Origin: Octopus vulgaris
Taxonomy: Eukaryota
Assembly (NCBI GenBank): GCA_951406725.2
Contig: OX597814.1
Location: 189,906,001-189,970,000 of the forward strand
Direction of reading: 5' to 3'
Length of the DNA stretch: 64,000 nt
In this document: in pieces, positions 1 to 64,000 of the stretch
How positions within the stretch are numbered: the stretch's first letter is position 1
How the letters are laid out: each line of letters opens with the position of its first letter
Notes under the pieces: model-generated
Databases searched by the model: none
What the model was told of the DNA's origin: nothing
What the model saw: the letters and a program-made list of their open reading frames with translations, nothing else
Position numbers and translations under genes: made by a program

Positions 1-850
1 ACAATAAGTACCCGATTTTAAAAATAAGTTGTGGGGCTGATCTGATCGATTAATATATCAAAGTGATACCCTAGCATGACCGCATTTCAATGACTGAAAC
101 GAATAAAGAATAAACTTGTGGAGTATAAAATAAGTTGTAACCCTCCTGCAAGAGGATCGCAACATGATCCACAAGGATCTGTCGAAAGGAAAATAAAATG
201 ACACTAGGCTGAGAATCGAACCATATAGTCTGGATATTGCGTCTAGTGTACGATGCCAGCCACACATAAATTAATCAAAATGATTTTAAATATTACTGAA
301 ATTCGGAAATTACCTTTGTTGTTTTATAAATTATACAAAATCCTAAGAGAGATAAAATGGAGAAAAAATACATTATTTTAGAGCGAAATAAATGTTTAAC
401 GTTTGACCTTTTCTTCTAAGTATTTTTGTATAGAGAAAGCGAAGTGAGCGTTGTTTTACCCTTCCTGCCAATACAAGCGCTGTTTTCTTCCTTGTTGTTG
501 ACATATACGATCTCATCCCCTAACCAGATCAATATTCATTGATTCAATTACTGAAAACAACACTTTCTACTAAACATGTTCATTCTCTTTTATTTTCCCC
601 CCAAAATGTTTTTTTTGTCTGTTTTGCTATTTTTTTTGTTATGGTTCTTTCAGAACATCGATTTTCTATGGAACTTCTGCCTCTGACACTTTTTATTCAC
701 GATAATAATTCCAGGAAGTTTTATGCAAACTGATGAAATGAGTATTATTTTAACTCTATTTTCCAAACAAGGTTTTAACGTGATAGGAAAGCATTGTTTA
801 ATTTAATTTAACTAAACAATGCTTCATACACACACACAAACTTCCATGCA

Positions 851-887
<37 letters not shown>

Positions 888-892
<5 letters not shown>

Positions 893-1090
893 TCCAAACA
901 TGAACAAAGAGAAAACACAATAATGCGAGGACGTGGAACAAATATAGTGTTATTAGACGCTCAGGAAATGAAAGAAAGAAGGGGGAATTAACGTTTCGAG
1001 CGGAGCTCTTTGTCAGAAACATAGAAAAAAGGAAAGGTCCAAGGAAGGGAAATCGGAGAAAGAAAATCGACAACGATACACACGCGGTCA
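888..1090 (-). mobile_element. Short PLE pseudo-LTR-like unit (family P1) with degenerate HHR at 986-1020
   Basis: Reverse complement of the unit at 5690-5900. Minus strand reads GTTT-CTGACAA-A-GAGC-TCC-GCTC-GAAAC-GTT (G8A, probably dead). 3' end abuts (TA)n at about 855-888. Confidence 0.7.
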
Positions 1091-1862
1091 CGCACACACA
1101 CACATATATATATTATGCGCATATCTCTCTTAATTTGTGTGTGTGTGTGTTTGATGAGCGGATCAAAGAGTATTCACTATTAGAAAGTAGAGTATGAACT
1201 ATTGTTTAATATGTAAGTGATTGTCAGATTCCCATTTCGATACAGTGGATCTCTTGTGAACAGGGCGAATTGTTGTTTAGCCCCAGGTCAGTCGTAACTG
1301 AGCAGACATATAATGAAAGGCATACTACATCTGATCATATAGTTCTTTATTATTAATATCTTGGATTGTATTATCTGATATGTTATTCCATTGTTTAAGA
1401 TAGTAGAGAGTGATTTATGGGAGACATGGCTGCAATTACTAGACGGAACACGTACAATCTTACTCCTTTAGTTGTCTCATCAAGTTATGGGTATGATTCT
1501 CTGACAGTATTCAAACATAGAAGATAGACACGTGGACTCGTTGTTAATTATCAATGGATAAGAAAAAGTGAAAGGCATATGCCGTGTGGGGTATAAAAAG
1601 TCTAACGCTTCGCTCTTATGCTCTTCTGTAAGAGAGCAGTATCTAAAATTTTTCTGCTTTAGGTTCAGAATGGTCCATGAGAAAAGGAATTATGTAGAGA
1701 GATGATGTCGGGTAATTCATACTAAAGATATAAAGTTGAAAAGCAAATTAGGATGGATGTGATTAGTTAGCCAGCTATACGATACAGGAGGAAATAATGT
1801 GTTTTAGTAGTGTTTATAACAGAACTCAGGTTAGATGATATGAGAGATGTGAGAATGCAAAG

Positions 1863-2080
1863 GGTGGCGAGCTGGCAGAATCGTTAACACGCCGGGCGAA
1901 ATGCTTAGCAGTATTTCGTCTGCCGCTACGTTCTGAGTTCAAACCCCACCGAGGTGGACTTTGCCTTTCATCCTTTCGGGGTCGATTAAATAAGTACCAG
2001 TTACGCACTGGGGTCGATATAATCGACTTAATCCGTTTGTCTGTCCTGTGTTTAGCCCCTTATGGGTAGTAAACAAATAG
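1863..2080 (+). mobile_element. tRNA-derived SINE family A (Deu/Nin-domain-like)
   Basis: Head GGCGAGCTGGCAGAATCGTT, B-box-like GAGTTCAAA, central GCCTTTCATCCTTTCGGGGTCGAT..AAGTACCAG. More than 10 copies in the window. Additional degenerate copies at about 2258-2425, 26230-26690, 50300-50490(-), 57962-58185 and 61575-61745. Confidence 0.85.
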
Positions 2081-2956
2081 ATGTGAGAATGCAAGGAGCG
2101 ATATGGACTGACAGACACCGACAAAATAATATAGACCTTTATACAAAGTGAGAGGAAGAAATGGTAAGGGCAGCTTGCAGAATAATGGGATTACTTAGGA
2201 ATGGTCAAAATGTAAACAATATATAAATTTTAAAATCTCTCAGGAGATATAGAATAAAGCGGTGAATTGACAGAGTCGTTTATCGTCGCGTAAAATACTT
2301 TTATATGCGTAGCGCTGGTTCTTTTTGTTTCCAAGTTCAAAATTCCACCGACATCACGTCGATTTTGCTTTGTAACCTTTCGAGTCCAATATATAAATAA
2401 CACATCTAGAACAGTGAACTGGTGCAATTACTATAACATCAGAGAGGATGCCTCGCGGTATCTTCACCCCCTTGCGACCTGATGACAAAAGTTAAGACGA
2501 TATAGGTGGTAAACTGTATCGGTTTTTTTCTTTTCGATGGACAACTTTCGGGGACGTAAAAGGAGAGAATTGTATGATTGGATAGCTGGTAAATTTCCAT
2601 TAAAAAAGAACAGAAATGCAGACAAATTGTCTACACTTTGGACAGCCATGCTGGGTTACCAGCATCAATGTAGAAACATGATGATGCACCGCCTTCAGTT
2701 GTTTTGTCGATATCTTCCGCACTGTGTATTTCTAATTCTGCTAATTTCATCAACATCTTTTGTTGGACTGCTAAGTTACAAGATATAAACAAACGTAAAC
2801 ACAGGCACACGCACACACAACACACTCACGTGCAGACATGTACACATAGATATATATACATAGATTTACATATATATACATACATATATATATAAATAAT
2901 ATAGATATATATACATATATTTCCATTATAGATATAGTTAATATATACACTATATA

Positions 2957-3013
<57 letters not shown>

Positions 3014-3016
3014 TAC

Positions 3017-3093
<77 letters not shown>

Positions 3094-3234
3094 CCAGAGA
3101 GTACAAATAGAAATTTCCATACCTCTGATGTGTTTAAAAGTACACTGTATTTATATATGTATGTATATATATAAATGCACTCAAGCACACACACACAAGA
3201 ACATACACACACACACACACTCACACACACACAT

Positions 3235-3282
<48 letters not shown>

Positions 3283-3284
3283 GG

Positions 3285-3858
3285 ATGGCTTATTAGCAAT
3301 TAGAACCTAAAAGCAAATCTAATAGAGGTCACAAAAGTGAAGGACGGTGCTGAGTAGTACCGCTTATGATGAAATAAGAGCTAAATTAACTCCAAAACCC
3401 ACTAAAGCACTATACTTAGTAACTGACAAAGGGAGGTAAGTCCCTAACGTATATAGTCGTATCACGATTTCGAATTTTGGTGCAGACCACCATAATTCTC
3501 ATCAGCGGTTCTTAACGCCTAAGGTTAAAGTCAACTTTCTTTGACGATCTTATAAGAAATACCGTTGCTGATTTTCAAAACGGTAAAAGTATAAACAAAT
3601 TAAAAGGGTAGCTTATTAGCAATTTGAACCTAAAGGCAAAATAAATGGAGGTCACAAAGTGATGGAGGGTGCTGACTAGCACCGATTATGCTAAAATGTG
3701 GGTGCAATTAACTCCAAAGTCACTAAAGCACTATACTGTCAAACGATTTTTCTGATAAGATTGACAAAGGTGGTTGAGAAATTGGAAATCGCAATACGGC
3801 TATATACACTAGGGACTTGTCTCCCTTTGTTAGTCATTAAGTATAGTGCTTTAGTGGG
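3285..3858 (-). mobile_element. PLE pseudo-LTR-like unit with internal direct and inverted duplications
   Basis: 3288-3415 is repeated at 3611-3736. 3397-3472 is inverted at about 3783-3858. Contains an HHR. Left end abuts (TA)n. Confidence 0.65.
3455..3510 (-). ncRNA. Type I hammerhead ribozyme motif
   Basis: Minus strand: AACCG-CTGATGA-GAATT(atggtggtctgcacca)AAATTC-GAAA-TCGTGAT-A-CGACT. Canonical core, stem II with inner TGGTG/CACCA, near-palindromic stem III, AUA cleavage triplet. Stem I is partly decayed. Confidence 0.75.
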
Positions 3859-4197
3859 TAGCGGACTCGCGGTTTCGATTCCCAGACCGGGCGTTGTGAG
3901 TGTTTATTGAGCGAAAACATCTAAAGCTCCACGAGGCTCCGGCAGGGATGGTGGTGATCCCTGCTGTACTCTTTCACCACAGCTTTCTCTCACTCTTACT
4001 TCCTGTTTCTGTTGTACCTGTATTTCAAAGGACCGGCCTTGTCACTCTCTGTGTCACGCTGAATCTCCCCGAGAACTACGTTAAGGGTGCGCGTGTCTGT
4101 GGAGTGCTCAGCCACTTACACGTTAATTTCACGAGCAGGCTGTTCCGTTGATCGGATCAACCGGAACCCTCGTCGTCGGAACCGACGGAGTGCTTCC
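3856..4197 (+). mobile_element. tRNA-derived SINE family C (5'-damaged copy)
   Basis: GCGGACTCGCGGTTTCGATTCCCAGACCGGGC B-box head. Body near-identical to the reverse complement of 29221-29607. Confidence 0.85.
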
Positions 4198-4236
4198 ATT
4201 TTAACATAAGCTGCAGTAGTCAATACCCTCTGAAGC

Positions 4237-4272
<36 letters not shown>

Positions 4273-4345
4273 ATGCAATGAGACTGAACCAGAGATCATG
4301 TAGAAGCATCTTAACTACACAGCCATTACTGCATATATATATATA

Positions 4346-4683
4346 GTGTTACATACAAAATTAAGAGGAAAGACCAATAAATTTGACATCTAATATGCTA
4401 AACATAGATGTCAAATCGCCAATACCACGAAGAATGTGTTCTCAGGAAAAATCTCAGCAAAAACGCCAAAATGTAAAACTGAGCAAGACAAATGAAAATA
4501 TATGACATAAAAAATGATTACCTATGTACCAATGGTTTCACTTGTTACATTTTTACATCTTGGCGTTTTTGCGTAGATTTTTCTTGAGAACACATTCTTC
4601 GTGGTAATGGCGATTTGACGTCTATGTTTAGCATATTAGGTGTCCACTTTAGTGGTCATTCCTCTTAATTTTGTACGTAACAC
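4346..4683. repeat. Long imperfect inverted repeat (arms about 4346-4478 and 4550-4683)
   Basis: GTGTTACATACAAAATTAAGAGGAA... versus ...TTCCTCTTAATTTTGTACGTAACAC. Left end follows a short (TA)n. Confidence 0.85.
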
Positions 4684-4903
4684 AATTTTTAATCTTCGGA
4701 TTTTTTAAATATGCTAAGCCACTGGTTTTAATTGATTAATATCAATTTCTACCCTAATTATTTAATTTGATGTATATATATATTTGATTTGATTTTTGAT
4801 TTTGATTTTTCCAGTTTCAGCTCATGAGCTGTGGCCATGCTGGGGCACCGCCATTTGGTTTGCTACATGATTTTGATTTTTTTTTATTTGCTACATGATT
4901 TTT

Positions 4904-4953
<50 letters not shown>

Positions 4954-5255
4954 TATCAGATTTTCAGGACCCGAAAGAATCAGTAATTTATATAGTAAAA
5001 ACACCAAGGCAGAGTCGGGGATGGTGCACCTGGGTACCGACAATGTGTACTGACATATGCGTACTTGCTAACATAAATACAGATTTGTCCTTCCAGTTAT
5101 GCATACATCCACCAGTACTGGCTGAATACACAACGTGTCATCAAAGTCACACAGGGGGAACTCACTGCACATATTTCACAGTCGAATATAGACACCAGAT
5201 ACAAACATGCTGGAGTTTCCGAGATAAGTAAAGAATAAATAATAACACAGATAGG

Positions 5256-5292
<37 letters not shown>

Positions 5293-5358
5293 GGTTTGGA
5301 GATGATGTACAGGTATTATATATATATTATATATATATATTATATATATATATTATAT

Positions 5359-5515
5359 AAATGGAGTTTAACACAGGTGTTATTCAAATTTTTTATTCCG
5401 ACACATGTTTCGAAGATATCACTGATATTATTCCAAAGGAATAAAATGGTGTAAAACAATGTAATCTTGTCGGAAGTAAAAGAATTTGAATAACACCTGC
5501 GTTAAATTCCATTTA
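5359..5515. repeat. Short inverted repeat between TA tracts, with HHR 3' half
   Basis: AAATGGAGTTTAACACAGGTGTTATTCAAATT..TTCCGACA versus TGTCGGAA..AATTTGAATAACACCTGCGTTAAATTCCATTT. Minus strand has C-GAAAC-ATGT-GTC but no intact CTGANGA. Confidence 0.6.
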
Positions 5516-5689
5516 TTTATTTATATATATTATGCAAAAAACTTTCACGTAAACCCCAAGTTTCTACCATTAAAAACAAGGAGTTACAACCTTTTTACTT
5601 GTGTGATTTTTTGCTACCCCTGGTAACTATTTATCTATTTTTCCGTGTTAATTGTTAACAAGGGAAAAATATACACATCTATTTATATA

Positions 5690-5899
5690 TTGTGACCGCG
5701 TGTGTACCGTTGGCGATTTTTTCCCTCCGTCTTCCCTTCTCTGGATCTTTCTTTTTCCTATGTTTCTGACGAAGAGCTCCGCTCGAAACGTAAGACACTC
5801 CTTCTTCCGTTCCTTCCTGAGCGTCCAATAATACTATATTTGTTCCACGTCCTCGCGTTATTGTGTTTTCTCTTGGTGTTTTCATGTTTGGATTAACTT

Positions 5900-5900
<1 letters not shown>
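5690..5900 (+). mobile_element. PLE pseudo-LTR-like unit family P1
   Basis: Dispersed copies at 888-1090(-) and 25497-25630(-). Relatives at 20005-20198, 33617-33735 and 55255-55660. Ends TTTGGATTAAC followed by (TA)n. Confidence 0.75.
5761..5797 (+). ncRNA. Minimal type I hammerhead ribozyme
   Basis: TGTTT-CTGACGA-A-GAGC-TCC-GCTC-GAAAC-GTA-AGACA. Stem I TGTTT/AGACA (one G-U), loopless palindromic ACGT stem III as in dimer-cleaving PLE minimal HHRs, GUA triplet. Confidence 0.85.
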
Positions 5901-5940
<40 letters not shown>

Positions 5941-6960
5941 ATGTGTGAGTGTATTCGAACTCACTCTAGGTGATCCGGCAACACTACACACTCTTCGCTA
6001 ACTAGTAAAATTCAACTTCTTGCCATAGCTACAGCAAGTTAAATGCAGTGACTGCTATAGTATGAGATTTATTCTAACCCAAATTTTAAGTCTGCAGCAG
6101 TATATTTCGTTCGTGTACAGTAATGTAATGAATTAAGTTTAGGATTAAGGTTACAAAATATTAAAAAAATAAAATAAAATCGTATATTCTGGATTTGTTC
6201 AACATTTGATTAAATTTGCAACAAAAGAAGCACACACGAGATAAAATGCAGAGATAGATAGAAATAAGACGAAATACGGAGAGAGCAGAGAGGAGAGATA
6301 GAACGAAAGACACAGAGAGAGAGAGAGAGAGATAGGAGAGAGAAACAGATAAAGTGGTTAATGTATGGAAACAACATGCACTAGACAAATACAGTAATTT
6401 TTTTCATGTAATTTCATTAAAACATTAAAGCAAAACAATTAGATAATTAATGTAAATATAATATTAATTGCATAAAAGAAATAAAACGAAATAGAATAAT
6501 TTTAGAGATTATTTTCTCATAATGCACAAATTAAATGTCATTTATTAGGTATTAAGAAGAAATTATTTCATAAGCTAATAACTAAATTCAGTTTTAAACA
6601 GCAAATTATAAATTTTTCATTGATTAGGCTTATTTCTAACAGCTATATTATTCGCCGTCTTTTGCTTTCTGCTATATGTGAACGACAATATTTTATACTT
6701 TTCTAGTTGATACGAATCTGAAATTGAATTTGTAAATCAGTAATTTGCATAGAAGAATACCTAGTAAGGGCGGTTGAGTAACAGGTTAGAAGTTAACGAA
6801 ATAGCGACGTATACACTCAAATATATAAGCAATTATACATACACACTCATGTATGTGTGTGTTTCTATACACATACACACGTATTTAACATTTGAATGTA
6901 TCTCTTTAATTATAATTACCACTACTATTCCTCCTCCTTCTACTGTTATTATTATTAATA

Positions 6961-6990
<30 letters not shown>

Positions 6991-6995
<5 letters not shown>

Positions 6996-8048
6996 TCCGC
7001 CTTCACTAAGGCGGAGGTATTGTTTTCAGTCGTGTTTGTTTGCTTCTTTGTTTGTTTGTTTGTCCGGGGACAAAATATCTCAAAAATTGCTGGATGGATT
7101 CAGATGAAACTTTCAGGGATGTTTGGCCTGGTGACTGGCACGAACTGACTAGATTTTGGGATCGATCCAGTATCGACCAAGGATTCTGGATTATCTGTAA
7201 TATTTACTTTACTTTATATGAAGTATTACGATCTTACGTTGACTTTCAAGTTTTTCTCTGATTATCTCCCTTGAAAGCACGTTCATGATTTCCACGTAAG
7301 TTATGGCGGCGTTGCTGTTTCCAAAGTTTTGTTTTTGTTTCTGTATTATTAATTTTATTCGAATCTCTATCTTAGTAGAAACCGATGGATACAGAAATCA
7401 AACTATATAAACAAACGGCAACAAAACCGTTCAGAAATTAAATAACACTAACACATTCAGTAACAATAATAAATTTAATTTATCCTCGACCATTTTTAGT
7501 TTTACCCAATTTTGAATATATCACTCCTGTTCAAAACCTCTTACAATTGCATTTCTAGCTCTGCCTTGAAGGAAGCTTTACTTCATGGACTCATGTTTTT
7601 ATGCGCACCGATGTTGTTAAACCTCCGTTAACAGCACCGTATGCAGGTTCTTTCCGTTTTCTTTCGCGCACGGATAAATTTTTCACTATAGACCTAAATG
7701 ATCGTAAAGACATTATATCAGTGAATAGACTAAAAAAAGGTAAGAACTGTCCCTACTCCGACTGCAGACAACACTCACACAACATTACAAACATGGCCCA
7801 CATACCTACTTTCACATTCCATGACTACCATTGGGATCGATGAGGTACCGGACAAAGATTCTGGATTATTTTTCCAGCTTTTTTACTTAGTTTGTGAGAG
7901 CGGTCGGGTTCATTTTTAGTATTCTCGTTTGTGAAAGCAGTCGAGTTTATTTCAGATATTCTCATTTTAAAAATCACCTCCGGTTAATCGTTGAGAGGAC
8001 GTTGGTGTTGCCTTGGTGGAAGCTTGTGCTTCGTGAGTCCCCTTGTTA
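6991..8048 (+). mobile_element. Helentron/HINE-like non-autonomous element, interrupted
   Basis: Starts TTACCTCCGCCTTcactAAGGCGGAGGTA (hairpin) followed by GTTT repeats. Ends CCTTGGTGGAAG..GAGT..GTT inside (ATT)n. An internal duplication (7157-7195 and 7831-7869) brackets foreign DNA. Confidence 0.55.
7589..7740 (+). pseudogene. Ty3/gypsy integrase C-terminal (GPY/F) fragment
   Basis: Translates THVFMRTDVVKPPLTAPYAGSFRFLSRTDKFFTIDLNDRKDIISVNRLK, matching the gypsy pattern HVFVR.D....PL..PY.GP..V..R..K.F.......D.VS.DRLK. Confidence 0.75.
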
Positions 8049-8061
8049 TTATCATTATTAA

Positions 8062-8273
8062 AGCGACAAGCTGGCAGAATCGTTAACACGCCAGACGAAA
8101 TACTTAGCGTTATTTCGTCTGTCGCTATATTCTGAGTTCAAATTCCGTCAGGGTTGACTTTGTCTTTCAGCCTTTCGGGGTCGACAAAATAAGTACCAGA
8201 TACGCACTGGGGTCGATGTAATCGACTAAATCCCTTCCTCTAAATTTGAGGCCTTGTGCTTCCAGTAGAAAGG

Positions 8274-8275
<2 letters not shown>
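8062..8275 (+). mobile_element. SINE family A, alternative tail ending in (ATT)n
   Basis: Same head and core as 1863-2080. Tail CCCTTCCTCTAAATTTGAGGCCTTGTGC...AGAAAGG(ATT)n. Confidence 0.8.
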
Positions 8276-8315
<40 letters not shown>

Positions 8316-9828
8316 TTATTAGATTAACTAACTGGTCCTTTCCCGAGGACTTTCGGGCCGGGACCTATGGATATCTTCCAGAAATCCTGGGCTGGCAGTG
8401 CTACCGGGGAGCTATATCGGTTCGTGACAAATTCTTCAAACACGAACGTGTTGTTAGGCCGACGAAACCGTCCTGCAAGCACTCGTTCAGTGCCCGTGCA
8501 TTACTGACTTGTGGAATTTTGTCGAACCGCTGTTGGCGCGTGTAGGACGGATCAGCCGAGTCCGTCATTTTTTAGTCCAGCAAATCGACCCCAGGACTTA
8601 TTCTTTGTAAGCCTAGTACTTGTTTTATCGGTATAAGCATAGAGTAAATGAGAAAGAGCAATAGATAAAATAATATGCTGTGTTAGGCAGAGGATTATGG
8701 ACGTGCTATGATTGCAGAGGTCAGGGAAATGCTTGAGGGACGGGGTATCTAGCTTTGAGTTATGATGGTAATCAAAGGATTAATGTTCATCAGCAAAATG
8801 AGTCAGGAGGGGCCCGCATGGTTAGTGCCATAGACGTAGAAGGGGTAGCCAGAGTTGTAGGATTTATAATGCTTGGGGAAAAGTTATATAACGGAACTGC
8901 GGTGTACATGGATGATGAAGCTGAGAACCATAGATGGAAGAAGGGACGACGAGATGAATTTAAGGATGGTGAGGAAACGAGTTGTTCATAGCAACGATAG
9001 AAAACAGTGTTCCAGTACTGTTGAAGTGTTTCCGGGTCTTCTAGAAATTTGCCCTCACACCACCACGACGCTTCTCTTGTCTACTGGGCTGATGATGATA
9101 TCATCACTTCGTCGAAGGGGTAATAGAGAAATCAGCCCAGGAAATGCCAAGACATTCTTTATTCTTCTCTTTATTCTTCGCTTTCTCCCTTTCTCCCTCA
9201 CGCTACTCATCAAAAACCTATGTATTTATGTCATTATGCCCTGATATATTTCGTTCTCCGTTTGCCATAAGTAATATTTTTTTCCTCTTAATCTTTCTCT
9301 CTCTATCCTCCTTCCACTACTTTACAACCCAACATCCTCAGCCTTATTTCTATTTCATTTTCTCATACACTCTCATTGTATCAAACTTATTCTCTTTCCT
9401 TTTCAAATATGCTCATCTCTCCCACACACATACACACATACTCACACGCGCACACACAAACACACACACACAAACACACACACGCACGCACACTCACTAG
9501 AATCAAATCCACTTTCGTTTCTAGTATTGGCTCTTCCTTAAAAATTCTGCTCCTGATAACCTTTGCCAAATCTTTTACCAAATTAACTCACTTCAACACC
9601 CACCAAAACGTCTCACCAACTACTTGACCATATCTGACCCAATGACATACTTTCCACGATGACGAAGCCAACCCAAACATTACTTCTAAGACCCTCAGCA
9701 ATGACCAAACCCTTCAAACGACGCGTTTATATTTCTGCTGAGGAGGTCTGCAATTTGTAGCCGTTATCAACATATCATCATCGTAACATTCATGCATGCT
9801 TTTCATCCTCATCAGTAAGAACAGTTGT

Positions 9829-9875
<47 letters not shown>

Positions 9876-9949
9876 ATACTACTACTGTCACCACTACAAC
9901 TACAACTACAGTGACCTCGATAAAGCTAAAGGTAGTTTCAAGGTATAAC

Positions 9950-10023
9950 AATCACAATTGTAAAAATGGTTATGTGCATATAATGTGCAGACACAAATGC
10001 ATCAGCACAAATATGAACAAACA

Positions 10024-10084
<61 letters not shown>

Positions 10085-10180
10085 TATGCATATATATATA
10101 TATCGATATATATACATATATATATATCGATATATAATATATATATGCATATATATATATGTATATATATACTTATATAA

Positions 10181-10211
<31 letters not shown>

Positions 10212-10987
10212 CCTAGGATGTGTATGTATATGTATGTATGCTTGGATAGATAGGTAGATAGATATAGGATGTCTACATACATGTATGTATATATATGTGT
10301 GTGTGTTTATATGTATGTATATATATATATGTGTGTGTGTGTGTATGTGTATATATGTATGTATGTATTCATGTATATGTATATATATATATGTATGTAT
10401 ATATATATATTTGTATATACACACACATACACACACAAATATGCGGGCAAACAGACAGACTCACTGATGCTAGATAAAAACATTTTTATCCGTGTTATGC
10501 ATGCAAAAATGTGTTGAATATATGTGTTGTGTGTGTGTTTGTGTGTGTTTGTGTGTGTGTGTTTGTGTGTGTGTTTATGTGTGCGTTCGTATGTATGTAT
10601 GTGTGTGTGTATGTATGTATGTATGTATGTATGTATGTATGTGTGTGTGTATGTGTGTGATATGTAGGGTAGTGGAGCAGCTAAGTTCATAGACGGCAAG
10701 ACTGTAATACTTATACTTCCTGTCAGAAATGAGAACCTTCGACACAGGAGAATAATGATGGTCAAGTGCCTAAGGCTATGACACATTAGGAAGAAGGAGA
10801 AGTATAAAATTAGAAGTAGATAAAGCATATTAGGTGTGCGTATGTGCGTGTCTATGTGTGTGCATATACATATATACATATATACACATTATATGTGTAT
10901 TATTTATATACATATACACATATATATATATATTTATATATATATATACACACATATATATATATATACACACATATATATATATAT

Positions 10988-11033
<46 letters not shown>

Positions 11034-11155
11034 TATATCATATATATGTATAATAATCTATACACACACAGAGTAACTACACGGGCATACATATACATAA
11101 ATATTGTATGTATACACACGCATATATATACAATCATGTATATATGTATACAGAC

Positions 11156-11199
<44 letters not shown>

Positions 11200-11228
11200 A
11201 TGCAGACATCAATATCATATATATAATA

Positions 11229-11275
<47 letters not shown>

Positions 11276-11315
11276 CAATATCATATATATATATATACAT
11301 ATGTATGTATGTATG

Positions 11316-11346
<31 letters not shown>

Positions 11347-11402
11347 ATATTATATGCATGTATGTATATACATATATGCATATATATATATATATATATA
11401 TA
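9950..11402. repeat. Large compound (TA)n/(CA)n/(TACA)n microsatellite field (others at about 2850-3280, 15590-15860, 21250-21630, 32415-32680, 48300-49170, 60040-60720)
   Basis: Directly visible. Gives the [12 protein letters not shown] pseudo-ORFs. Confidence 0.97.
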
Positions 11403-11570
11403 TAATAGTTATCGCCAAACTAATATGGCATTCTTATACAAATAAGAATAAAGCTGTCCGCTTATTAGCTCCATGAGGCCATCGCCTTAAGTTAGCTATT
11501 TGATACACAAACTGTATCCATATAACCTTCGAACAAGGGAGGTCAGTCGCTCCACACTACTTGATCGACA

Positions 11571-11611
11571 GCTACAGACACGTTTCGGGGTATTGCCCTT
11601 TTCAATGTAGC
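11571..11611 (-). ncRNA. Hammerhead ribozyme, U3-A8 core variant (left arm copy)
   Basis: Minus strand: GCTACA-TTGAAAA-GGG-CAATA-CCCC-GAAAC-GT-GTC-TGTAGC. Confidence 0.7.
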
Positions 11612-11928
11612 GTAGTCAGACCAGTAGGTGTCGCTTCTGACAATCCCTGTTCGAAGGTTTTATTTACCTAGTTTCAGTGGAATACATCCACTTGTTTTCA
11701 ATAATAGAAATATTAAAATTACTAAGTCTCTCTAAAAGAGAACACCGGAAATTAATAGGGCAGGTTCCCGGATATTAATATTATCGCTTATAAAATAAGA
11801 ATAAAAATAAGCTGTCCGCTTATTAGCTTCCATGAGGCCATCGCCTTAAGTTAGCTATTTGACACAAACTGTATCCATATAACCTTCGAACAGGGATTGT
11901 CAGAAGCGACACCTACTGGTCTGACTAC

Positions 11929-11970
11929 GCTACATTGAAAAGGGGCAATACCCCGAAACGCGTCTGTAGC
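11929..11970 (+). ncRNA. Hammerhead ribozyme, U3-A8 core variant
   Basis: GCTACA-TTGAAAA-GGGG-CAATA-CCCC-GAAAC-GC-GTC-TGTAGC. Perfect 6-bp stem I, 4-bp stem II, palindromic ACGCGT stem III, GUC triplet. Confidence 0.85.
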
Positions 11971-12195
11971 TGTCGATCAAGTAGTGTGGAGCGACTGACC
12001 TCCCTTGTTCGAAGGTTATATGGATACGGTTTGTGTATCAAATAGCTAACTTAAGGCGATGGCCTCATGGAGCTAATAAGCGGACAGCTTTATTCTTATT
12101 TTTATAAGAATGCCATATTAGTATGGCGATAACTATTAATTTCCATGAACGCTGCCGTGTTCTCTTTTAGAGAGACTTAGTAATTTTAATATTTC

Positions 12196-12247
<52 letters not shown>

Positions 12248-12606
12248 TTGCTATTATGCCAAATTAAGTCCAAAACGGTGCTTTTTTCAGAAGACGAAGA
12301 AATATTTTCACCATTCCATAGCAAAACCATAATACTTCACTTTGACAATTTTTGCTATCTTGGCATCGGAAGCAGCTGGGGATAGGATAGTTAAACCAAA
12401 AGAACCGGCTATTGCAAGCAAAAATAAATTTGAAAAAACTGCATTTGGCCAAATTTTGAATACGACAGCTTAAACAATAGCTATATATATACATATATAC
12501 ATACGACATACAACATACATATATATATACATATATACATACGACATACGACATACATATATGACATACGACAGCTTAACACAATAGCTATATATATATA
12601 TATATA

Positions 12607-13370
12607 CAGGGGGCGTAAGATATTTAAGGACAGACTTATGTTTATAAAAAAAAAACAAATTAATAATAACAGATAATAATTTTATTTATCAAAAAGTACT
12701 GTGAGTATAAAAATAAACCTTCTTTCTCTAACTTTATTTAATAAAGCCACCTTCAGCTTCAATAACTGCTTCTATATAAGATCTAAATCATCTACACGCT
12801 CGGATCAAGTGGTCCTGGTTCATTTTGGACATTACTCTTACTATAGCAGCTTTCAAAGAATCTTTGGTATTATAGGTGTGTCCATTGATCTCCCTCTCAA
12901 CAATGCTCCACATGTAATAGTCCTATGGATTGAAATCTGGGGAATTATGAGGCTAGATATTAGGGATTATGTGATCAGGAAAATGTTCAGCCATCCAATC
13001 CTCTGTTACTAGAGCCATGTGAGATAGTGCAGAGTTTTACTGAAACACATATGGCCTTCCATTGAATACAGTCTTTCTATGGATTAACAATAATTTCCAG
13101 GACTTCAACGTAGGCGGCAGAGTTAACTCTAAGGCCTTGTGGAAAGAAGTAAGGAGGTATCACATATCCTTCATTGGTGACAACACATAAAACCATAACA
13201 TTTGTAGGAAATTTTGTATGCATAGCACTTGGAACTTCAGAAGAGTTTGCACATAACCATCTGTCATTTCTTCTGTAAACTTTTTGATCACGGTCGAAGT
13301 TTTGCGCGTTTGAGAAAAACCAAATCAAGTCTTCTGCTGGATTTTTCAGTTTGTTTAACAACCTTTTAGA
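12607..13370 (-). mobile_element. Tc1/mariner-superfamily (maT/DD37D-like) transposon relic, 3' half
   Basis: ORF 13077-13379 contains WFFS..NF....NDRW...KFP..VMV...G...PYFF..GLRVN...Y.EVL. Further on the minus strand: YVFQ*NSA.SH and NSPDFNP*DYYMW. End TA-CAGGGGGCG at 12605-12615. Confidence 0.8.
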
Positions 13371-13387
13371 TATATACATATATATAC

Positions 13388-13595
13388 GGCGAGATTGAGA
13401 AAATCGTTAGCATGCCGGACAAAACTACTTTCTGGCATTTCTTCCGGCTTCAATTTCTGAGTTCAAATTCAGCCGAGATCGACTTCACCGTTCGTCTTTT
13501 CGGGGTCAATAAAAGAAGTAACAGCTGAGCTCTAGGTTCGATATATCCAACTAGAGCCGCTCCCCAAAATTTTAGGCATTGTACCTCTAGTAGAA
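13388..13595 (+). mobile_element. SINE family A (diverged)
   Basis: GGCGAG..AATCGTTAGCATGCCGG, GAGTTCAAATTC, TTTTCGGGGTC. Confidence 0.7.
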
Positions 13596-14199
13596 TTGAT
13601 ATCTATATGTGTGTGTATGTGTGTGTGTGTGTGTATTTATGCACACACACACATACATGCGCGTGTATATACACAATATAAAGTTATTTCAAAGACGCCC
13701 GTATATATATATATATATATCTCTTATTTTTAAAGGCAGATTTTATCTGCCTCCCTTTGGGAGTTATACAAATCTACAATATAGGATTTCTTCAATTACA
13801 ATTTACCTAGCAATTTTAAGAGTACAATGCATCGCGTCATGCCAGCTCCAGTTTTTAAAATTTAAACTCCAATTAAGCAAAATTTACAGAAAACTCACAT
13901 TCTGGTGTGTGTGTCAAATGCTTTTCTTAGTCTGGTTTACAGCACACGCAAACGCACACACACACTGTGTAACGAATAAAATGAAACTAGATGTAATATT
14001 TGTTACTGTCCATGAACGCTGATAGATACATGAGTAAAATGTATGGGAAGCTAACAAATAAGAGTGAGTGAAAATGTTCTTGGAAGAGAGTAAATTTGAA
14101 GCTTGAGAACAATCAGATACATTTGCAACACATCTGTTGAAAATATTATTATTCACACACATACATATACATATATACATACAGACAGACAGACAGATA

Positions 14200-14239
<40 letters not shown>

Positions 14240-14356
14240 ATCCAGCATGGCCACAACCTCAAGGCTGAAACATATAAAAGAATAACAGAATATAAATGTG
14301 TGCATGTGTGTGAGAGAGAGAGTGTGTGTGTATATGTATGTATATATATATATATA

Positions 14357-14945
14357 ATAATGCGGTTTTTTCAACAGCTTGAACTAAAAGTCAGAGGGGA
14401 ATGGGATAAACTACTTATATTAACTTGCTATAAAAGCAGGTAGTAATTTTATCTTGTCCTTATTCATAGTGCAAGTTTTGAAGAGTGCATTTCGATTTTA
14501 ACAGCTATTTTTTTCAAAGCTATGTTGGAAGTAACAAAGGAGCATATTTGGCATATTTTGCTTTATGAGTTCAATAAAGACAACAACGCAACGGAAAGTA
14601 CAAGAAATATTAATGCAGTATATGGGGATTGGACAATAAGCGTAAGGCAGTGTCAATGGTGGTTCCAGAAATTCCGAGCCATAAACTACAGCCTAGAAGA
14701 CGAGCCTCATCCTGAAAGATCTGTAGAACTCGACAAGGACATCCTGAAAACCCTGGTGGAACAAAATCTCATCGTAACTGTTGAGGAACTAGCAGAGAAG
14801 CTTGATTTGGTCATTCAACCATTCATTGAGACCTGTGTGCTATCGGAAAAGTCAGCAAATTGGGTCAATGGGTTCCTCACGAACTTTCCGAGTCTAATTG
14901 CATGCAGAGAGTGAATGTATGCTTTTCTTTGCTGTCACATCTCAC
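14357..14945 (+). mobile_element. Mariner transposon relic, 5' part (HTH region)
   Basis: ORF 14522-14914 EHIWHILLYEF...AT...INAVYG...S.RQCQWWFQKFR...SLED.P...R, a Mos1-type HTH. Homologous to 53069-53973(-). Confidence 0.85.
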
Positions 14946-14964
14946 CACTACTGCGCTATGTATA

Positions 14965-15588
14965 TCTATATATATAAAACTGTAGTTGTGTGAGTGTCTG
15001 TCCCCTTCGATTTAGATTCCTAACTACTCCCACATTTTGCGGTGCAGTTTAACCAAATTCGGGTAGCTTATAGTCGTGATTCATATCGAGCCCGTCTGAG
15101 TATTAGCGCGCGTCTACGATGAGTCTACGATTTTAAAAATAATTTAACATCATTTTTTATTCCATTTTAATGCATAATTTTTCGTGTGTCGATGGCGGTG
15201 GAGTTGGCGTCCACGCTCACACCTGCACCTGTGGGGAAGGGAGTGTAAGGAAATCAACGTCGTAATGCGTTGTCAAGGAGACCAGCGTTCTTTTAGAACA
15301 ACGACTTCATGGCTTGAAGACACCAAAACAGAAATGGCTAAGAAAGCGTCTACATGAGTCTACGATTTAAAAAAAAATTTACCATCGTTTTTTTTTCCAT
15401 TTTAATGCATTTTTTCGCTATTATATAAGGGAAGTAACTCTCTAAAAATGTCTACGATGAGTCAAATTTACCATCATATTTTTTCCATTTTTAATGCATT
15501 TTTTGCTATTTTTTGGCTATAACTCTCTAAAAATGCTTATATAGTTATTTCCCTTACAAACCCGAGCAACGCCGGGCGATAATGCTAG
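14965..15588 (+). mobile_element. Non-autonomous Helitron
   Basis: 5' TCTATATATATAAAA after A14964. 3' hairpin CCCGAGCAACGCCGGG, then CTAG, followed by T (A|T target, no TSD). Internal tandem TCTACGAT..AATTTACCATC repeats. Confidence 0.75.
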
Positions 15589-15674
15589 TATATATATATA
15601 TATATTGTTGATCTGAAATATATGGACTGAATTTGAAATAACATTATATTGTGTATACATACATGTGTGTGCAT

Positions 15675-15723
<49 letters not shown>

Positions 15724-15788
15724 ATATATACATAATATACATAATATATATAATATATATATGATATATATATTATATATTTGTGTAT

Positions 15789-15861
<73 letters not shown>

Positions 15862-17965
15862 GGGTGGTGATGTGTATGTGTGTGTGTAGTTTAGATGTAC
15901 ATTTGTATTAAACAATCGATCCCTAACTAAATGGCATCCTTTATGCACGAAACATTACTGGAGATAGATCTTTCTCTTTCGCTAATCGATTTAATAAGCT
16001 TTGATAACATTCATATTAATATTAAGGTTGTAATTTAAGGTTAACACATGAAATTTGTTATGTAGACATACATGGAAATGTTATCTTAATACTTCGCGCT
16101 GACATCTTATTCTCTGTTCATCTATTGCGTTTTCCTGTTTGTTTTCGAGGTGAATCTGCTTGAGAAGAACATCTAACTTTAACAGCATTGCATATTCTCC
16201 CATTCATGGAAATCTAATTTAAGGAAGTTGATATCAGCTTTAGAGGTCAGCAATTTCAAACAAATAATCTCGTGTACCGTGTCTCAACAAAGGCATAGAA
16301 ATGGCGTAATCATTGTTGTCAACAGTAGTATATAATAATGCATCAAAGTTATTATAAATTACATTCTACTGACAATACAGTTTATGTGTTTATAAGGAGA
16401 AGGATTACTTACTGCCCACAACTGACATTAGTATATGAATGGAATGCTAAGAGAGCATACAGGTCACGCATGATATGCCGTGGTAATTAGACATCAATTG
16501 TATGTGAATTAGGTATCAATTAACGAATAATGGACATGTACACAGAACTAGATTCAGCTTTTGAATGAGGTAGTATGTTAACTATACAAGAATTCGAGCT
16601 GAGATAAAGCAGGTGAATTGATCTATAGGAAAAGAAATAAACTTCAGATAAAGAAATAGGTCATATTTTTGTTTAATTTACAATCAATTTAGGAATCTAC
16701 GCTATCACTTCTATGAAATGAGAACAACAATTATAATGTGATTAATTATGTCATAATTATGAGCTGTAATCAATACAGTTGAAGTAATTTGCACATGTAG
16801 ATTTCCAGAAAGTAATTACAAGTAAGTAGAGAATCTATGTAGTGTTATATTAGTTCGGAATTCAGTGTAGACCTTCGTGCGATATATCTTGACTATAAAA
16901 TGGTATTATATTCTACGTGTGGGTGAAGTAAATAAAAAATAAAAGAGAAAAAAGATATTCATCGTAAAATTAACCTCAATGCTATTACTTCTGAACACAA
17001 GGGTGTATATATCTTTATTAACATTATGCTTTATCAATTGTGTTAATAGATTCCCAGAATGATAATAGCCTGGAATTATTTTCACGAGATTGTAGCCATA
17101 TTTTACTTTGCACTTTTAAATATGGAAAAAATATATAAATATAATAATCCCTCACAGTGGAATAGTCAAGAATATAAACACGTTCTTTCTATACTTATTG
17201 ATGTGTGTAAACAATAAAGAAGAGAGAAAGAAAGAGTCTTATGATCTTCCAGTTTCTTGACCGCTCCACAGAGATGTACCCAGTTTCATTCTCTAACTAG
17301 TACCACACATCAGTTGCTTATAAAACAATCATAAATCAGGATAGTACTGTTGCGGGTTGCTTAATTTACATACATGTGTTTTTAATGGCTCGTAAACAAT
17401 CTATCCACTGCGGTGCTAGTCTAATTCATGAGTGCTTTATTGTGTTATTAATTAGGGAAGGTAGTGGTCACCAAACCCTACTACAATCTACCGCTTCTTT
17501 TTCTTCTGTAAATTAATACCATAGAAAGAATGTGCTTACATTCTCATTCATTCCACAGTCCAGTTTTATTATATTTATATATTTCGGTTCTTTTTATTTA
17601 CGCTGTTTTGCACGAATACATATGAAAATATAGATTTAATTAAATGGAACTTTAAGAACATAAATGTACATATTCCTAAGTGGTTGGTGTCTGCAAATTG
17701 GTAAGCATTTTCACTTCCTTCACGTAATGTGTACATTAAAGAAACAAGCAAACGAAGAATTTCATCTGCAGTTGTTTGACTAGTTAAGAATAAGAGCCAA
17801 ACCCCTTTACATTGCGCTCTCTTCTAATATAAAGTCGGGACACATTAGACGACATAATTAAGCAAACCCGTGGCGAAAAGTCAGAAAACTTTGATCACTG
17901 TCTCCTTAATTAGTGCTGAACTGGTTCTAAACGACAACTGAAAGGAAACAAGAATGGAAATATCT

Positions 17966-18346
17966 ACTCTTTACTCTCTTTTACTCTTTTACTTGTTTCA
18001 GTCATTTGATTGTGGCCATGCTGGAGCATCGCCTTTAGTCGAGCAAATCGACTTATTTCTATCGATCTCTTTTGCCGAACCGCTAAGTTACGGGGACGTA
18101 AACACACCAGCATCGGTTGTCAAGCGATGTTGGGGGATAAACACAGACACACAAACACACACACACATACATATACATGTATACGATGGGTTTCTTTCAA
18201 TTTCCATCTACCAAATCCACTCACAAGGCTTTGGTCGGCCCGAGGCTATAGTAGAAGACACTTGGTCAAGGTGCCACGCAGTGGGAATGAACCCGGAACC
18301 ATGTGGTTGGTAAGCAAGCTACTTACTACACAGCCACTCCTTCGCC
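17966..18346 (-). mobile_element. tRNA-derived SINE family B (CORE-like segment, internal microsatellite, GAGTAAAA tail)
   Basis: Head GGCG..GGAGTGGCTGTGT..GGTTCCGGGTTCA, then CACCTTG..CAAGTGTCTT. Tail CCAGCATGGCC.CA.TCAAATGACTGAAACAAGTAAAAGAG. About 10 copies in the window. Confidence 0.9.
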
Positions 18347-18804
18347 TATTCGATTATATCTCAATAAATAACCACATAGACCCAAACGAAGAGAAAAAAG
18401 TCTGCAAAAATATTCACTGAGTATAATTGTAAATGTAGCTAAATATATGAACCATGAGTGGGTAACTGCGGTAAGATTAAATTGTTTGTTTTCTTAACTT
18501 CATTGTTTAAATTTCTCATTGGAATCTGAAGAGAAAATAGTTTACAGTAGTGTGGTTTGTCAGGCAATGAAAGATGCTTAAGTGTATTTCTTATAGTTCT
18601 GGCTCATACGCTGTGTAACTATGTGTTTACTGCATCTGAATTATACAATTTTATAGATAGTTTAATGAATGCCAGTTGACTCATCAGTAATTAAAATAAA
18701 TAATTACTCGAGCTCTCTCTATATAGAAAGATACCTAAATACATATACATATACACACAAACTTACGAACACATGCTATATATATATATGTGTATGTGTG
18801 TGTA

Positions 18805-18892
<88 letters not shown>

Positions 18893-18952
18893 AAATATTA
18901 CTATCCAGGAAGAATAAAGCACCATAAAAGGTAGAATTATAAATATACAAAG

Positions 18953-19591
18953 TTGATGTACATGAAGTACACTCGTTGCTAGAAATAGCAGCCTGTAAAC
19001 TATCGACGTTATGTGGAGTTTCAGTGAATGTCTACAGGCAAAGAGATTTGCGGGCGGTGAATATAGAAAACTTTCGCTTTACCTGTACTGAGACCGTTAG
19101 AGAAATGAAGGATATTTCACTACTGCTGTTTCAAATTTTTCGTATCACGTGCGTGAGCGCGAATCCTATTGGTCCTCTTCAGTTGGATCGACCATCGACG
19201 ACGAAATTTTAAAATATTCACTACATCTATGCCTGTTTACTCGGCTGAAATCCCCAGTCAAAATCAGTGATTTTGGGTCTGATTTTGACTGGGGATTTCA
19301 GCCGAGTAAACAGGCAGAGATGTAGTGAACATTTTAAAATTTCGTCGTCAATGGTCAATTCAACTGGAGTGAACCAATCGGATTCGCAATCACGCACGTG
19401 ATACGAAAAGTTTGAAACTACAGTATTGAATTATCCTTCATTCCTCTAACGGTCTCCGTATAGGTAAAGCAAAATTTTCCTATATTCACCGCGTGCAAAC
19501 CTCTCTGCCTGTAAACATTCAGTGAAGCTCTACATGGCGCCGATAGCTTACCAGCTGCTATTTCTAGCAATGATCGTACTTCGTGTACATC
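18953..19591. repeat. Fold-back element: arms of about 315 bp, 11-nt loop
   Basis: GATGTACATGAAGTAC...CCCCAGTCAAAATCAG (to 19268) versus CTGATTTTGACTGGGG (from 19280)...GTACTTCGTGTACATC. Confidence 0.9.
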
Positions 19592-19697
19592 CGCTTAGTA
19601 AAGATTTATTTGGGTAAAGATATATATATATAATATAATACACACACGCATTCACACACACATACACATGTGCTCATGCATCTCTGTGTACGTGATG

Positions 19698-19880
19698 TCG
19701 AGTGGCCTAGTGGTTAGAGTTTTTCACTCATGATCGTAAGGTTGTGCTTGTCATTCGCAGACCGACGGTTCCTTGTGCTCTTGAGCAAAGAACTCTCTTT
19801 CACTTTATTCTGTGCCACTCAGCTATAAATAGATAATGGACAACCCTTCGATGGACTGCCAATTCCTTCAGTGGCAATGT
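19698..19880 (+). mobile_element. Old tRNA-derived SINE family D (Meta-domain-like)
   Basis: TGGCCTAGTGGTTAGAG A-box, TCTTGAGCAA, CACTCAGCTATAAAT, CCCTTCGATGGACTG. Similar to 61202-61540. Confidence 0.55.
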
Positions 19881-20061
19881 TGTCCCGCCCTCCTCACCAG
19901 CAACATGGCATCATCCTAAAGCTTCAATAATGCGAAGAGCTTCATTGTGAGCAGCGATGTATAAAATCATCTGATAATCTGACTAACACGCCATGATAGA
20001 TCGTTAGCTCCTACACGCATTTTTTTTCTCTCCGTGTTTCTCTCCTTGTTTTTCTCTGTGT

Positions 20062-20101
20062 GTCTTTCTGTCGAAGAGCGTAGGCTCGAAACGTAAAAGA
20101 C
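20062..20101 (+). ncRNA. Minimal hammerhead-like motif, CUGUCGA (A6U) core, in a P1-related unit (20005-20198)
   Basis: GTCTTT-CTGTCGA-A-GAGC-GTAG-GCTC-GAAAC-GTA-AAAGAC. Perfect stem I and stem II. Confidence 0.75.
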
Positions 20102-20201
20102 TTTTTCTATTTATATTCCTGAGCGCTATACTAATACATTTGTTTGTTTGTACTCCACCTGCCTTCGTCTTTTGTTTATTTTGGTAAACTTTCCCGTTAT
20201 A

Positions 20202-20235
<34 letters not shown>

Positions 20236-20319
20236 CATGCGTGTGTGTGTATATATATAAAAGGCGGCATTCCAGCATGGCCACAGTCATATGACTGAAA
20301 CAAGCAAAAGAGTAAAGAG

Positions 20320-20353
<34 letters not shown>

Positions 20354-21284
20354 TACACACACACATATATATTTCAAAAGGATGTGGTATAATACTATTC
20401 CACATATACAAAAATACCGATGCCAACAATTCAACATACCTTCATCATCAGCTGCCCCACGTATATCATAAGTATTGTTTCGGAAGAAATATACCAAGGA
20501 AATTACAAATTTCAAATACATTTTCCCTATTTACAACAGTATCGGTAAATAAATTCAATACGTAAATCAATAACCAACTGCTAAATATGTAACTAAACAT
20601 TGGAGCCATACATTTTATTCCTTACAGTCTTCCATATATAATATAAACGCGAGAGCTTAATAACCACATTAATTCAATCTAAATATGGGCAGGATTAAAG
20701 ACGAACTTTAAAATTAAACTACATCAAAGAAACACATAAATATACGTACACCTGCATCGGTATACTCAATAGCGACCAATCTTTAAGTCCATACAAATAA
20801 TAATCCCACCAGCCTTCCTTAGTTGCTACTATAATAAAAAAAAAATGAAAGCTTTATTTCAATTCTCTTCAGAACAAAACACGATTGAATCTAATTTAAC
20901 GAATAATATAATAATTATGAGTGAAATACATTAATTCATAATTCGAATATTAATAAAAACACTATATACTCATTAATGTATATTACCCTTACACGCTTTA
21001 ATGTAAACTTACGAGTAACTAATAGAAACATTAAATTTATTAAACAAGAACTAATAAAAGTATATTTGTAATTAACTATTGTTATAAATCGTTGTTACGA
21101 TTAAAGCTAAATTAAAACTGCTTAAAAGATAATAAAACTACAAAGTTTTAACACTTACATGATTTTTCAAACCACGTGATTTCATCACCTCTAGAATTTA
21201 AAAGACTTTCTTAACTATATATGACGAAGTGCGTAATTACTACTTCCTCAATTATATACATATATACATGTATATATATATATA

Positions 21285-21330
<46 letters not shown>

Positions 21331-21458
21331 TATATGTACACATATATATAATAATATATACATACATACAAATATATATACATATATACATATATATAAT
21401 AATATATACATACATACATACAAATATATATACATATATATAATAATATATACATACA

Positions 21459-21504
<46 letters not shown>

Positions 21505-21785
21505 TATAATAATATATACATACATACATACAAATATATATACATATATATAATAATATATACATACATACAAATATATATATACATATATATAATAATA
21601 TATACATACAAATATATATACATATATATTTTGTAAATGGTTTAAGGACACTCTTAATATGTCTAACTTTCCTACTAGATTTGAGGTATTGAGTAATTTA
21701 TTCCGAAATGAAACTATCAACAACAGTCATATACATATATATACATATATATATATATATATTTAATTAAATTCTATGTCTTTGC

Positions 21786-21870
21786 GCAGCTGAAGACTGC
21801 TCTACATTTTAAATTGATGTAACGATTGCATTGTTCAATTAAATGGAGTTGCATGAAACGATCGTACTGC
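21786..21870 (+). ncRNA. Type I hammerhead motif with long stem II
   Basis: GCAG-CTGAAGA-cTGC..CATTT.AATTGA...TCAATT.AAATG..GCAt-GAAAC-GATC-GTA-CTGC. Palindromic ACGATCGT stem III. First stem II pair is a C-U mismatch. Confidence 0.75.
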
Positions 21871-22006
21871 ATTACCTCTGGATATCCTTGTTGCTTGTTT
21901 TCATTTTAATCACCTTACTTTGAAATTGTATGGATATACCGTACTGAATTCTGGTGCCTCAACTTAAGTACCATATTCATCTCAATCTAAATTTTTGCTG
22001 CACTCA

Positions 22007-22091
<85 letters not shown>

Positions 22092-22123
22092 ATGTATGTA
22101 TGTACATCAAACATGTAAAGTCA

Positions 22124-22290
22124 TTAAAATGGTTTGTCCTCCTGTCTTGGTGCTGGTAACTTAGTGTGTGCCTTAGCCAAGAAGTCAGAAGATTCTTGGT
22201 ATGGCGACCTGGTGAAAGCATTGTCCTTCCATAAGTCCGGTGTGAGGTAGGCATAGGTCTCTGCAATGGCGTTGTAAGTGGCCTTGGCAA
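22124..22290 (-). pseudogene. RPS2: Retro-copied fragment of 40S ribosomal protein S2 (uS5) C-terminus
   Basis: Translates [42 protein letters not shown]...*, matching the conserved RPS2 stretch [37 protein letters not shown]. 5'-truncated against a SINE head. Confidence 0.9.
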
Positions 22291-22383
22291 GGAGTGGCTG
22301 TGTGGTAAGCAGCTTGCTAACCAACCACATGGTTCCGGGTTCAGTCCCACTGCGTGGCATCTTGGGCAAGTGTCTTCTGCTAT
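22290..22383 (+). mobile_element. SINE family B head fragment
   Basis: AGGAGTGGCTGTGTGGTAAG...GGTTCCGGGTTCAGTCCCACTGCGTGGCATCTTGGGCAAGTG. Confidence 0.85.
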
Positions 22384-22827
22384 ATAATAATATATACATA
22401 CATACATACAAATATATATATATATATATATACACATATATATAATAATATATATATACATACATACAAATATATATATATATATACACATATATATAAT
22501 AATATATATATACATAAATACAAATATATATATATATATACACATATATATAATAATATATACATACATACAAATATATATATATATATATATATTTATT
22601 TATTAATCAATATAGGGTGGCAAAAAATTTCGTAGAATTTATTTGCCACCAGCGGCCTAGTGGGAAAAAAATTAAATAGTCATAGACCATTTATAAGTTC
22701 AACATCACAATCAAGGAATGGCCATAATAGGCCATTCACCCACTAGAAATAACAGCCAAAGCTTCAACCGCAAAATAACATTAATTCCGCAAACCAGGAG
22801 AAAATTAAAAAAACATTTACCCTGTAA

Positions 22828-22932
22828 TTTCTTATACGATGCACCGTTTCATCTATTGTTTAATGGTAAACTAACCTGATTAAATTAAATCAAGTCAATC
22901 TTCCATAGGCCGATAGATTCGTCAGTAAGAAA
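22828..22932 (-). ncRNA. Type I hammerhead ribozyme, long stem II (array unit 1)
   Basis: Minus strand: TTTCTTA-CTGACGA-ATCTAT[long hairpin]ATAGAT-GAAAC-GGTGCATC-GTA-TAAGAAA. Perfect 7-bp stem I, 6-bp stem II base, GUA triplet. Confidence 0.9.
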
Positions 22933-23313
22933 CAGCCAAGATCCGAGCAGATATTATCACGAGGCACCTCTGTCCCTGCCTCGGCAATATCTGACCTAAA
23001 ATTTTCAAATCATCGCACTCGCGCCAAATTTATCGGCAGCAAATATAAGCTGCCGATTCCATTACGGAATTAACCAGAAAATTCATAATTAATCAATATA
23101 GGGTGGCAAAAAATTTCGTAGAATTTATTTGCCACCAGCGGCCTAGTGGGAAAAAAATTAAATAGTCATAGACCATTTATAAGTTCAACATCACAATCAA
23201 GGAATGGCCATAATAGGCCATTCACCCACTAGAAATAACAGCCAAAGCTTCAACCGCAAAATAACATTAATTCCGCAAACCAGGAGAAAATTAAAAAAAC
23301 ATTTACCCTGTAA

Positions 23314-23418
23314 TTTCTTATACGATGCACCGTTTCATCTATTGTTTAATGGTAAACTAACCTAATTAAATTAAATCAAGTCAATCTTCCATAGGCCGAT
23401 AGATTCGTCAGTAAGAAA
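23314..23418 (-). ncRNA. Type I hammerhead ribozyme, long stem II (array unit 2)
   Basis: Same as 22828-22932, with one substitution inside the stem II extension. Confidence 0.9.
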
Positions 23419-23907
23419 CAGCCAAGATCCGAGCAGATATTATCACGAGGCACCTCTGTCCCTGCCTCGGCAATATCTGACCTAAAATTTTCAAATCATC
23501 GCACTCGCGCCAAATTTATCGGCAGCAAATATAAGCTGCCGATTCCATTACAGAATTAACCAGAAAATTCATAATTAATCAATATAGGGTGGCAAAAAAT
23601 TTCGTAGAATTTATTTGCCACCAGCGGCCTAGTGGGAAAAAAATTAAATAGTCATAGACCATTTATAAGTTCAACATCACAATCAAGGAATGGCCATAAT
23701 AGGCCATTCACCCACTAGAAATAACAGCCAAAGCTTCAACCGCAAAATAACATTAATTCCGCAAATATAGATGAGTGCAGCAAAAATTTAGATTCAGATG
23801 AATATGGTACTTAAGTTGAGGCACCAGAATTCAGTACGGTATATCCATACAATTTCAAAGTAACGTGATTAAAATGAAAATAAGCAACAAAGATATCCAG
23901 AGGTAAT

Positions 23908-23992
23908 GCAGTACGATCGTTTCATGCAACTCCATTTAATTGAACAATGCAATCGTTACATCAATTTAAAATGTAGAGCAGTCTTCAGCTGC
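23908..23992 (-). ncRNA. Type I hammerhead motif (inverted copy of 21786-21870)
   Basis: Plus strand GCAG-TAC-GATC-GTTTC...TCTTCAG-CTGC. Confidence 0.75.
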
Positions 23993-25428
23993 GCAAAGAC
24001 ATAGAATTTAATTAAATATATATATATATATGTATATATATGTATATGACTGTTGTTGATAGTTTCATTTCGGAATAAATTACTCAATACCTCAAATCTA
24101 GTAGGAAAGTTAGACATATTAAGAGTGTCCTTAAACCATTTACAAAATATTTGTCGCTCTCACTAATAAGTTGTTTTTTTTTTATTTAGATATGCCCAAA
24201 AGAAAAAAAACACTAGCAGAACCTATTTTTCTTACCATCTGTTTTGCTACAAACACTTAAATATTTAATTACTCGGACAAGCAAGACGAACTTCTATAGA
24301 CGAAATAGAAATATCAAGCAAATCTCCATTAAAATTCACTCTATCGACATGAAACTGGAGGAACACATTAGATAATGTAGTTATAGATAACCAATGTACA
24401 AGAGAAAGACGAAATTCTCATGGTTGGAATACCTTTGGTTTATTGGTTAATCCATTAGGATTGACCTGATTCAACACAACAATAATAACACCTCCAGGCT
24501 ACTTATTACAACATATTGATTTCGGATTGAGGGAAGCAAAACCAGTATTTGAGAAAATTAATAATGGCAGGCTCCGGCAATAAATTCTTAATAAAATTTG
24601 TGAAGTCTCTTCCGAAGTGTTGCATGTCCCAAACTCCAGTATTTTGTTCGAAACGCCGAAATTCTTCTCTTCTCACTGAACGCTGCCAATGCACAAGTGT
24701 AGAAAAATGAAAGAGTTTCCTATATTAAGTTGGAAACTTCGGCGTCAAAGTCGCATAGAGAGTCCTTCAGGATATTCGGAGAATGATTTTAGTATGCCCA
24801 CTGCCAAAAGAAAACGTTGTTTTATTGATTTGGGTGTTGGTAGAGATCGACCAAACCGAAAATAGGAACTTACGACGTAAAGTAACACCGTATTTTGACC
24901 AGCATTCCAATGATTCAACTAATAATCAATTTTACAATTAAAATTATAACAATTTCTAACAAATAGTCCATGATAAATTATTAAAGAACGAAACAATTAA
25001 TCGATCATATTTTTGTGAGGTTCTTTATCCTATCCACTTGGAAAGGATGACATATTTTACAAGAAACCTAAAGGGTCATTGCCCTTTTGGAGATGTGAGA
25101 GATTGCAGGTTGCACAAGGGACTATAGCAGCCCTCACATTTTGGATGATGCTTCTATAAAAACTGCATCTTTTGGTTATAATTGAATTGTTTGTAGAGAC
25201 TGGTGATATTCCCCAAGCGTTTTAGATTTTATGTTTTGCTTAAGCCTCGAGGAACAAAGTGTGCAATATTACTTCAGAACATAAAAGGACGCCATTGCAT
25301 TTCGTTAAGCATTTTCCCCATAATGTAGTAATTCGGTCACCATTTTCAATAATTTTGAATAAAATCTATATTTATGTTATCGCCATAATGCCTCAAACAT
25401 GAAGGAAGCTAGTTGAATCATTCTCAGG

Positions 25429-25500
<72 letters not shown>

Positions 25501-25595
25501 ATCCAAACAAGAAAACACAAAAAAAACACAACAACGCGAGGACATGGAACAAATATAGTATTATTGGACGCTCAGGAAAGAAGGGAAGAAGGAGG

Positions 25596-25630
25596 GTTTA
25601 ACGTTTCGAGCGGAGCTCTTCGTCGGAAAC
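25596..25630 (-). ncRNA. Minimal HHR, family P1, degenerate (U4C)
   Basis: Minus strand: GTTT-CCGACGA-A-GAGC-TCC-GCTC-GAAAC-GTT-AAAC. The unit spans about 25497-25630 and abuts (TA)n. Confidence 0.65.
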
Positions 25631-26872
25631 AAATGAAACTATCAACAACAACAACAACAATATATATATATATATTGTTGTTGTTGTTGATAGTTTCATT
25701 TCGGAATAAAGCACTCAATAGTCAAATCTAGTAAAGAAGTTACACCTCATATTAAGCGTGTCATAATGCCATAATGCCTCAAACATGACAGAAGCTTATA
25801 ACTAGTTGAATCGTTCTCAGTTATTTAAATATTACATATTATACCGACACAAAAAAATCAAAAGCGTAATAAACTCCAGCGTGGTTTCGACTCACAACGA
25901 GACTAAATGCTACAAAAAATTGTGCGACCCTCTACTTCCTTTACATTTTAACAGAAATAAAAGAACTATGACCAGCAATGAACAGTTAAGCCATGTCCTA
26001 TTATGACGTTCGGTTTCCTTCATGCTGTTTCTCTTTCAAATTTCGCTGAGGTTAAATTTGCCTCTCAATACTATTCAGGTTTCGTTAAATTGAGTCCGGG
26101 ACATATATTGAATATACCCCTTGCTCCAATTCAGAGCTCTGTGAGAAAGAAAGAAATCATTCTTAGGGATTGTAAATGCATTCTCTTAGTTATGGCTCTA
26201 GTTGTTTTCTTGTCCTAATAACATTATTTTCTTTGCATTCCGAGTTCAAATCTCGCAGAGGTCAACTTTGCCTTTCATTCTCCCGGGACCAATAAAATAA
26301 TGTATCCATCAAAACCTGGCGTGGATGGTATAGGCTACTTACTTCCATCAACATTTCATGCATGGTACCTAAATTAAAAACGTTGAACACCGAGTTTGCA
26401 GAATCGTTAAAGCAGAGGAAAAAAAATTGCTGAGGTGAACTTTGCTTTTCATCTTTTCGATGTTGATAAAATAAGTACCAGTCAAGTACTGGAATCGATG
26501 TAATCGACTAATCTTCTCCCTCCTAAGTACCCTTTTAAGCATTTTGTCCGCCTGTGTTCAAATTCCGCCGAGGTCGACTTTGCCTTTCATGTTGGTGAAA
26601 TATGTACCAGTTGAGTACTGGGGCCGATGTGTTTGACTTTCACCCTCTCCCAAAATACTAGCCTTGTACCTAATCTAGTAACGATTATTACTACTAGTTC
26701 ATAACAACACGACGCTCTTTGGATCATTCATGAGTTTGTATATCAAGAACTGAAAATTATAAAATTATTGCCTTTTTAAGCTAACCAAAGCTGAAAAAAG
26801 CTGATTGGCTTCTTTGCTCTTCACCTTTTTGGAACTCAAATTTCTCTAAAATATTTTCCAATTTTACTCTTA

Positions 26873-27284
26873 GGCGCAGGAGTGGCTGTGTGGTAAGTAG
26901 CTTGCTTACCAGCAACAGGGTTCCGGGTTCAGTCCCACTGTGTGGCACCTTGGGCAAGTGTCCTCTACTATAGCCCCGGGCCGACCAAAGCCTTGAGAGT
27001 GAATTTGGTAGACGGAAACTGAAAGAAGCCCGTCTTATATATGTATATATATATGTATGTGTGTGTATATGTTTGTATGTTTGTGTTTGTCCCCCCGAAC
27101 ATCGCTTGACAAGCGATGCTAGTGTGTTTACGTCCCCGTAACTTAGCAGTTCGGCGAAAGTGACCGATAGAATAAATACTAGGCTTACAAAGAATAGGTC
27201 CTGGGGTCGATTTGCTCGACTAAGGGTGGTGCTCCAGCATGGCCATAGTCAAATGACTGAAACAAGTAAACGAGTAAAGAGTAA
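26873..27284 (+). mobile_element. SINE family B, full length
   Basis: GGCGCAGGAGTGGCTGTGTGG head through to the GAGTAAA tail. Confidence 0.9.
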
Positions 27285-27539
27285 ACATGGCTTCCGCAGT
27301 CAGCAATCTGAAGGCTATGGTAGGAGATGACTCTCGAAGACAGGTGCAGCACGTACTACCAGTAACCAAAATAAAATTCAAACAAAATGACAACAAAACA
27401 AAAGAGAAAAATCAACAGACAAGCACACAAACCCAACTACAGCCAGAGCAGCACCCGCTAAATACACAACTCCACCCACGACAACATCGAATCGCATCCA
27501 CATCTAAGTTTATGTTAGAAATAAGAAAACATTAAAGAG

Positions 27540-28350
27540 ATTTTGACCTACATAGCACATCTTAAAGCCATAGAAATAGAGGGATGGACGTCAAAGGGGT
27601 AAGGAATTTGGGTAGGGCTCTGAGAAATTTTGATCAATCAAAAGTTTTCGACAGGGTTGACCATCAATAACTGGCACTGTTCTGAAGGCTGCTGGTGTCG
27701 TTCTTCTTTTCAAAACTTAGATCGCTGCAATGAAAAGTAACATTACCTCGGGGTCACAGCAAATATCCATCTATTGAAACCGTTCAGTATCATATGTTCT
27801 GTTCGTCAAGGCTGACCCATTTCCCCCATTCTGTATATGTTGGCACTAAAGATACTACTGCAGAAAATGAAGGTTTCAAAGAGCTTCCCACGTAAATTAA
27901 GGTGGAACAGTTATGTGCGGCGGACGACGTCACTCTAACAGTGCCGGACACCCAGCACATCGAGGCGATTGGTACTGCTGTGGGGAAGTACGAAGCGGTG
28001 ACAAATGAAAAGTTAAGCAGGAAGGATGGATGAGCCTACATCTCAGAACATGGAGAAACATATCCAAGCAATCCAACAGTCTTATGGGTTGCTTGCTGAT
28101 GGAAGGGTTAAATTGCAGAGTGTTTGATTTGATTGAGACCACTAAGCGAATGGTCAGTTTTATCCAGAAATTGCCCGAGAGGAAAACCATCCTCTAAGCG
28201 CTGGAATGACGGTTGTGAACCCCCATATCACATCCGTCATATACTACCGGTAAACATCGTACTTTGCACTACATTATGGCTGACATTATGGCAAGTGATA
28301 AGATTACATGTAGGGTAGTTGTGTGTATCAACGATATGCAGCGAACGATC
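27540..28350 (+). pseudogene. L1/Tx1-clade LINE reverse transcriptase relic
   Basis: Frameshifted motifs DQSKVFDRVDH (27632), VRQG*PISPILYMLAL (about 27800) and ADDVT (about 27920). Confidence 0.8.
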
Positions 28351-29220
28351 TATAGCAACCAAGCGTAATTGGTTTGGCTTTCGTAAATCCATACACAATA
28401 AGAACGAGAATAAAATTTAAAATTCAAGAATAGCCATTAGAAACTGAACATCTTGAATTTTCCGCTAAGTACATGAAATCATCACATGCGATGTTGAAGG
28501 CAAAAATAGTTAAACGCTCTCCTACAACTTATTTTGATAACTACTTTTTAAATGAAATTTATTTGGTGCAAATCAATAATAAACAGAGAGTGAGTGCGGT
28601 TTTTCATCAACTTTTACAAGACATCAATGTATCTCAAAATTAATGCAACACATGAACAGAACTTGAGAGTAAACAGTTTCATTCACAAAAGTACATTTTA
28701 TCATTACGACCGATTTTTTTTAACAACGTTTGCCGCCAATTAACCACATTAAATCTTCTCTTGGCTTCGATTTGAACTTCCATTTATTCATTTTTTTTTT
28801 CTTTCTGTATTAAAACTTCATTTATTTTACTTTCTTATTATAGGTTTTCCCTAGTTTGACATTTGTAAACGACAACAACAACAACAACAACAACATAAGC
28901 ACTAGAATGCAACTTGTATTGTTTATGTTCTTGATTTATGCATTAACATCGCAAATTAACATCTACTGCTTTTAAAAAAATCAAAAAAATTCGCCATGTT
29001 TCATTTTATGTAAGAAAGTTGACACTGGTGATGATGTCGGTGGGGAAGAAAGAATCAATTATTGTTGCACTGTTTATCGAAGTTTGTGACTGAACATCCA
29101 TAGTAATTACATATCATAAGCTGTTTTTATTTTCTAAAGAATGGTGTTTATAAGTTGGTGTGTCTATATCTATCTTTATATCTATATGTATCTATTTATC
29201 TATCTATCTATATATGGGGG

Positions 29221-29607
29221 GGAAGCACTCCGTCGGTTACGACGACGAGGGCTCCGGTTGATCCGAATCAACGGAACAGCCTGAAATTAACGTGAAATTA
29301 ACGTGTAAGTGGCTGAGCACTCCACAGACACGTGCACCCTTAACATAGTTCTCGGGGATATTCAGCGTGACACAGAGAGTGACAAGGCCGGCCCCTTGAA
29401 ATACAGGTACAACAGAAACAGGAAGTAAGAGTGAGAGAAAGTTGTGGTGAAAGAGTACAGCAGGGATCACCACCATCCCTTGCCGGAGCCTCGTAGAGCT
29501 TTAGGTGTTTTCGCTCAATAAACACTCACAACGCCCGGTCTGGGAATCGAAACCGCGATCCTATGACCACGAGTCCGCTGCCCTAACCACTGAGCCATTG
29601 CGCCTCC
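29221..29607 (-). mobile_element. SINE family C, full length
   Basis: tRNA-like head GGAGGCGCAATGGCTCAGTGGTTAGGGCAGCGGACTCG..GGTTTCGATTCC. Tail ...CGTAACCGACGGAGTGCTTCC. Confidence 0.9.
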
Positions 29608-29703
29608 ACTATATATATATATATATATACATATATATCTACACACAGACACACACATACACACACACACAGACACACACATACACACACACACATACAC
29701 ACA

Positions 29704-29753
<50 letters not shown>

Positions 29754-29769
29754 CATATATATATACATA

Positions 29770-29805
<36 letters not shown>

Positions 29806-30204
29806 TACAAGTTTGTATATATGTATGTCTGTGCATATGCGTGTATGTATGCATGTGTGTACGCATATGTTGTAGTTATTGTTGTTGTTTTGTGTGTGTG
29901 TGTACGTGCGTGTGCGTTTCTCTTCCTATTTTACATAATTGTAAAACTACTGATTCCTGTACTGTTAGGTAAAACATATGTTTGATTGTCTAATAGGGCG
30001 TTGAAAATCCTCCTTTCGCCGACGTTTAAGTGGCAGACAACGCGCCAAACGCTTTAAGAGTACTTCCTGGCCCAGGCTGCCTTTAATGAAGTTCACCCTT
30101 TTGCAAACATTCTCTTCGCTGAAGGTTTTCTTGAACTCCCTCACGCTGCACCAACAATTTATTCATTCCCCTGCCCCGTGTTACAAAAATAATACTATAC
30201 CCGC

Positions 30205-30430
30205 TAGTACTTATTCTATCGATCCTTTTTGCCGAACTGTTACGGGGACGTAAATACACCAACAAAGGTTGTCAAGCGATGGTGGTGGTGGTGGGGGAAA
30301 CACAAAAACACAGACACACAAATACATACGTACACGCACATATATATACATACGACGGGTTTCTTTCAGTTTCCATCTATCAAATCCACTCAGAAGGCTT
30401 TGGTCAGCCCGAGACTATAGTAGAAGACAG
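30205..30430 (-). mobile_element. SINE family B internal fragment
   Basis: Matches the family B body. Inverted relative to 31193-31614 and shares its CCACCACCACC variant. Confidence 0.8.
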
Positions 30431-31192
30431 TAGCCTAAGTTCTCCACTGTCCAACTTCAATCCAACATAGACCCTCATATATTGCCTCTTACTACATGCA
30501 AACCACATTATCCGCACATTATTCCTCTCCCAAGCACAAGTCTCTCAATCTTTATATCAATATTCTATTTCTCCTGCTCAAGCTGCGCTTTTACTTAAAG
30601 TCACTCGGAAGGATGATAAAGATTCCACTTATGTCTACTATTCACCTTTCTAACCTGGATATCAGCACTAAAAATTACAGTTACTCTGCCTCAAAATATC
30701 CTTCCTCCACTGATCTAATTATATTTTTCTTCGTCTCCTGCTAAGCGATTTCTTCCAGCCCCAATACCGCTTTGACCATATCACTGTCTTTATTGATGTA
30801 TACCATGACTTTCCCTCATTTATCCCATACAAATGCCACATTCCAAACGCGCCTAATCTCTTCCTCCTCCTCCAATCCGTACCTCTAAGAAACCATCCAC
30901 ATCTCCACACTTTCGTGACTACCCATCCACCACACTTCCACATATTGCAGGGCCATCCGCCCACCACTCAAGTCCTTTGGTTCTTCAAGTGAGCTGACTG
31001 AACTGAGCTTCTTCAGTTCTGTTCTAAATATCCCTACCAACACACCGGCCAATGACTGAAGCTTTCCCTTCCACATTGCACACATAACAAAACCTCACAG
31101 GCCCAAGTCCCCCATATGGTTCAGTTGTATCTGAGTTGTAGTAATTAAAGCAAATCATATGGTCTACATGGTTTGGGAAAGAGTCTACATAA

Positions 31193-31358
31193 GCGCAAGA
31201 GTGGCTGTGTGGTAAGAAACTTGCTTCCCAAAGACATGGTTCCATGTTCAGTTCCACTGCGTAGCACCTTGGGCTACTGTCTTCTACTATAGTCTCGGGC
31301 CAACCAAAGCCTTGTGAGTGGATTTGGTAGATGGAAACTGAAAGAAGCCTGTCGTATG

Positions 31359-31392
<34 letters not shown>

Positions 31393-31614
31393 CTTTTGTG
31401 TTTCCCCCACCACCACCACTATCGTTTGATTAACCTTTGTTGGTGTATTTACGTCCCCTGTAACGGTTCGGCAAAAAACATTGATAGAATAAGTACTAGG
31501 CTTGGCTTACAAAGAATAAGTCCTGGGGTCGATATGTTCGACTAAAGGCAGTGCTCCAGCATGGCCGCAGTCAAATGACTGAAACAAGCAAAAGAAGAAT
31601 AAAAGAATAAAAGA
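31193..31614 (+). mobile_element. SINE family B, full length
   Basis: Family B head, body and tail. Confidence 0.9.
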
Positions 31615-32416
31615 ATCCTTAGAAACTCTGCGGCTCTAAACCAGCTTTGCAATTTCATCATCAGAAATGTATCGGATGCATGGTGTATTAAACTACCCGA
31701 AAGCCCTTGCACCACCACATTGTTGCCGATACATTTGGTCTCTTTCTTATAAATAGATTTCTACCAACTTTACAGTATCCTCCTTTCCCCCATTTCTCAA
31801 AAATATGAAGTTCTATAGGCAGTGCTCACATGGAAAAACCCCCCATATTTACTACGCGCTTGTAAATCTTCTCCCGAACAGTTCCTTTTCATTCTGCCAT
31901 GCTCACCCTCACATACACACAGACGCTAACTTCGAAAGCTCCTTCAGTCGCTTCATATTTTAAAAATACTGCAGGCCCTGACAATGAAACATAAATCATA
32001 GAGAAACATTAAAATGCCTACTGTCAAATAAGTCAGCGTCGAATCAATAATGCCAAATAAGCAGCGCCGAAATGGTTCGGACAAAACATCTCACTGCCCT
32101 TCTTTTCTTTTTATAATGGGTCTCTATTGTTAATGTTTTAGGATGACATGCTGCTCTTAGACTGAAATTAATCTAAAAATACAAATAGAAGCAGTCTAGC
32201 AAGAAACTAAAATAATGCTGTGTCAAAAATCAAGTCAACAGCTTTCAAAGGTCAGGGAAAAAAGAACATATTGCTCAGGTTTTCTACTTAATGAAAAAGT
32301 AAATAAAACAACACCCCCTCCCCTAAAGATAATATTTAATTCTGTTCAGAATCATAGCTCCGTCCACTCCTCCAAACGTATATGGGGATTTATGGATATG
32401 TAGCCCTGTCTGTACG

Positions 32417-32475
<59 letters not shown>

Positions 32476-32578
32476 ATATATATTTATATACATATATATA
32501 TATACATATATATATATACATATATATATATGTACATATATATATACATATATATAACTATAAATGTTTCTATATATG

Positions 32579-32619
<41 letters not shown>

Positions 32620-32641
32620 GTATATATAACTATAAATGTTT

Positions 32642-32680
<39 letters not shown>

Positions 32681-32949
32681 ATGTATGTATGTTCGTATAT
32701 ATGTCCATCTGTTAGTCTGCATGTCAGAAACCTTCTCATTCGATATAACTTTCTCTCCCTCTTCTCTCTGCCCCATTCCTAATGCAACCTGCTTTTGCTC
32801 TCTCTTCTACTTTTTTTTATTTTCTTTCTATATTACCAGTACTTCTCCAATTCATTACATTTCCTATTCCTTAGTCATGTCTCACTCAGTTGCAACTCCT
32901 TTCTCTTGTTCTCTTGTAACTTCCCCCCCTTTCTCGCTCTTCTTCCGTC

Positions 32950-32989
<40 letters not shown>

Positions 32990-33334
32990 TCTTTCTCTAA
33001 CGCTTATTGAGTCAGAAACACGTGTCTGCACCTACCTTTTGCCTCTGTCTTTGTTTTGTTTTTATTTAATGCCTTTTCAATTTTAAAGAATTCATAATTT
33101 TTTGATTATCTCCCTTCCTCATTTGGAGTCGTCATCAATTCATTGATCTACAATCCCATAAAACGAAAACAATTTCAATAAATCAGTAACACATATTGTA
33201 TTGTGTGTAACATATTCTCATTTCCCTTTAAATTTCAAATGCATACTACAGGCAACTTTGAGTTATTTCCATTCGTTCATGTTCTGTTCGATTGTACCCA
33301 GAAATACATACGCATATGCATAAACATACGTTTG

Positions 33335-33379
<45 letters not shown>

Positions 33380-33542
33380 CGTTTTTTGGATTCTTTATGT
33401 GAGTTTGTGTGTTGAAGCATATTTTTTGTGTTTGGGGAGAGTCATTCTGTCTTAGTGCCTTATTATTTAACACACTCGTGTTAAATAATAAGCTTGCTAA
33501 ATGAGAATGACTCTCTCCATACACAACAGTATATATACATAC

Positions 33543-33619
<77 letters not shown>

Positions 33620-33745
33620 TGAATTTACAGAAAAACAAAAGGCGAAGACAACGTGTATAAACAACAACCAGGTGTATTAGTTTGACGCTCGGGAAGGTGA
33701 AAAAGTCATTTATGTTTCTTCAGCAGAAAGGAACATATATATATC

Positions 33746-33966
33746 AATAGTTATTGCCAAGCTAACATGGAAGTCCAGGTAAATAGGACGAATGCTGCCG
33801 TTGATTTGCTCGAACAGGCCATCTCCTCTATCTAGCTACGAACCTGTGTCACACAGCTAGCTAAGCATTCGTCCTATTTTCCTGGACTGCCATGTTAGTT
33901 TGGCGATAACTATTAATATCCAGTACTACTGCCACAGTGTCCTTTAGAGAGACTTAGAAATATTAA

Positions 33967-33970
<4 letters not shown>
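33746..33970. repeat. Small inverted repeat related to the 11403-12200 family
   Basis: Arms about 33746-33797 and 33863-33914. Shares TGGCGATAACTATTAAT...TTTAGAGAGACTTAG with 12124-12180. Confidence 0.7.
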
Positions 33971-34001
<31 letters not shown>

Positions 34002-34077
34002 GCAGCGTGGAAAGTGTTTATAAGCCATTTAAGAAACACACAAAAGCCGTTCGATTCACTTCAACATTTAAGTTTAA

Positions 34078-34127
34078 TTTGTCAAAATATTTTCGTCGCT
34101 AAAATCCGCGACCTGTTCACTGACAAA
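34078..34127 (-). ncRNA. Hammerhead ribozyme, G3-C8 core variant (left arm)
   Basis: Minus strand: TTTGTCA-GTGAACA-G-GTCGC-GGATTTTA-GCGAC-GAAA-ATAT-TT-TGACAAA. Confidence 0.8.
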
Positions 34128-34690
34128 AATCCGTGCTGCATCTGAGAAAGTAACAGTTAGTTCGTCATATATATGTACGTATGTATGTGTGTATGTATGC
34201 ATACACATATGTATGCATGTATGTGTGTATGTATGTATGCATGTACGTACATACGCCTGTGTATGTATGTATGTATGTATGTATGTATGTATGTATGTAT
34301 ATATGTATGTGTGTGTATATGCACGCACATACACACTATAAACATAAAACTATAAACCTGTAGTGATGGATAGATGTAGAGTGACCACTCATCACAATAG
34401 TATCAAATTTCAACTTCCCCCGCCGAAGCCTGGAAGTGATTTACGACCCTCACTCCTAAAACTATACCCTAAAAGTGAGGGTCGTAAATCACTTCCAGGC
34501 TTCGGCGGGGGAAGTTGAAATTTGATATTATTGTGATGAGTGGTCACTCTACATCTATCCATCACTACAGGTTTATAGCTTTATGTTTATAGTGTGTATG
34601 TGCGTGCATATACACACACATACATATATACATACATACATACATACATGCATACACAGGCGTATGTACGTACATGCATACATACATACA

Positions 34691-34724
<34 letters not shown>

Positions 34725-34822
34725 CACATACATGCATACATATGTATATGCGCACATACACACATACATACGTACATATATATGACGAACTAGCTGTTAC
34801 TTTCTCAGATGCAGCACGGATT

Positions 34823-34873
34823 TTTGTCAGTGAACAGGGTCGCGGATTTTAGCGACGAAAATATTTTGACAAA
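34823..34873 (+). ncRNA. Hammerhead ribozyme, G3-C8 core variant (right arm, one extra G)
   Basis: TTTGTCA-GTGAACA-GG-GTCGC-GGATTTTA-GCGAC-GAAA-ATAT-TT-TGACAAA. 7-bp stem I, 5-bp stem II, palindromic AATATT stem III. Confidence 0.75.
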
Positions 34874-35020
34874 TTAAACTTAAATGTTGAAGTGAATCGA
34901 ACGGCTTTTGTGTGTTTCTTAAATGGCTTATAAACACCTTCCACGCTGCAATTGTTTTCGTTTCAGCACACGACCTCAGATCAAATTACTTGCTATGCGA
35001 GTACATCTCCGTAATATATA

Positions 35021-35059
<39 letters not shown>

Positions 35060-35231
35060 AATACTAGGGAATAAATCCAAATTTACAGGGAAAAAATCAG
35101 ATTTAGGATTAAATCCAATTTTATAGTAAAATATTATATAATATTATTAGAGACAAAACCACTATTTTGCAAAACAAACAAGGAAAGACTTAATCAATAC
35201 ATAAAATTTTAATAAAAAGTCAAAAAAACCG

Positions 35232-35274
35232 CCACTACAATTGTTTCTTGTCTTGATCGACAATCTTCAGGTGG
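35232..35274 (-). ncRNA. Type I hammerhead ribozyme (left arm)
   Basis: Exact reverse complement of 36692-36734. Confidence 0.85.
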
Positions 35275-36691
35275 ACTTCCAATCTAAAATATCAATATTT
35301 TAAAATATAAAAATAATAAAATATAAAAGAATCCATTCATAATTTTTTTAAATAATGTTGGTTTACCGCGTGTATATAATTTTTAATTCCATTTATTCTA
35401 TTTCTCCATTCATAATTTTAAGTGAGGTTTGCTTCCATAGCGCGTATTCTTTTTATACATAAGTTATGTTCCTATGGTAACGTAATTTGGTTTGATGTTT
35501 TTAACGGATTAGAATTTAATTTCACTTCATAATTTGAAACTGACTTGAAAGTATGTATATTATTTCTCCTTATGTCATATTGTTATTTTTGATATTCTGG
35601 TTACTTACGATGTATTTTATATATCGTATTATGTGTAATAATGTTGTTTTTCTTTGGAGTGTTTATGTATGTGGGATTGTGTGTGAGTGTGTGCGTATTT
35701 TGGTTGTGTAGTTTGTTTATCTGTATGAATGTGGGTGTGTTAATATTGTTGTATATATCGTGTTTGGTGAGTATGTATATGTATATGGTGTGTGTTTTAC
35801 GTATGTATATTTGTGTGTGAATGTGTTTATGGGCTTGCTATTTAGGTTTGGGGATGTATGTGTTTATTTGTCTGTGTGGGGTTCAGTGGGTTTTTGGAGT
35901 ATATGTTGAGGTTTATATGTATGTATAGGTATGTGTAAGTGGGGTGGGTATTTGTATATGTCGTGGGTGTGTGGTTTACGTGTGTGTATTTGTGTGTGAA
36001 TGTTTAGGTTAGGGGGATTGCTATATAGGTATGTTATAGAGTTTAGTAAAGGGAGATTTTATCATTATATGTTTTTATGAGTTTTGGTTTATCATGGTAG
36101 TTTTGTTAGGGAATTCGTAGTAATTTGTGTCTATTTGCGATGTCTGTTGTTTTATTGCATTATTTCATTCATAATTTTTAAGTAGTGTTCGTTTTACCAA
36201 GTGAATATAATTTTTAATTCCATTTATTCCATTTCTCCGTTCATAATTTTAAGTGATGTCCGTTTCTAGAGCGGGAATGTGGGTTGTATGTGTGTGTGAG
36301 GGAGTATGAATAAGTATTGTGTTGAAGTATTTAGCTATTTTATTTATTTATCGTTGCCTAGACGTTTTTATGTGTATGTATAGGGATATATATATAGGTG
36401 TGTGATTTAGTGTATGTATTTAGATATGGTTATATATAATTAGTTATATGTGTATGGGTGTATATATAGTTTTTTTTTTATATATATTTTATATTTTATA
36501 TTTTATATTTATATTTTATATTTAATTGTTGATAGGTTTATTTTAGTTTATATATTGTTTATATATTGATTATATATGGATTATATATAGGTTATAAATA
36601 GATTATATATTTATATTTTTTCATTAATACTTTAATTATTTTAAAATTATTATTTTTATATTTTAAAATATTGATATTTTAGATTGGAAGT

Positions 36692-36734
36692 CCACCTGAA
36701 GATTGTCGATCAAGACAAGAAACAATTGTAGTGG
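36692..36734 (+). ncRNA. Type I hammerhead ribozyme (right arm)
   Basis: CCAC-CTGAAGA-TTGTC-GATCAA-GACAA-GAAAC-AATT-GTA-GTGG. All three stems intact, palindromic ACAATTGT stem III, GUA triplet. Confidence 0.9.
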
Positions 36735-36819
36735 CGGTTTTTTTGACTTTTTATTAAAATTTTATGTATTGATTAAGTCTTTCCTTGTTTGTTTTGCAAA
36801 ATAGTGGTTTTGTCTCTAA

Positions 36820-36889
<70 letters not shown>

Positions 36890-37919
36890 TGTATGTATGA
36901 ATCAACATAAATACATACATACATACACTTGCTTGAATGTATGTAAGACTCTAATTGGATTGTTCATATCTAAGCGTAGCTCATGGCCAAACACCTGCTG
37001 TCTCTCGGAGATGGTATCCCGTCAGCTACTTAGCTCGGGTCTGTTAATGACTTCTACAGTTTATTTCAATCATACTAACGTATTTGATATGGTAAAAGCA
37101 CCAAAGAGACTACGTATACCTGTTGAAGGATGCAGGTTTGGACAGGTAGTATTAATTAAAAATAAAAGATACTTATTCTTAAAATGAAATTGCTCACAAT
37201 ATACGTATCTCGAAAGTTTAGTACCTACAAATCTTTACAGCAGTTTGTCTTCTTCCTCTCTATCTCTTCTCTCTCTTTCTCTCTTCCTCCTCCTCCCTTC
37301 TCCCTCGTTTCACCACTAACATCTTCATTTTTTCCACGCACGCTTTTAGTATAACTCACGACAATTTTACGTTTAAATTATTTGACCGTCCTCGTGTTTG
37401 TCTCTAACAATGGTATCGTTACATTCTAATCATCAGCCCTTCTGTTTGCCGCCCACAGTCCCCACAAAAAACACATATTGCCTACAGCAGACCGAAATGT
37501 GCTGCCCCTTTAAAATTGCCGCCCAAGCAGGCCGCCCTTACCGCCCCCGCTAGCTACGCTAGTGATACCAATCGAGGCTTTTTGTTTTAACATTAGTTCA
37601 ACCCCTTATATATGTTGATTTATATGTGTATACCTGCGTCTCAGCACGCATGCATTTCTAGCTAGGAATATGTGCTTGTCAGTATGTTTGTACGTGTTTG
37701 CATTTTATATAACTGTTATATTGTTCAAAATGCGTTTCCTTATTTCTTCATTAATTACTTTGACTTAGGGTACCAACGAGATATTTGGCAGTGGATTGTC
37801 AATTGTTCTCAGGTATAGTCTGCCAGTACTTCAGTTTCTTCACGTTTTATATATACTACGATTCCAACTCTCTTGATATATCTATCAGAAGTCTTGCTTT
37901 GAAGTGACAGTTTTATATT

Positions 37920-38350
37920 TATTACATTTTGTAACAAAATGTTTGTCTTTGGTCAGTAAGTGTTATTTCCCGTTTGCTTCTATCTAGAAATCAAACGAAA
38001 TAACTACTATTGCCTTCAAACTATGCTTTTGTAACCTGGACATCACTGTTTTGAAACTGACCTATTTTCCATTACATTTCAGACAGATTTAACGCTGAAA
38101 TATCGTCATAGCAATTATTCTGCTCAATACCACAAATTTGCCAGTTAATTGCTTGACCTTAATCACTTGATCGGTTGACAATATGCGCACGTCTGATCAT
38201 GAGTAGCGGGGAAGCATCAGAAGCCATGTGTTGTGTGGGCTTCTTTGGAGAGTGAATAAATGTAACAAAAGCAAAATTTGAAGGAAATATTAGCTGTTTT
38301 TCATACTTTATAGGAGAAAGTAAATAGCAAATAACAGTTGCTTCTCATGA
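37920..38350 (+). repeat. Unclassified dispersed repeat; second copy at about 42030-42900 split by a SINE
   Basis: Colinear similarity TGTCTTTG.TCAGTAAGTGTTA, CCATTACATTTCAGACAGATT, AAAGCAAA.TTTGAAGGAAATA. Confidence 0.75.
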
Positions 38351-38394
38351 ACATAACTCGTGTTATAGTGGTATCATTATTACTATTTTCAGTA

Positions 38395-38610
38395 AGACGT
38401 CGAACTGGCCGAATCATTAGTATACTGGGAAAAATACTCAACGGCATTTCGTCTCTTTTTACGTTCTGAGTTCAAATTCCTCCGAGGCTGACTTTGCCTT
38501 TCATCTTTTCAGGGTCGATGATATAAGTACCAGTTGAGTACCGGGGTCGATGTAATCGATTATCCCTCTCTCCAAAATTTCAGGACTTTTGCCTTTAGTA
38601 AAAAGGATTA
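38395..38610 (+). mobile_element. SINE family A (alternative tail)
   Basis: GTTCTGAGTTCAAATTCC..GACTTTGCCTTTCATC..AAGTACCAG. Confidence 0.8.
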
Positions 38611-38704
38611 TTACTATTCTCATTAAATCGTATGTCACCCTCATCATCGCCATTTATTATTTTATCATTTTTATCATAAACCTCATCATCGCCATTTTTT
38701 TTTT

Positions 38705-39011
38705 TCGCCCTTTTCAAGCCTAGCCAGGCTCATGAGCCCGGTTTCTCGGTTTCTATGGCATATGTGTTCCCCCCACCCCCAGCTGGACGGGACGCCAGAC
38801 CATCGCAGCGTTACTCAAGGAACAGGAAGAAAGCTTGAGAGAAAGTTGGGGCGAAAGAGTACAACAGGGGTCGCCACCACCCGCTGCCGGAGCCTCTTTG
38901 AGCTTTAGGTGTTTTCGCTCAATAAACACGCACAACGCCTGGTCTGGGAATCGAAACCGCGATCCTCCCACCGCGAGTCCGCTGCCCTAATCACTGGGCC
39001 ATTGCGCCTCC
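38705..39011 (-). mobile_element. SINE family C variant with a different 3' tail
   Basis: Head and body match 29221-29607 up to CAACTTTCTCTCA. The tail then differs: GCTGCGATGGTCTGGCGTCCCGTCCAG...GAAACCGGG...GAAAAGGGCG followed by an A-run. Confidence 0.85.
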
Positions 39012-39784
39012 TTTTTTATCATTTGCTTGTTTTTATAAAGGATATTATTGTCAACTTGGCTAGCTTGTAGAATCATTAAATTCCAGGACTAAATGCTTCC
39101 CTGCATTTGTTGTGAGTCACATCCCCGCCAGTTTCAGCTTTGACTTTCATCATTGCATAGTCCAGAGAAAAATGTACTGATACAGAATGTATCAAATAAA
39201 CTGCTTCTCTCAGAAGTGGTGACCTTGTGTCTAATTCAGATAGAATTGTTGTTATTATTGTCATTATTTCGTTTTCTTTTTTGTTTTTGTCGGGAACTTA
39301 CAGCTGGTTGTAAAATAAAGCCAGGGGACATTTAACTTGTGATTTCTATAGTAGGTTGCTGGAGGACTTGATCAATGATGTTGTAAACAAAGCTATAAAT
39401 ATCACTGAAGATCATCAGAGAAAGCTTTCTTGAACATCTCTCGAATTCGGAATAATGAATAACTCTCAAAATAACTTGGCACTAATACTAGTTTCTGGTA
39501 TTGTCACTCTGAGAAAAACTCTAAAGGTACTGCTTTGCCTGAAACCAGACTCGTACAAGATATATAGAGGGCGAAGAAAGCGTTCTCCATGCGTCGTTCT
39601 ATCCCCGATTATTTCCGGCTTAGAGAATTATGTCGTACAGTCGTTGCCAACTGCAGGATGCGTCCCGTTCTTAGCTTAGTTCATTGGGGCGGTCAACCTT
39701 TCTACCATAATTTGGCAAACGAGAAGACAGTTTTTTTTATGTTTCTGATGAAACTAATTAATTTTAGGTAAATTGGGAATGGAT

Positions 39785-39932
39785 GTGTGGTAAGTAGCTT
39801 GCTTACCAGCCACATGGTTCCGGGTTCATTCCCACTGCATGGCACCTTGGGCAAGTGTCTTCAACTATAGCCTTTGGTCGACTAAAGCCTTGTGAGTGGA
39901 TTTGGTAGACGGAAACTGAAAGAAGCCCGTCG

Positions 39933-39971
<39 letters not shown>

Positions 39972-40196
39972 GTGCATATATGTTTGTGTGTGTATATATA
40001 TTTGTACCCCCAACAGTGCTTGACAAACGATGGTGGTGTGCTTATGTCCCTGTAACTTAGCGGTTCGGCAAAAGAGATCGTTAGAATAAGTATTAGGCTT
40101 CCAAAGAATAAGTCCTGGGGTCGATTTGCTCGACTAAAGGCGGTGCTTCAGCATGGCCGCAGTCAAATGACTGAAACAAGTAAAAGAGTAAAAGAG
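39785..40196 (+). mobile_element. SINE family B
   Basis: Family B head, body and tail. Confidence 0.9.
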
Positions 40197-40529
40197 CGTT
40201 TACTGTTAGTGAAAACTTCAGGAAAATTGTCAAATACCGCTTAAAGAGGAGAGGGGTAATAAGGAAGTGCTGCTCTCCCGGCAAATTTTCGAAAGGGTGA
40301 GAGAGAGAGAGAGAGTTGTGAACATGACCTAGTTAAATGGATCAATACAGAACATAAAGTTGCAGACCTCATACCAGAATCAGGGGGAGGAGTTTTCATT
40401 AAGTAGACCGGAACGTATATGATTCTTTAATCGGCACAAGGTGGCTCTCCGTCTCTTCGCTAATTTTATATCGCATCTTCTTCTATGTTTATATTTCATT
40501 TATTTTTTAGAGGGGAAGTGTTGTTAATC

Positions 40530-40720
40530 GTCAGTACACCGGGCGAAATGCTTAGCGGCATTTCGTTCGTCTTCACGCTCTGAGTTCAAATTCCGCCGAG
40601 ATCCACTCTGCCTTCCATCATTTGGGGGTCGATAAAATAAGTACCAGTTGAGCACTGGGGGTGTCGGTGTAATCGACTTAATCCTTTCCTTGAACTAAGT
40701 AGCCTTAAGCCAAATTTTGA
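40530..40720 (+). mobile_element. SINE family A (alternative tail into (ATT)n)
   Basis: CCGGGCGAAATGCTTAGCGG...GAGTTCAAATTCCGCCGAG. Confidence 0.8.
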
Positions 40721-40721
40721 A

Positions 40722-40867
40722 ATTATTATTATTATTATTATTATTATTATCATTATTATTATTATTATGATCATCATCATCATCATTATCATCACTATTA
40801 TTGTTGTCGTTGTTGCTATTATTATTTTTTTATCATTATTATTATTATGATTATCACTACTATTATG

Positions 40868-40921
<54 letters not shown>

Positions 40922-41301
40922 TATAAATACACCATAATCAAAATCTCAGTAATTCATATTTTGTAAAACGCATTATTTCATTATTTCAACAATGTACAAA
41001 GCTTTCTTTCAAAACACTGTCCCTACTTAATTTTTTTTCTTTTTTTTTTTCTGTTCTTCCTTTTTGATGAAATCGACATAATTGGTCTCGACAACTATTA
41101 GAAAAGATAAACAATACCATCAGCAACACCAACAAATGTGGTTGCAGTATAACAATAACACTGACATGCGTCATCGTTGTTGTCATAAGCAACGGCATTG
41201 TCGTCCTTGTCGTTCTCGTCATCGTCATAGCCATCGTCATCATCATCATTGTCATCGTAAGCGTCATCTTCACCATCATCATCATCATCGACATCGTCAT
41301 T

Positions 41302-41335
<34 letters not shown>

Positions 41336-41560
41336 CCGTAAGCGTCATCATCACCATCATCATCATCATCGTCGTCGTCATCATCATCATCATCATCGTA
41401 AGCGTCATCATCACCATCAACATCATCATCATCGTCGTCGTCGTCATCATCATTTTATTTGCACCAGCATCGAGACTCTTCTGATATATTCGTCATTGTT
41501 GTCATCACCATCAGCATCATCCTCCTCCTCCTCATCATCATCATCATCGTCGTCGTCATC
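40722..41560. repeat. (ATT)n and (CAT/CGT)n trinucleotide low-complexity tracts
   Basis: Directly visible. Source of the poly-Ile, poly-His and poly-Met pseudo-ORFs. Confidence 0.95.
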
Positions 41561-42225
41561 ATACACATCGTCAACGTTTGGTTATTGTTAGAACTGGAAC
41601 TAGAAGATTTTGTCTGTTTTATGTTGGCCCTAGCACCGCCGACACTGAAACATGGTTAACTGCATATAGAGCCCTATTTCATAGTGAGGCGCGAGGAGGA
41701 GATTAATCATACTCGTGATGCATGTCAGAGGGGCCCGTGTGATACATATGAAGAAGTAAGAACCATGTGAGAGTTCACTGATCAAAAGGAAGAGAGCAGA
41801 ACATGAAGAGTAACGGCGGACAGAAAAACAAACAATGAGCAAGAAGGAAAATCGTGGCTACTGAAACTTCCACTGCAGTCACAGCTCTTCCTAGAATGGA
41901 CAATTACAAATTGAATCGCTTTTCACCAGTAGCAAAGCCGACGAGGTAGGGTACCAAGATATTGAAGAGTACCCTTCTTCCACTAATGGTTGGTCGGAAA
42001 CCTTAACAGAAGTTCGGTTTCATTACAATGTGTAACATTTTATTTTTGTCTTTGATCAGTAAGTGTTACTTCTTATTTGCTTATATCTGGAAATGAAATG
42101 AAATGACTACTATTCCCTTCATACTTTGCTTTTGTGACATGGACATCAATATTTTGAAACCGACCGTTTTACCATTACATTTCAGACAGATTCAGTGCTG
42201 AGTTACTGAAGCAGAACTATCGCTA

Positions 42226-42630
42226 TACTCTTTTACTCTTTTATTTGTTTCAGTCATTTGAAGGTAGCCATGCTGGAGCACCGCCTTTAGTCGAGAAAGT
42301 GCCTCCAGGACTTATTCTTTGTAAGCCTAGTACTTATTCTATCGGTCTCTTTTGTCGGACCGCTAAGTGACGGGGACGTAAACACACTAGCATCGGTTGT
42401 CAAGCGATGTTGGGGGGGGGGACAAACACAGACGCACAAACATAAACACATACATATATATAGACATATATACGACGGGCTTCTTTCAGTTTCCGTCTAC
42501 CAAATCCACTCACAAGGCTTTGGTCGGCCCGAGTCTATAATAGAAGACACTTGCCCGAGGTGCCACGCAGTGGGACTGAACCCGGAACCATGTGGTTCGC
42601 AAGCAAGCTACTTACCACACAGCCACTTCT
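42226..42630 (-). mobile_element. SINE family B inserted into an unclassified repeat
   Basis: Family B sequence. Flanks rejoin to match about 38100-38130. Confidence 0.9.
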
Positions 42631-42939
42631 ACTCTATAGTAAATATTCTGCACAATACTACAGATTAACTTGTCAGTTGCTTGACTTTAACCACTTGTCC
42701 CTTGCTGACAATATGTGCATCTCTGATCATGAGGAGGAGAAGTGAAGGGGCATCATGCCCATATGTTGAGAAGGATTATTTACGATTTGAACAAATATAT
42801 AAATAAAGCAAAGTTTGAAGGAAATAGCCATATTTCATACTTTATAGGGTTAGTGAAATAGGAAATAACAGTTACTACACAAGGACAAAAATTGTTACAC
42901 AGTGTTATCACATAACAGTTCGGTTACGAATATAAGATA

Positions 42940-43510
42940 AGGCGGTGAGCTGGCAGAAACGTTAGCACGCCGGGCGAAATGCTTAGCAGTATTTCGTCTG
43001 CCACTACGTTCTGAGTTCAAATTCCGCCGAGGTAGACTTTGTCTTTCATCCTTTCGGGGTCGATTAAATAAGTACCAGTTACGCTCTGGGGTCGATATAA
43101 TCGACTTAATCCGTTTGTCTATACTTGTTTGTCCCCTCTGTGTAGGCCCTTGTGGGCAATAAAGAAATAGGTATTTCGTCTGCCGCTACGTTCTGAGTTC
43201 AAATTCCGCCGAGGTAGACTTTGCCTTTCATCCTTTCGGGGTCGATTAAATAAGTACCAGTTACGCACTGGGATCAATATAAACGACTTAATCCGTTTGT
43301 CTGTCCTTGTTTGTCCTCTCTGTTTGTTAGCCTCTTGTGGGTAGTAAAGAAATAGGTATTTCGTCTGCCGCTACGTTTTGAGCTCAAATTCCTCCGAGGT
43401 CGACTTTCCCTTTCATCCTTTCGGGGTCGATAAATTAAGTACCAGTTGCGCAAGACTGTCTTTGTTTGTCTCCTCTATGTTTAGCCCCTTGTGGACAATA
43501 AAGAAATAAG
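42940..43510 (+). mobile_element. SINE family A trimer (one head, three tandem bodies)
   Basis: GTATTTCGTCTGCC starts at about 42989, 43171 and 43356. Each unit ends TAAAGAAATA. Confidence 0.9.
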
Positions 43511-44145
43511 ATGGAACCTGGAAGTAATTGGAGAATAATACGGAGAGATAGAAGAAAGTACAAAGTGTCTGAACCCTAATTAACTATAACTACGGTGCTG
43601 GATGTGACTCATATAAAAGCACGGTTGCCCAAATTAGTAGCGAGAGCATGAGAACCTGAAAGAATTCAAGAGGAATTTACTATTTTATGATGAGGAGATA
43701 TGTGATGAATATTCCGGCTCACAAATAAAGAGCTGCTGAAAACCATACAAATAGTCAAAGAGCAAATAGTCTGTTAATTATACAGAAGATATGAATTCTT
43801 TTCGCGCCTCGGTAAAAACCGTAAATATACACGAGCAAGTTCGGTGGAGCGAATTTCTGATAATTATCGAAAGGTTATGAGCGTGATTGGTTTGCTCTGA
43901 TAATATGTAAGCGACTTCTTCTTACATCATTGTGTACGTATTTTTTGTGTACTAAATATTTTATCTGTTTTAATTTGTGTCATTAAATTTTGTCCCACCT
44001 TTCGTTTGTTATATGCCATAACGTCGATACAATTTTTGTAATCCTTTTGTTTAGCACTTTTAGCATTTCGTATATGCTTAGGTTGTTAGAGTATCAAATA
44101 AATTTATAATTATAGAATAGTATATGCGCAGGAGTGGCTGTGTGG

Positions 44146-44563
44146 TAACTAGCATGCTTCCCAACCATATGGTTCCGGGTTCATTCCCACTGCGTGGCAC
44201 CTTGGGCAGGTGTCTTCTACTATAGCCTTGGGCCGACCAAAACGTTGTGAGTGGATTTGGTAGACAGAAACTGAAAGAAGCCTGTCGAATATATGTATAA
44301 ATATTGTGTGTGTGTGTGTGCACGCGCGTGCGTGTGTGTTTGTGTATGTTTGTGTGTCTGTGTTGGTCCTCTCAGCATCGCTTGATAACCGATGCTGGTG
44401 TGTTTACGTCCCCGTAACTTAGCGGTTCAGCAAAACACACCGATAGAATAAGTACTAGGCTTACAAAGAATAAGTCCTGGGGTAGATTTGCTCGACTAAA
44501 GGCGGTACTCCAGCATGGCCTCAGTCAAATGACTGAAACAAGTAAAAGAGAGTAAAAGAGAGT
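44146..44563 (+). mobile_element. SINE family B, full length
   Basis: Family B head, body and tail. Confidence 0.9.
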
Positions 44564-44870
44564 ATGACTAAAGCAGTGGGTTTTATCAAATTCAATGAAA
44601 TCTCATTAAAAGGCCAAAACAATGTAAAGTACGTGAAGAATAGGACTGGAAATAGAACAATGGTTAATGTTTACCCTGTATTTCTTCAATATTTCAGTGC
44701 TAGGGCTCCTTCATGTCACGCAGAGAAAGAAAATATAGTACAGAACTGCACGTTTGCTTGGATGTGTGAGAAGGTAGAAAGGTTCACAGATTGGGATTGT
44801 TATAATAACTAGTCGGCCATGGGTGTTGCTTAATGAAAATTTAAGCTTATTAAGATTGCTTCTTCGATTT

Positions 44871-46729
44871 CTTGAATGTAATGTTGCTTATGTTGTGTCC
44901 AGAGGCTTTGATACTTACAGTAAATTCCCCCTCCTATGCCGCTGCTTCTTTTGGCCGCGAAGAGCAGATATGTTTTCAAATTGTTATTTGATGTTTTAGA
45001 TACAAGAAAGCGTGAAAAGTATTTTCTTGGTTTTATTTTCATGGCCAGAATTGTATTTGGACCACTTATAAATCCACCATGTACACGGATATTTCAACAA
45101 AAATGTTTCTGATTTTTTTAAATAGTTCCATAATAGTTCCATTTTCTCACAACCTAATTATGCCATACATGGCGTTCCGATACACGATCAACAAACCACG
45201 GAAATATATCAATACTCTCTCTTTTACTCTTTTACTTGTTTCAGTCATTTGACTGCGGCCATGCTGGAGCACCGCCTTTTAATCGAGCAACTCAACCCCG
45301 GGACTTATTCATTGTAAGCCTAGTACTTATTCTATCGATCTCTTTTGTCGAACCGCTAAGTGACGGGGACATAAACACACCAGCATCGGTTGTCAAGCAA
45401 TGCTAGGGGACAAACACAAACATACACGCACACACACACATATATATATATACATATATACGACGGGCTTCTTTCAGCTTCCATCTACCAAATCCACTCA
45501 TAAGGCTTTGGTCGGCCCGAGGCTATAGTAGAAGACACTTGCCCAAGGTGCCACGCAGTGGGACTGAACCCGGAACCATGTGGTTGGTAAGCAAGCTACT
45601 TACCACACAGCCACTCCTGCACCTATCAATGGTGCAAAAGCTAAAACAAATATTATTGAACTCAGATATCTGTCACTCAAGAACCTGAAATAAGGAATAG
45701 TGACATTGCAGACACAGAAAATAGGAAATTCTAGGCAAGCTTCCCAACAACAAAAGATATTTTCCTACATGCTCGTACTTTGTAAAATGAAATCGTTCCA
45801 ATGATCAACTTCAATCATGTGTTTTCTGGATAATAATCATTTCACAAAGAAGACAAATCATTGGAAACATTTTGTATCAAGAAAGGATATCTCTCTGTCA
45901 GAATATTTTGCACAGAAATGTGAGAGAAGAAAAATTACATACGTGTGCCTTTCAATGATCATGGACGCTCTCCTACAGTATTCCAAGATGCAACTAGAAA
46001 CAACCTTTAAAGGCATATACAACTAAAGCGTTTACTTTGAAGGTGTATTAAGGTGTATAAATACACATGAAGGTGTATTAAGCCACAAGCGTTGCCTTCA
46101 AAACTAAGAGCGGAATAAAAGTACAAGAATAAAAGTATCAAGAAAGGATATCTCTCTGTCAGAATATTTTGCACAGAAATGTGAGAGAAGAAAAATTACA
46201 TACGTGTGCCTTTCAAAGGTCATGGAAGCTATCCTTCAGTATTCCAAGATGCAACTAGAAACAGAATTACCTAGAATTCTTGCCTAGAATTTCCTATTTT
46301 CTGTGTCTGCAATGTCACTATTCCTTATTTCAGGTTCTTGAGTGACAGATATCTGAGTTCAATAATATTTGTTTTAGCTTTTACACTATTGATATATTTC
46401 CGTGGTTTGTTGATCGTGTATCGGAACGCCATGTATGGCATAATTAGGTTGTGAGAAAATGGAACTATTATGGAACTATTTAAAAAATCAGAAACATTTT
46501 TGTTGAAATATCCGTGTACATGGTGGATTTATAAGTGGTCCAAATACAATTCTGGCCATGAAAATAAAACCAAGAAAATACTTTTCACGCTTTCTTGTAT
46601 CTAAAACGTCAAATAACAATTTGAAAACATATCTGCTCTTCGCGGCCAAAAGAAGCAGCGGCAGAGGAGGGGGAATTTACTGTAAGTATCAAAGCCTCTG
46701 GACGCAACAGAAGCAACATTACATTCAAG
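44871..46729. repeat. Long inverted repeat (44871-45739 including a SINE, versus 46279-46729) with an internal direct repeat
   Basis: The same pseudo-ORF MKIKPRKYFSRF occurs on both strands. The spacer has a direct repeat of about 128 bp at 45874 and 46135. Confidence 0.9.
45214..45623 (-). mobile_element. SINE family B with 7-bp target-site duplication TATCAAT
   Basis: TATCAAT at 45207-45213 and 45624-45630. Empty site present in the opposite arm (about 46388-46394). Confidence 0.92.
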
Positions 46730-47444
46730 CCCATAAAATACAAGTACAAGCCCATAAAATATGGAGGCTGATATTCCTAAGGTGGAATCAAACTCAACTT
46801 TAAATGCATCGGAGAAAATCGGCTCGTATTCATTTCTGAGGATCAATCAGGATTCCCAGAATCTTCCTGACCCAGTCTCATGAAGAAATAGTTTTAAAAG
46901 GGATGGAAAGAGAGAGAGGGGGTGGAAGAAGCATAACAACAACACCAATAACAGAGGGATGCAGATGACCTTATACAACAGAACCAGCTAATTCATGAGT
47001 GAGAATGGCAGCCAGACGGAAGCTGGGAAGAATCGAGAGACCTTAGCAATAAACCCAAAATAGATACATTTCAAAAGGAAAACACATTGTAACTTGAAAA
47101 GTGCGTTGAGACATATATCTCTCGGGTAGTTGAAAGCCTCTCCAGTGGGAGAGAAGCCTGTCCCATTGAAGGGAATTTCATCCTTCGTGAAGAAACCCTC
47201 TGCTATGAGGACCCCATTCCATATGAAAAGGGGCCCGTCTCTTGCGAGGAAGAAACCATATTTATTGTTATGGGAAGACCATCTGCTGTAAGAGGGAACT
47301 TAATCATCCATTATAGAAATTGACTTCGCTTCCCTTTTTTTAGCGAAACCAAAAAAAAGCTTTTGAAATGGGCGAGAATCGTCCAGACAACATACCGATC
47401 ACGAAAAACATGGCATCAATGTAAAAAAAAAACATAGAAAAGAA

Positions 47445-47619
47445 CAGGAGTGGTTGTGTGGTAAGTAGCTTGTTTACCAACCATATGGTTCCAGGTTCAG
47501 TCCCACTGCGTGGCACCTTGGGCAAATGTATTCTACTATAGCCTCAGGCCGACCAAAGCCTTGTGAGTGGATTTGGTAAACGGAAACTGAAGGAAGCCCG
47601 TCGTATATATGTATGTATG

Positions 47620-47680
<61 letters not shown>

Positions 47681-47885
47681 GCAAGTGTGTGTATATGTTT
47701 GTGTGTCTGTGTTTGTCCCCCAACATCGCTTGATAACCGATGCTGGTGTGTTTACGTCCCCGTAACTTAGCGGTTCGGCGAAAAAGACCGATAGAAAAAA
47801 TACTGGGGTCGATTTGCTCGGCTAAAGGCGGTGCTCCATCATGGCCACAGTCAAATGACTGAAACAAGTAAAAGAGTAAAAGAGT
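47445..47885 (+). mobile_element. SINE family B
   Basis: Family B head, body and tail with a small internal deletion. Confidence 0.9.
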
Positions 47886-48387
47886 AATTAAGTCCTCAAA
47901 ACTTGTTTACCACACGCTACAGACGAACACCCTTTTTACGAAAGATTCTGGGTTCAGCAACCTCAAAGAGTACACGGAATAAACGGAGAGGTAACGTAGA
48001 GAAGATACATAATCAGGGTCGTCATATGTCCTGATCAAAGCCAGTTTACATATTAATTGTTATATGTCTAGTTTTAAGTATTATGTCTTTTACCGCAGCC
48101 TTTTTCATTTATTCTCTGCAATTATTTCTATGTTTTGCATAGATTTTAAAAGTCATTCGCATATCGTTTGCATAATGTTTTTTTTCTCTCCTCCCCTAGT
48201 TATTGTATAACTTCCTTGTCCTACCCAACACTTTGAACATTTTGTGTTTTTGGATGTATGAATGATGTATGTAATTGCCCTCAGAGACTATAAAAAAGCA
48301 TTATTATTATATTATTATTATTATCATTATTATTATTATCATTATTATTATTGCTATTATTATTATTATTATCATTATTATTTTTGC

Positions 48388-48418
<31 letters not shown>

Positions 48419-48510
48419 GCTATTATCATTATTATTATTATAGCTATTATTATTATTATTATTACCATTATTATTATTGCTATTATTATTATTATTATAG
48501 CTATTATTAA

Positions 48511-48541
<31 letters not shown>

Positions 48542-48855
48542 GTGATGCTTGAAAGAAGAAAAAGAAAACAGGTTGACATGTGGAGGATTATGACAAATGC
48601 TAGGGTTAGTGTTTATTTAAAATAATGGTGTGTTTTACAAAAACAAAAAGTGAAAAGAAACACTTAGTAAAAGTGAATACAATTGTTTCATTTGATATCT
48701 GAAAATAACAAGAATAACAATATACATATGTGAGCGTTAGCGTTTGTGCGTACGTCGAAACTGCATGTACTTATGTGTGTGCGTATATGTGTTTGAATAC
48801 ACGCCTATATATACATACATATACACACACGCACACACACACACAAGCATACACT

Positions 48856-48903
<48 letters not shown>

Positions 48904-49005
48904 AAAACACATTTATGTACAAACGTATATGTGTGCACACGAGATACACAAACACACATATGTATATGTATGTATATATATGTGTATATATATATATATG
49001 CATGC

Positions 49006-49052
<47 letters not shown>

Positions 49053-49115
49053 CATATATATCTGTGTGTATTTCCTTGTAGCTATATTAAATATCGTCAA
49101 ATGATATATATGTAC

Positions 49116-49170
<55 letters not shown>

Positions 49171-49590
49171 GAGTCTTTATGTGAGTGTGTATACGTAAGT
49201 AAATAAAGAAGGCGTTTCAAGTCGAAAAGGAAAAAAAGTAAAGCATGCATTATAAATAAATAAACTGTGACCTTTCGTCATTTGTTTGTTCTGAGCATTT
49301 TTTGCTCTTTTCCTCTTCCTTCTTTCTCAATGTACTTTCTGTTAATTAAATCCTTTATCTGTCCTCAGATAATACCATAATCCCCCCACACACACTATCC
49401 AGTTCTTACAGCCATTTCATATTTCTATCGGCACGCGTTCCTCATTGTCCCAAATCAAACCTGACGAGACTGCTGCAACAGCTCCTATTGTTGGATGTTC
49501 AATTTATGCGTATTGGGCATACGATGTTCACAGTACACAAAACACACACACTAAGATAGATACATATATAAGTATAAATTTATATATATA

Positions 49591-49860
49591 TGTAAATGTA
49601 ATATGTGAAAATTATTCGGTAGCCATGATAAAACTCCGGGTTTCGGATGTCGGGGTGGAAATCCATGCCGCCATCTCTTCAGTGATCCAGCCATCATAGC
49701 ATTTTTCCGATGGCGGCGTGGATTTGTACCCCGATATCCGAAACTCGGAGTTTTATCATGGCTACTGAATAATTGTCACATATTACATTTACAGATAAAT
49801 TCCTCTATTTACATAATATTGAGGTCTCTTTCATTCTTTTGTTGTCTTACCATTTTTATC
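49591..49860. mobile_element. Inverted pair (about 49591-49675 and 49709-49793) with a degenerate HHR on the minus strand (49626-49687)
   Basis: Minus strand: GATCA-CTGAAGA-GATG...CATC-C-GAAAC-CCGGAGT-T-TTATC. Stem I is imperfect. TA tracts on both sides. Confidence 0.6.
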
Positions 49861-50234
49861 AATATATATATAATTAATATAAACAGCTATATATATATAA
49901 AACATAAAGGATAAAATCATTAAAAGTAATGAATTTTATTAGTAGTCCACATGTAAAAAAAACCTTTTAAGTAAAATATATTTATAGAGATATATAGTTG
50001 TACAGGGTACAATTATACTTAAGGATACAAAAGGTATCATGCCTATATGCTGAAAGAAGTCGCCGAATACGTCCTACTACTTCAAATATTCACTCCACAT
50101 GATTTTTTAGTCAATCTGCTTACCCGCTTTCAACCTGTGTAAAATATATGTGGAGCGAATATTTGAAGCGGTAAGACTATTCGACGTCTTCTTTCAGCAT
50201 AAAGGTATGATAGCCTGTGTGCCTAATGTAATTA

Positions 50235-50297
<63 letters not shown>

Positions 50298-50491
50298 GGT
50301 TTCGAATTTTGGCACAATGCCTGCAAGTTTTTTAGTGGGAGACAAGTCGACCTCATGGACCTCAACGTTCAACTGGCGCTTATTTTATCGACCTCGAAAG
50401 TGATGAACATAGACTCCGGCAGCATTTGAACACAAATCATAAATTTGAAAGAAATGCTGCTAAGCAATTTTCCTGGTACGGTAATGACTCG

Positions 50492-50532
<41 letters not shown>

Positions 50533-50733
50533 TCATTGTATCAAGCAGACCACCAGATGCTGTTATGCTATACACCACTGATTACAGTGCGCTACTAACA
50601 GTCTTAACTGCGCTATTGTTTTCTATTTTGATCCACATTGCTTGAGTATATCGGCTTCCCATCTTCGTGGAGGTCTTCCAAGTGGCCTATGTATGTATGT
50701 ATGTATGTATGTATGTATGTATGTATGTATAAA

Positions 50734-50951
50734 CGAGGGGATGCTGAAAATTTCCTGTCTTTATGGGTATCGCGAAAGGCCTAGCTAGACAACAAACATT
50801 CCGAGTTCTTTTATAGCGCTTAGAAAATCTGAAGGACAGCTAAAATAAGAGTGTGAATCTGAGAGGAGAATGTATTAAATAAAATCATAATTCACTGAAC
50901 CTCCTATATTTTTCTTTTACCGAAAGACAGGAACTTTTCATCGACACTTGT
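50734..50951 (+). mobile_element. Mariner-derived MITE
   Basis: Imperfect TIRs CGAGGGGATGCTGAAAATTTCCTG and CAGGAACTTTTCATCGACACTTG. The interior resembles the end of a mariner transposase gene. Confidence 0.55.
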
Positions 50952-50959
50952 GTCTAGGA

Positions 50960-51991
50960 GACCCAGAATTGTTTTGAAAGATCATAAAGATAACTTCTTC
51001 TCCAATCCTAAATCTAGATGGATTTGCCTTGGCAGTTCTGACCTGGACAGATTAAATAAAATTATTCAAGATAAATATATACGTAAACTTAAGGAAATAT
51101 TAAAACTAGATCCAAGAAGCCATTAACTGGTGTGATAAATCAGATAATAAAAATACAAGCAAATACATTCACTTCTATGCTAATAATAATTATTATTATA
51201 TTAATCCCATTGTGCTAAAGAGTGTACTTATATTTGCTAGGAAAATTCTAACCTCAATTTAAAATAAATTAAAGTTATTTTGGAAGCCAGGAAGTCCATT
51301 ATTTTATGATAACAACTACTGGGCCAGAAAAAATACTAATGATTTTTTTTTTACATAACTATGGGATCTACAGATTCTGCCCAAGTTACTGACTTAATGG
51401 GTGTATATACATATTATATCAATTCAATAATGAATTTCCAGATATTAAAGGCAGTCTCTATAGAGATGATACACTACTTTTTTTATTAATAGTAAATCCA
51501 ATAGAAAATTGAACTGCTATATGGAAAAATTCCATAGTTTTTTATTAGATTTGTTTATTTATCTCTATAGAAAATAAACATGATTCAGCTAATTACCTAG
51601 ATGTTAATCTGAACTTTGTTACTGACCGATAAAGTCCATAAATCCAACAGTACATCAGCTTTAATAGTAACCATTGTAGAGCAATCACAAGAACTTTGGT
51701 TAATAATATTTCGAGACGTGTTCTATATTTAACCTCTAATGAAGAAATCTTTAAAAATATTGCCGAATATTATAATGGTACCCTTAAAAATGTGTTATTG
51801 GAATAGATTAGCATATTGTAATAAAAATGAGAACTGCAATAAATTTTAATGTAATAATGGAAAATTGGTTCACAACGAAATGAGAGGATCTAATAGTGGA
51901 AATGTGAGCAATCTAATCGAAAGTAGTAATGATATGATTATCAATAGTAAAAATTTTAATAGGAAAAAGTGTAGTAAAATATCCTGTATAG

Positions 51992-52027
<36 letters not shown>

Positions 52028-52400
52028 GGATTTAAGTCTAAAGATAATAAGTATACACCACATGCCAACCCAGATACGCCTAATGATGTTAATTATAATA
52101 AAGATATTTATATTTGGTTTATTATTCCTTACGCACGGAATGAAAATACGCGTTAGTTACTGTTAATTACTGTGAATAATCCTTATTTAAGTAACTTCAA
52201 ATTTGGTTACTTCTAAAAATCTAGTATTATTTTGATATCCATCATTATAGCTTAACTCTATATCTATGAGATAATATAGGTTGTAGTTATCGTAGCACTA
52301 AGTTGCTCTTCATATTTCTTAGGGAATTCTCCCTCCGATAAACTACGTAAATAAAGAATATTTTTTTGTTAGTTACTCTAAAACAATTTTTATATCAATA
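50960..52400 (+). pseudogene. Penelope-like element RT relic (Naiad-type motifs)
   Basis: Frameshifted motifs IKVILEARKS, TMGSTDSAQVTDLMGVY (51358), LYRDD (YRDD at 51459-51470), NYLDVNLNF, YISFNSNH, SRRVLYLTSNEEIF...YY and IWFIIPY. These match the MGSYDGAE/YRDD/FLDV/SNHP/IWFNPP series of that clade. Confidence 0.85.
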
Positions 52401-52803
52401 ACTTTAAGTAAAAGAGAAGAGTTCTTATATATTACCAATATAATATTATGTTCTCATTTATATTTATATACACTTTTACTACCGTTTCTACATTAAGTAA
52501 AACCTTGATACTTAATTTATATACTTATATATTGTAATTGTATGTTATTAAAATAGCCAAAGATTGTTTTCGACCTAAACGAATTTAGGTTAATATTATT
52601 TAAGATATATAGAATTATATTTCGATAATTGTAGATTCCCTTTACTTAATTATGTTGTCCGTTATAATTTTGTTGTTTTTTTAATTGTAATTGTTATGTT
52701 GTTGAAAGGTTAATGCTCTCGCTCCTAATCGTAGGCATGTGAATTTATTATTTTTGCAACCCAGCCGTTCTTTCACACGGCATTTCGTCTGTCTTTCAAA
52801 CAA

Positions 52804-52885
52804 AAGCTCCGAAGAGACTGATTTAAATCGATATGAATTGTTTATAATTCAAATAATGTATATCAGTCGAAACAAATTTTTGAAT
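52804..52885 (+). ncRNA. Degenerate HHR downstream of the PLE RT relic
   Basis: CCGAAGA-GACTGAT[long hairpin]ATCAGTC-GAAAC. U4C and a decayed stem I/III. Confidence 0.55.
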
Positions 52886-53002
52886 AATTTTTTATGTTAT
52901 CTTATATTATATTCATATATATTATGTTATATTATAAATAAATTATTAGATTGTCAATTGAATCTCTCTATTTTATTTATTGTTTATATATATATATATA
53001 TA

Positions 53003-53052
<50 letters not shown>

Positions 53053-53068
53053 CGTGCGTGTGTGTGTG

Positions 53069-53970
53069 TTGGGTCATCCCATAAATAATGTGCTTTTTAT
53101 ACTTACTTCTTTTTCAAAATTAAGATAAACAAAGTTCTTTCTTAATCTTAAATAAACCTTCCTCCATTTTCTACAATGCCCTTCTATCTATCCGGTAGAC
53201 TTGCAAGGCCCCTCTTCTAAAATCCGAAATTCACTTGTCCGTGACGAAATATACTCATCCGCTACAGTTCTGACCTCACCTACAGAATTCATACTTTTTC
53301 GTTCCAATGATTTTGAAGACTGCGGAATAAATGAGAATCAGAGGAGACAATGTCAGGTGAATATGGTGGGTAGGGTATCGTTTCCCATTCAAACTGCTCT
53401 AGGTTTTGGAATGTTGTCCTCGCTCTATGTGGCCGAGCATTATCCTGATGGAAGAACACTTTCGTCTTGAAATCAGCGCTGGTGTCGATGAATGGTTAAA
53501 TGACCAAACTTAAGCTTCTCTGCTAGTTCCTCAACTGTTATGATTGGATTTAGTTCCAACAGGTGTTGCAGGATGTCCTCGCCGAAATCTATAGATCTTC
53601 CAGGTCGAGGTCCGTCTTCTAGGGAGAAGTGTCCGGTTCGGAATTTCTGGAACCACTGTTGACACTGAATTACACTTATTGTATGAACCCCATATACTAC
53701 ATTGATATTCCCCGCACTTTCCGTTGCGTTGTTGTCTTTATTGAACTCATAAAGCAACATATGCCGAATATGCTCCTTTGTCGCTTCCATTATAGCTTTG
53801 AAAAAATAACTGTTTATATGGAACTGCTCTCTTCAAAACTTGTGCTAAGAATAAATACAAGGTAAAATTACTACCTGCTTTTATAGCAAGTTGATGCAGA
53901 TAATTTATCCCATCCCCGTCCAACTTTTAGTTCATGCAACTGAAAAAATAGCATTATTTATGGGATGACG

Positions 53971-53973
<3 letters not shown>
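53069..53973 (-). mobile_element. Internally deleted mariner with both TIRs
   Basis: TIRs TTGGGTCATCCCATAAATAATG and CATTATTTATGGGATGACGCAA+TA. HTH ORF at 53473-53790. Downstream FHQDNARPH and DSHLFRSLQNH motifs on the minus strand. Confidence 0.92.
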
Positions 53974-54038
<65 letters not shown>

Positions 54039-54300
54039 TTATAAATAGAGGATATAATCATTAAAATGATTACATCAGTGGCTAGCCTATAAAAAAACTC
54101 GCCATATCGGTAAAATCAATTTTTAAGTATATAATTATAAAAATATAATTACAGTTAAGGTCTCTGAAGTGCCAACGCCTATACGCTAGAAGTAGGTGTC
54201 AAATGTCTACAAGCCAGTCTAAACTTTTTCTCTATTTTATTAATAATACAAGGCCGAAAGCGTGGTAATGGGCAAGAAGACTTATACAAATTTCGGATAA

Positions 54301-54360
54301 CCCTTTATCTTAAGATTTCGTGTACTGTATTACAAAATTGCTTTACACTCTTCAGTAGAG
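54301..54360 (-). ncRNA. HHR-like motif (left arm)
   Basis: Minus strand: CTCTA-CTGAAGA-GTGTA...TACAC-GAAA-TCTTAAGAT-A-AAGGG. Palindromic ATCTTAAGAT stem III. Stem I is imperfect. Confidence 0.6.
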
Positions 54361-54994
54361 ATACGCCAACAATATAAAAGCGAAAAATACATATACATAC
54401 CGATAAATATTTGCGTACAGATACCGATATACACATGCATTTCCCGCATATATATTACATCTAATCGACTATCTTAGCCGTGTGGTTAATGTCAGAAATC
54501 ATGCCGAGGGGAATATAGTACCACAGCAAAATATAATGACTAGAGAACTCGAAATTATATATATTTATAGAGGATATAATCATTAAAATGATTATATCAA
54601 TGGCTAGCGTATAAAAAAAACTCCACCATATCGGTAAAATTAATTTTAAGTATATTTTATACTCCAGCGCCCTTAATTATAATTATATTTTTATAATTAT
54701 AAACTTAAAAATTAATTTTATCGATATGTTGGACTTTTTTACGCTAGCCATAGATACAATCATTTTAATGATTATATACTCTATTTATAAGCATACATAA
54801 TTTTGAATTCTCTATTCATTATATTTCGCTGCAGTGCTATATACATCCCGGCATGATTACTGACATTAACCCCATGGCAGAGATGGGCGATTAGATATAA
54901 TGTATATTCGGGAAATGCATGTATATATTGGTATCTGTACGCAAAAGTTTATCGGTTTCTGTATGTATTTTTCGCTTATATATTGTCGGTGTAT

Positions 54995-55054
54995 CTTTAC
55001 TGAGGAGTGTAAAGTAATTTAGTATTACAAAACACGAAATCTTAAGATAAAGGG
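54995..55054 (+). ncRNA. HHR-like motif (right arm)
   Basis: CTTTA-CTGAGGA-GTGT...ACAC-GAAA-TCTTAAGAT-A-AAGGG. The two cores differ only at the free N7 position. Confidence 0.6.
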
Positions 55055-55219
55055 TTATCCGAAATTTTTGTAAATCTGCTTACCCAATACCACGCATTCG
55101 GCCTTGAATTATTAATAAGATAGAGAACAAGTTTAGAGTGACTCGTATACATTTGACATCTATTTCTAGCGTATAGGCGTTGGCACTTCAGCGCCCTTGA
55201 TTTTAATTATATTTTTTTA

Positions 55220-55256
<37 letters not shown>

Positions 55257-55359
55257 TCGAAACGTAAAAGACTTTTAACTTTTTTTCCAGAGCGTTAAAA
55301 GACTACACCTGCTTGTTGTTCGTACACCTGTCTTCGTCTTTTGTTTTTCTGTAAATTTG

Positions 55360-55397
<38 letters not shown>

Positions 55398-55461
55398 CAA
55401 GACAGGTGTACGAACAACAAGCAGGTGTAGTCGTTTAATGCTCTGGAAAAAAAGGTAAAAG

Positions 55462-55499
55462 CCTTTTACGTTTCGAGCATACGCTTTTCGACAGAAAGG
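55462..55499 (-). ncRNA. Minimal hammerhead-like motif, CUGUCGA core, in the 3' region of a GIY-YIG PLE relic
   Basis: Minus strand: CCTTT-CTGTCGA-A-AAGC-GTAT-GCTC-GAAAC-GTA-AAAGG. Partial inverted copy at about 55255-55345. Confidence 0.7.
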
Positions 55500-56235
55500 A
55501 ATAAGAAGAAAAAATGGAGAGAGAATGATAAAAAATCGGAGGCAGAAAAATTGTGTAGAGTTCAGCGGTCAAACATGCCGAAATGACTGGAAAAAAAAGG
55601 TTGAATGAAAGGAAGATAATAATGGTGACCCTCCGATGAACTAAGGTGCACAAGCGTATGCGACTAGGTGAGAATGGTGTGTGTGAGTGTGTATGTGTGT
55701 ATGTGTCAATGGGTGTGAGTAAATCTAACGTGTATGCGCGCGTGTATAACGTGTGCGTGTGTGTATTATTTTTAGCAGTTGATGAGTATTTTTAAAGTGG
55801 TGTGTGCACATGTGTATGTGTGTGTGTGTCTGTGACCAAATAGTGTGCATGTGTATAGTGTATGTTTATGGGCAAAAGTTATCCTTGTCTATGCGTGTTG
55901 CGTGTGTCTATGCATGTTATGTGTGTGCACATATATTATCCGTGTTCCTGTATTATGTGCTTCTGTGGATGTGGGAGTATATATTGTCTATGTTCAGGTA
56001 TTATGTGCTTGTGTGGGTGTGGGAGTGTGTATGATAGTATGTGGTGTGCGTACTGGGTTAAACAGTGGGAAGGTGTTGTGGATGTTTGTGTAATGGTGTG
56101 TGGAGTGCTGAGTTTAACAGTGTGTATAGCTGCGTGTATAATGGTGCGTGTGGTGAGGGTACCGATGTGAGCGGTAAGCAGGTATGTAGACGGAGGGGCA
56201 GTTGATTGTAGGAGACGTGTGAGAATCGATATGGG

Positions 56236-56590
56236 GTTGGTGTCAGATGAAGAGAGGAGGTGAGTTAAGTCAATATGGCGCAAAGGAACGAAGAGAGATT
56301 AATTTCTGTTCACGGCGAAGGTGGAAGTCCAGGTGGCCCCTGTGCAGAGACAGTCCGAATACAGACAAATGTTGAAGCGAATGACCGGTAGAGCGGACAT
56401 GACACGACACCGGGGTATAATTGCTGAGTATGATGTCTCGGAGGTGCTCCACGAAACGGTCGGTCAAGCAACGTCCCGTTTGACCAATGTACAGAGAAGG
56501 ACAGAGCAGGCGATGCAGTAAATAACATAGCTAGCGATGCAGGTAAAGGAGTCAGCGACGTGATAGGGATGGTGATGTTTGTCTGTGATG
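56236..56590 (-). pseudogene. Penelope-like element GIY-YIG endonuclease relic (Neptune-type)
   Basis: DSFTCIASYVIYCIAC, frameshift, then YIGQTGRCLTDRFVEHLRDI....PVSCH.....HS......G...........RREQKLI. Confidence 0.9.
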
Positions 56591-57319
56591 AGGGTGGTGT
56601 ATGTATGTATATATACGTATATGTATGTGTGTATGTACGTATGCATGCATGCACTTACCAGCGCAAGTATGTACGCACGTATGTGACCGTGTATACAGTT
56701 TCTATTTACTAAAATCCTTCTTCGACAGGAGTTTGTTTCTTACAAAAAAGTGCCATATCTAGATTCCGGCAAACAGCAACGATAACTGATTCACTTTGAA
56801 CTTTAGAAAAATCTTGCATATTTTTCTACTCTGCTGTCTCATTATGTTAACCGGTTTCTTTCTTTACTTGAAAATTCAAGCGCTTCTGCATTATAACTTA
56901 AACATCTGCTAATATAATCAAGTTCATCAATGATTACTATGGCATAAATATGAACTTATAATCATAACTAGCCAACTATTAAATATTTACTCGTTACTTT
57001 TAATAAGTTACTCCTTATTTCTATTGGTCTTTCTTGGCCCTGTGGTCATTAAAGATGCGTTAAAATATTCCTTTGTCATATTCGGATATTTTACTCTTCG
57101 CTAAACCCATTCAACGGTTTTATCGCTTTGAAATCTGGATTTTCTACACCTGAAGAATTTCAATATCCTTTAAGACACGTATCTGACAGTATAGATAGCC
57201 TAAAGCTCGGATTCTGTGTGACGATGGAAATACCCCATCTTTCAACCATCCCAAGACCACAAATGTATGCATGCATGCATGTATGTATGTATGTATACAC
57301 ACACACATGCACAGATACG

Positions 57320-57413
<94 letters not shown>

Positions 57414-57846
57414 TGTTTCTTTATCAGCCACACAGAGCTGGACACAGAGGGGACAAATTACAAAGTAGAGCCTTTCGTTTCGGGGAGTGAAAAAAGGGGG
57501 GTAAGTTTCCGATCAAAAGGGATCGTAAAAAAAATTATCAGTAGGGATCGTGTATCACAGAAATGTTATGATGTAAAGTGTAAATGGAGAAACAGATAAG
57601 GTTTATCCGTCGAAAGAAAAGCCTGCGGAAAAGACCACGGTAACCTCGGTTAATAATGTCACATGTTAACACATTTATTTGTAAGTAAATCTTTGTTTTA
57701 ATTTTTTCCGGGTTCATAGGATTATGCTCTAGGTGGCTTCGTCATTCATACGTGCCATCCTTGCTACATTCACCCATCTATTTTTGAAACATTCACCAGA
57801 CAAAACTTGCCTCTCTACTCTCACCTTCCTCCTCGAGTGATACTTG

Positions 57847-57848
<2 letters not shown>
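57414..57848 (-). mobile_element. 5'-truncated LINE 3' end (L1/Tx1-like) inserted in (GATA)n
   Basis: Flanked by (GATA)n at 57321-57413 and 57849-57933. Minus strand FKYHSRRKVRVERQVLSGECFKNRWVNVARM, then a UTR ending TTTGTCCCCTCTGTGTCCAGCTCTGTGTGGCTGATAAAGAAAC. Confidence 0.65.
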
Positions 57849-57933
<85 letters not shown>

Positions 57934-58225
57934 GTAACGTATTATGTATTAGGCAAAATTAAGGTGGTGAGCTAGCAAAATCTTAGCGCGCCGAATAAAT
58001 TGCTTAGCGACAATTCGCCTATCTTTACGTTCTTAGTTTCAATTCCGTCGAGGTCGACTTTGCCTTTCATCGCTTTCTGGATTGATAAAATTTTATTTTA
58101 TTACCAGTTAAGCTTAACTCTCGAGTTAATCGGCTAAGCCCCCCTCCCAATATTCCAGGCTTTGTGCCTGTAGTACAAACGATTATATTAAGAAGAATAT
58201 ATTACATATATATATATTTTTTATA

Positions 58226-58846
58226 TTTTTACTTGTTTCAGTCTTTGGAATGTGCCCATGCTGGGGCACGGTCTTGAAGAATTTTAGTCGAATGAATCGA
58301 CTCCAGCACATTAAAATTTTTTTTTAATTTTTGTACATACTCTATTGACTCTTGCCGGATCGCTTGCTTACGGGGACATAAACACACCAACAACGGTTGT
58401 CAAGCTTTGGTGGGGACAAACACAGACATACAGTCACTCGTGGACGCACACACACTTGTATGTATGTGTGTATATATATATATGTATATGTATGCATATG
58501 TATGTGTGTGTGTATAAATTAGAAAAAACCCAACTTTTATCAATTCAACAATGAAATAGAAAAGAATGAAATATATAATAAAAACATATATGGTATAATT
58601 TAATTAATTTCACTGTTGAATTGATAAAAGGTAGGTTTTTCTAATTCATATACATATGTTATAATTTGTGAAATTTGATTTAGTATTACTAATTTGAGTT
58701 TTTCCCTGTAAGTTTGGAATAATATTCCCTAATATATATATATATATACAGAACGGGCTTCTTTCAGTTTCCGTCTACCAAAACCATTCATAAAGCTTTG
58801 GTTGGCCCGAGGCTAGAGTAGAAGGTACTTGCCCAACGTGCCACGC
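58226..58846 (-). mobile_element. SINE family B interrupted in its internal microsatellite by a PLE-like fragment (58515-58735)
   Basis: Family B halves on each side. The insert has a small inverted repeat (58515-58555 and 58607-58650) and an end resembling the reverse complement of 35063-35110. Confidence 0.75.
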
Positions 58847-59251
58847 ATAGAAGATGGATGATGGATAGCAGAACCCGTAGATCGACGGCCAAATATCTTT
58901 CCACGCTTTGTTATGTCACCTAACGTTCAAATTCACATAAAAGTAACAGAAACGATATACTGGAACCGATGTAGTATATTAGGATACATATGTCACCTTA
59001 GTTTGTGCCCTTTGCCTATGCTATAAATATTTTATAAAAGAGTTTTTATATACCAATACTATGAATAGCATTTTATACAATATATATATATATACTATAA
59101 AAGGGGATATTATATTTTGGAGATATATTATGAAAGACTGGTCATACATATATGTATATATTATTATTGATTAATGGTAATATACATAATAATAGGTTTC
59201 AATTTCTCCTCGCTTTCCCAATCTCTCTCTTTCTCTCCCGCTTTAAATGTA

Positions 59252-59294
<43 letters not shown>

Positions 59295-60104
59295 CAATCT
59301 GCCTAATATATGCCTGCCGGGCAATCATGTTTCAACGTAAAATAGAAGCCATTAATACACAATATATGATTGAAATCTAACCTTATTAGCGAAATTAAAA
59401 GACAATTGTATATCGGATAGTTAGTTCAAACAAATGGTACGGCGGTCTCTGTATGGGTTCGGTATTCTATCAAAGGAATTCTTAATAAGGAAACACTTCG
59501 TTACAAATGAGAACTATAGCCTACATACATATACATAGCCATACATATCCATACATACAACATAGACATACATACAAACAGATATACATAAATACATACG
59601 TATATGCATGTGTGGTGTGTGTGAAATTTCTTGATGAAATTTAACGTAAAATGCTTGCAGACATATCAACTTCGGGGCAACTGCTGCCATTTATTGCTAA
59701 AATACCAAACGGAGCAAAAAATCAGATTATTTCAAGGGAAAAAAAAATTCTAAAAGAAATTATTCTATGTATCTTTCGTACCGTCTATGCTTGCGTGTGC
59801 GTGCGTGCATGTGTGTGTTTGTACACCCTGTGTGCACATGTGAGTGTGTATTTGTCTGTACCTTTGTGCTTATACACATACATCATCAGGTGTGTCTCTA
59901 TAGATGCTTCTACCTGTACAATCTATAAAATTATAGTGTTTCCATTCTCAGGGATCCACTGTCGCTTTTTAAGAACTGTTTCTCTGAGAGTATTGCCTGT
60001 CTTTCTCTCTGCTTTCCATATGTCTGTCTCTACTCTTACATTCATACATACATAAATTGATACATACACACACACACACACACGCGCACATACATACTCA
60101 AATT

Positions 60105-60160
<56 letters not shown>

Positions 60161-60285
60161 CATGTACACATACATATATATATATATATATACATATATA
60201 TATACACACACATATATATATATATATGTAGATATAAATGTACATATGCATATGTATATAGTTATATATGTATGCATATGTATAT

Positions 60286-60357
60286 GCCGTGATCATCTAG
60301 TGGTTAGGACCCCACGTTGTGGCCGTGCTAACCCAGGTTCGAATCCTGGTCACGGCA
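60286..60357 (+). tRNA. tRNA-His(GTG), probably a pseudogene or variant
   Basis: GCCGTGATCATCTAGTGGTTAGGACCCCACGTTGTGGCCGTGCTAACCCAGGTTCGAATCCTGGTCACGGCA. Perfect acceptor and T stems. One mismatch each in the D stem (A-C) and anticodon stem (C-C). No T4 terminator immediately downstream. Confidence 0.88.
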
Positions 60358-60463
60358 GCCTCCCTATAATTTAGAATGGCGGTGCCCCAGTATGGCCACA
60401 GCAAGTGGGCTGAAACTAGATGAAATGAAATGAAATATATACAACACACACACATAAACACAC

Positions 60464-60551
<88 letters not shown>

Positions 60552-60582
60552 GACAGACAGACGACAGACAGACAAACAGACT

Positions 60583-60667
<85 letters not shown>

Positions 60668-61071
60668 TTAGACGAACATATATACATGCATGCATACATA
60701 CATACCTCTATGCATCACAAACATGTAATACCCAAAAGTATATCAACCATAAAAACATTAATTTCAATGAATTGAACACAAGCCCAAAATATACGGGTGA
60801 AACTAAATATGTAACCTTGCGTCTATTCTGCTGACCAAAAACTTTAATTATCTAAATTGCCTTGATGACGTTCACTATGAGACAGTGGCTAACAGGGGAT
60901 CAAGGGGCGCAACCGCTCCTCACGATCCTATCTTTTAAAATTGGCGTCTGTTCGACAATTATTTTTTAACTCTTTAGTTACCTACAGCAGTAGTTGTAAG
61001 TTTCATACGTAATGACATAGTTACTGAATCATTAAATTAATGAATATAATGTATATTATAATTAGAGATAT

Positions 61072-61187
61072 TTTGCCAAATCACGTTGAAAACGCCAGTT
61101 CTCGTTCGATCACCGAAGTTAAGCAACGTTCGAGCCTAGTTAGTTATTAGATTGGTGACCGCTTGGGAAACCGAGGTGCAGTAAACA
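61072..61187 (+). rRNA. 5S rRNA-like copy (likely pseudogene)
   Basis: GCCAAATCACGTTGAAAACGCCAGTTCTCGTTCGATCACCGAAGTTAAGCAACG..GAGCC..GTTAGT..GGTGACCGCTTGGGAA..GGTGCAGTAAACA followed by T6. The first few 5' nucleotides do not pair with the 3' end. Confidence 0.88.
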
Positions 61188-61201
61188 TTTTTTATTCCTA
61201 G

Positions 61202-61545
61202 TGGGGTTGCATGGATTAATGGTTAGAGTGTCGGACTCACAATCATGCGGTAGAAAGTTCGATTCCTGGACCGCGCCGCGTGTTGTGTTCTTGAGCAAGA
61301 CACTTTATTTCAGGTTTTTCCAGTTCACTCAGCTGTAGAAATGAGTTGCAATGTCACTGGTGCCAAGCAGTATCGGACCCTTTGCCTTTCCCTTAGATAA
61401 CATCGGTGGTGTGGAGAGGGGAGGCTGGTATGCATGGTCAGTTGTTGGTCTTCCATAAACAACCTTGCCCGGACTTGTGCCTCAGAGGGGAAATTTCTAA
61501 GTGCAAACTCATGCTCATTTATGATCGAAGGGGTTCTTTACCCTT
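61202..61545 (+). mobile_element. tRNA-derived SINE family D (Meta-domain-like)
   Basis: TGG..TAATGGTTAGAG A-box, GTTCGATTCC B-box, GTGTTGTGTTCTTGAGCAAGACACTTT and CACTCAGCTGTAGAAATGAGT. Confidence 0.7.
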
Positions 61546-61858
61546 ATTTCGCGTAATGTAAGAGAAATGAGCCTAGCGACATTTCATTTATCTTTATGTT
61601 CTGAGTTCAAAATCCACCAAGGTCGTCTTTTCCTTTCATCCTTTCGGGGTCAACAAACTAAGTACTAGTAGTGTACTGGGGTAGATGTAATCGACTTACC
61701 TTTCCCCCCCAAAGTTACTAGCCTTGTGCCAAAATCTGAAACCAATACAAGAGAAATGAGCGAAGAGAAAATTGCTTGATGTGTATCTCGCGGCCTTTTT
61801 TTTTAGGTGCCTGCTCCTCCTAACTTTAGAACAGTAATTTGATTGCCAAACTTTTTTT

Positions 61859-62030
61859 CAGTTCTATATTTAAGAGATGAGGAATTATGTGCATCATTTA
61901 CATTATTTACATTCGATGGATATTTGTCCTCATCTTGTTTGTTGTTAACACGTTTCGGTTGATATACCCTCCAGCCTTCTTCAGGTGTCTTGGGGAAATT
62001 TCAAACCTTGGTTCTCATTCCTAAGGTATC
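61859..62030 (-). mobile_element. PLE-like 3' fragment with defective HHR (61947-61989)
   Basis: Minus strand: GACAC-CTGAAGA-A-GGCTG..CAACC-GAAAC-GTGTT. Stem I GACAC/GTGTT is present but the cleavage triplet is missing. Confidence 0.6.
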
Positions 62031-62606
62031 TTTCAAAGTACACCTTAGCGTCTAGAAAACAGAGGTACATTATGGATTAATGTAGCTGAGGTTATGCAAT
62101 GTTTGAGAAGAGTGAGCCGATAAATGAATTAAAATCATTTGATCACAAGTATGCTCAGTTAAGACGGGGCTGAAGTTAAACAACTATATCTATAGGAAAC
62201 ATTCTGGTTGTTTAATGGTCCATAAATACAAATCTTTGTATTTATGTCAACGAAACCCAAGAATGTAAATGAGATGCTGATTATAATTGCCATTAAGCTG
62301 TTTATTTATCAGTAATATATACCTTCTATTCAAATCAACGACGGAGGTTCTATATGGTCACTGAACCGATATGAAATAGCAGTCAAGCCTATGTTAGATT
62401 CTACCTTCATTGATTATTATTTAAATCTCTTCTCTCTAATTGGGAAAGAAGTCTTTGAAAATTCGATACCAGTCAGACCAGTCTTTAACAACTTTTTCTA
62501 CTTTCCCCCATGTAAGCTTCATTATTCTCAGCTCATCTTCAAATAATCTACGCTAATATTTTTTAATCGCCTTCCAGGTACCAGGTAGTTTCCGTCTTAA
62601 TACTAC

Positions 62607-63023
62607 CTATTTTTTACTACCCACAAGGGGCTAAACACAGAGAGGACAAACAAGGACAGACAAACGGATTAAGTCGATTATATCGACCCCAGTGCGTAAT
62701 TGGTACTTATTTAATCGACGCCGAAAGGATGAAAGGCAAAGTCGACCTCGGCGGAATTTGAACTCAGAACGTAGCGGCAGACGAAATACCTATTTCTTTA
62801 CTACCTACAAGGGGCTAAGCACAGAGAGTACAAACAAGGACAGACAAACGGATTAAGTCGATTATGTCGACCCCAGAGCGTAACTGGTACTTAATTTATC
62901 GACCCCGAAAAGATGAAAAGCAAAGTCGACCTCGGCGGAATTTGAACTCAGAACGTAGCGGCAGACGAAATACCGCTAAGCATTTCGCCCGGCGTACTAA
63001 CGTTTCTGCCAGCTCGCCGCCTT
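62607..63023 (-). mobile_element. SINE family A dimer (one head, two bodies)
   Basis: Same AAAGAAATAG-GTATTTCGTCTGCC junction (about 62780-62800) as in the trimer. Confidence 0.9.
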
Positions 63024-63736
63024 CCGTCTTAATACTACCTTTGATATACTGTCCATATCCAGTTCCGCGTCAGTAAACTAACCTGTTGAGCCGTCAGCAT
63101 TTATTGCATGCATGAACTATTGTAATGAGTGTCGCTATTAGTTCAGAAGATGCAGTAGATTTTCGTCAGATTCCCTAAGTGAAATTCATCGATCTTAGTC
63201 AGGCCTTCTTATAACTCTTGTTGTTAGCCCTTTTCCTCTTTCTAAACTAGACATATAGAACTTGTTGCACGGCAAACAAAATACCGTGCTGTATTTCATG
63301 TTGTGTTCAAACCTCACCGAGGGCGGCGTTGCTATGACAGATAACTCTCTTCCCTATAAGGGTGGTCACATTAAAACCATTCACTTAGTTATGAAAGCTA
63401 ATCCCTTCTCTGTACGTTTACTCTTATATCTATTTAGAATCATTCGTTTTCTTCTTTTTCTGTAATGCATTTCTCCTGTATTCTGAAACTTTACTTCATG
63501 TGAATCAGATGCATTCAATAGTGGTAGATCTAAACAGCTGCTTTGTTTAGCACCGAAACGTTGGATGGTTTTGTAAATATTAGAATCAAGTTTTTGTCAG
63601 TGGAAACATGATCATCTTTTCATCCTCCAACCAGTTTCCGAAGTACAGTAAAATTGTCGTGGAAACCGTCCTATTTCCTCATAACAAGAAACTGATTTCG
63701 TAAATCTTGGGCCCTTATGATCGATAAAAGCAATCC

Positions 63737-63783
<47 letters not shown>

Positions 63784-63833
63784 ATTATTGTTGTTGTTGT
63801 TGTTGTTGTTATTATTATTATCATCATCATTAA

Positions 63834-64000
63834 GGCGGCGAGCTGGGAGAATCGTTAGCACGCCAGATGTAATACTTAGCGGTATTTCGTCTGCTGCTAC
63901 GTTCTGAGTTCAAATTCCCCCGAGGATGACTTTTCCTTTCATCCTTTCTCGATCGATAAATTAAGTACCAGTTGAGTACTGGGTTCCATGTGATCGACTG
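63834..64000 (+). mobile_element. SINE family A, cut by the window end
   Basis: GGCGGCGAGCTGG.AGAATCGTTAGCACGCC...GAGTTCAAATTCC. Confidence 0.85.

Follow-up and report, generated by a model that had tools for sequence, protein, structure and literature searches.

Hammerhead ribozymes have a core in which A6 is normally fixed, and the motif at 20062 of the 64-kb window from Octopus vulgaris analyzed here (the window being the whole stretch of DNA, 64,000 nucleotides) has U at that position. The locus therefore raises the question of what such a core is doing in a mobile lineage. The original prediction was that A6U is fixed in that lineage, either as a rare active variant or as a ribozyme retained as a structural signal. 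The core CTGTCGA reads as claimed both at 20062 (+) and in a second copy at 55462 (-). The features on which the analysis turns are as follows.

20062..20101 (+), minimal type I hammerhead motif (putative) with a U6 core, from sequence and predicted fold
20068..20074 (+), core strand C3-U4-G5-U6-C7-G8-A9, CTGTCGA, with U6 at 20071, from sequence
20076..20087 (+), stem II of 4 bp with a 4-nt loop, GAGC-GTAG-GCTC, preceded by an unpaired extra A at 20075, from sequence
20088..20095 (+), G12-A13-A14-A15.1, the palindromic ACGU replacing stem III, and the cleavage base A17 at 20095
19988..20204 (+), 5'-truncated pLTR copy of a probable Neptune-type Penelope-like element (PLE) with a TA-repeat end, from matches to the long copies L152 and L029
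55363..56604 (-), second, older copy comprising a GIY-YIG fragment (56255-56604), 3' UTR, U6 hammerhead motif (55462-55499) and tail, from tblastn and blastn
55252..55379 (+), inverted partner of the second copy, 5'-truncated inside loop II
5761..5798 (+), sister-lineage hammerhead motif with the canonical core CTGACGA (core copy at 5766), from sequence
25594..25631 (-), sister-lineage hammerhead motif with the U4C core CCGACGA and stem I GTTT/AAAC, from sequence

The motif at 20062-20101 (+) consists, in order, of a stem I strand, the core, the extra A, stem II, GAAA, ACGT, A and the other stem I strand, and a cut is predicted directly 3' of A17 (20095). Stems I and II are both present in the predicted fold of this copy (z -0.73, an energy that by itself is not significant). 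Because the predicted folds of five copies were no more stable than those of shuffled sequences (z -1.2 to +0.3), the case for a hammerhead rests on conservation of the motif and not on energy. In an Rfam scan of the window, none of the best 150 of 292 matches was to a hammerhead family, and the microRNA matches came from simple repeats and inverted arms. The U6 family has the consensus hammerhead features G12 A13 A14, A15.1-U16.1 and H17, together with stems I and II in type I order, stem I pairs 1-4 being formed in 93-100% of 96 copies. C3, U4, G5, N7, G8 and A9 are likewise as in the consensus, and the departure is at A6, where 96 of 100 unselected copies have U.

Extra bases after A9 are typical of the minimal hammerheads (min-HHRs) of metazoan PLEs (Cervera and de la Pena 2014, PMC4209133). 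The U6 motif shares with these min-HHRs its position in the pLTR, the short stem I, the extra base after A9, the G10.1-C11.1 pair, the palindrome replacing stem III and the occurrence of thousands of dispersed truncated copies. The closest published motif is that of a Neptune element of Acropora digitifera, with a very similar 4-bp stem II and a CGU palindrome (PMC4209133). All 44 rows of the published alignment that we compared, and three further rows, have A6, in contrast to the U6 found here. We regard the U6 motif as a putative ribozyme that, from its pLTR location, extra base and palindromic stem III remnant, would be a variant of the PLE minimal hammerhead.

We found that U6 extends far beyond the window. 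In the 2.8-Gb genome, 2,091 copies of an exact 35-mer had U6 and 64 had a different base at that position (21 A, 36 C and 7 G by hand count). A looser pattern gave 19,320 U6 and 5,239 A6 matches genome-wide, the A6 matches coming for the most part from a sister family whose loop II has 3 nt, and reversed-pattern controls for the looser searches gave 0 matches. A search with the core left open gave 17,050 matches, whose base composition we tallied by hand in the first 100 listed, all from the start of one contig: position 6 was U in 96, A in 2, C in 1 and G in 1; position 7 was U in 40, A in 25, C in 22 and G in 13; and position 17 was A in 76, U in 23 and G in 1. The total for G17 in the U6 family was 138, against ~17,000 copies. 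A6 combined with the loop of the U6 family had 180 genomic matches. Most such copies sat inside U6 subfamilies, as back-mutants, in a tree built from 190 sampled motifs, and about five lay near the base, beside the A6 outgroup (the alignment is short and its resolution weak); we infer a single early A6-to-U change in the lineage. We concluded that ~19,000 Penelope-type copies share the A6U hammerhead motif and that U6 is fixed lineage-wide, as originally predicted, A6 falling short of a majority by a wide margin genome-wide. Contigs from four sequencing runs with four organism labels also cover the motif, and their variant table lacks even the known N7 variants, so that it carries no information on U6 in other species. 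The published literature that we searched contained neither a natural A6U hammerhead core nor a measured A6U cleavage rate, although both an earlier report and published rates are possible.

We then looked at conservation between subfamilies. Copies were sorted by diagnostic flank bases into eight groups, with 96 of 181 sorted copies kept and those left out whose loci had been picked for deviant bases. The groups are small (5-25 copies), and we assumed that their order is that of a ladder, running from a median divergence of 15% to one of 1.6% relative to the group majority. U6 was present in 95 of the 96 kept copies. Between successive group majorities there were 0 changes at 26 motif sites versus 33 at 78 flank sites, and a Poisson expectation at the flank rate puts the probability of no change at ~2e-5 for the 26 motif sites and at ~0.01 for the 11 core sites. 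For the U6 site alone it is 0.66, so that selection on U6 itself is not demonstrable. G5, G8, G12 and the C3-G8 pair are all kept in the U6 lineage, and along the ladder the four bases of loop II varied no more than the core did; catalysis itself does not demand fixed bases in loop II. The only variable motif sites were N7, with 4 changes, and position 17, with 3, all between A and U and none to G. N7 and the cleavage base H17 are the positions that hammerheads leave free, and a G at position 17 is, by established hammerhead rules, not expected to permit cutting. As a post hoc observation, N7 and position 17 changed more often than the flank sites (0.42 per site), and this excess possibly reflects rate tuning or escape from host factors.

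An endonuclease frame lies upstream of some copies of the U6 motif, and a protein search of the genome yielded 18,523 candidates. Among the 150 that were scored, which included dozens with an identical score, we picked 20 long copies for their long open frames. The unit is ~4.5 kb, arranged in partial tandems, and several long copies have an open reverse transcriptase (RT)-endonuclease frame. That of L145 spans 1,119 codons, with an RT match above the cut-off (PF00078, E 1e-7) and a CX4CX2C linker and GIY-YIG motif visible in the translation, the latter scoring below the Pfam cut-off (PF01541, E 0.007); a Pfam search with the 246-amino-acid C-terminal piece alone gave no match. U6 was present in all 32 same-strand motifs of the 20 long copies, both repeats of intact young elements included. 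Nineteen of the 20, L152 itself among them, were 99.36-99.95% identical to L152 over 2.1-2.17 kb on many contigs, and the remaining one was 96.8% identical. With U6 in 32 of 32 motifs and with near-identical intact copies, the host element of U6 appears to be autonomous and apparently was active very recently.

The single open reading frame with RT and C-terminal GIY-YIG, the partial tandems forming pLTRs (11 of the 20 long copies) and the inverted 5'-truncated partners (in the window, at 55252-55499) are features of PLEs with an endonuclease (EN+). The CX2-5CxxC linker, the long spacer before GIY and the TA targets are those of Neptune, and we assign the element to a probable Neptune-type clade from this by-eye motif comparison rather than from a tree. 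The published Neptune-clade EN+ PLEs (Craig et al. 2021, PMC8557442) likewise run from RT through a CX4CX2C linker to GIY-YIG, have TA-repeat targets and form partial tandems as well as inverted partners truncated at the 5' end. In a visual comparison, the DKG region looked more like that of Neptune1_Ap, and the linker more like that of Neptune1_Nv, than like those of Nematis or Poseidon (PMC8557442); the U6 element differs in that its hammerhead core is noncanonical. Most copies of the family are short 5'-truncated fragments. We considered and rejected a non-LTR retrozyme, since the unit is ~4.5 kb and coding and the short copies are truncated 3' ends of it. Fragments of a different PLE family (~29% identical to the protein P0001) were seen beside these elements at L043 and L094.

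In the window, the host copy of the 20062 motif is such a 217-nt 5'-truncated end, of a middle-aged subfamily, matching the 3' end of the full-length unit at 86% over 217 nt in L152 and at 89% in L029. The GIY-YIG fragment of the second copy is 79% identical to P0001 over 85 amino acids (tblastn), and its motif at 55462-55499 (-) has the same CTGTCGA core and a private G10.1A change that breaks the base of stem II. These two copies had been taken to be independent. They do belong to different subfamilies, with 133 of 171 aligned bases identical, but their U6 is shared by common descent and did not originate twice. The covariation in stem I that had been read between them also did not hold up: a sixth stem I pair is present in 2 of 96 copies (G-C in 1) and a C-G fifth pair in 1 of 96, a rarity among unselected family copies that identifies the cited differences as private mutations. 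The 8-mer CGAAACGT occurs 9 times in the window against an expectation of 0.87. Long inverted repeats adjoin both U6 copies, at 18935-19611 (333-nt arms) and 54119-55236 (451-nt arms).

The sister family had been described as canonical, but only one of its three window copies, that at 5766 (+), reads CTGACGA. The GTTT/AAAC copy reads CCGACGA, the third copy, near 1016 (-), reads CTGACAA, and the family as a whole is mostly U4C: position 4 was C in 70, U in 28 and A in 2 of the first 100 of 9,885 sister matches (hand count), and the U4C pattern had 8,262 genomic matches. U4C looks to be derived within the sister lineage. Four sampled sister copies have G17, and three of them (L088, L227 and L249) share a 6-nt flank deletion, so that a small G17 subfamily seems to have multiplied although it is not expected to cut. 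The 1.5 kb upstream of the motif contained no open reading frame in any of 59 sampled sister-lineage copies. A compensatory C-G/G-C swap at stem I pair 4 separates the U6 lineage from the sister lineage. The two alternatives originally offered, an active variant or a structural signal, were the right ones, whereas the stem I and sister-family arguments given in their support were wrong.

Our judgment tips slightly toward the first of them, with the U6 motif being a slowed self-cleaving RNA that would cut as a dimer, probably with the protein of the element. A6 would have changed to U once, early in the lineage, and U6 would have lowered the cleavage rate. The motif would cut solely as a dimer (we infer this requirement from the minimal hammerheads of PMC4209133), probably aided by the element's own protein. 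Slow or occasional cutting would be enough, and perhaps preferred, because reverse transcription has to pass the cut site, having begun ~110 nt downstream of it, and the templates would be either uncut RNA or circles that had been cut and rejoined. In favor of a slowed ribozyme we counted the fixation of U6, the young intact copies and the conservation of the other motif sites, together with natural cores that are slow but active. In phage Bcep176, a hammerhead with an A6C core works slowly with Mg2+ and has its activity restored by Mn2+ (PMC3088659, PMC7151607), and a U4C hammerhead is slow in vitro yet supports viroid infectivity (PMC3088659). Like the U6 motif, Bcep176 (Perreault et al. 2011; Naghdi et al. 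2020) naturally carries a pyrimidine at position 6 of an otherwise intact core; it differs in having C rather than U, in being a single phage example as opposed to a ~19,000-copy lineage, and in that its activity has been measured. We also counted in favor the hammerhead of the Poseidon element PAc, which cuts in vitro only with the ORF protein (PMC11167929). It too is a PLE hammerhead, with reverse transcription starting internally, downstream of the cut site, and it differs in the clade of its element, in its location at the ORF start and in that in vitro cutting has been shown.

Several published results count against a slowed ribozyme. A mutational scan recorded low activity for changes in the CUGA turn (PMC9901934), the rate of one ribozyme with Mg2+ at 300 uM fell from 0.3 to 3.6e-6 per min when A6 was replaced by C (PMC7151607), and the minimal hammerheads of PLEs cut weakly even when they have A6 (PMC4209133). 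Catalytic mutants of PAc still insert in vitro, uncut RNA being the main template (PMC11167929), and Naiad PLEs thrive without canonical hammerheads (PMC8557442). The fixation of U4C and the G17 group in the sister lineage, and the invariance of loop II, were counted on the same side, as was a predicted pairing of U6 with A15.1 in a noncatalytic monomer hairpin (p 0.08-0.96, depending on the subfamily).

Some of these points would also be expected if the motif no longer cuts and persists as an RNA fold bound by the RT-endonuclease or positioning reverse transcription, with positions 4, 6, 7 and 17 drifting and the contacted bases fixed, an explanation that we consider possible but on balance doubtful. 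The core changes U4C and G17 arose independently in successful sister subfamilies, loop II is invariant, and cleavage of PAc is dispensable in vitro (PMC11167929). The genomic DNA points the same way. Among the 20 long copies, 9 stop before the upstream cut site and 11 reach it, and all 11 read through, with none stopping there; 19 of the 20 have their 3' end ~110 nt past the downstream cut site. This read-through implies that the templates were uncut or rejoined RNA; it was counted for a noncutting fold and against a slowed ribozyme, but a rejoined circle predicts read-through too. A cleavage footprint was similarly elusive, in that 5' ends of the family matches were not clearly overrepresented at the cut site. 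Of the 94 matches that begin near it, 30 were inspected and 23 proved to be true TA junctions, and a control TA site in loop II gave 50 matches with a stricter pattern than that used at the cut site. In the older A17 subfamilies, junctions with 4, 3, 2, 1 and 0 A's numbered ~30, 7, 7, 5 and 4 (hand count), a 5'-end peak that follows TA microhomology and is mostly explained by it; one later A17 subfamily (1,551 intact copies) had 6 junctions at the exact site versus 3, 1 and 1, a small, post hoc difference. What speaks against a noncutting fold is that the sole variable sites of the U6 lineage are the two that catalysis leaves free, with none of the three changes at position 17 being to G, and that the altered core positions 4 and 6 match those of known slow natural variants.

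The tandem copies bear on whether templates were circular. At 11 tandem loci, the repeats were concordant at shared polymorphisms in 10 of 11 cases, and of the private changes 6 were in both repeats and 13 in one, so that one unit was apparently read more than once. A circle formed by cleavage and ligation has been proposed for PLE RNA (PMC4209133). Both the concordance and the 6 doubled changes are expected of a circular template, and we counted them for a slowed ribozyme; repeated reading of a unit would also be consistent with re-initiation that involves no ribozyme. The junction between tandem units (L143-L156) was identical across the tandem loci in which it was read, and probably was already part of the template instead of arising afresh.

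A third explanation, which we regard as improbable, is that the stretch is kept for a role at the level of DNA, in endonuclease recognition or transcription start, with the hammerhead shape surviving as a relic. The pLTR is where the promoters of PLEs are located (review, PMC6765202), and within the U6 lineage it is the sequence, beyond pairing alone, that is invariant. Such a role does not account for the compensatory stem I swap between the two lineages, nor for variable sites that obey hammerhead rules, and the same fold is general in PLEs with other sequences (44 of 44 rows compared, PMC4209133). Finally, chance decay of A6 in two dead copies, or a restriction of U6 to nonautonomous fragments, would suit a family made up mostly of short 5'-truncated copies but is refuted, to a practical certainty: of 100 unselected copies, 96 carry U6, and young intact elements have it in both of their repeats.

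Returning to the slowed ribozyme, we also considered that the slowing might itself have been selected. On this proposal, which we advance tentatively and think rather unlikely, sister lineages would independently have weakened the CUGA turn, one by A6U and the other by U4C, and would have outnumbered their canonical relatives, because reverse transcription must cross the cut site. The U6 core would cut solely once the element's protein or an Mn2+-like metal completes it, making the motif a protein-gated timer of retrotransposition. We rejected a shared "off" hairpin for A6U and U4C, since the net energy change was without a constant sign across subfamilies; in the predicted folding of two basal copies, A6U, through its U6-A15.1 pair, ranked 3 and 6 among 33 core changes, and U4C was without effect in its own background (rank 22 of 33).

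Retention of PLE hammerheads is a puzzle, given their poor cutting in vitro and the finding of one study that cutting is dispensable for insertion. The present family adds an intact, apparently active element carrying a core change expected to cripple the ribozyme, with the other motif sites kept except for N7 and position 17. The canonical, U4C and G17 versions of the sister lineage in the same genome provide a natural series for separating cleavage from fold and for protein rescue. In addition, searches based on CUGANGA miss at least 27,000 motifs here (19,320 with U6 and 8,262 with C4), compared with 5,239 canonical matches.

Other features of the window include further hammerhead-like motifs. 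An unrelated one with a canonical core, at 36690-36735 (+), has an inverted twin near 35270 (-) and lies in an inverted repeat whose 185-nt arms (35135-35319 and 36647-36831) match perfectly. In a candidate at 11570-11615 (-) the core pair is swapped to U3-A8, stem I has 5 bp and the cleavage site is UC, and hammerhead-like core strands of another family are present at 61940-61990 (-). A 5S rRNA-like sequence at 61068-61187 (+; 65.9 bits) and a tRNA-like sequence at 60286-60357 (+; 48.6 bits) both score above the Rfam gathering score and are possibly repeat derived. A SINE-like dispersed repeat of ~185 nt is present in 8 copies, among them those at 1844-2028, 8043-8227, 38377-38561, 42922-43106 and 63815-63999.

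What the first reader, a model, noticed from the sequence alone, without database searches (positions are those of the whole stretch)
34078..34873. G3-C8 inverted-pair hammerhead core in a giant near-perfect palindrome
The core GTGAACA swaps the C3-G8 pair to G3-C8 while keeping U4 G5 A6 A9, GAAA, a 7-bp stem I, a 5-bp stem II and a palindromic AATATT stem III (UUU triplet). The C3G/G8C double mutant is known to rescue activity in vitro, but natural examples are rare. With the C-G and U-A families, three of the four Watson-Crick solutions occur in one 64-kb window.
Basis: partly seen in the sequence, partly recalled or inferred. Interest (0 to 1): 0.78.

Follow-up and report, generated by a model that had tools for sequence, protein, structure and literature searches.

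The report
Flipped-core hammerhead in octopus retrotransposon
The palindrome is an ordinary head-to-head insertion of a Penelope-like retrotransposon, but every family of this lineage carries a hammerhead RNA motif whose paired core letters are swapped (G3-C8 instead of C3-G8), a natural version of a laboratory rescue mutant that likely still cuts RNA weakly, which is untested.

Summary
Observation confirmed. The 34 kb palindrome is two 5'-truncated 3' ends of an endonuclease-bearing Penelope-like element (PLE) joined head to head, a routine PLE insertion form (8 of 14 longer copies). Its pseudo-LTR hammerhead has G3-C8 as the family state: 2,077 copies, 98 of 100 listed G3-C8, plus an older G3-C8 subfamily (71 copies). 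Relatives with the same stems carry C3-G8 or U3-A8 at the same place (11 of 11 Watson-Crick; hand-picked), so the flip is a compensatory change that likely happened once. The palindrome cannot supply the dimer partner (opposite strands); a complete copy with two same-strand hammerheads exists. 519 copies begin 23 nt before G3, 83 of 100 with an extra G, likely a copied cap: the ribozyme sits just behind the transcription start and uncut RNA is what gets inserted. Cleavage is untested; decayed relatives include U3-G8 and C3-A8. I found no natural G3-C8 in print, but five key papers were unavailable; this scan noted G3-C8 in two other genomes' PLE tails. New variant of a known kind.

The parts
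33998..34473 (-). Left arm: 5'-truncated PLE 3' end (3' UTR microsatellite plus pseudo-LTR), lacking the tail, abutting (TA)n
34474..35015 (+). Right arm: 5'-truncated PLE 3' end with the full tail, followed by (TA)n
34078..34127 (-). Family-typical type I hammerhead, G3 at 34120, C8 at 34115, unpaired G at 34113, predicted cut between 34085 and 34084
34823..34873 (+). Second hammerhead copy, G3 at 34830, C8 at 34835, with a private second unpaired G (34837-34838)
34143..34143 (-). Inferred transcription start of the pseudo-LTR (left arm)
   Evidence: copies elsewhere begin exactly here with an extra G
34807..34807 (+). Inferred transcription start of the pseudo-LTR (right arm)
34455..34473 (-). 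19-nt spacer: element sequence present only in the left arm, not a foreign loop
34954..35015 (+). PLE tail present on one arm only; its last 21 nt (34995-35015) are the first seven codons of the element's ORF

Best explanation
The locus is a head-to-head, 5'-truncated insertion of a Penelope-like element whose pseudo-LTR hammerhead has G3 and C8 fixed in the family, and this flipped pair likely keeps the catalytic fold so that the RNA would cut weakly, and likely only as a dimer or with the element's protein. Shown: parent element (RT, zinc-finger linker, GIY-YIG), copy number, G3-C8 fixation in young and old subfamilies, C3-G8 and U3-A8 in relatives, a complete element with two same-strand hammerheads 4,261 bp apart. 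Inferred: transcription starts 23 nt before G3, so the motif lies in the 5' UTR about 125 nt ahead of the start codon's tail region; the two hammerheads of a read-through transcript pair through AATATT and could release a unit-length RNA or remove the cap; reverse transcription mostly uses uncut capped RNA, starts at the tail, and restarts on the opposite strand to give the inverted arm. The flip likely arose once from C3-G8 through a mismatched intermediate, since two transversions are needed and no wobble route exists. Confidence by step: PLE inverted insertion 0.97, hammerhead descent with a real 3-8 pair 0.9, measurable cleavage 0.6.
For: Parent ORF and domains. 2,077 copies against 0 control, 98 of 100 listed G3-C8. 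Older subfamily, 71 against 0, 58-70% identical to the young family over about 200 nt, with different N7, loop II, a 4-nt instead of 6-nt palindrome and a G-C for U-A change in stem I, yet the same G3-C8. Sister family (56% amino-acid identity) has C3-G8 with paired changes in stems I and II. Across 11 families: 6 C-G, 4 U-A, 1 G-C, G10.1-C11.1 and the unpaired G in 11 of 11, permutation p = 3e-4 uncorrected for kinship. G3-C8 copies form one clade (support 98). Runs of three other coded organisms show no variant at 5% or more listed at G3 or C8 while flanks and loop II vary. Complete element L285. Double-hammerhead fold -27.2 kcal/mol against 2 x -7.9 for the one-pair monomer. C3G/G8C partly rescues a PLE hammerhead, protein-assisted (PMC11167929).
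Against: No cleavage data. No pile-up of copies starting at the cut site: 96 of 100 listed copies keep sequence upstream of it (that filter drops some truncated copies), while 519 start at the cap site. The all-AU stem III is weak (-0.2 kcal/mol) and an alternative dimer folds better (-31.3 against -27.2). Among 100 listed non-G3, non-C8 relatives in this genome my hand tally is 49 C-G, 19 U-G, 14 C-A, 11 U-A, 2 A-U, 5 other; most non-pairs are one transition from a pair in old copies, but about 10 rows look like a U3-G8 family, and the sister family has C at position 9, so constraint in this clade is not strict. The 11 motifs were picked by eye as the best-folding motif behind each ORF; 12 of 21 metagenome loci examined gave none that I counted. 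Hammerhead mutants do not impair insertion in vitro (PMC11167929).
Confidence: 0.62

Rival explanations
1. The fold, including the 3-8 pair, is kept for a non-cutting role, such as a cap-proximal structure bound by the element's protein or controlling translation; catalysis is negligible.
For: Uncut capped RNA is the visible template; weak stem III; relatives with C9 or a possible U3-G8; cleavage is dispensable for insertion in vitro and no reads ended at the cut site in the anole element (PMC11167929).
Against: G5, A6, G12, A13, A14, the NUH triplet and a palindromic stem III of two different lengths are all kept; the 3-8 pair is a feature of the catalytic conformation (PMC8495972 passage; otherwise recalled).
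Confidence: 0.25
2. G3 and C8 are two unrelated changes fixed in a lineage whose ribozyme was already dead; the stretch is conserved as DNA because it lies just downstream of the transcription start, in an internal promoter.
For: The motif spans +17 to +66 from the inferred start; Penelope has an internal promoter in this region (PMC8557442 passage); only one origin of G3-C8 is seen, so it is one event.
Against: After the flip the lineage changed a stem I pair on both sides and changed palindrome length while staying palindromic; loop II varies freely while stems do not.
Confidence: 0.11
3. The palindrome is an assembly artefact or a foldback DNA transposon and the motif is a chance match.
For: The genome is rich in TA microsatellites and inverted repeats.
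Against: Arms differ by 16 substitutions and 4 gaps; the tail is on one arm only here and in 20 of 20 short pairs; arm length varies between loci; the sequence continues into an RT-endonuclease ORF; 0 motifs in shuffles.
Confidence: 0.02

Closest known systems
Minimal type I hammerheads of metazoan Penelope-like elements (Cervera and de la Pena 2014, PMC4209133; parts 1-2 of 4 and supplement passages read)
   Same: Position in the pseudo-LTR, unpaired nucleotide between 9 and 10.1, G10.1-C11.1, palindromic stem III, pairs on opposite strands 100-700 bp apart, covariation at 3-8 (U3-A8 reported)
   Different: G3-C8 core, which their CUGANGA consensus and U3-A8 descriptor would miss; 7-bp stem I; no cephalopod example in the text I saw
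Poseidon PAc hammerhead and its engineered C3G/G8C mutant (Frangieh et al. 2024, PMC11167929; parts 1-2 of 4 read)
   Same: Hammerhead at the pseudo-LTR/ORF junction, tail overlapping the ORF start, uncut RNA as main template, double mutant partly active
   Different: There the flip is engineered; here it is the fixed natural state of thousands of copies, in an element with a Nematis-type linker
Inverted 5'-truncated PLE insertions with a one-sided tail (Craig et al. 2021, PMC8557442; passages and supplement part 54 read)
   Same: Head-to-head truncated copy, tail on one end, (TA)n target
   Different: Tail here is about 60 nt rather than 30-40; junctions cluster at the inferred cap site
Natural hammerhead core variants (Perreault et al. 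2011, PMC3088659; passages read)
   Same: Natural covariation of the 3-8 pair
   Different: The passage reports U3-A8 only

Membership tests
PLE minimal type I hammerhead | Lies in the pseudo-LTR of a PLE | tested here: met
PLE minimal type I hammerhead | Type I topology with stems I and II | tested here: met
   pair probabilities 0.68-1.0 in the RNA starting at the inferred cap site
PLE minimal type I hammerhead | Literal CUGANGA core | tested here: not met
   core is GUGAACA; hence filed as a variant; no Rfam hammerhead match
PLE minimal type I hammerhead | Watson-Crick pair between positions 3 and 8 | tested here: met
   G-C here; C-G or U-A in 10 related families
PLE minimal type I hammerhead | U4 G5 A6 A9, G12 A13 A14, A15.1-U16.1, NUH triplet | tested here: met
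PLE minimal type I hammerhead | Unpaired nucleotide between 9 and 10.1; G10.1-C11.1 | tested here: met
   one G in the family, two in the right arm
PLE minimal type I hammerhead | Palindromic stem III allowing a dimer, and two same-strand copies available | tested here: met
   AATATT; complete element L285; not met by this palindrome itself
PLE minimal type I hammerhead | Site-specific self-cleavage | not testable with these tools
   genomic truncation proxy gave no pile-up at the cut site; only contig-type runs available
Endonuclease-bearing Penelope-like element | Single ORF with RT and C-terminal GIY-YIG endonuclease with CCHH | tested here: met
   1,025-residue open frame in L057; PF01541 just above cut-off; Pfam gave no RT hit, RT motifs read from the sequence
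Endonuclease-bearing Penelope-like element | Pseudo-LTRs, inverted truncated copy, one-sided tail, microsatellite target | tested here: met
Nematis clade of PLEs | Short CX2-5CxxC linker before GIY | tested here: met
   spacing matches the Nematis rows, not Neptune, of Fig. S2 in PMC8557442
Nematis clade of PLEs | Placement in the RT tree with reference Nematis elements | not tested
   no reference sequences in hand; tree holds only unnamed relatives
Non-LTR retrozyme | Non-coding tandem repeat with a hammerhead in consecutive units | tested here: not met
   inverted, and part of a coding element; definition from bioRxiv 10.64898/2026.07.22.740005 part 1
Foldback or MITE DNA transposon | Fixed terminal inverted repeats defining both ends | tested here: not met
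   arm length and junction vary between loci, ends are asymmetric

The most novel reading that the evidence does not exclude
This is the first described natural, high-copy, catalytically active G3-C8 hammerhead in an animal: a retrotransposon lineage crossed a two-transversion valley in a ribozyme's tertiary pair and kept the flipped pair through several expansions, and its thousands of copies record that the ribozyme sits just behind the cap and acts as a conditional switch (dimer- or protein-triggered decapping or unit release) rather than as a step of insertion.
Probability: 0.4. Interest if true: 0.66.

Novelty: new variant of a known kind. Interest (0 to 1): 0.5.

Why it matters
It gives natural, phylogenetic support for the purine-pyrimidine flip of the hammerhead's 3-8 tertiary pair, so far seen by me only as an engineered rescue, with near-identical C3-G8 relatives as built-in controls. 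Searches that fix CUGANGA or add only U3-A8 miss over 2,000 copies in this genome, so PLEs scored as lacking a hammerhead may need rechecking. The cap-site footprint and the absence of cut-site truncations make the open question of what PLE hammerheads do directly testable in one family. The palindrome itself is ordinary.

Tried and rejected
Rfam: no hammerhead among the 150 of 212 window hits shown or the 4 local hits. Other G3-C8 families: one pattern gave 72 hits against 15 control, but they were a tRNA-SINE-like repeat (name recalled) and repeats without stems; a short-stem-III pattern gave 85 against 102 control; only (612 against 196) revealed the older subfamily. A 200-kb random sample gave 9 motifs, 8 C-G and 1 G-C, 0 in 10 shuffles. 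Viral contigs held no relative. I first read the sequence before the motif as a 3' splice site; rejected because copies begin two bases before it and with an extra G after unrelated flanks. The truncation pattern was mis-registered and passed full copies; I used it only as a sample. Whether the two arms came from one RNA: they differ at 2 of 127 and 2 plus one gap of 177 positions, the nearest other copy at 2 of 127: inconclusive. Expression: no RNA holder listed; contigs of four runs guessed to be RNA showed no usable ends. The careful protein tree did not finish; the quick tree is used. Literature: 'G3-C8' 1 paper, engineered; 'G3C8' 0; motif and 'C3G G8C' terms 0; C3G plus G8C listing gave only engineered cases among those opened; hammerhead plus cephalopod plus Penelope 1 paper. 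Not held: PMC5785218, PMC1986816, PMC3334697, PMC3004062, PMC2271363; file 1 of the PMC4209133 supplement was not searched. Any of these may already list a natural G3-C8.

Full report
1. Observation. On the minus strand, 34127-34078 reads: 7-nt stem I strand, GTGAACA, one unpaired G, 5-bp stem II with an 8-nt loop, GAAA, the palindrome AATATT counted from A15.1, U17 and the stem I partner. The plus-strand copy (34823-34873) has a second unpaired G found in no other of the 33 motifs printed. Stems I and II are the predicted fold (z = -3.4). A descriptor free at positions 3, 7 and 8 finds C3-G8 (5766+), U3-A8 (11935+) and G3-C8 (34120-) in the window and nothing in 20 shuffled windows. The arms are 33998-34454 and 34474-34953 with 441 matches, 16 mismatches and 4 gaps. 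Rfam has no match.

2. What the DNA is. The own genome (2.8 Gb) holds the right arm's end in many near-identical copies. They share a 3' end followed by (TA)n and are cut at variable 5' points. Walking upstream leads through a microsatellite-rich 3' UTR into an ORF with RT motifs, a CX3CxxC linker and a GIY-YIG endonuclease; L057 has a 1,025-residue open frame. The linker spacing is that of the Nematis rows in Fig. S2 of PMC8557442; clade placement by tree was not tested. The best protein match (58%) is labelled Octopus vulgaris by its source, so I take the host to be an octopus. The last 21 nt of the tail are the ORF's first seven codons, and L285 is a complete element with an intact G3-C8 motif in both pseudo-LTRs, same strand, 4,261 bp apart.

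3. The palindrome is ordinary. 8 of 14 longer copies have an inverted truncated copy upstream; 20 of 20 short inverted pairs carry the tail on one arm only, as here. PMC8557442 describes this form and PMC4209133 notes hammerhead pairs on opposite strands 100-700 bp apart. The window's U3-A8 family forms the same kind of pair. Because the motifs are on opposite strands, a read-through RNA folds as one long hairpin (89% and 94% of bases paired) with each motif bound to its antisense copy. This locus is therefore unlikely to be an active dimer.

4. G3-C8 is a lineage state. With positions 3, 7 and 8 free, 2,077 copies match against 0 for the control, and 98 of the 100 listed are G3-C8; the 3' part occurs about 5,300 times (5,312 against 54). 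An older subfamily (71 against 0; that pattern fixed G3 and C8) is 58-70% identical over about 200 nt and differs in N7, loop II, palindrome length (AATT) and one stem I pair changed on both sides. Runs of three other coded organisms show no listed variant at 5% or more at G3 or C8, while loop II and the flanks vary (one row not shown).

5. Relatives supply the covariation. The sister family (56% amino-acid identity) has C3-G8 at the same place, with paired changes in stems I and II and C at position 9. Of 21 metagenome loci with related ORFs examined, 9 had a clear motif behind the ORF, 1 was degenerate and 11 gave none that I counted, several ending soon after the ORF. With the two own-genome families the 11 give 6 C-G, 4 U-A and 1 G-C; G10.1-C11.1 and the unpaired G are in all 11; permutation p = 3e-4, not corrected for kinship or for my choice by eye. 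In the quick protein tree the focal element groups with the C3-G8 sister (100) inside further C3-G8 relatives (92); in a DNA tree young and old G3-C8 copies form one clade (98). The flip is thus likely derived and single. It needs two transversions with no wobble intermediate (inference), which would explain its rarity. Against strict constraint: 512 non-G3, non-C8 relatives with the same stems exist (0 control), and my hand tally of the 100 listed is 49 C-G, 19 U-G, 14 C-A, 11 U-A, 2 A-U and 5 other. These are old decaying copies, but about 10 rows look like a U3-G8 family.

6. Where the motif sits in the RNA. Junctions of short inverted pairs cluster just upstream of stem I. 519 copies begin exactly at one A with non-element sequence before it, and 83 of 100 listed have G directly in front where the element has C (about 20% expected, p about 1e-40). 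An extra 5' G is the recalled mark of reverse transcriptase copying the cap, so this A (34143 minus, 34807 plus) is likely the transcription start; G3 is +24 and the cut would follow +59. These copies were made from uncut RNA. By contrast 96 of 100 listed copies keep sequence upstream of the cut site, and only one locus has junctions near it (whose filter drops some truncated copies). This matches the anole element, where uncut RNA is the main template, cleavage needs the protein, and C3G/G8C partly rescues (PMC11167929). The window's arms reach about 330-350 nt upstream of this start, so they came from the 3' end of a longer transcript.

7. Mechanism. Best reading (0.62): a weak, conditional ribozyme. 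A transcript from the 5' pseudo-LTR reads through both motifs; they pair through AATATT (double hammerhead -27.2 kcal/mol against 2 x -7.9 for the one-pair monomer, though another dimer reaches -31.3) and cut after U17, removing the cap or releasing a unit-length RNA. Rivals: fold kept for a non-cutting role (0.25); chance fixation with promoter-level conservation (0.11); artefact (0.02). Cleavage, the dimer and the cap assignment are inferred; the element, copy numbers, core states and junction positions are shown.

8. Novelty. PLE hammerheads, the unpaired nucleotide, dimer dependence, U3-A8 and the engineered C3G/G8C rescue are in print. My searches found G3-C8 only as an engineered variant, but five central papers were not held and one supplement file was not searched, so prior report is not excluded. 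This scan's notes list G3-C8 candidates in PLE tails of two other genomes (unchecked AI notes, not tested here); none for this genome or sequence. Papers seen: PMC4209133 and PMC11167929 parts 1-2 of 4; bioRxiv 10.64898/2026.07.22.740005 part 1 of 5; passages of PMC8557442, PMC3088659, PMC6765202, PMC3884650, PMC8495972; supplement passages of PMC4209133 and PMC8557442.

9. Verdict. Real, well supported as a natural core variant, in an ordinary insertion. New variant of a known kind; interest 0.5.

Noticed in passing
window 11287-12245: Second head-to-head insertion, with U3-A8 hammerheads at 11605 (-) and 11935 (+)
   Followed up: partly
window 5766 (+), 3505 (-), 54355 (-), 55000 (+): Further C3-G8 hammerhead-like motifs of other families; the last two face away from each other
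   Followed up: no
window 54536 (+): Weak A3-U8 look-alike (3-bp stem II, AT-only stem I); probably chance, so the fourth pairing is not shown
   Followed up: no
window 61068-61187 and 60286-60357: 5S rRNA-like (65.9 bits) and tRNA-like (48.6 bits) matches above Rfam's gathering scores
   Followed up: no
window 21626-24150, 35131-36836, 44871-46729, 55253-55480: Other long inverted repeats, three of them 97-99% identical between arms
   Followed up: no
window 56276-56500 (-): Weak remnant of a GIY-YIG-like endonuclease frame (tblastn E 7.6e-4)
   Followed up: no
L114:2019-2067 and L157:2490-2538: Two related PLE hammerheads with C instead of A at position 9, one on C3-G8 and one on U3-A8
   Followed up: partly
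L156:4966-5017: Related PLE hammerhead with the 15.1-16.1 pair reversed (U-A) inside a palindrome
   Followed up: no
L259 and about 10 rows: Possible family with a U3-G8 wobble core and the same stems
   Followed up: no
L061:2307-4513 (G000:C1 near 20.00 Mb): Array of about 355-bp units each with a canonical C3-G8 hammerhead, five on one strand and two inverted; retrozyme-like
   Followed up: no
L084, L087, L089 and many rows: A tRNA-SINE-like repeat (identity recalled) matches GTGANCA...CGAAA patterns without forming the stems: a false-positive source for G3-C8 searches
   Followed up: yes
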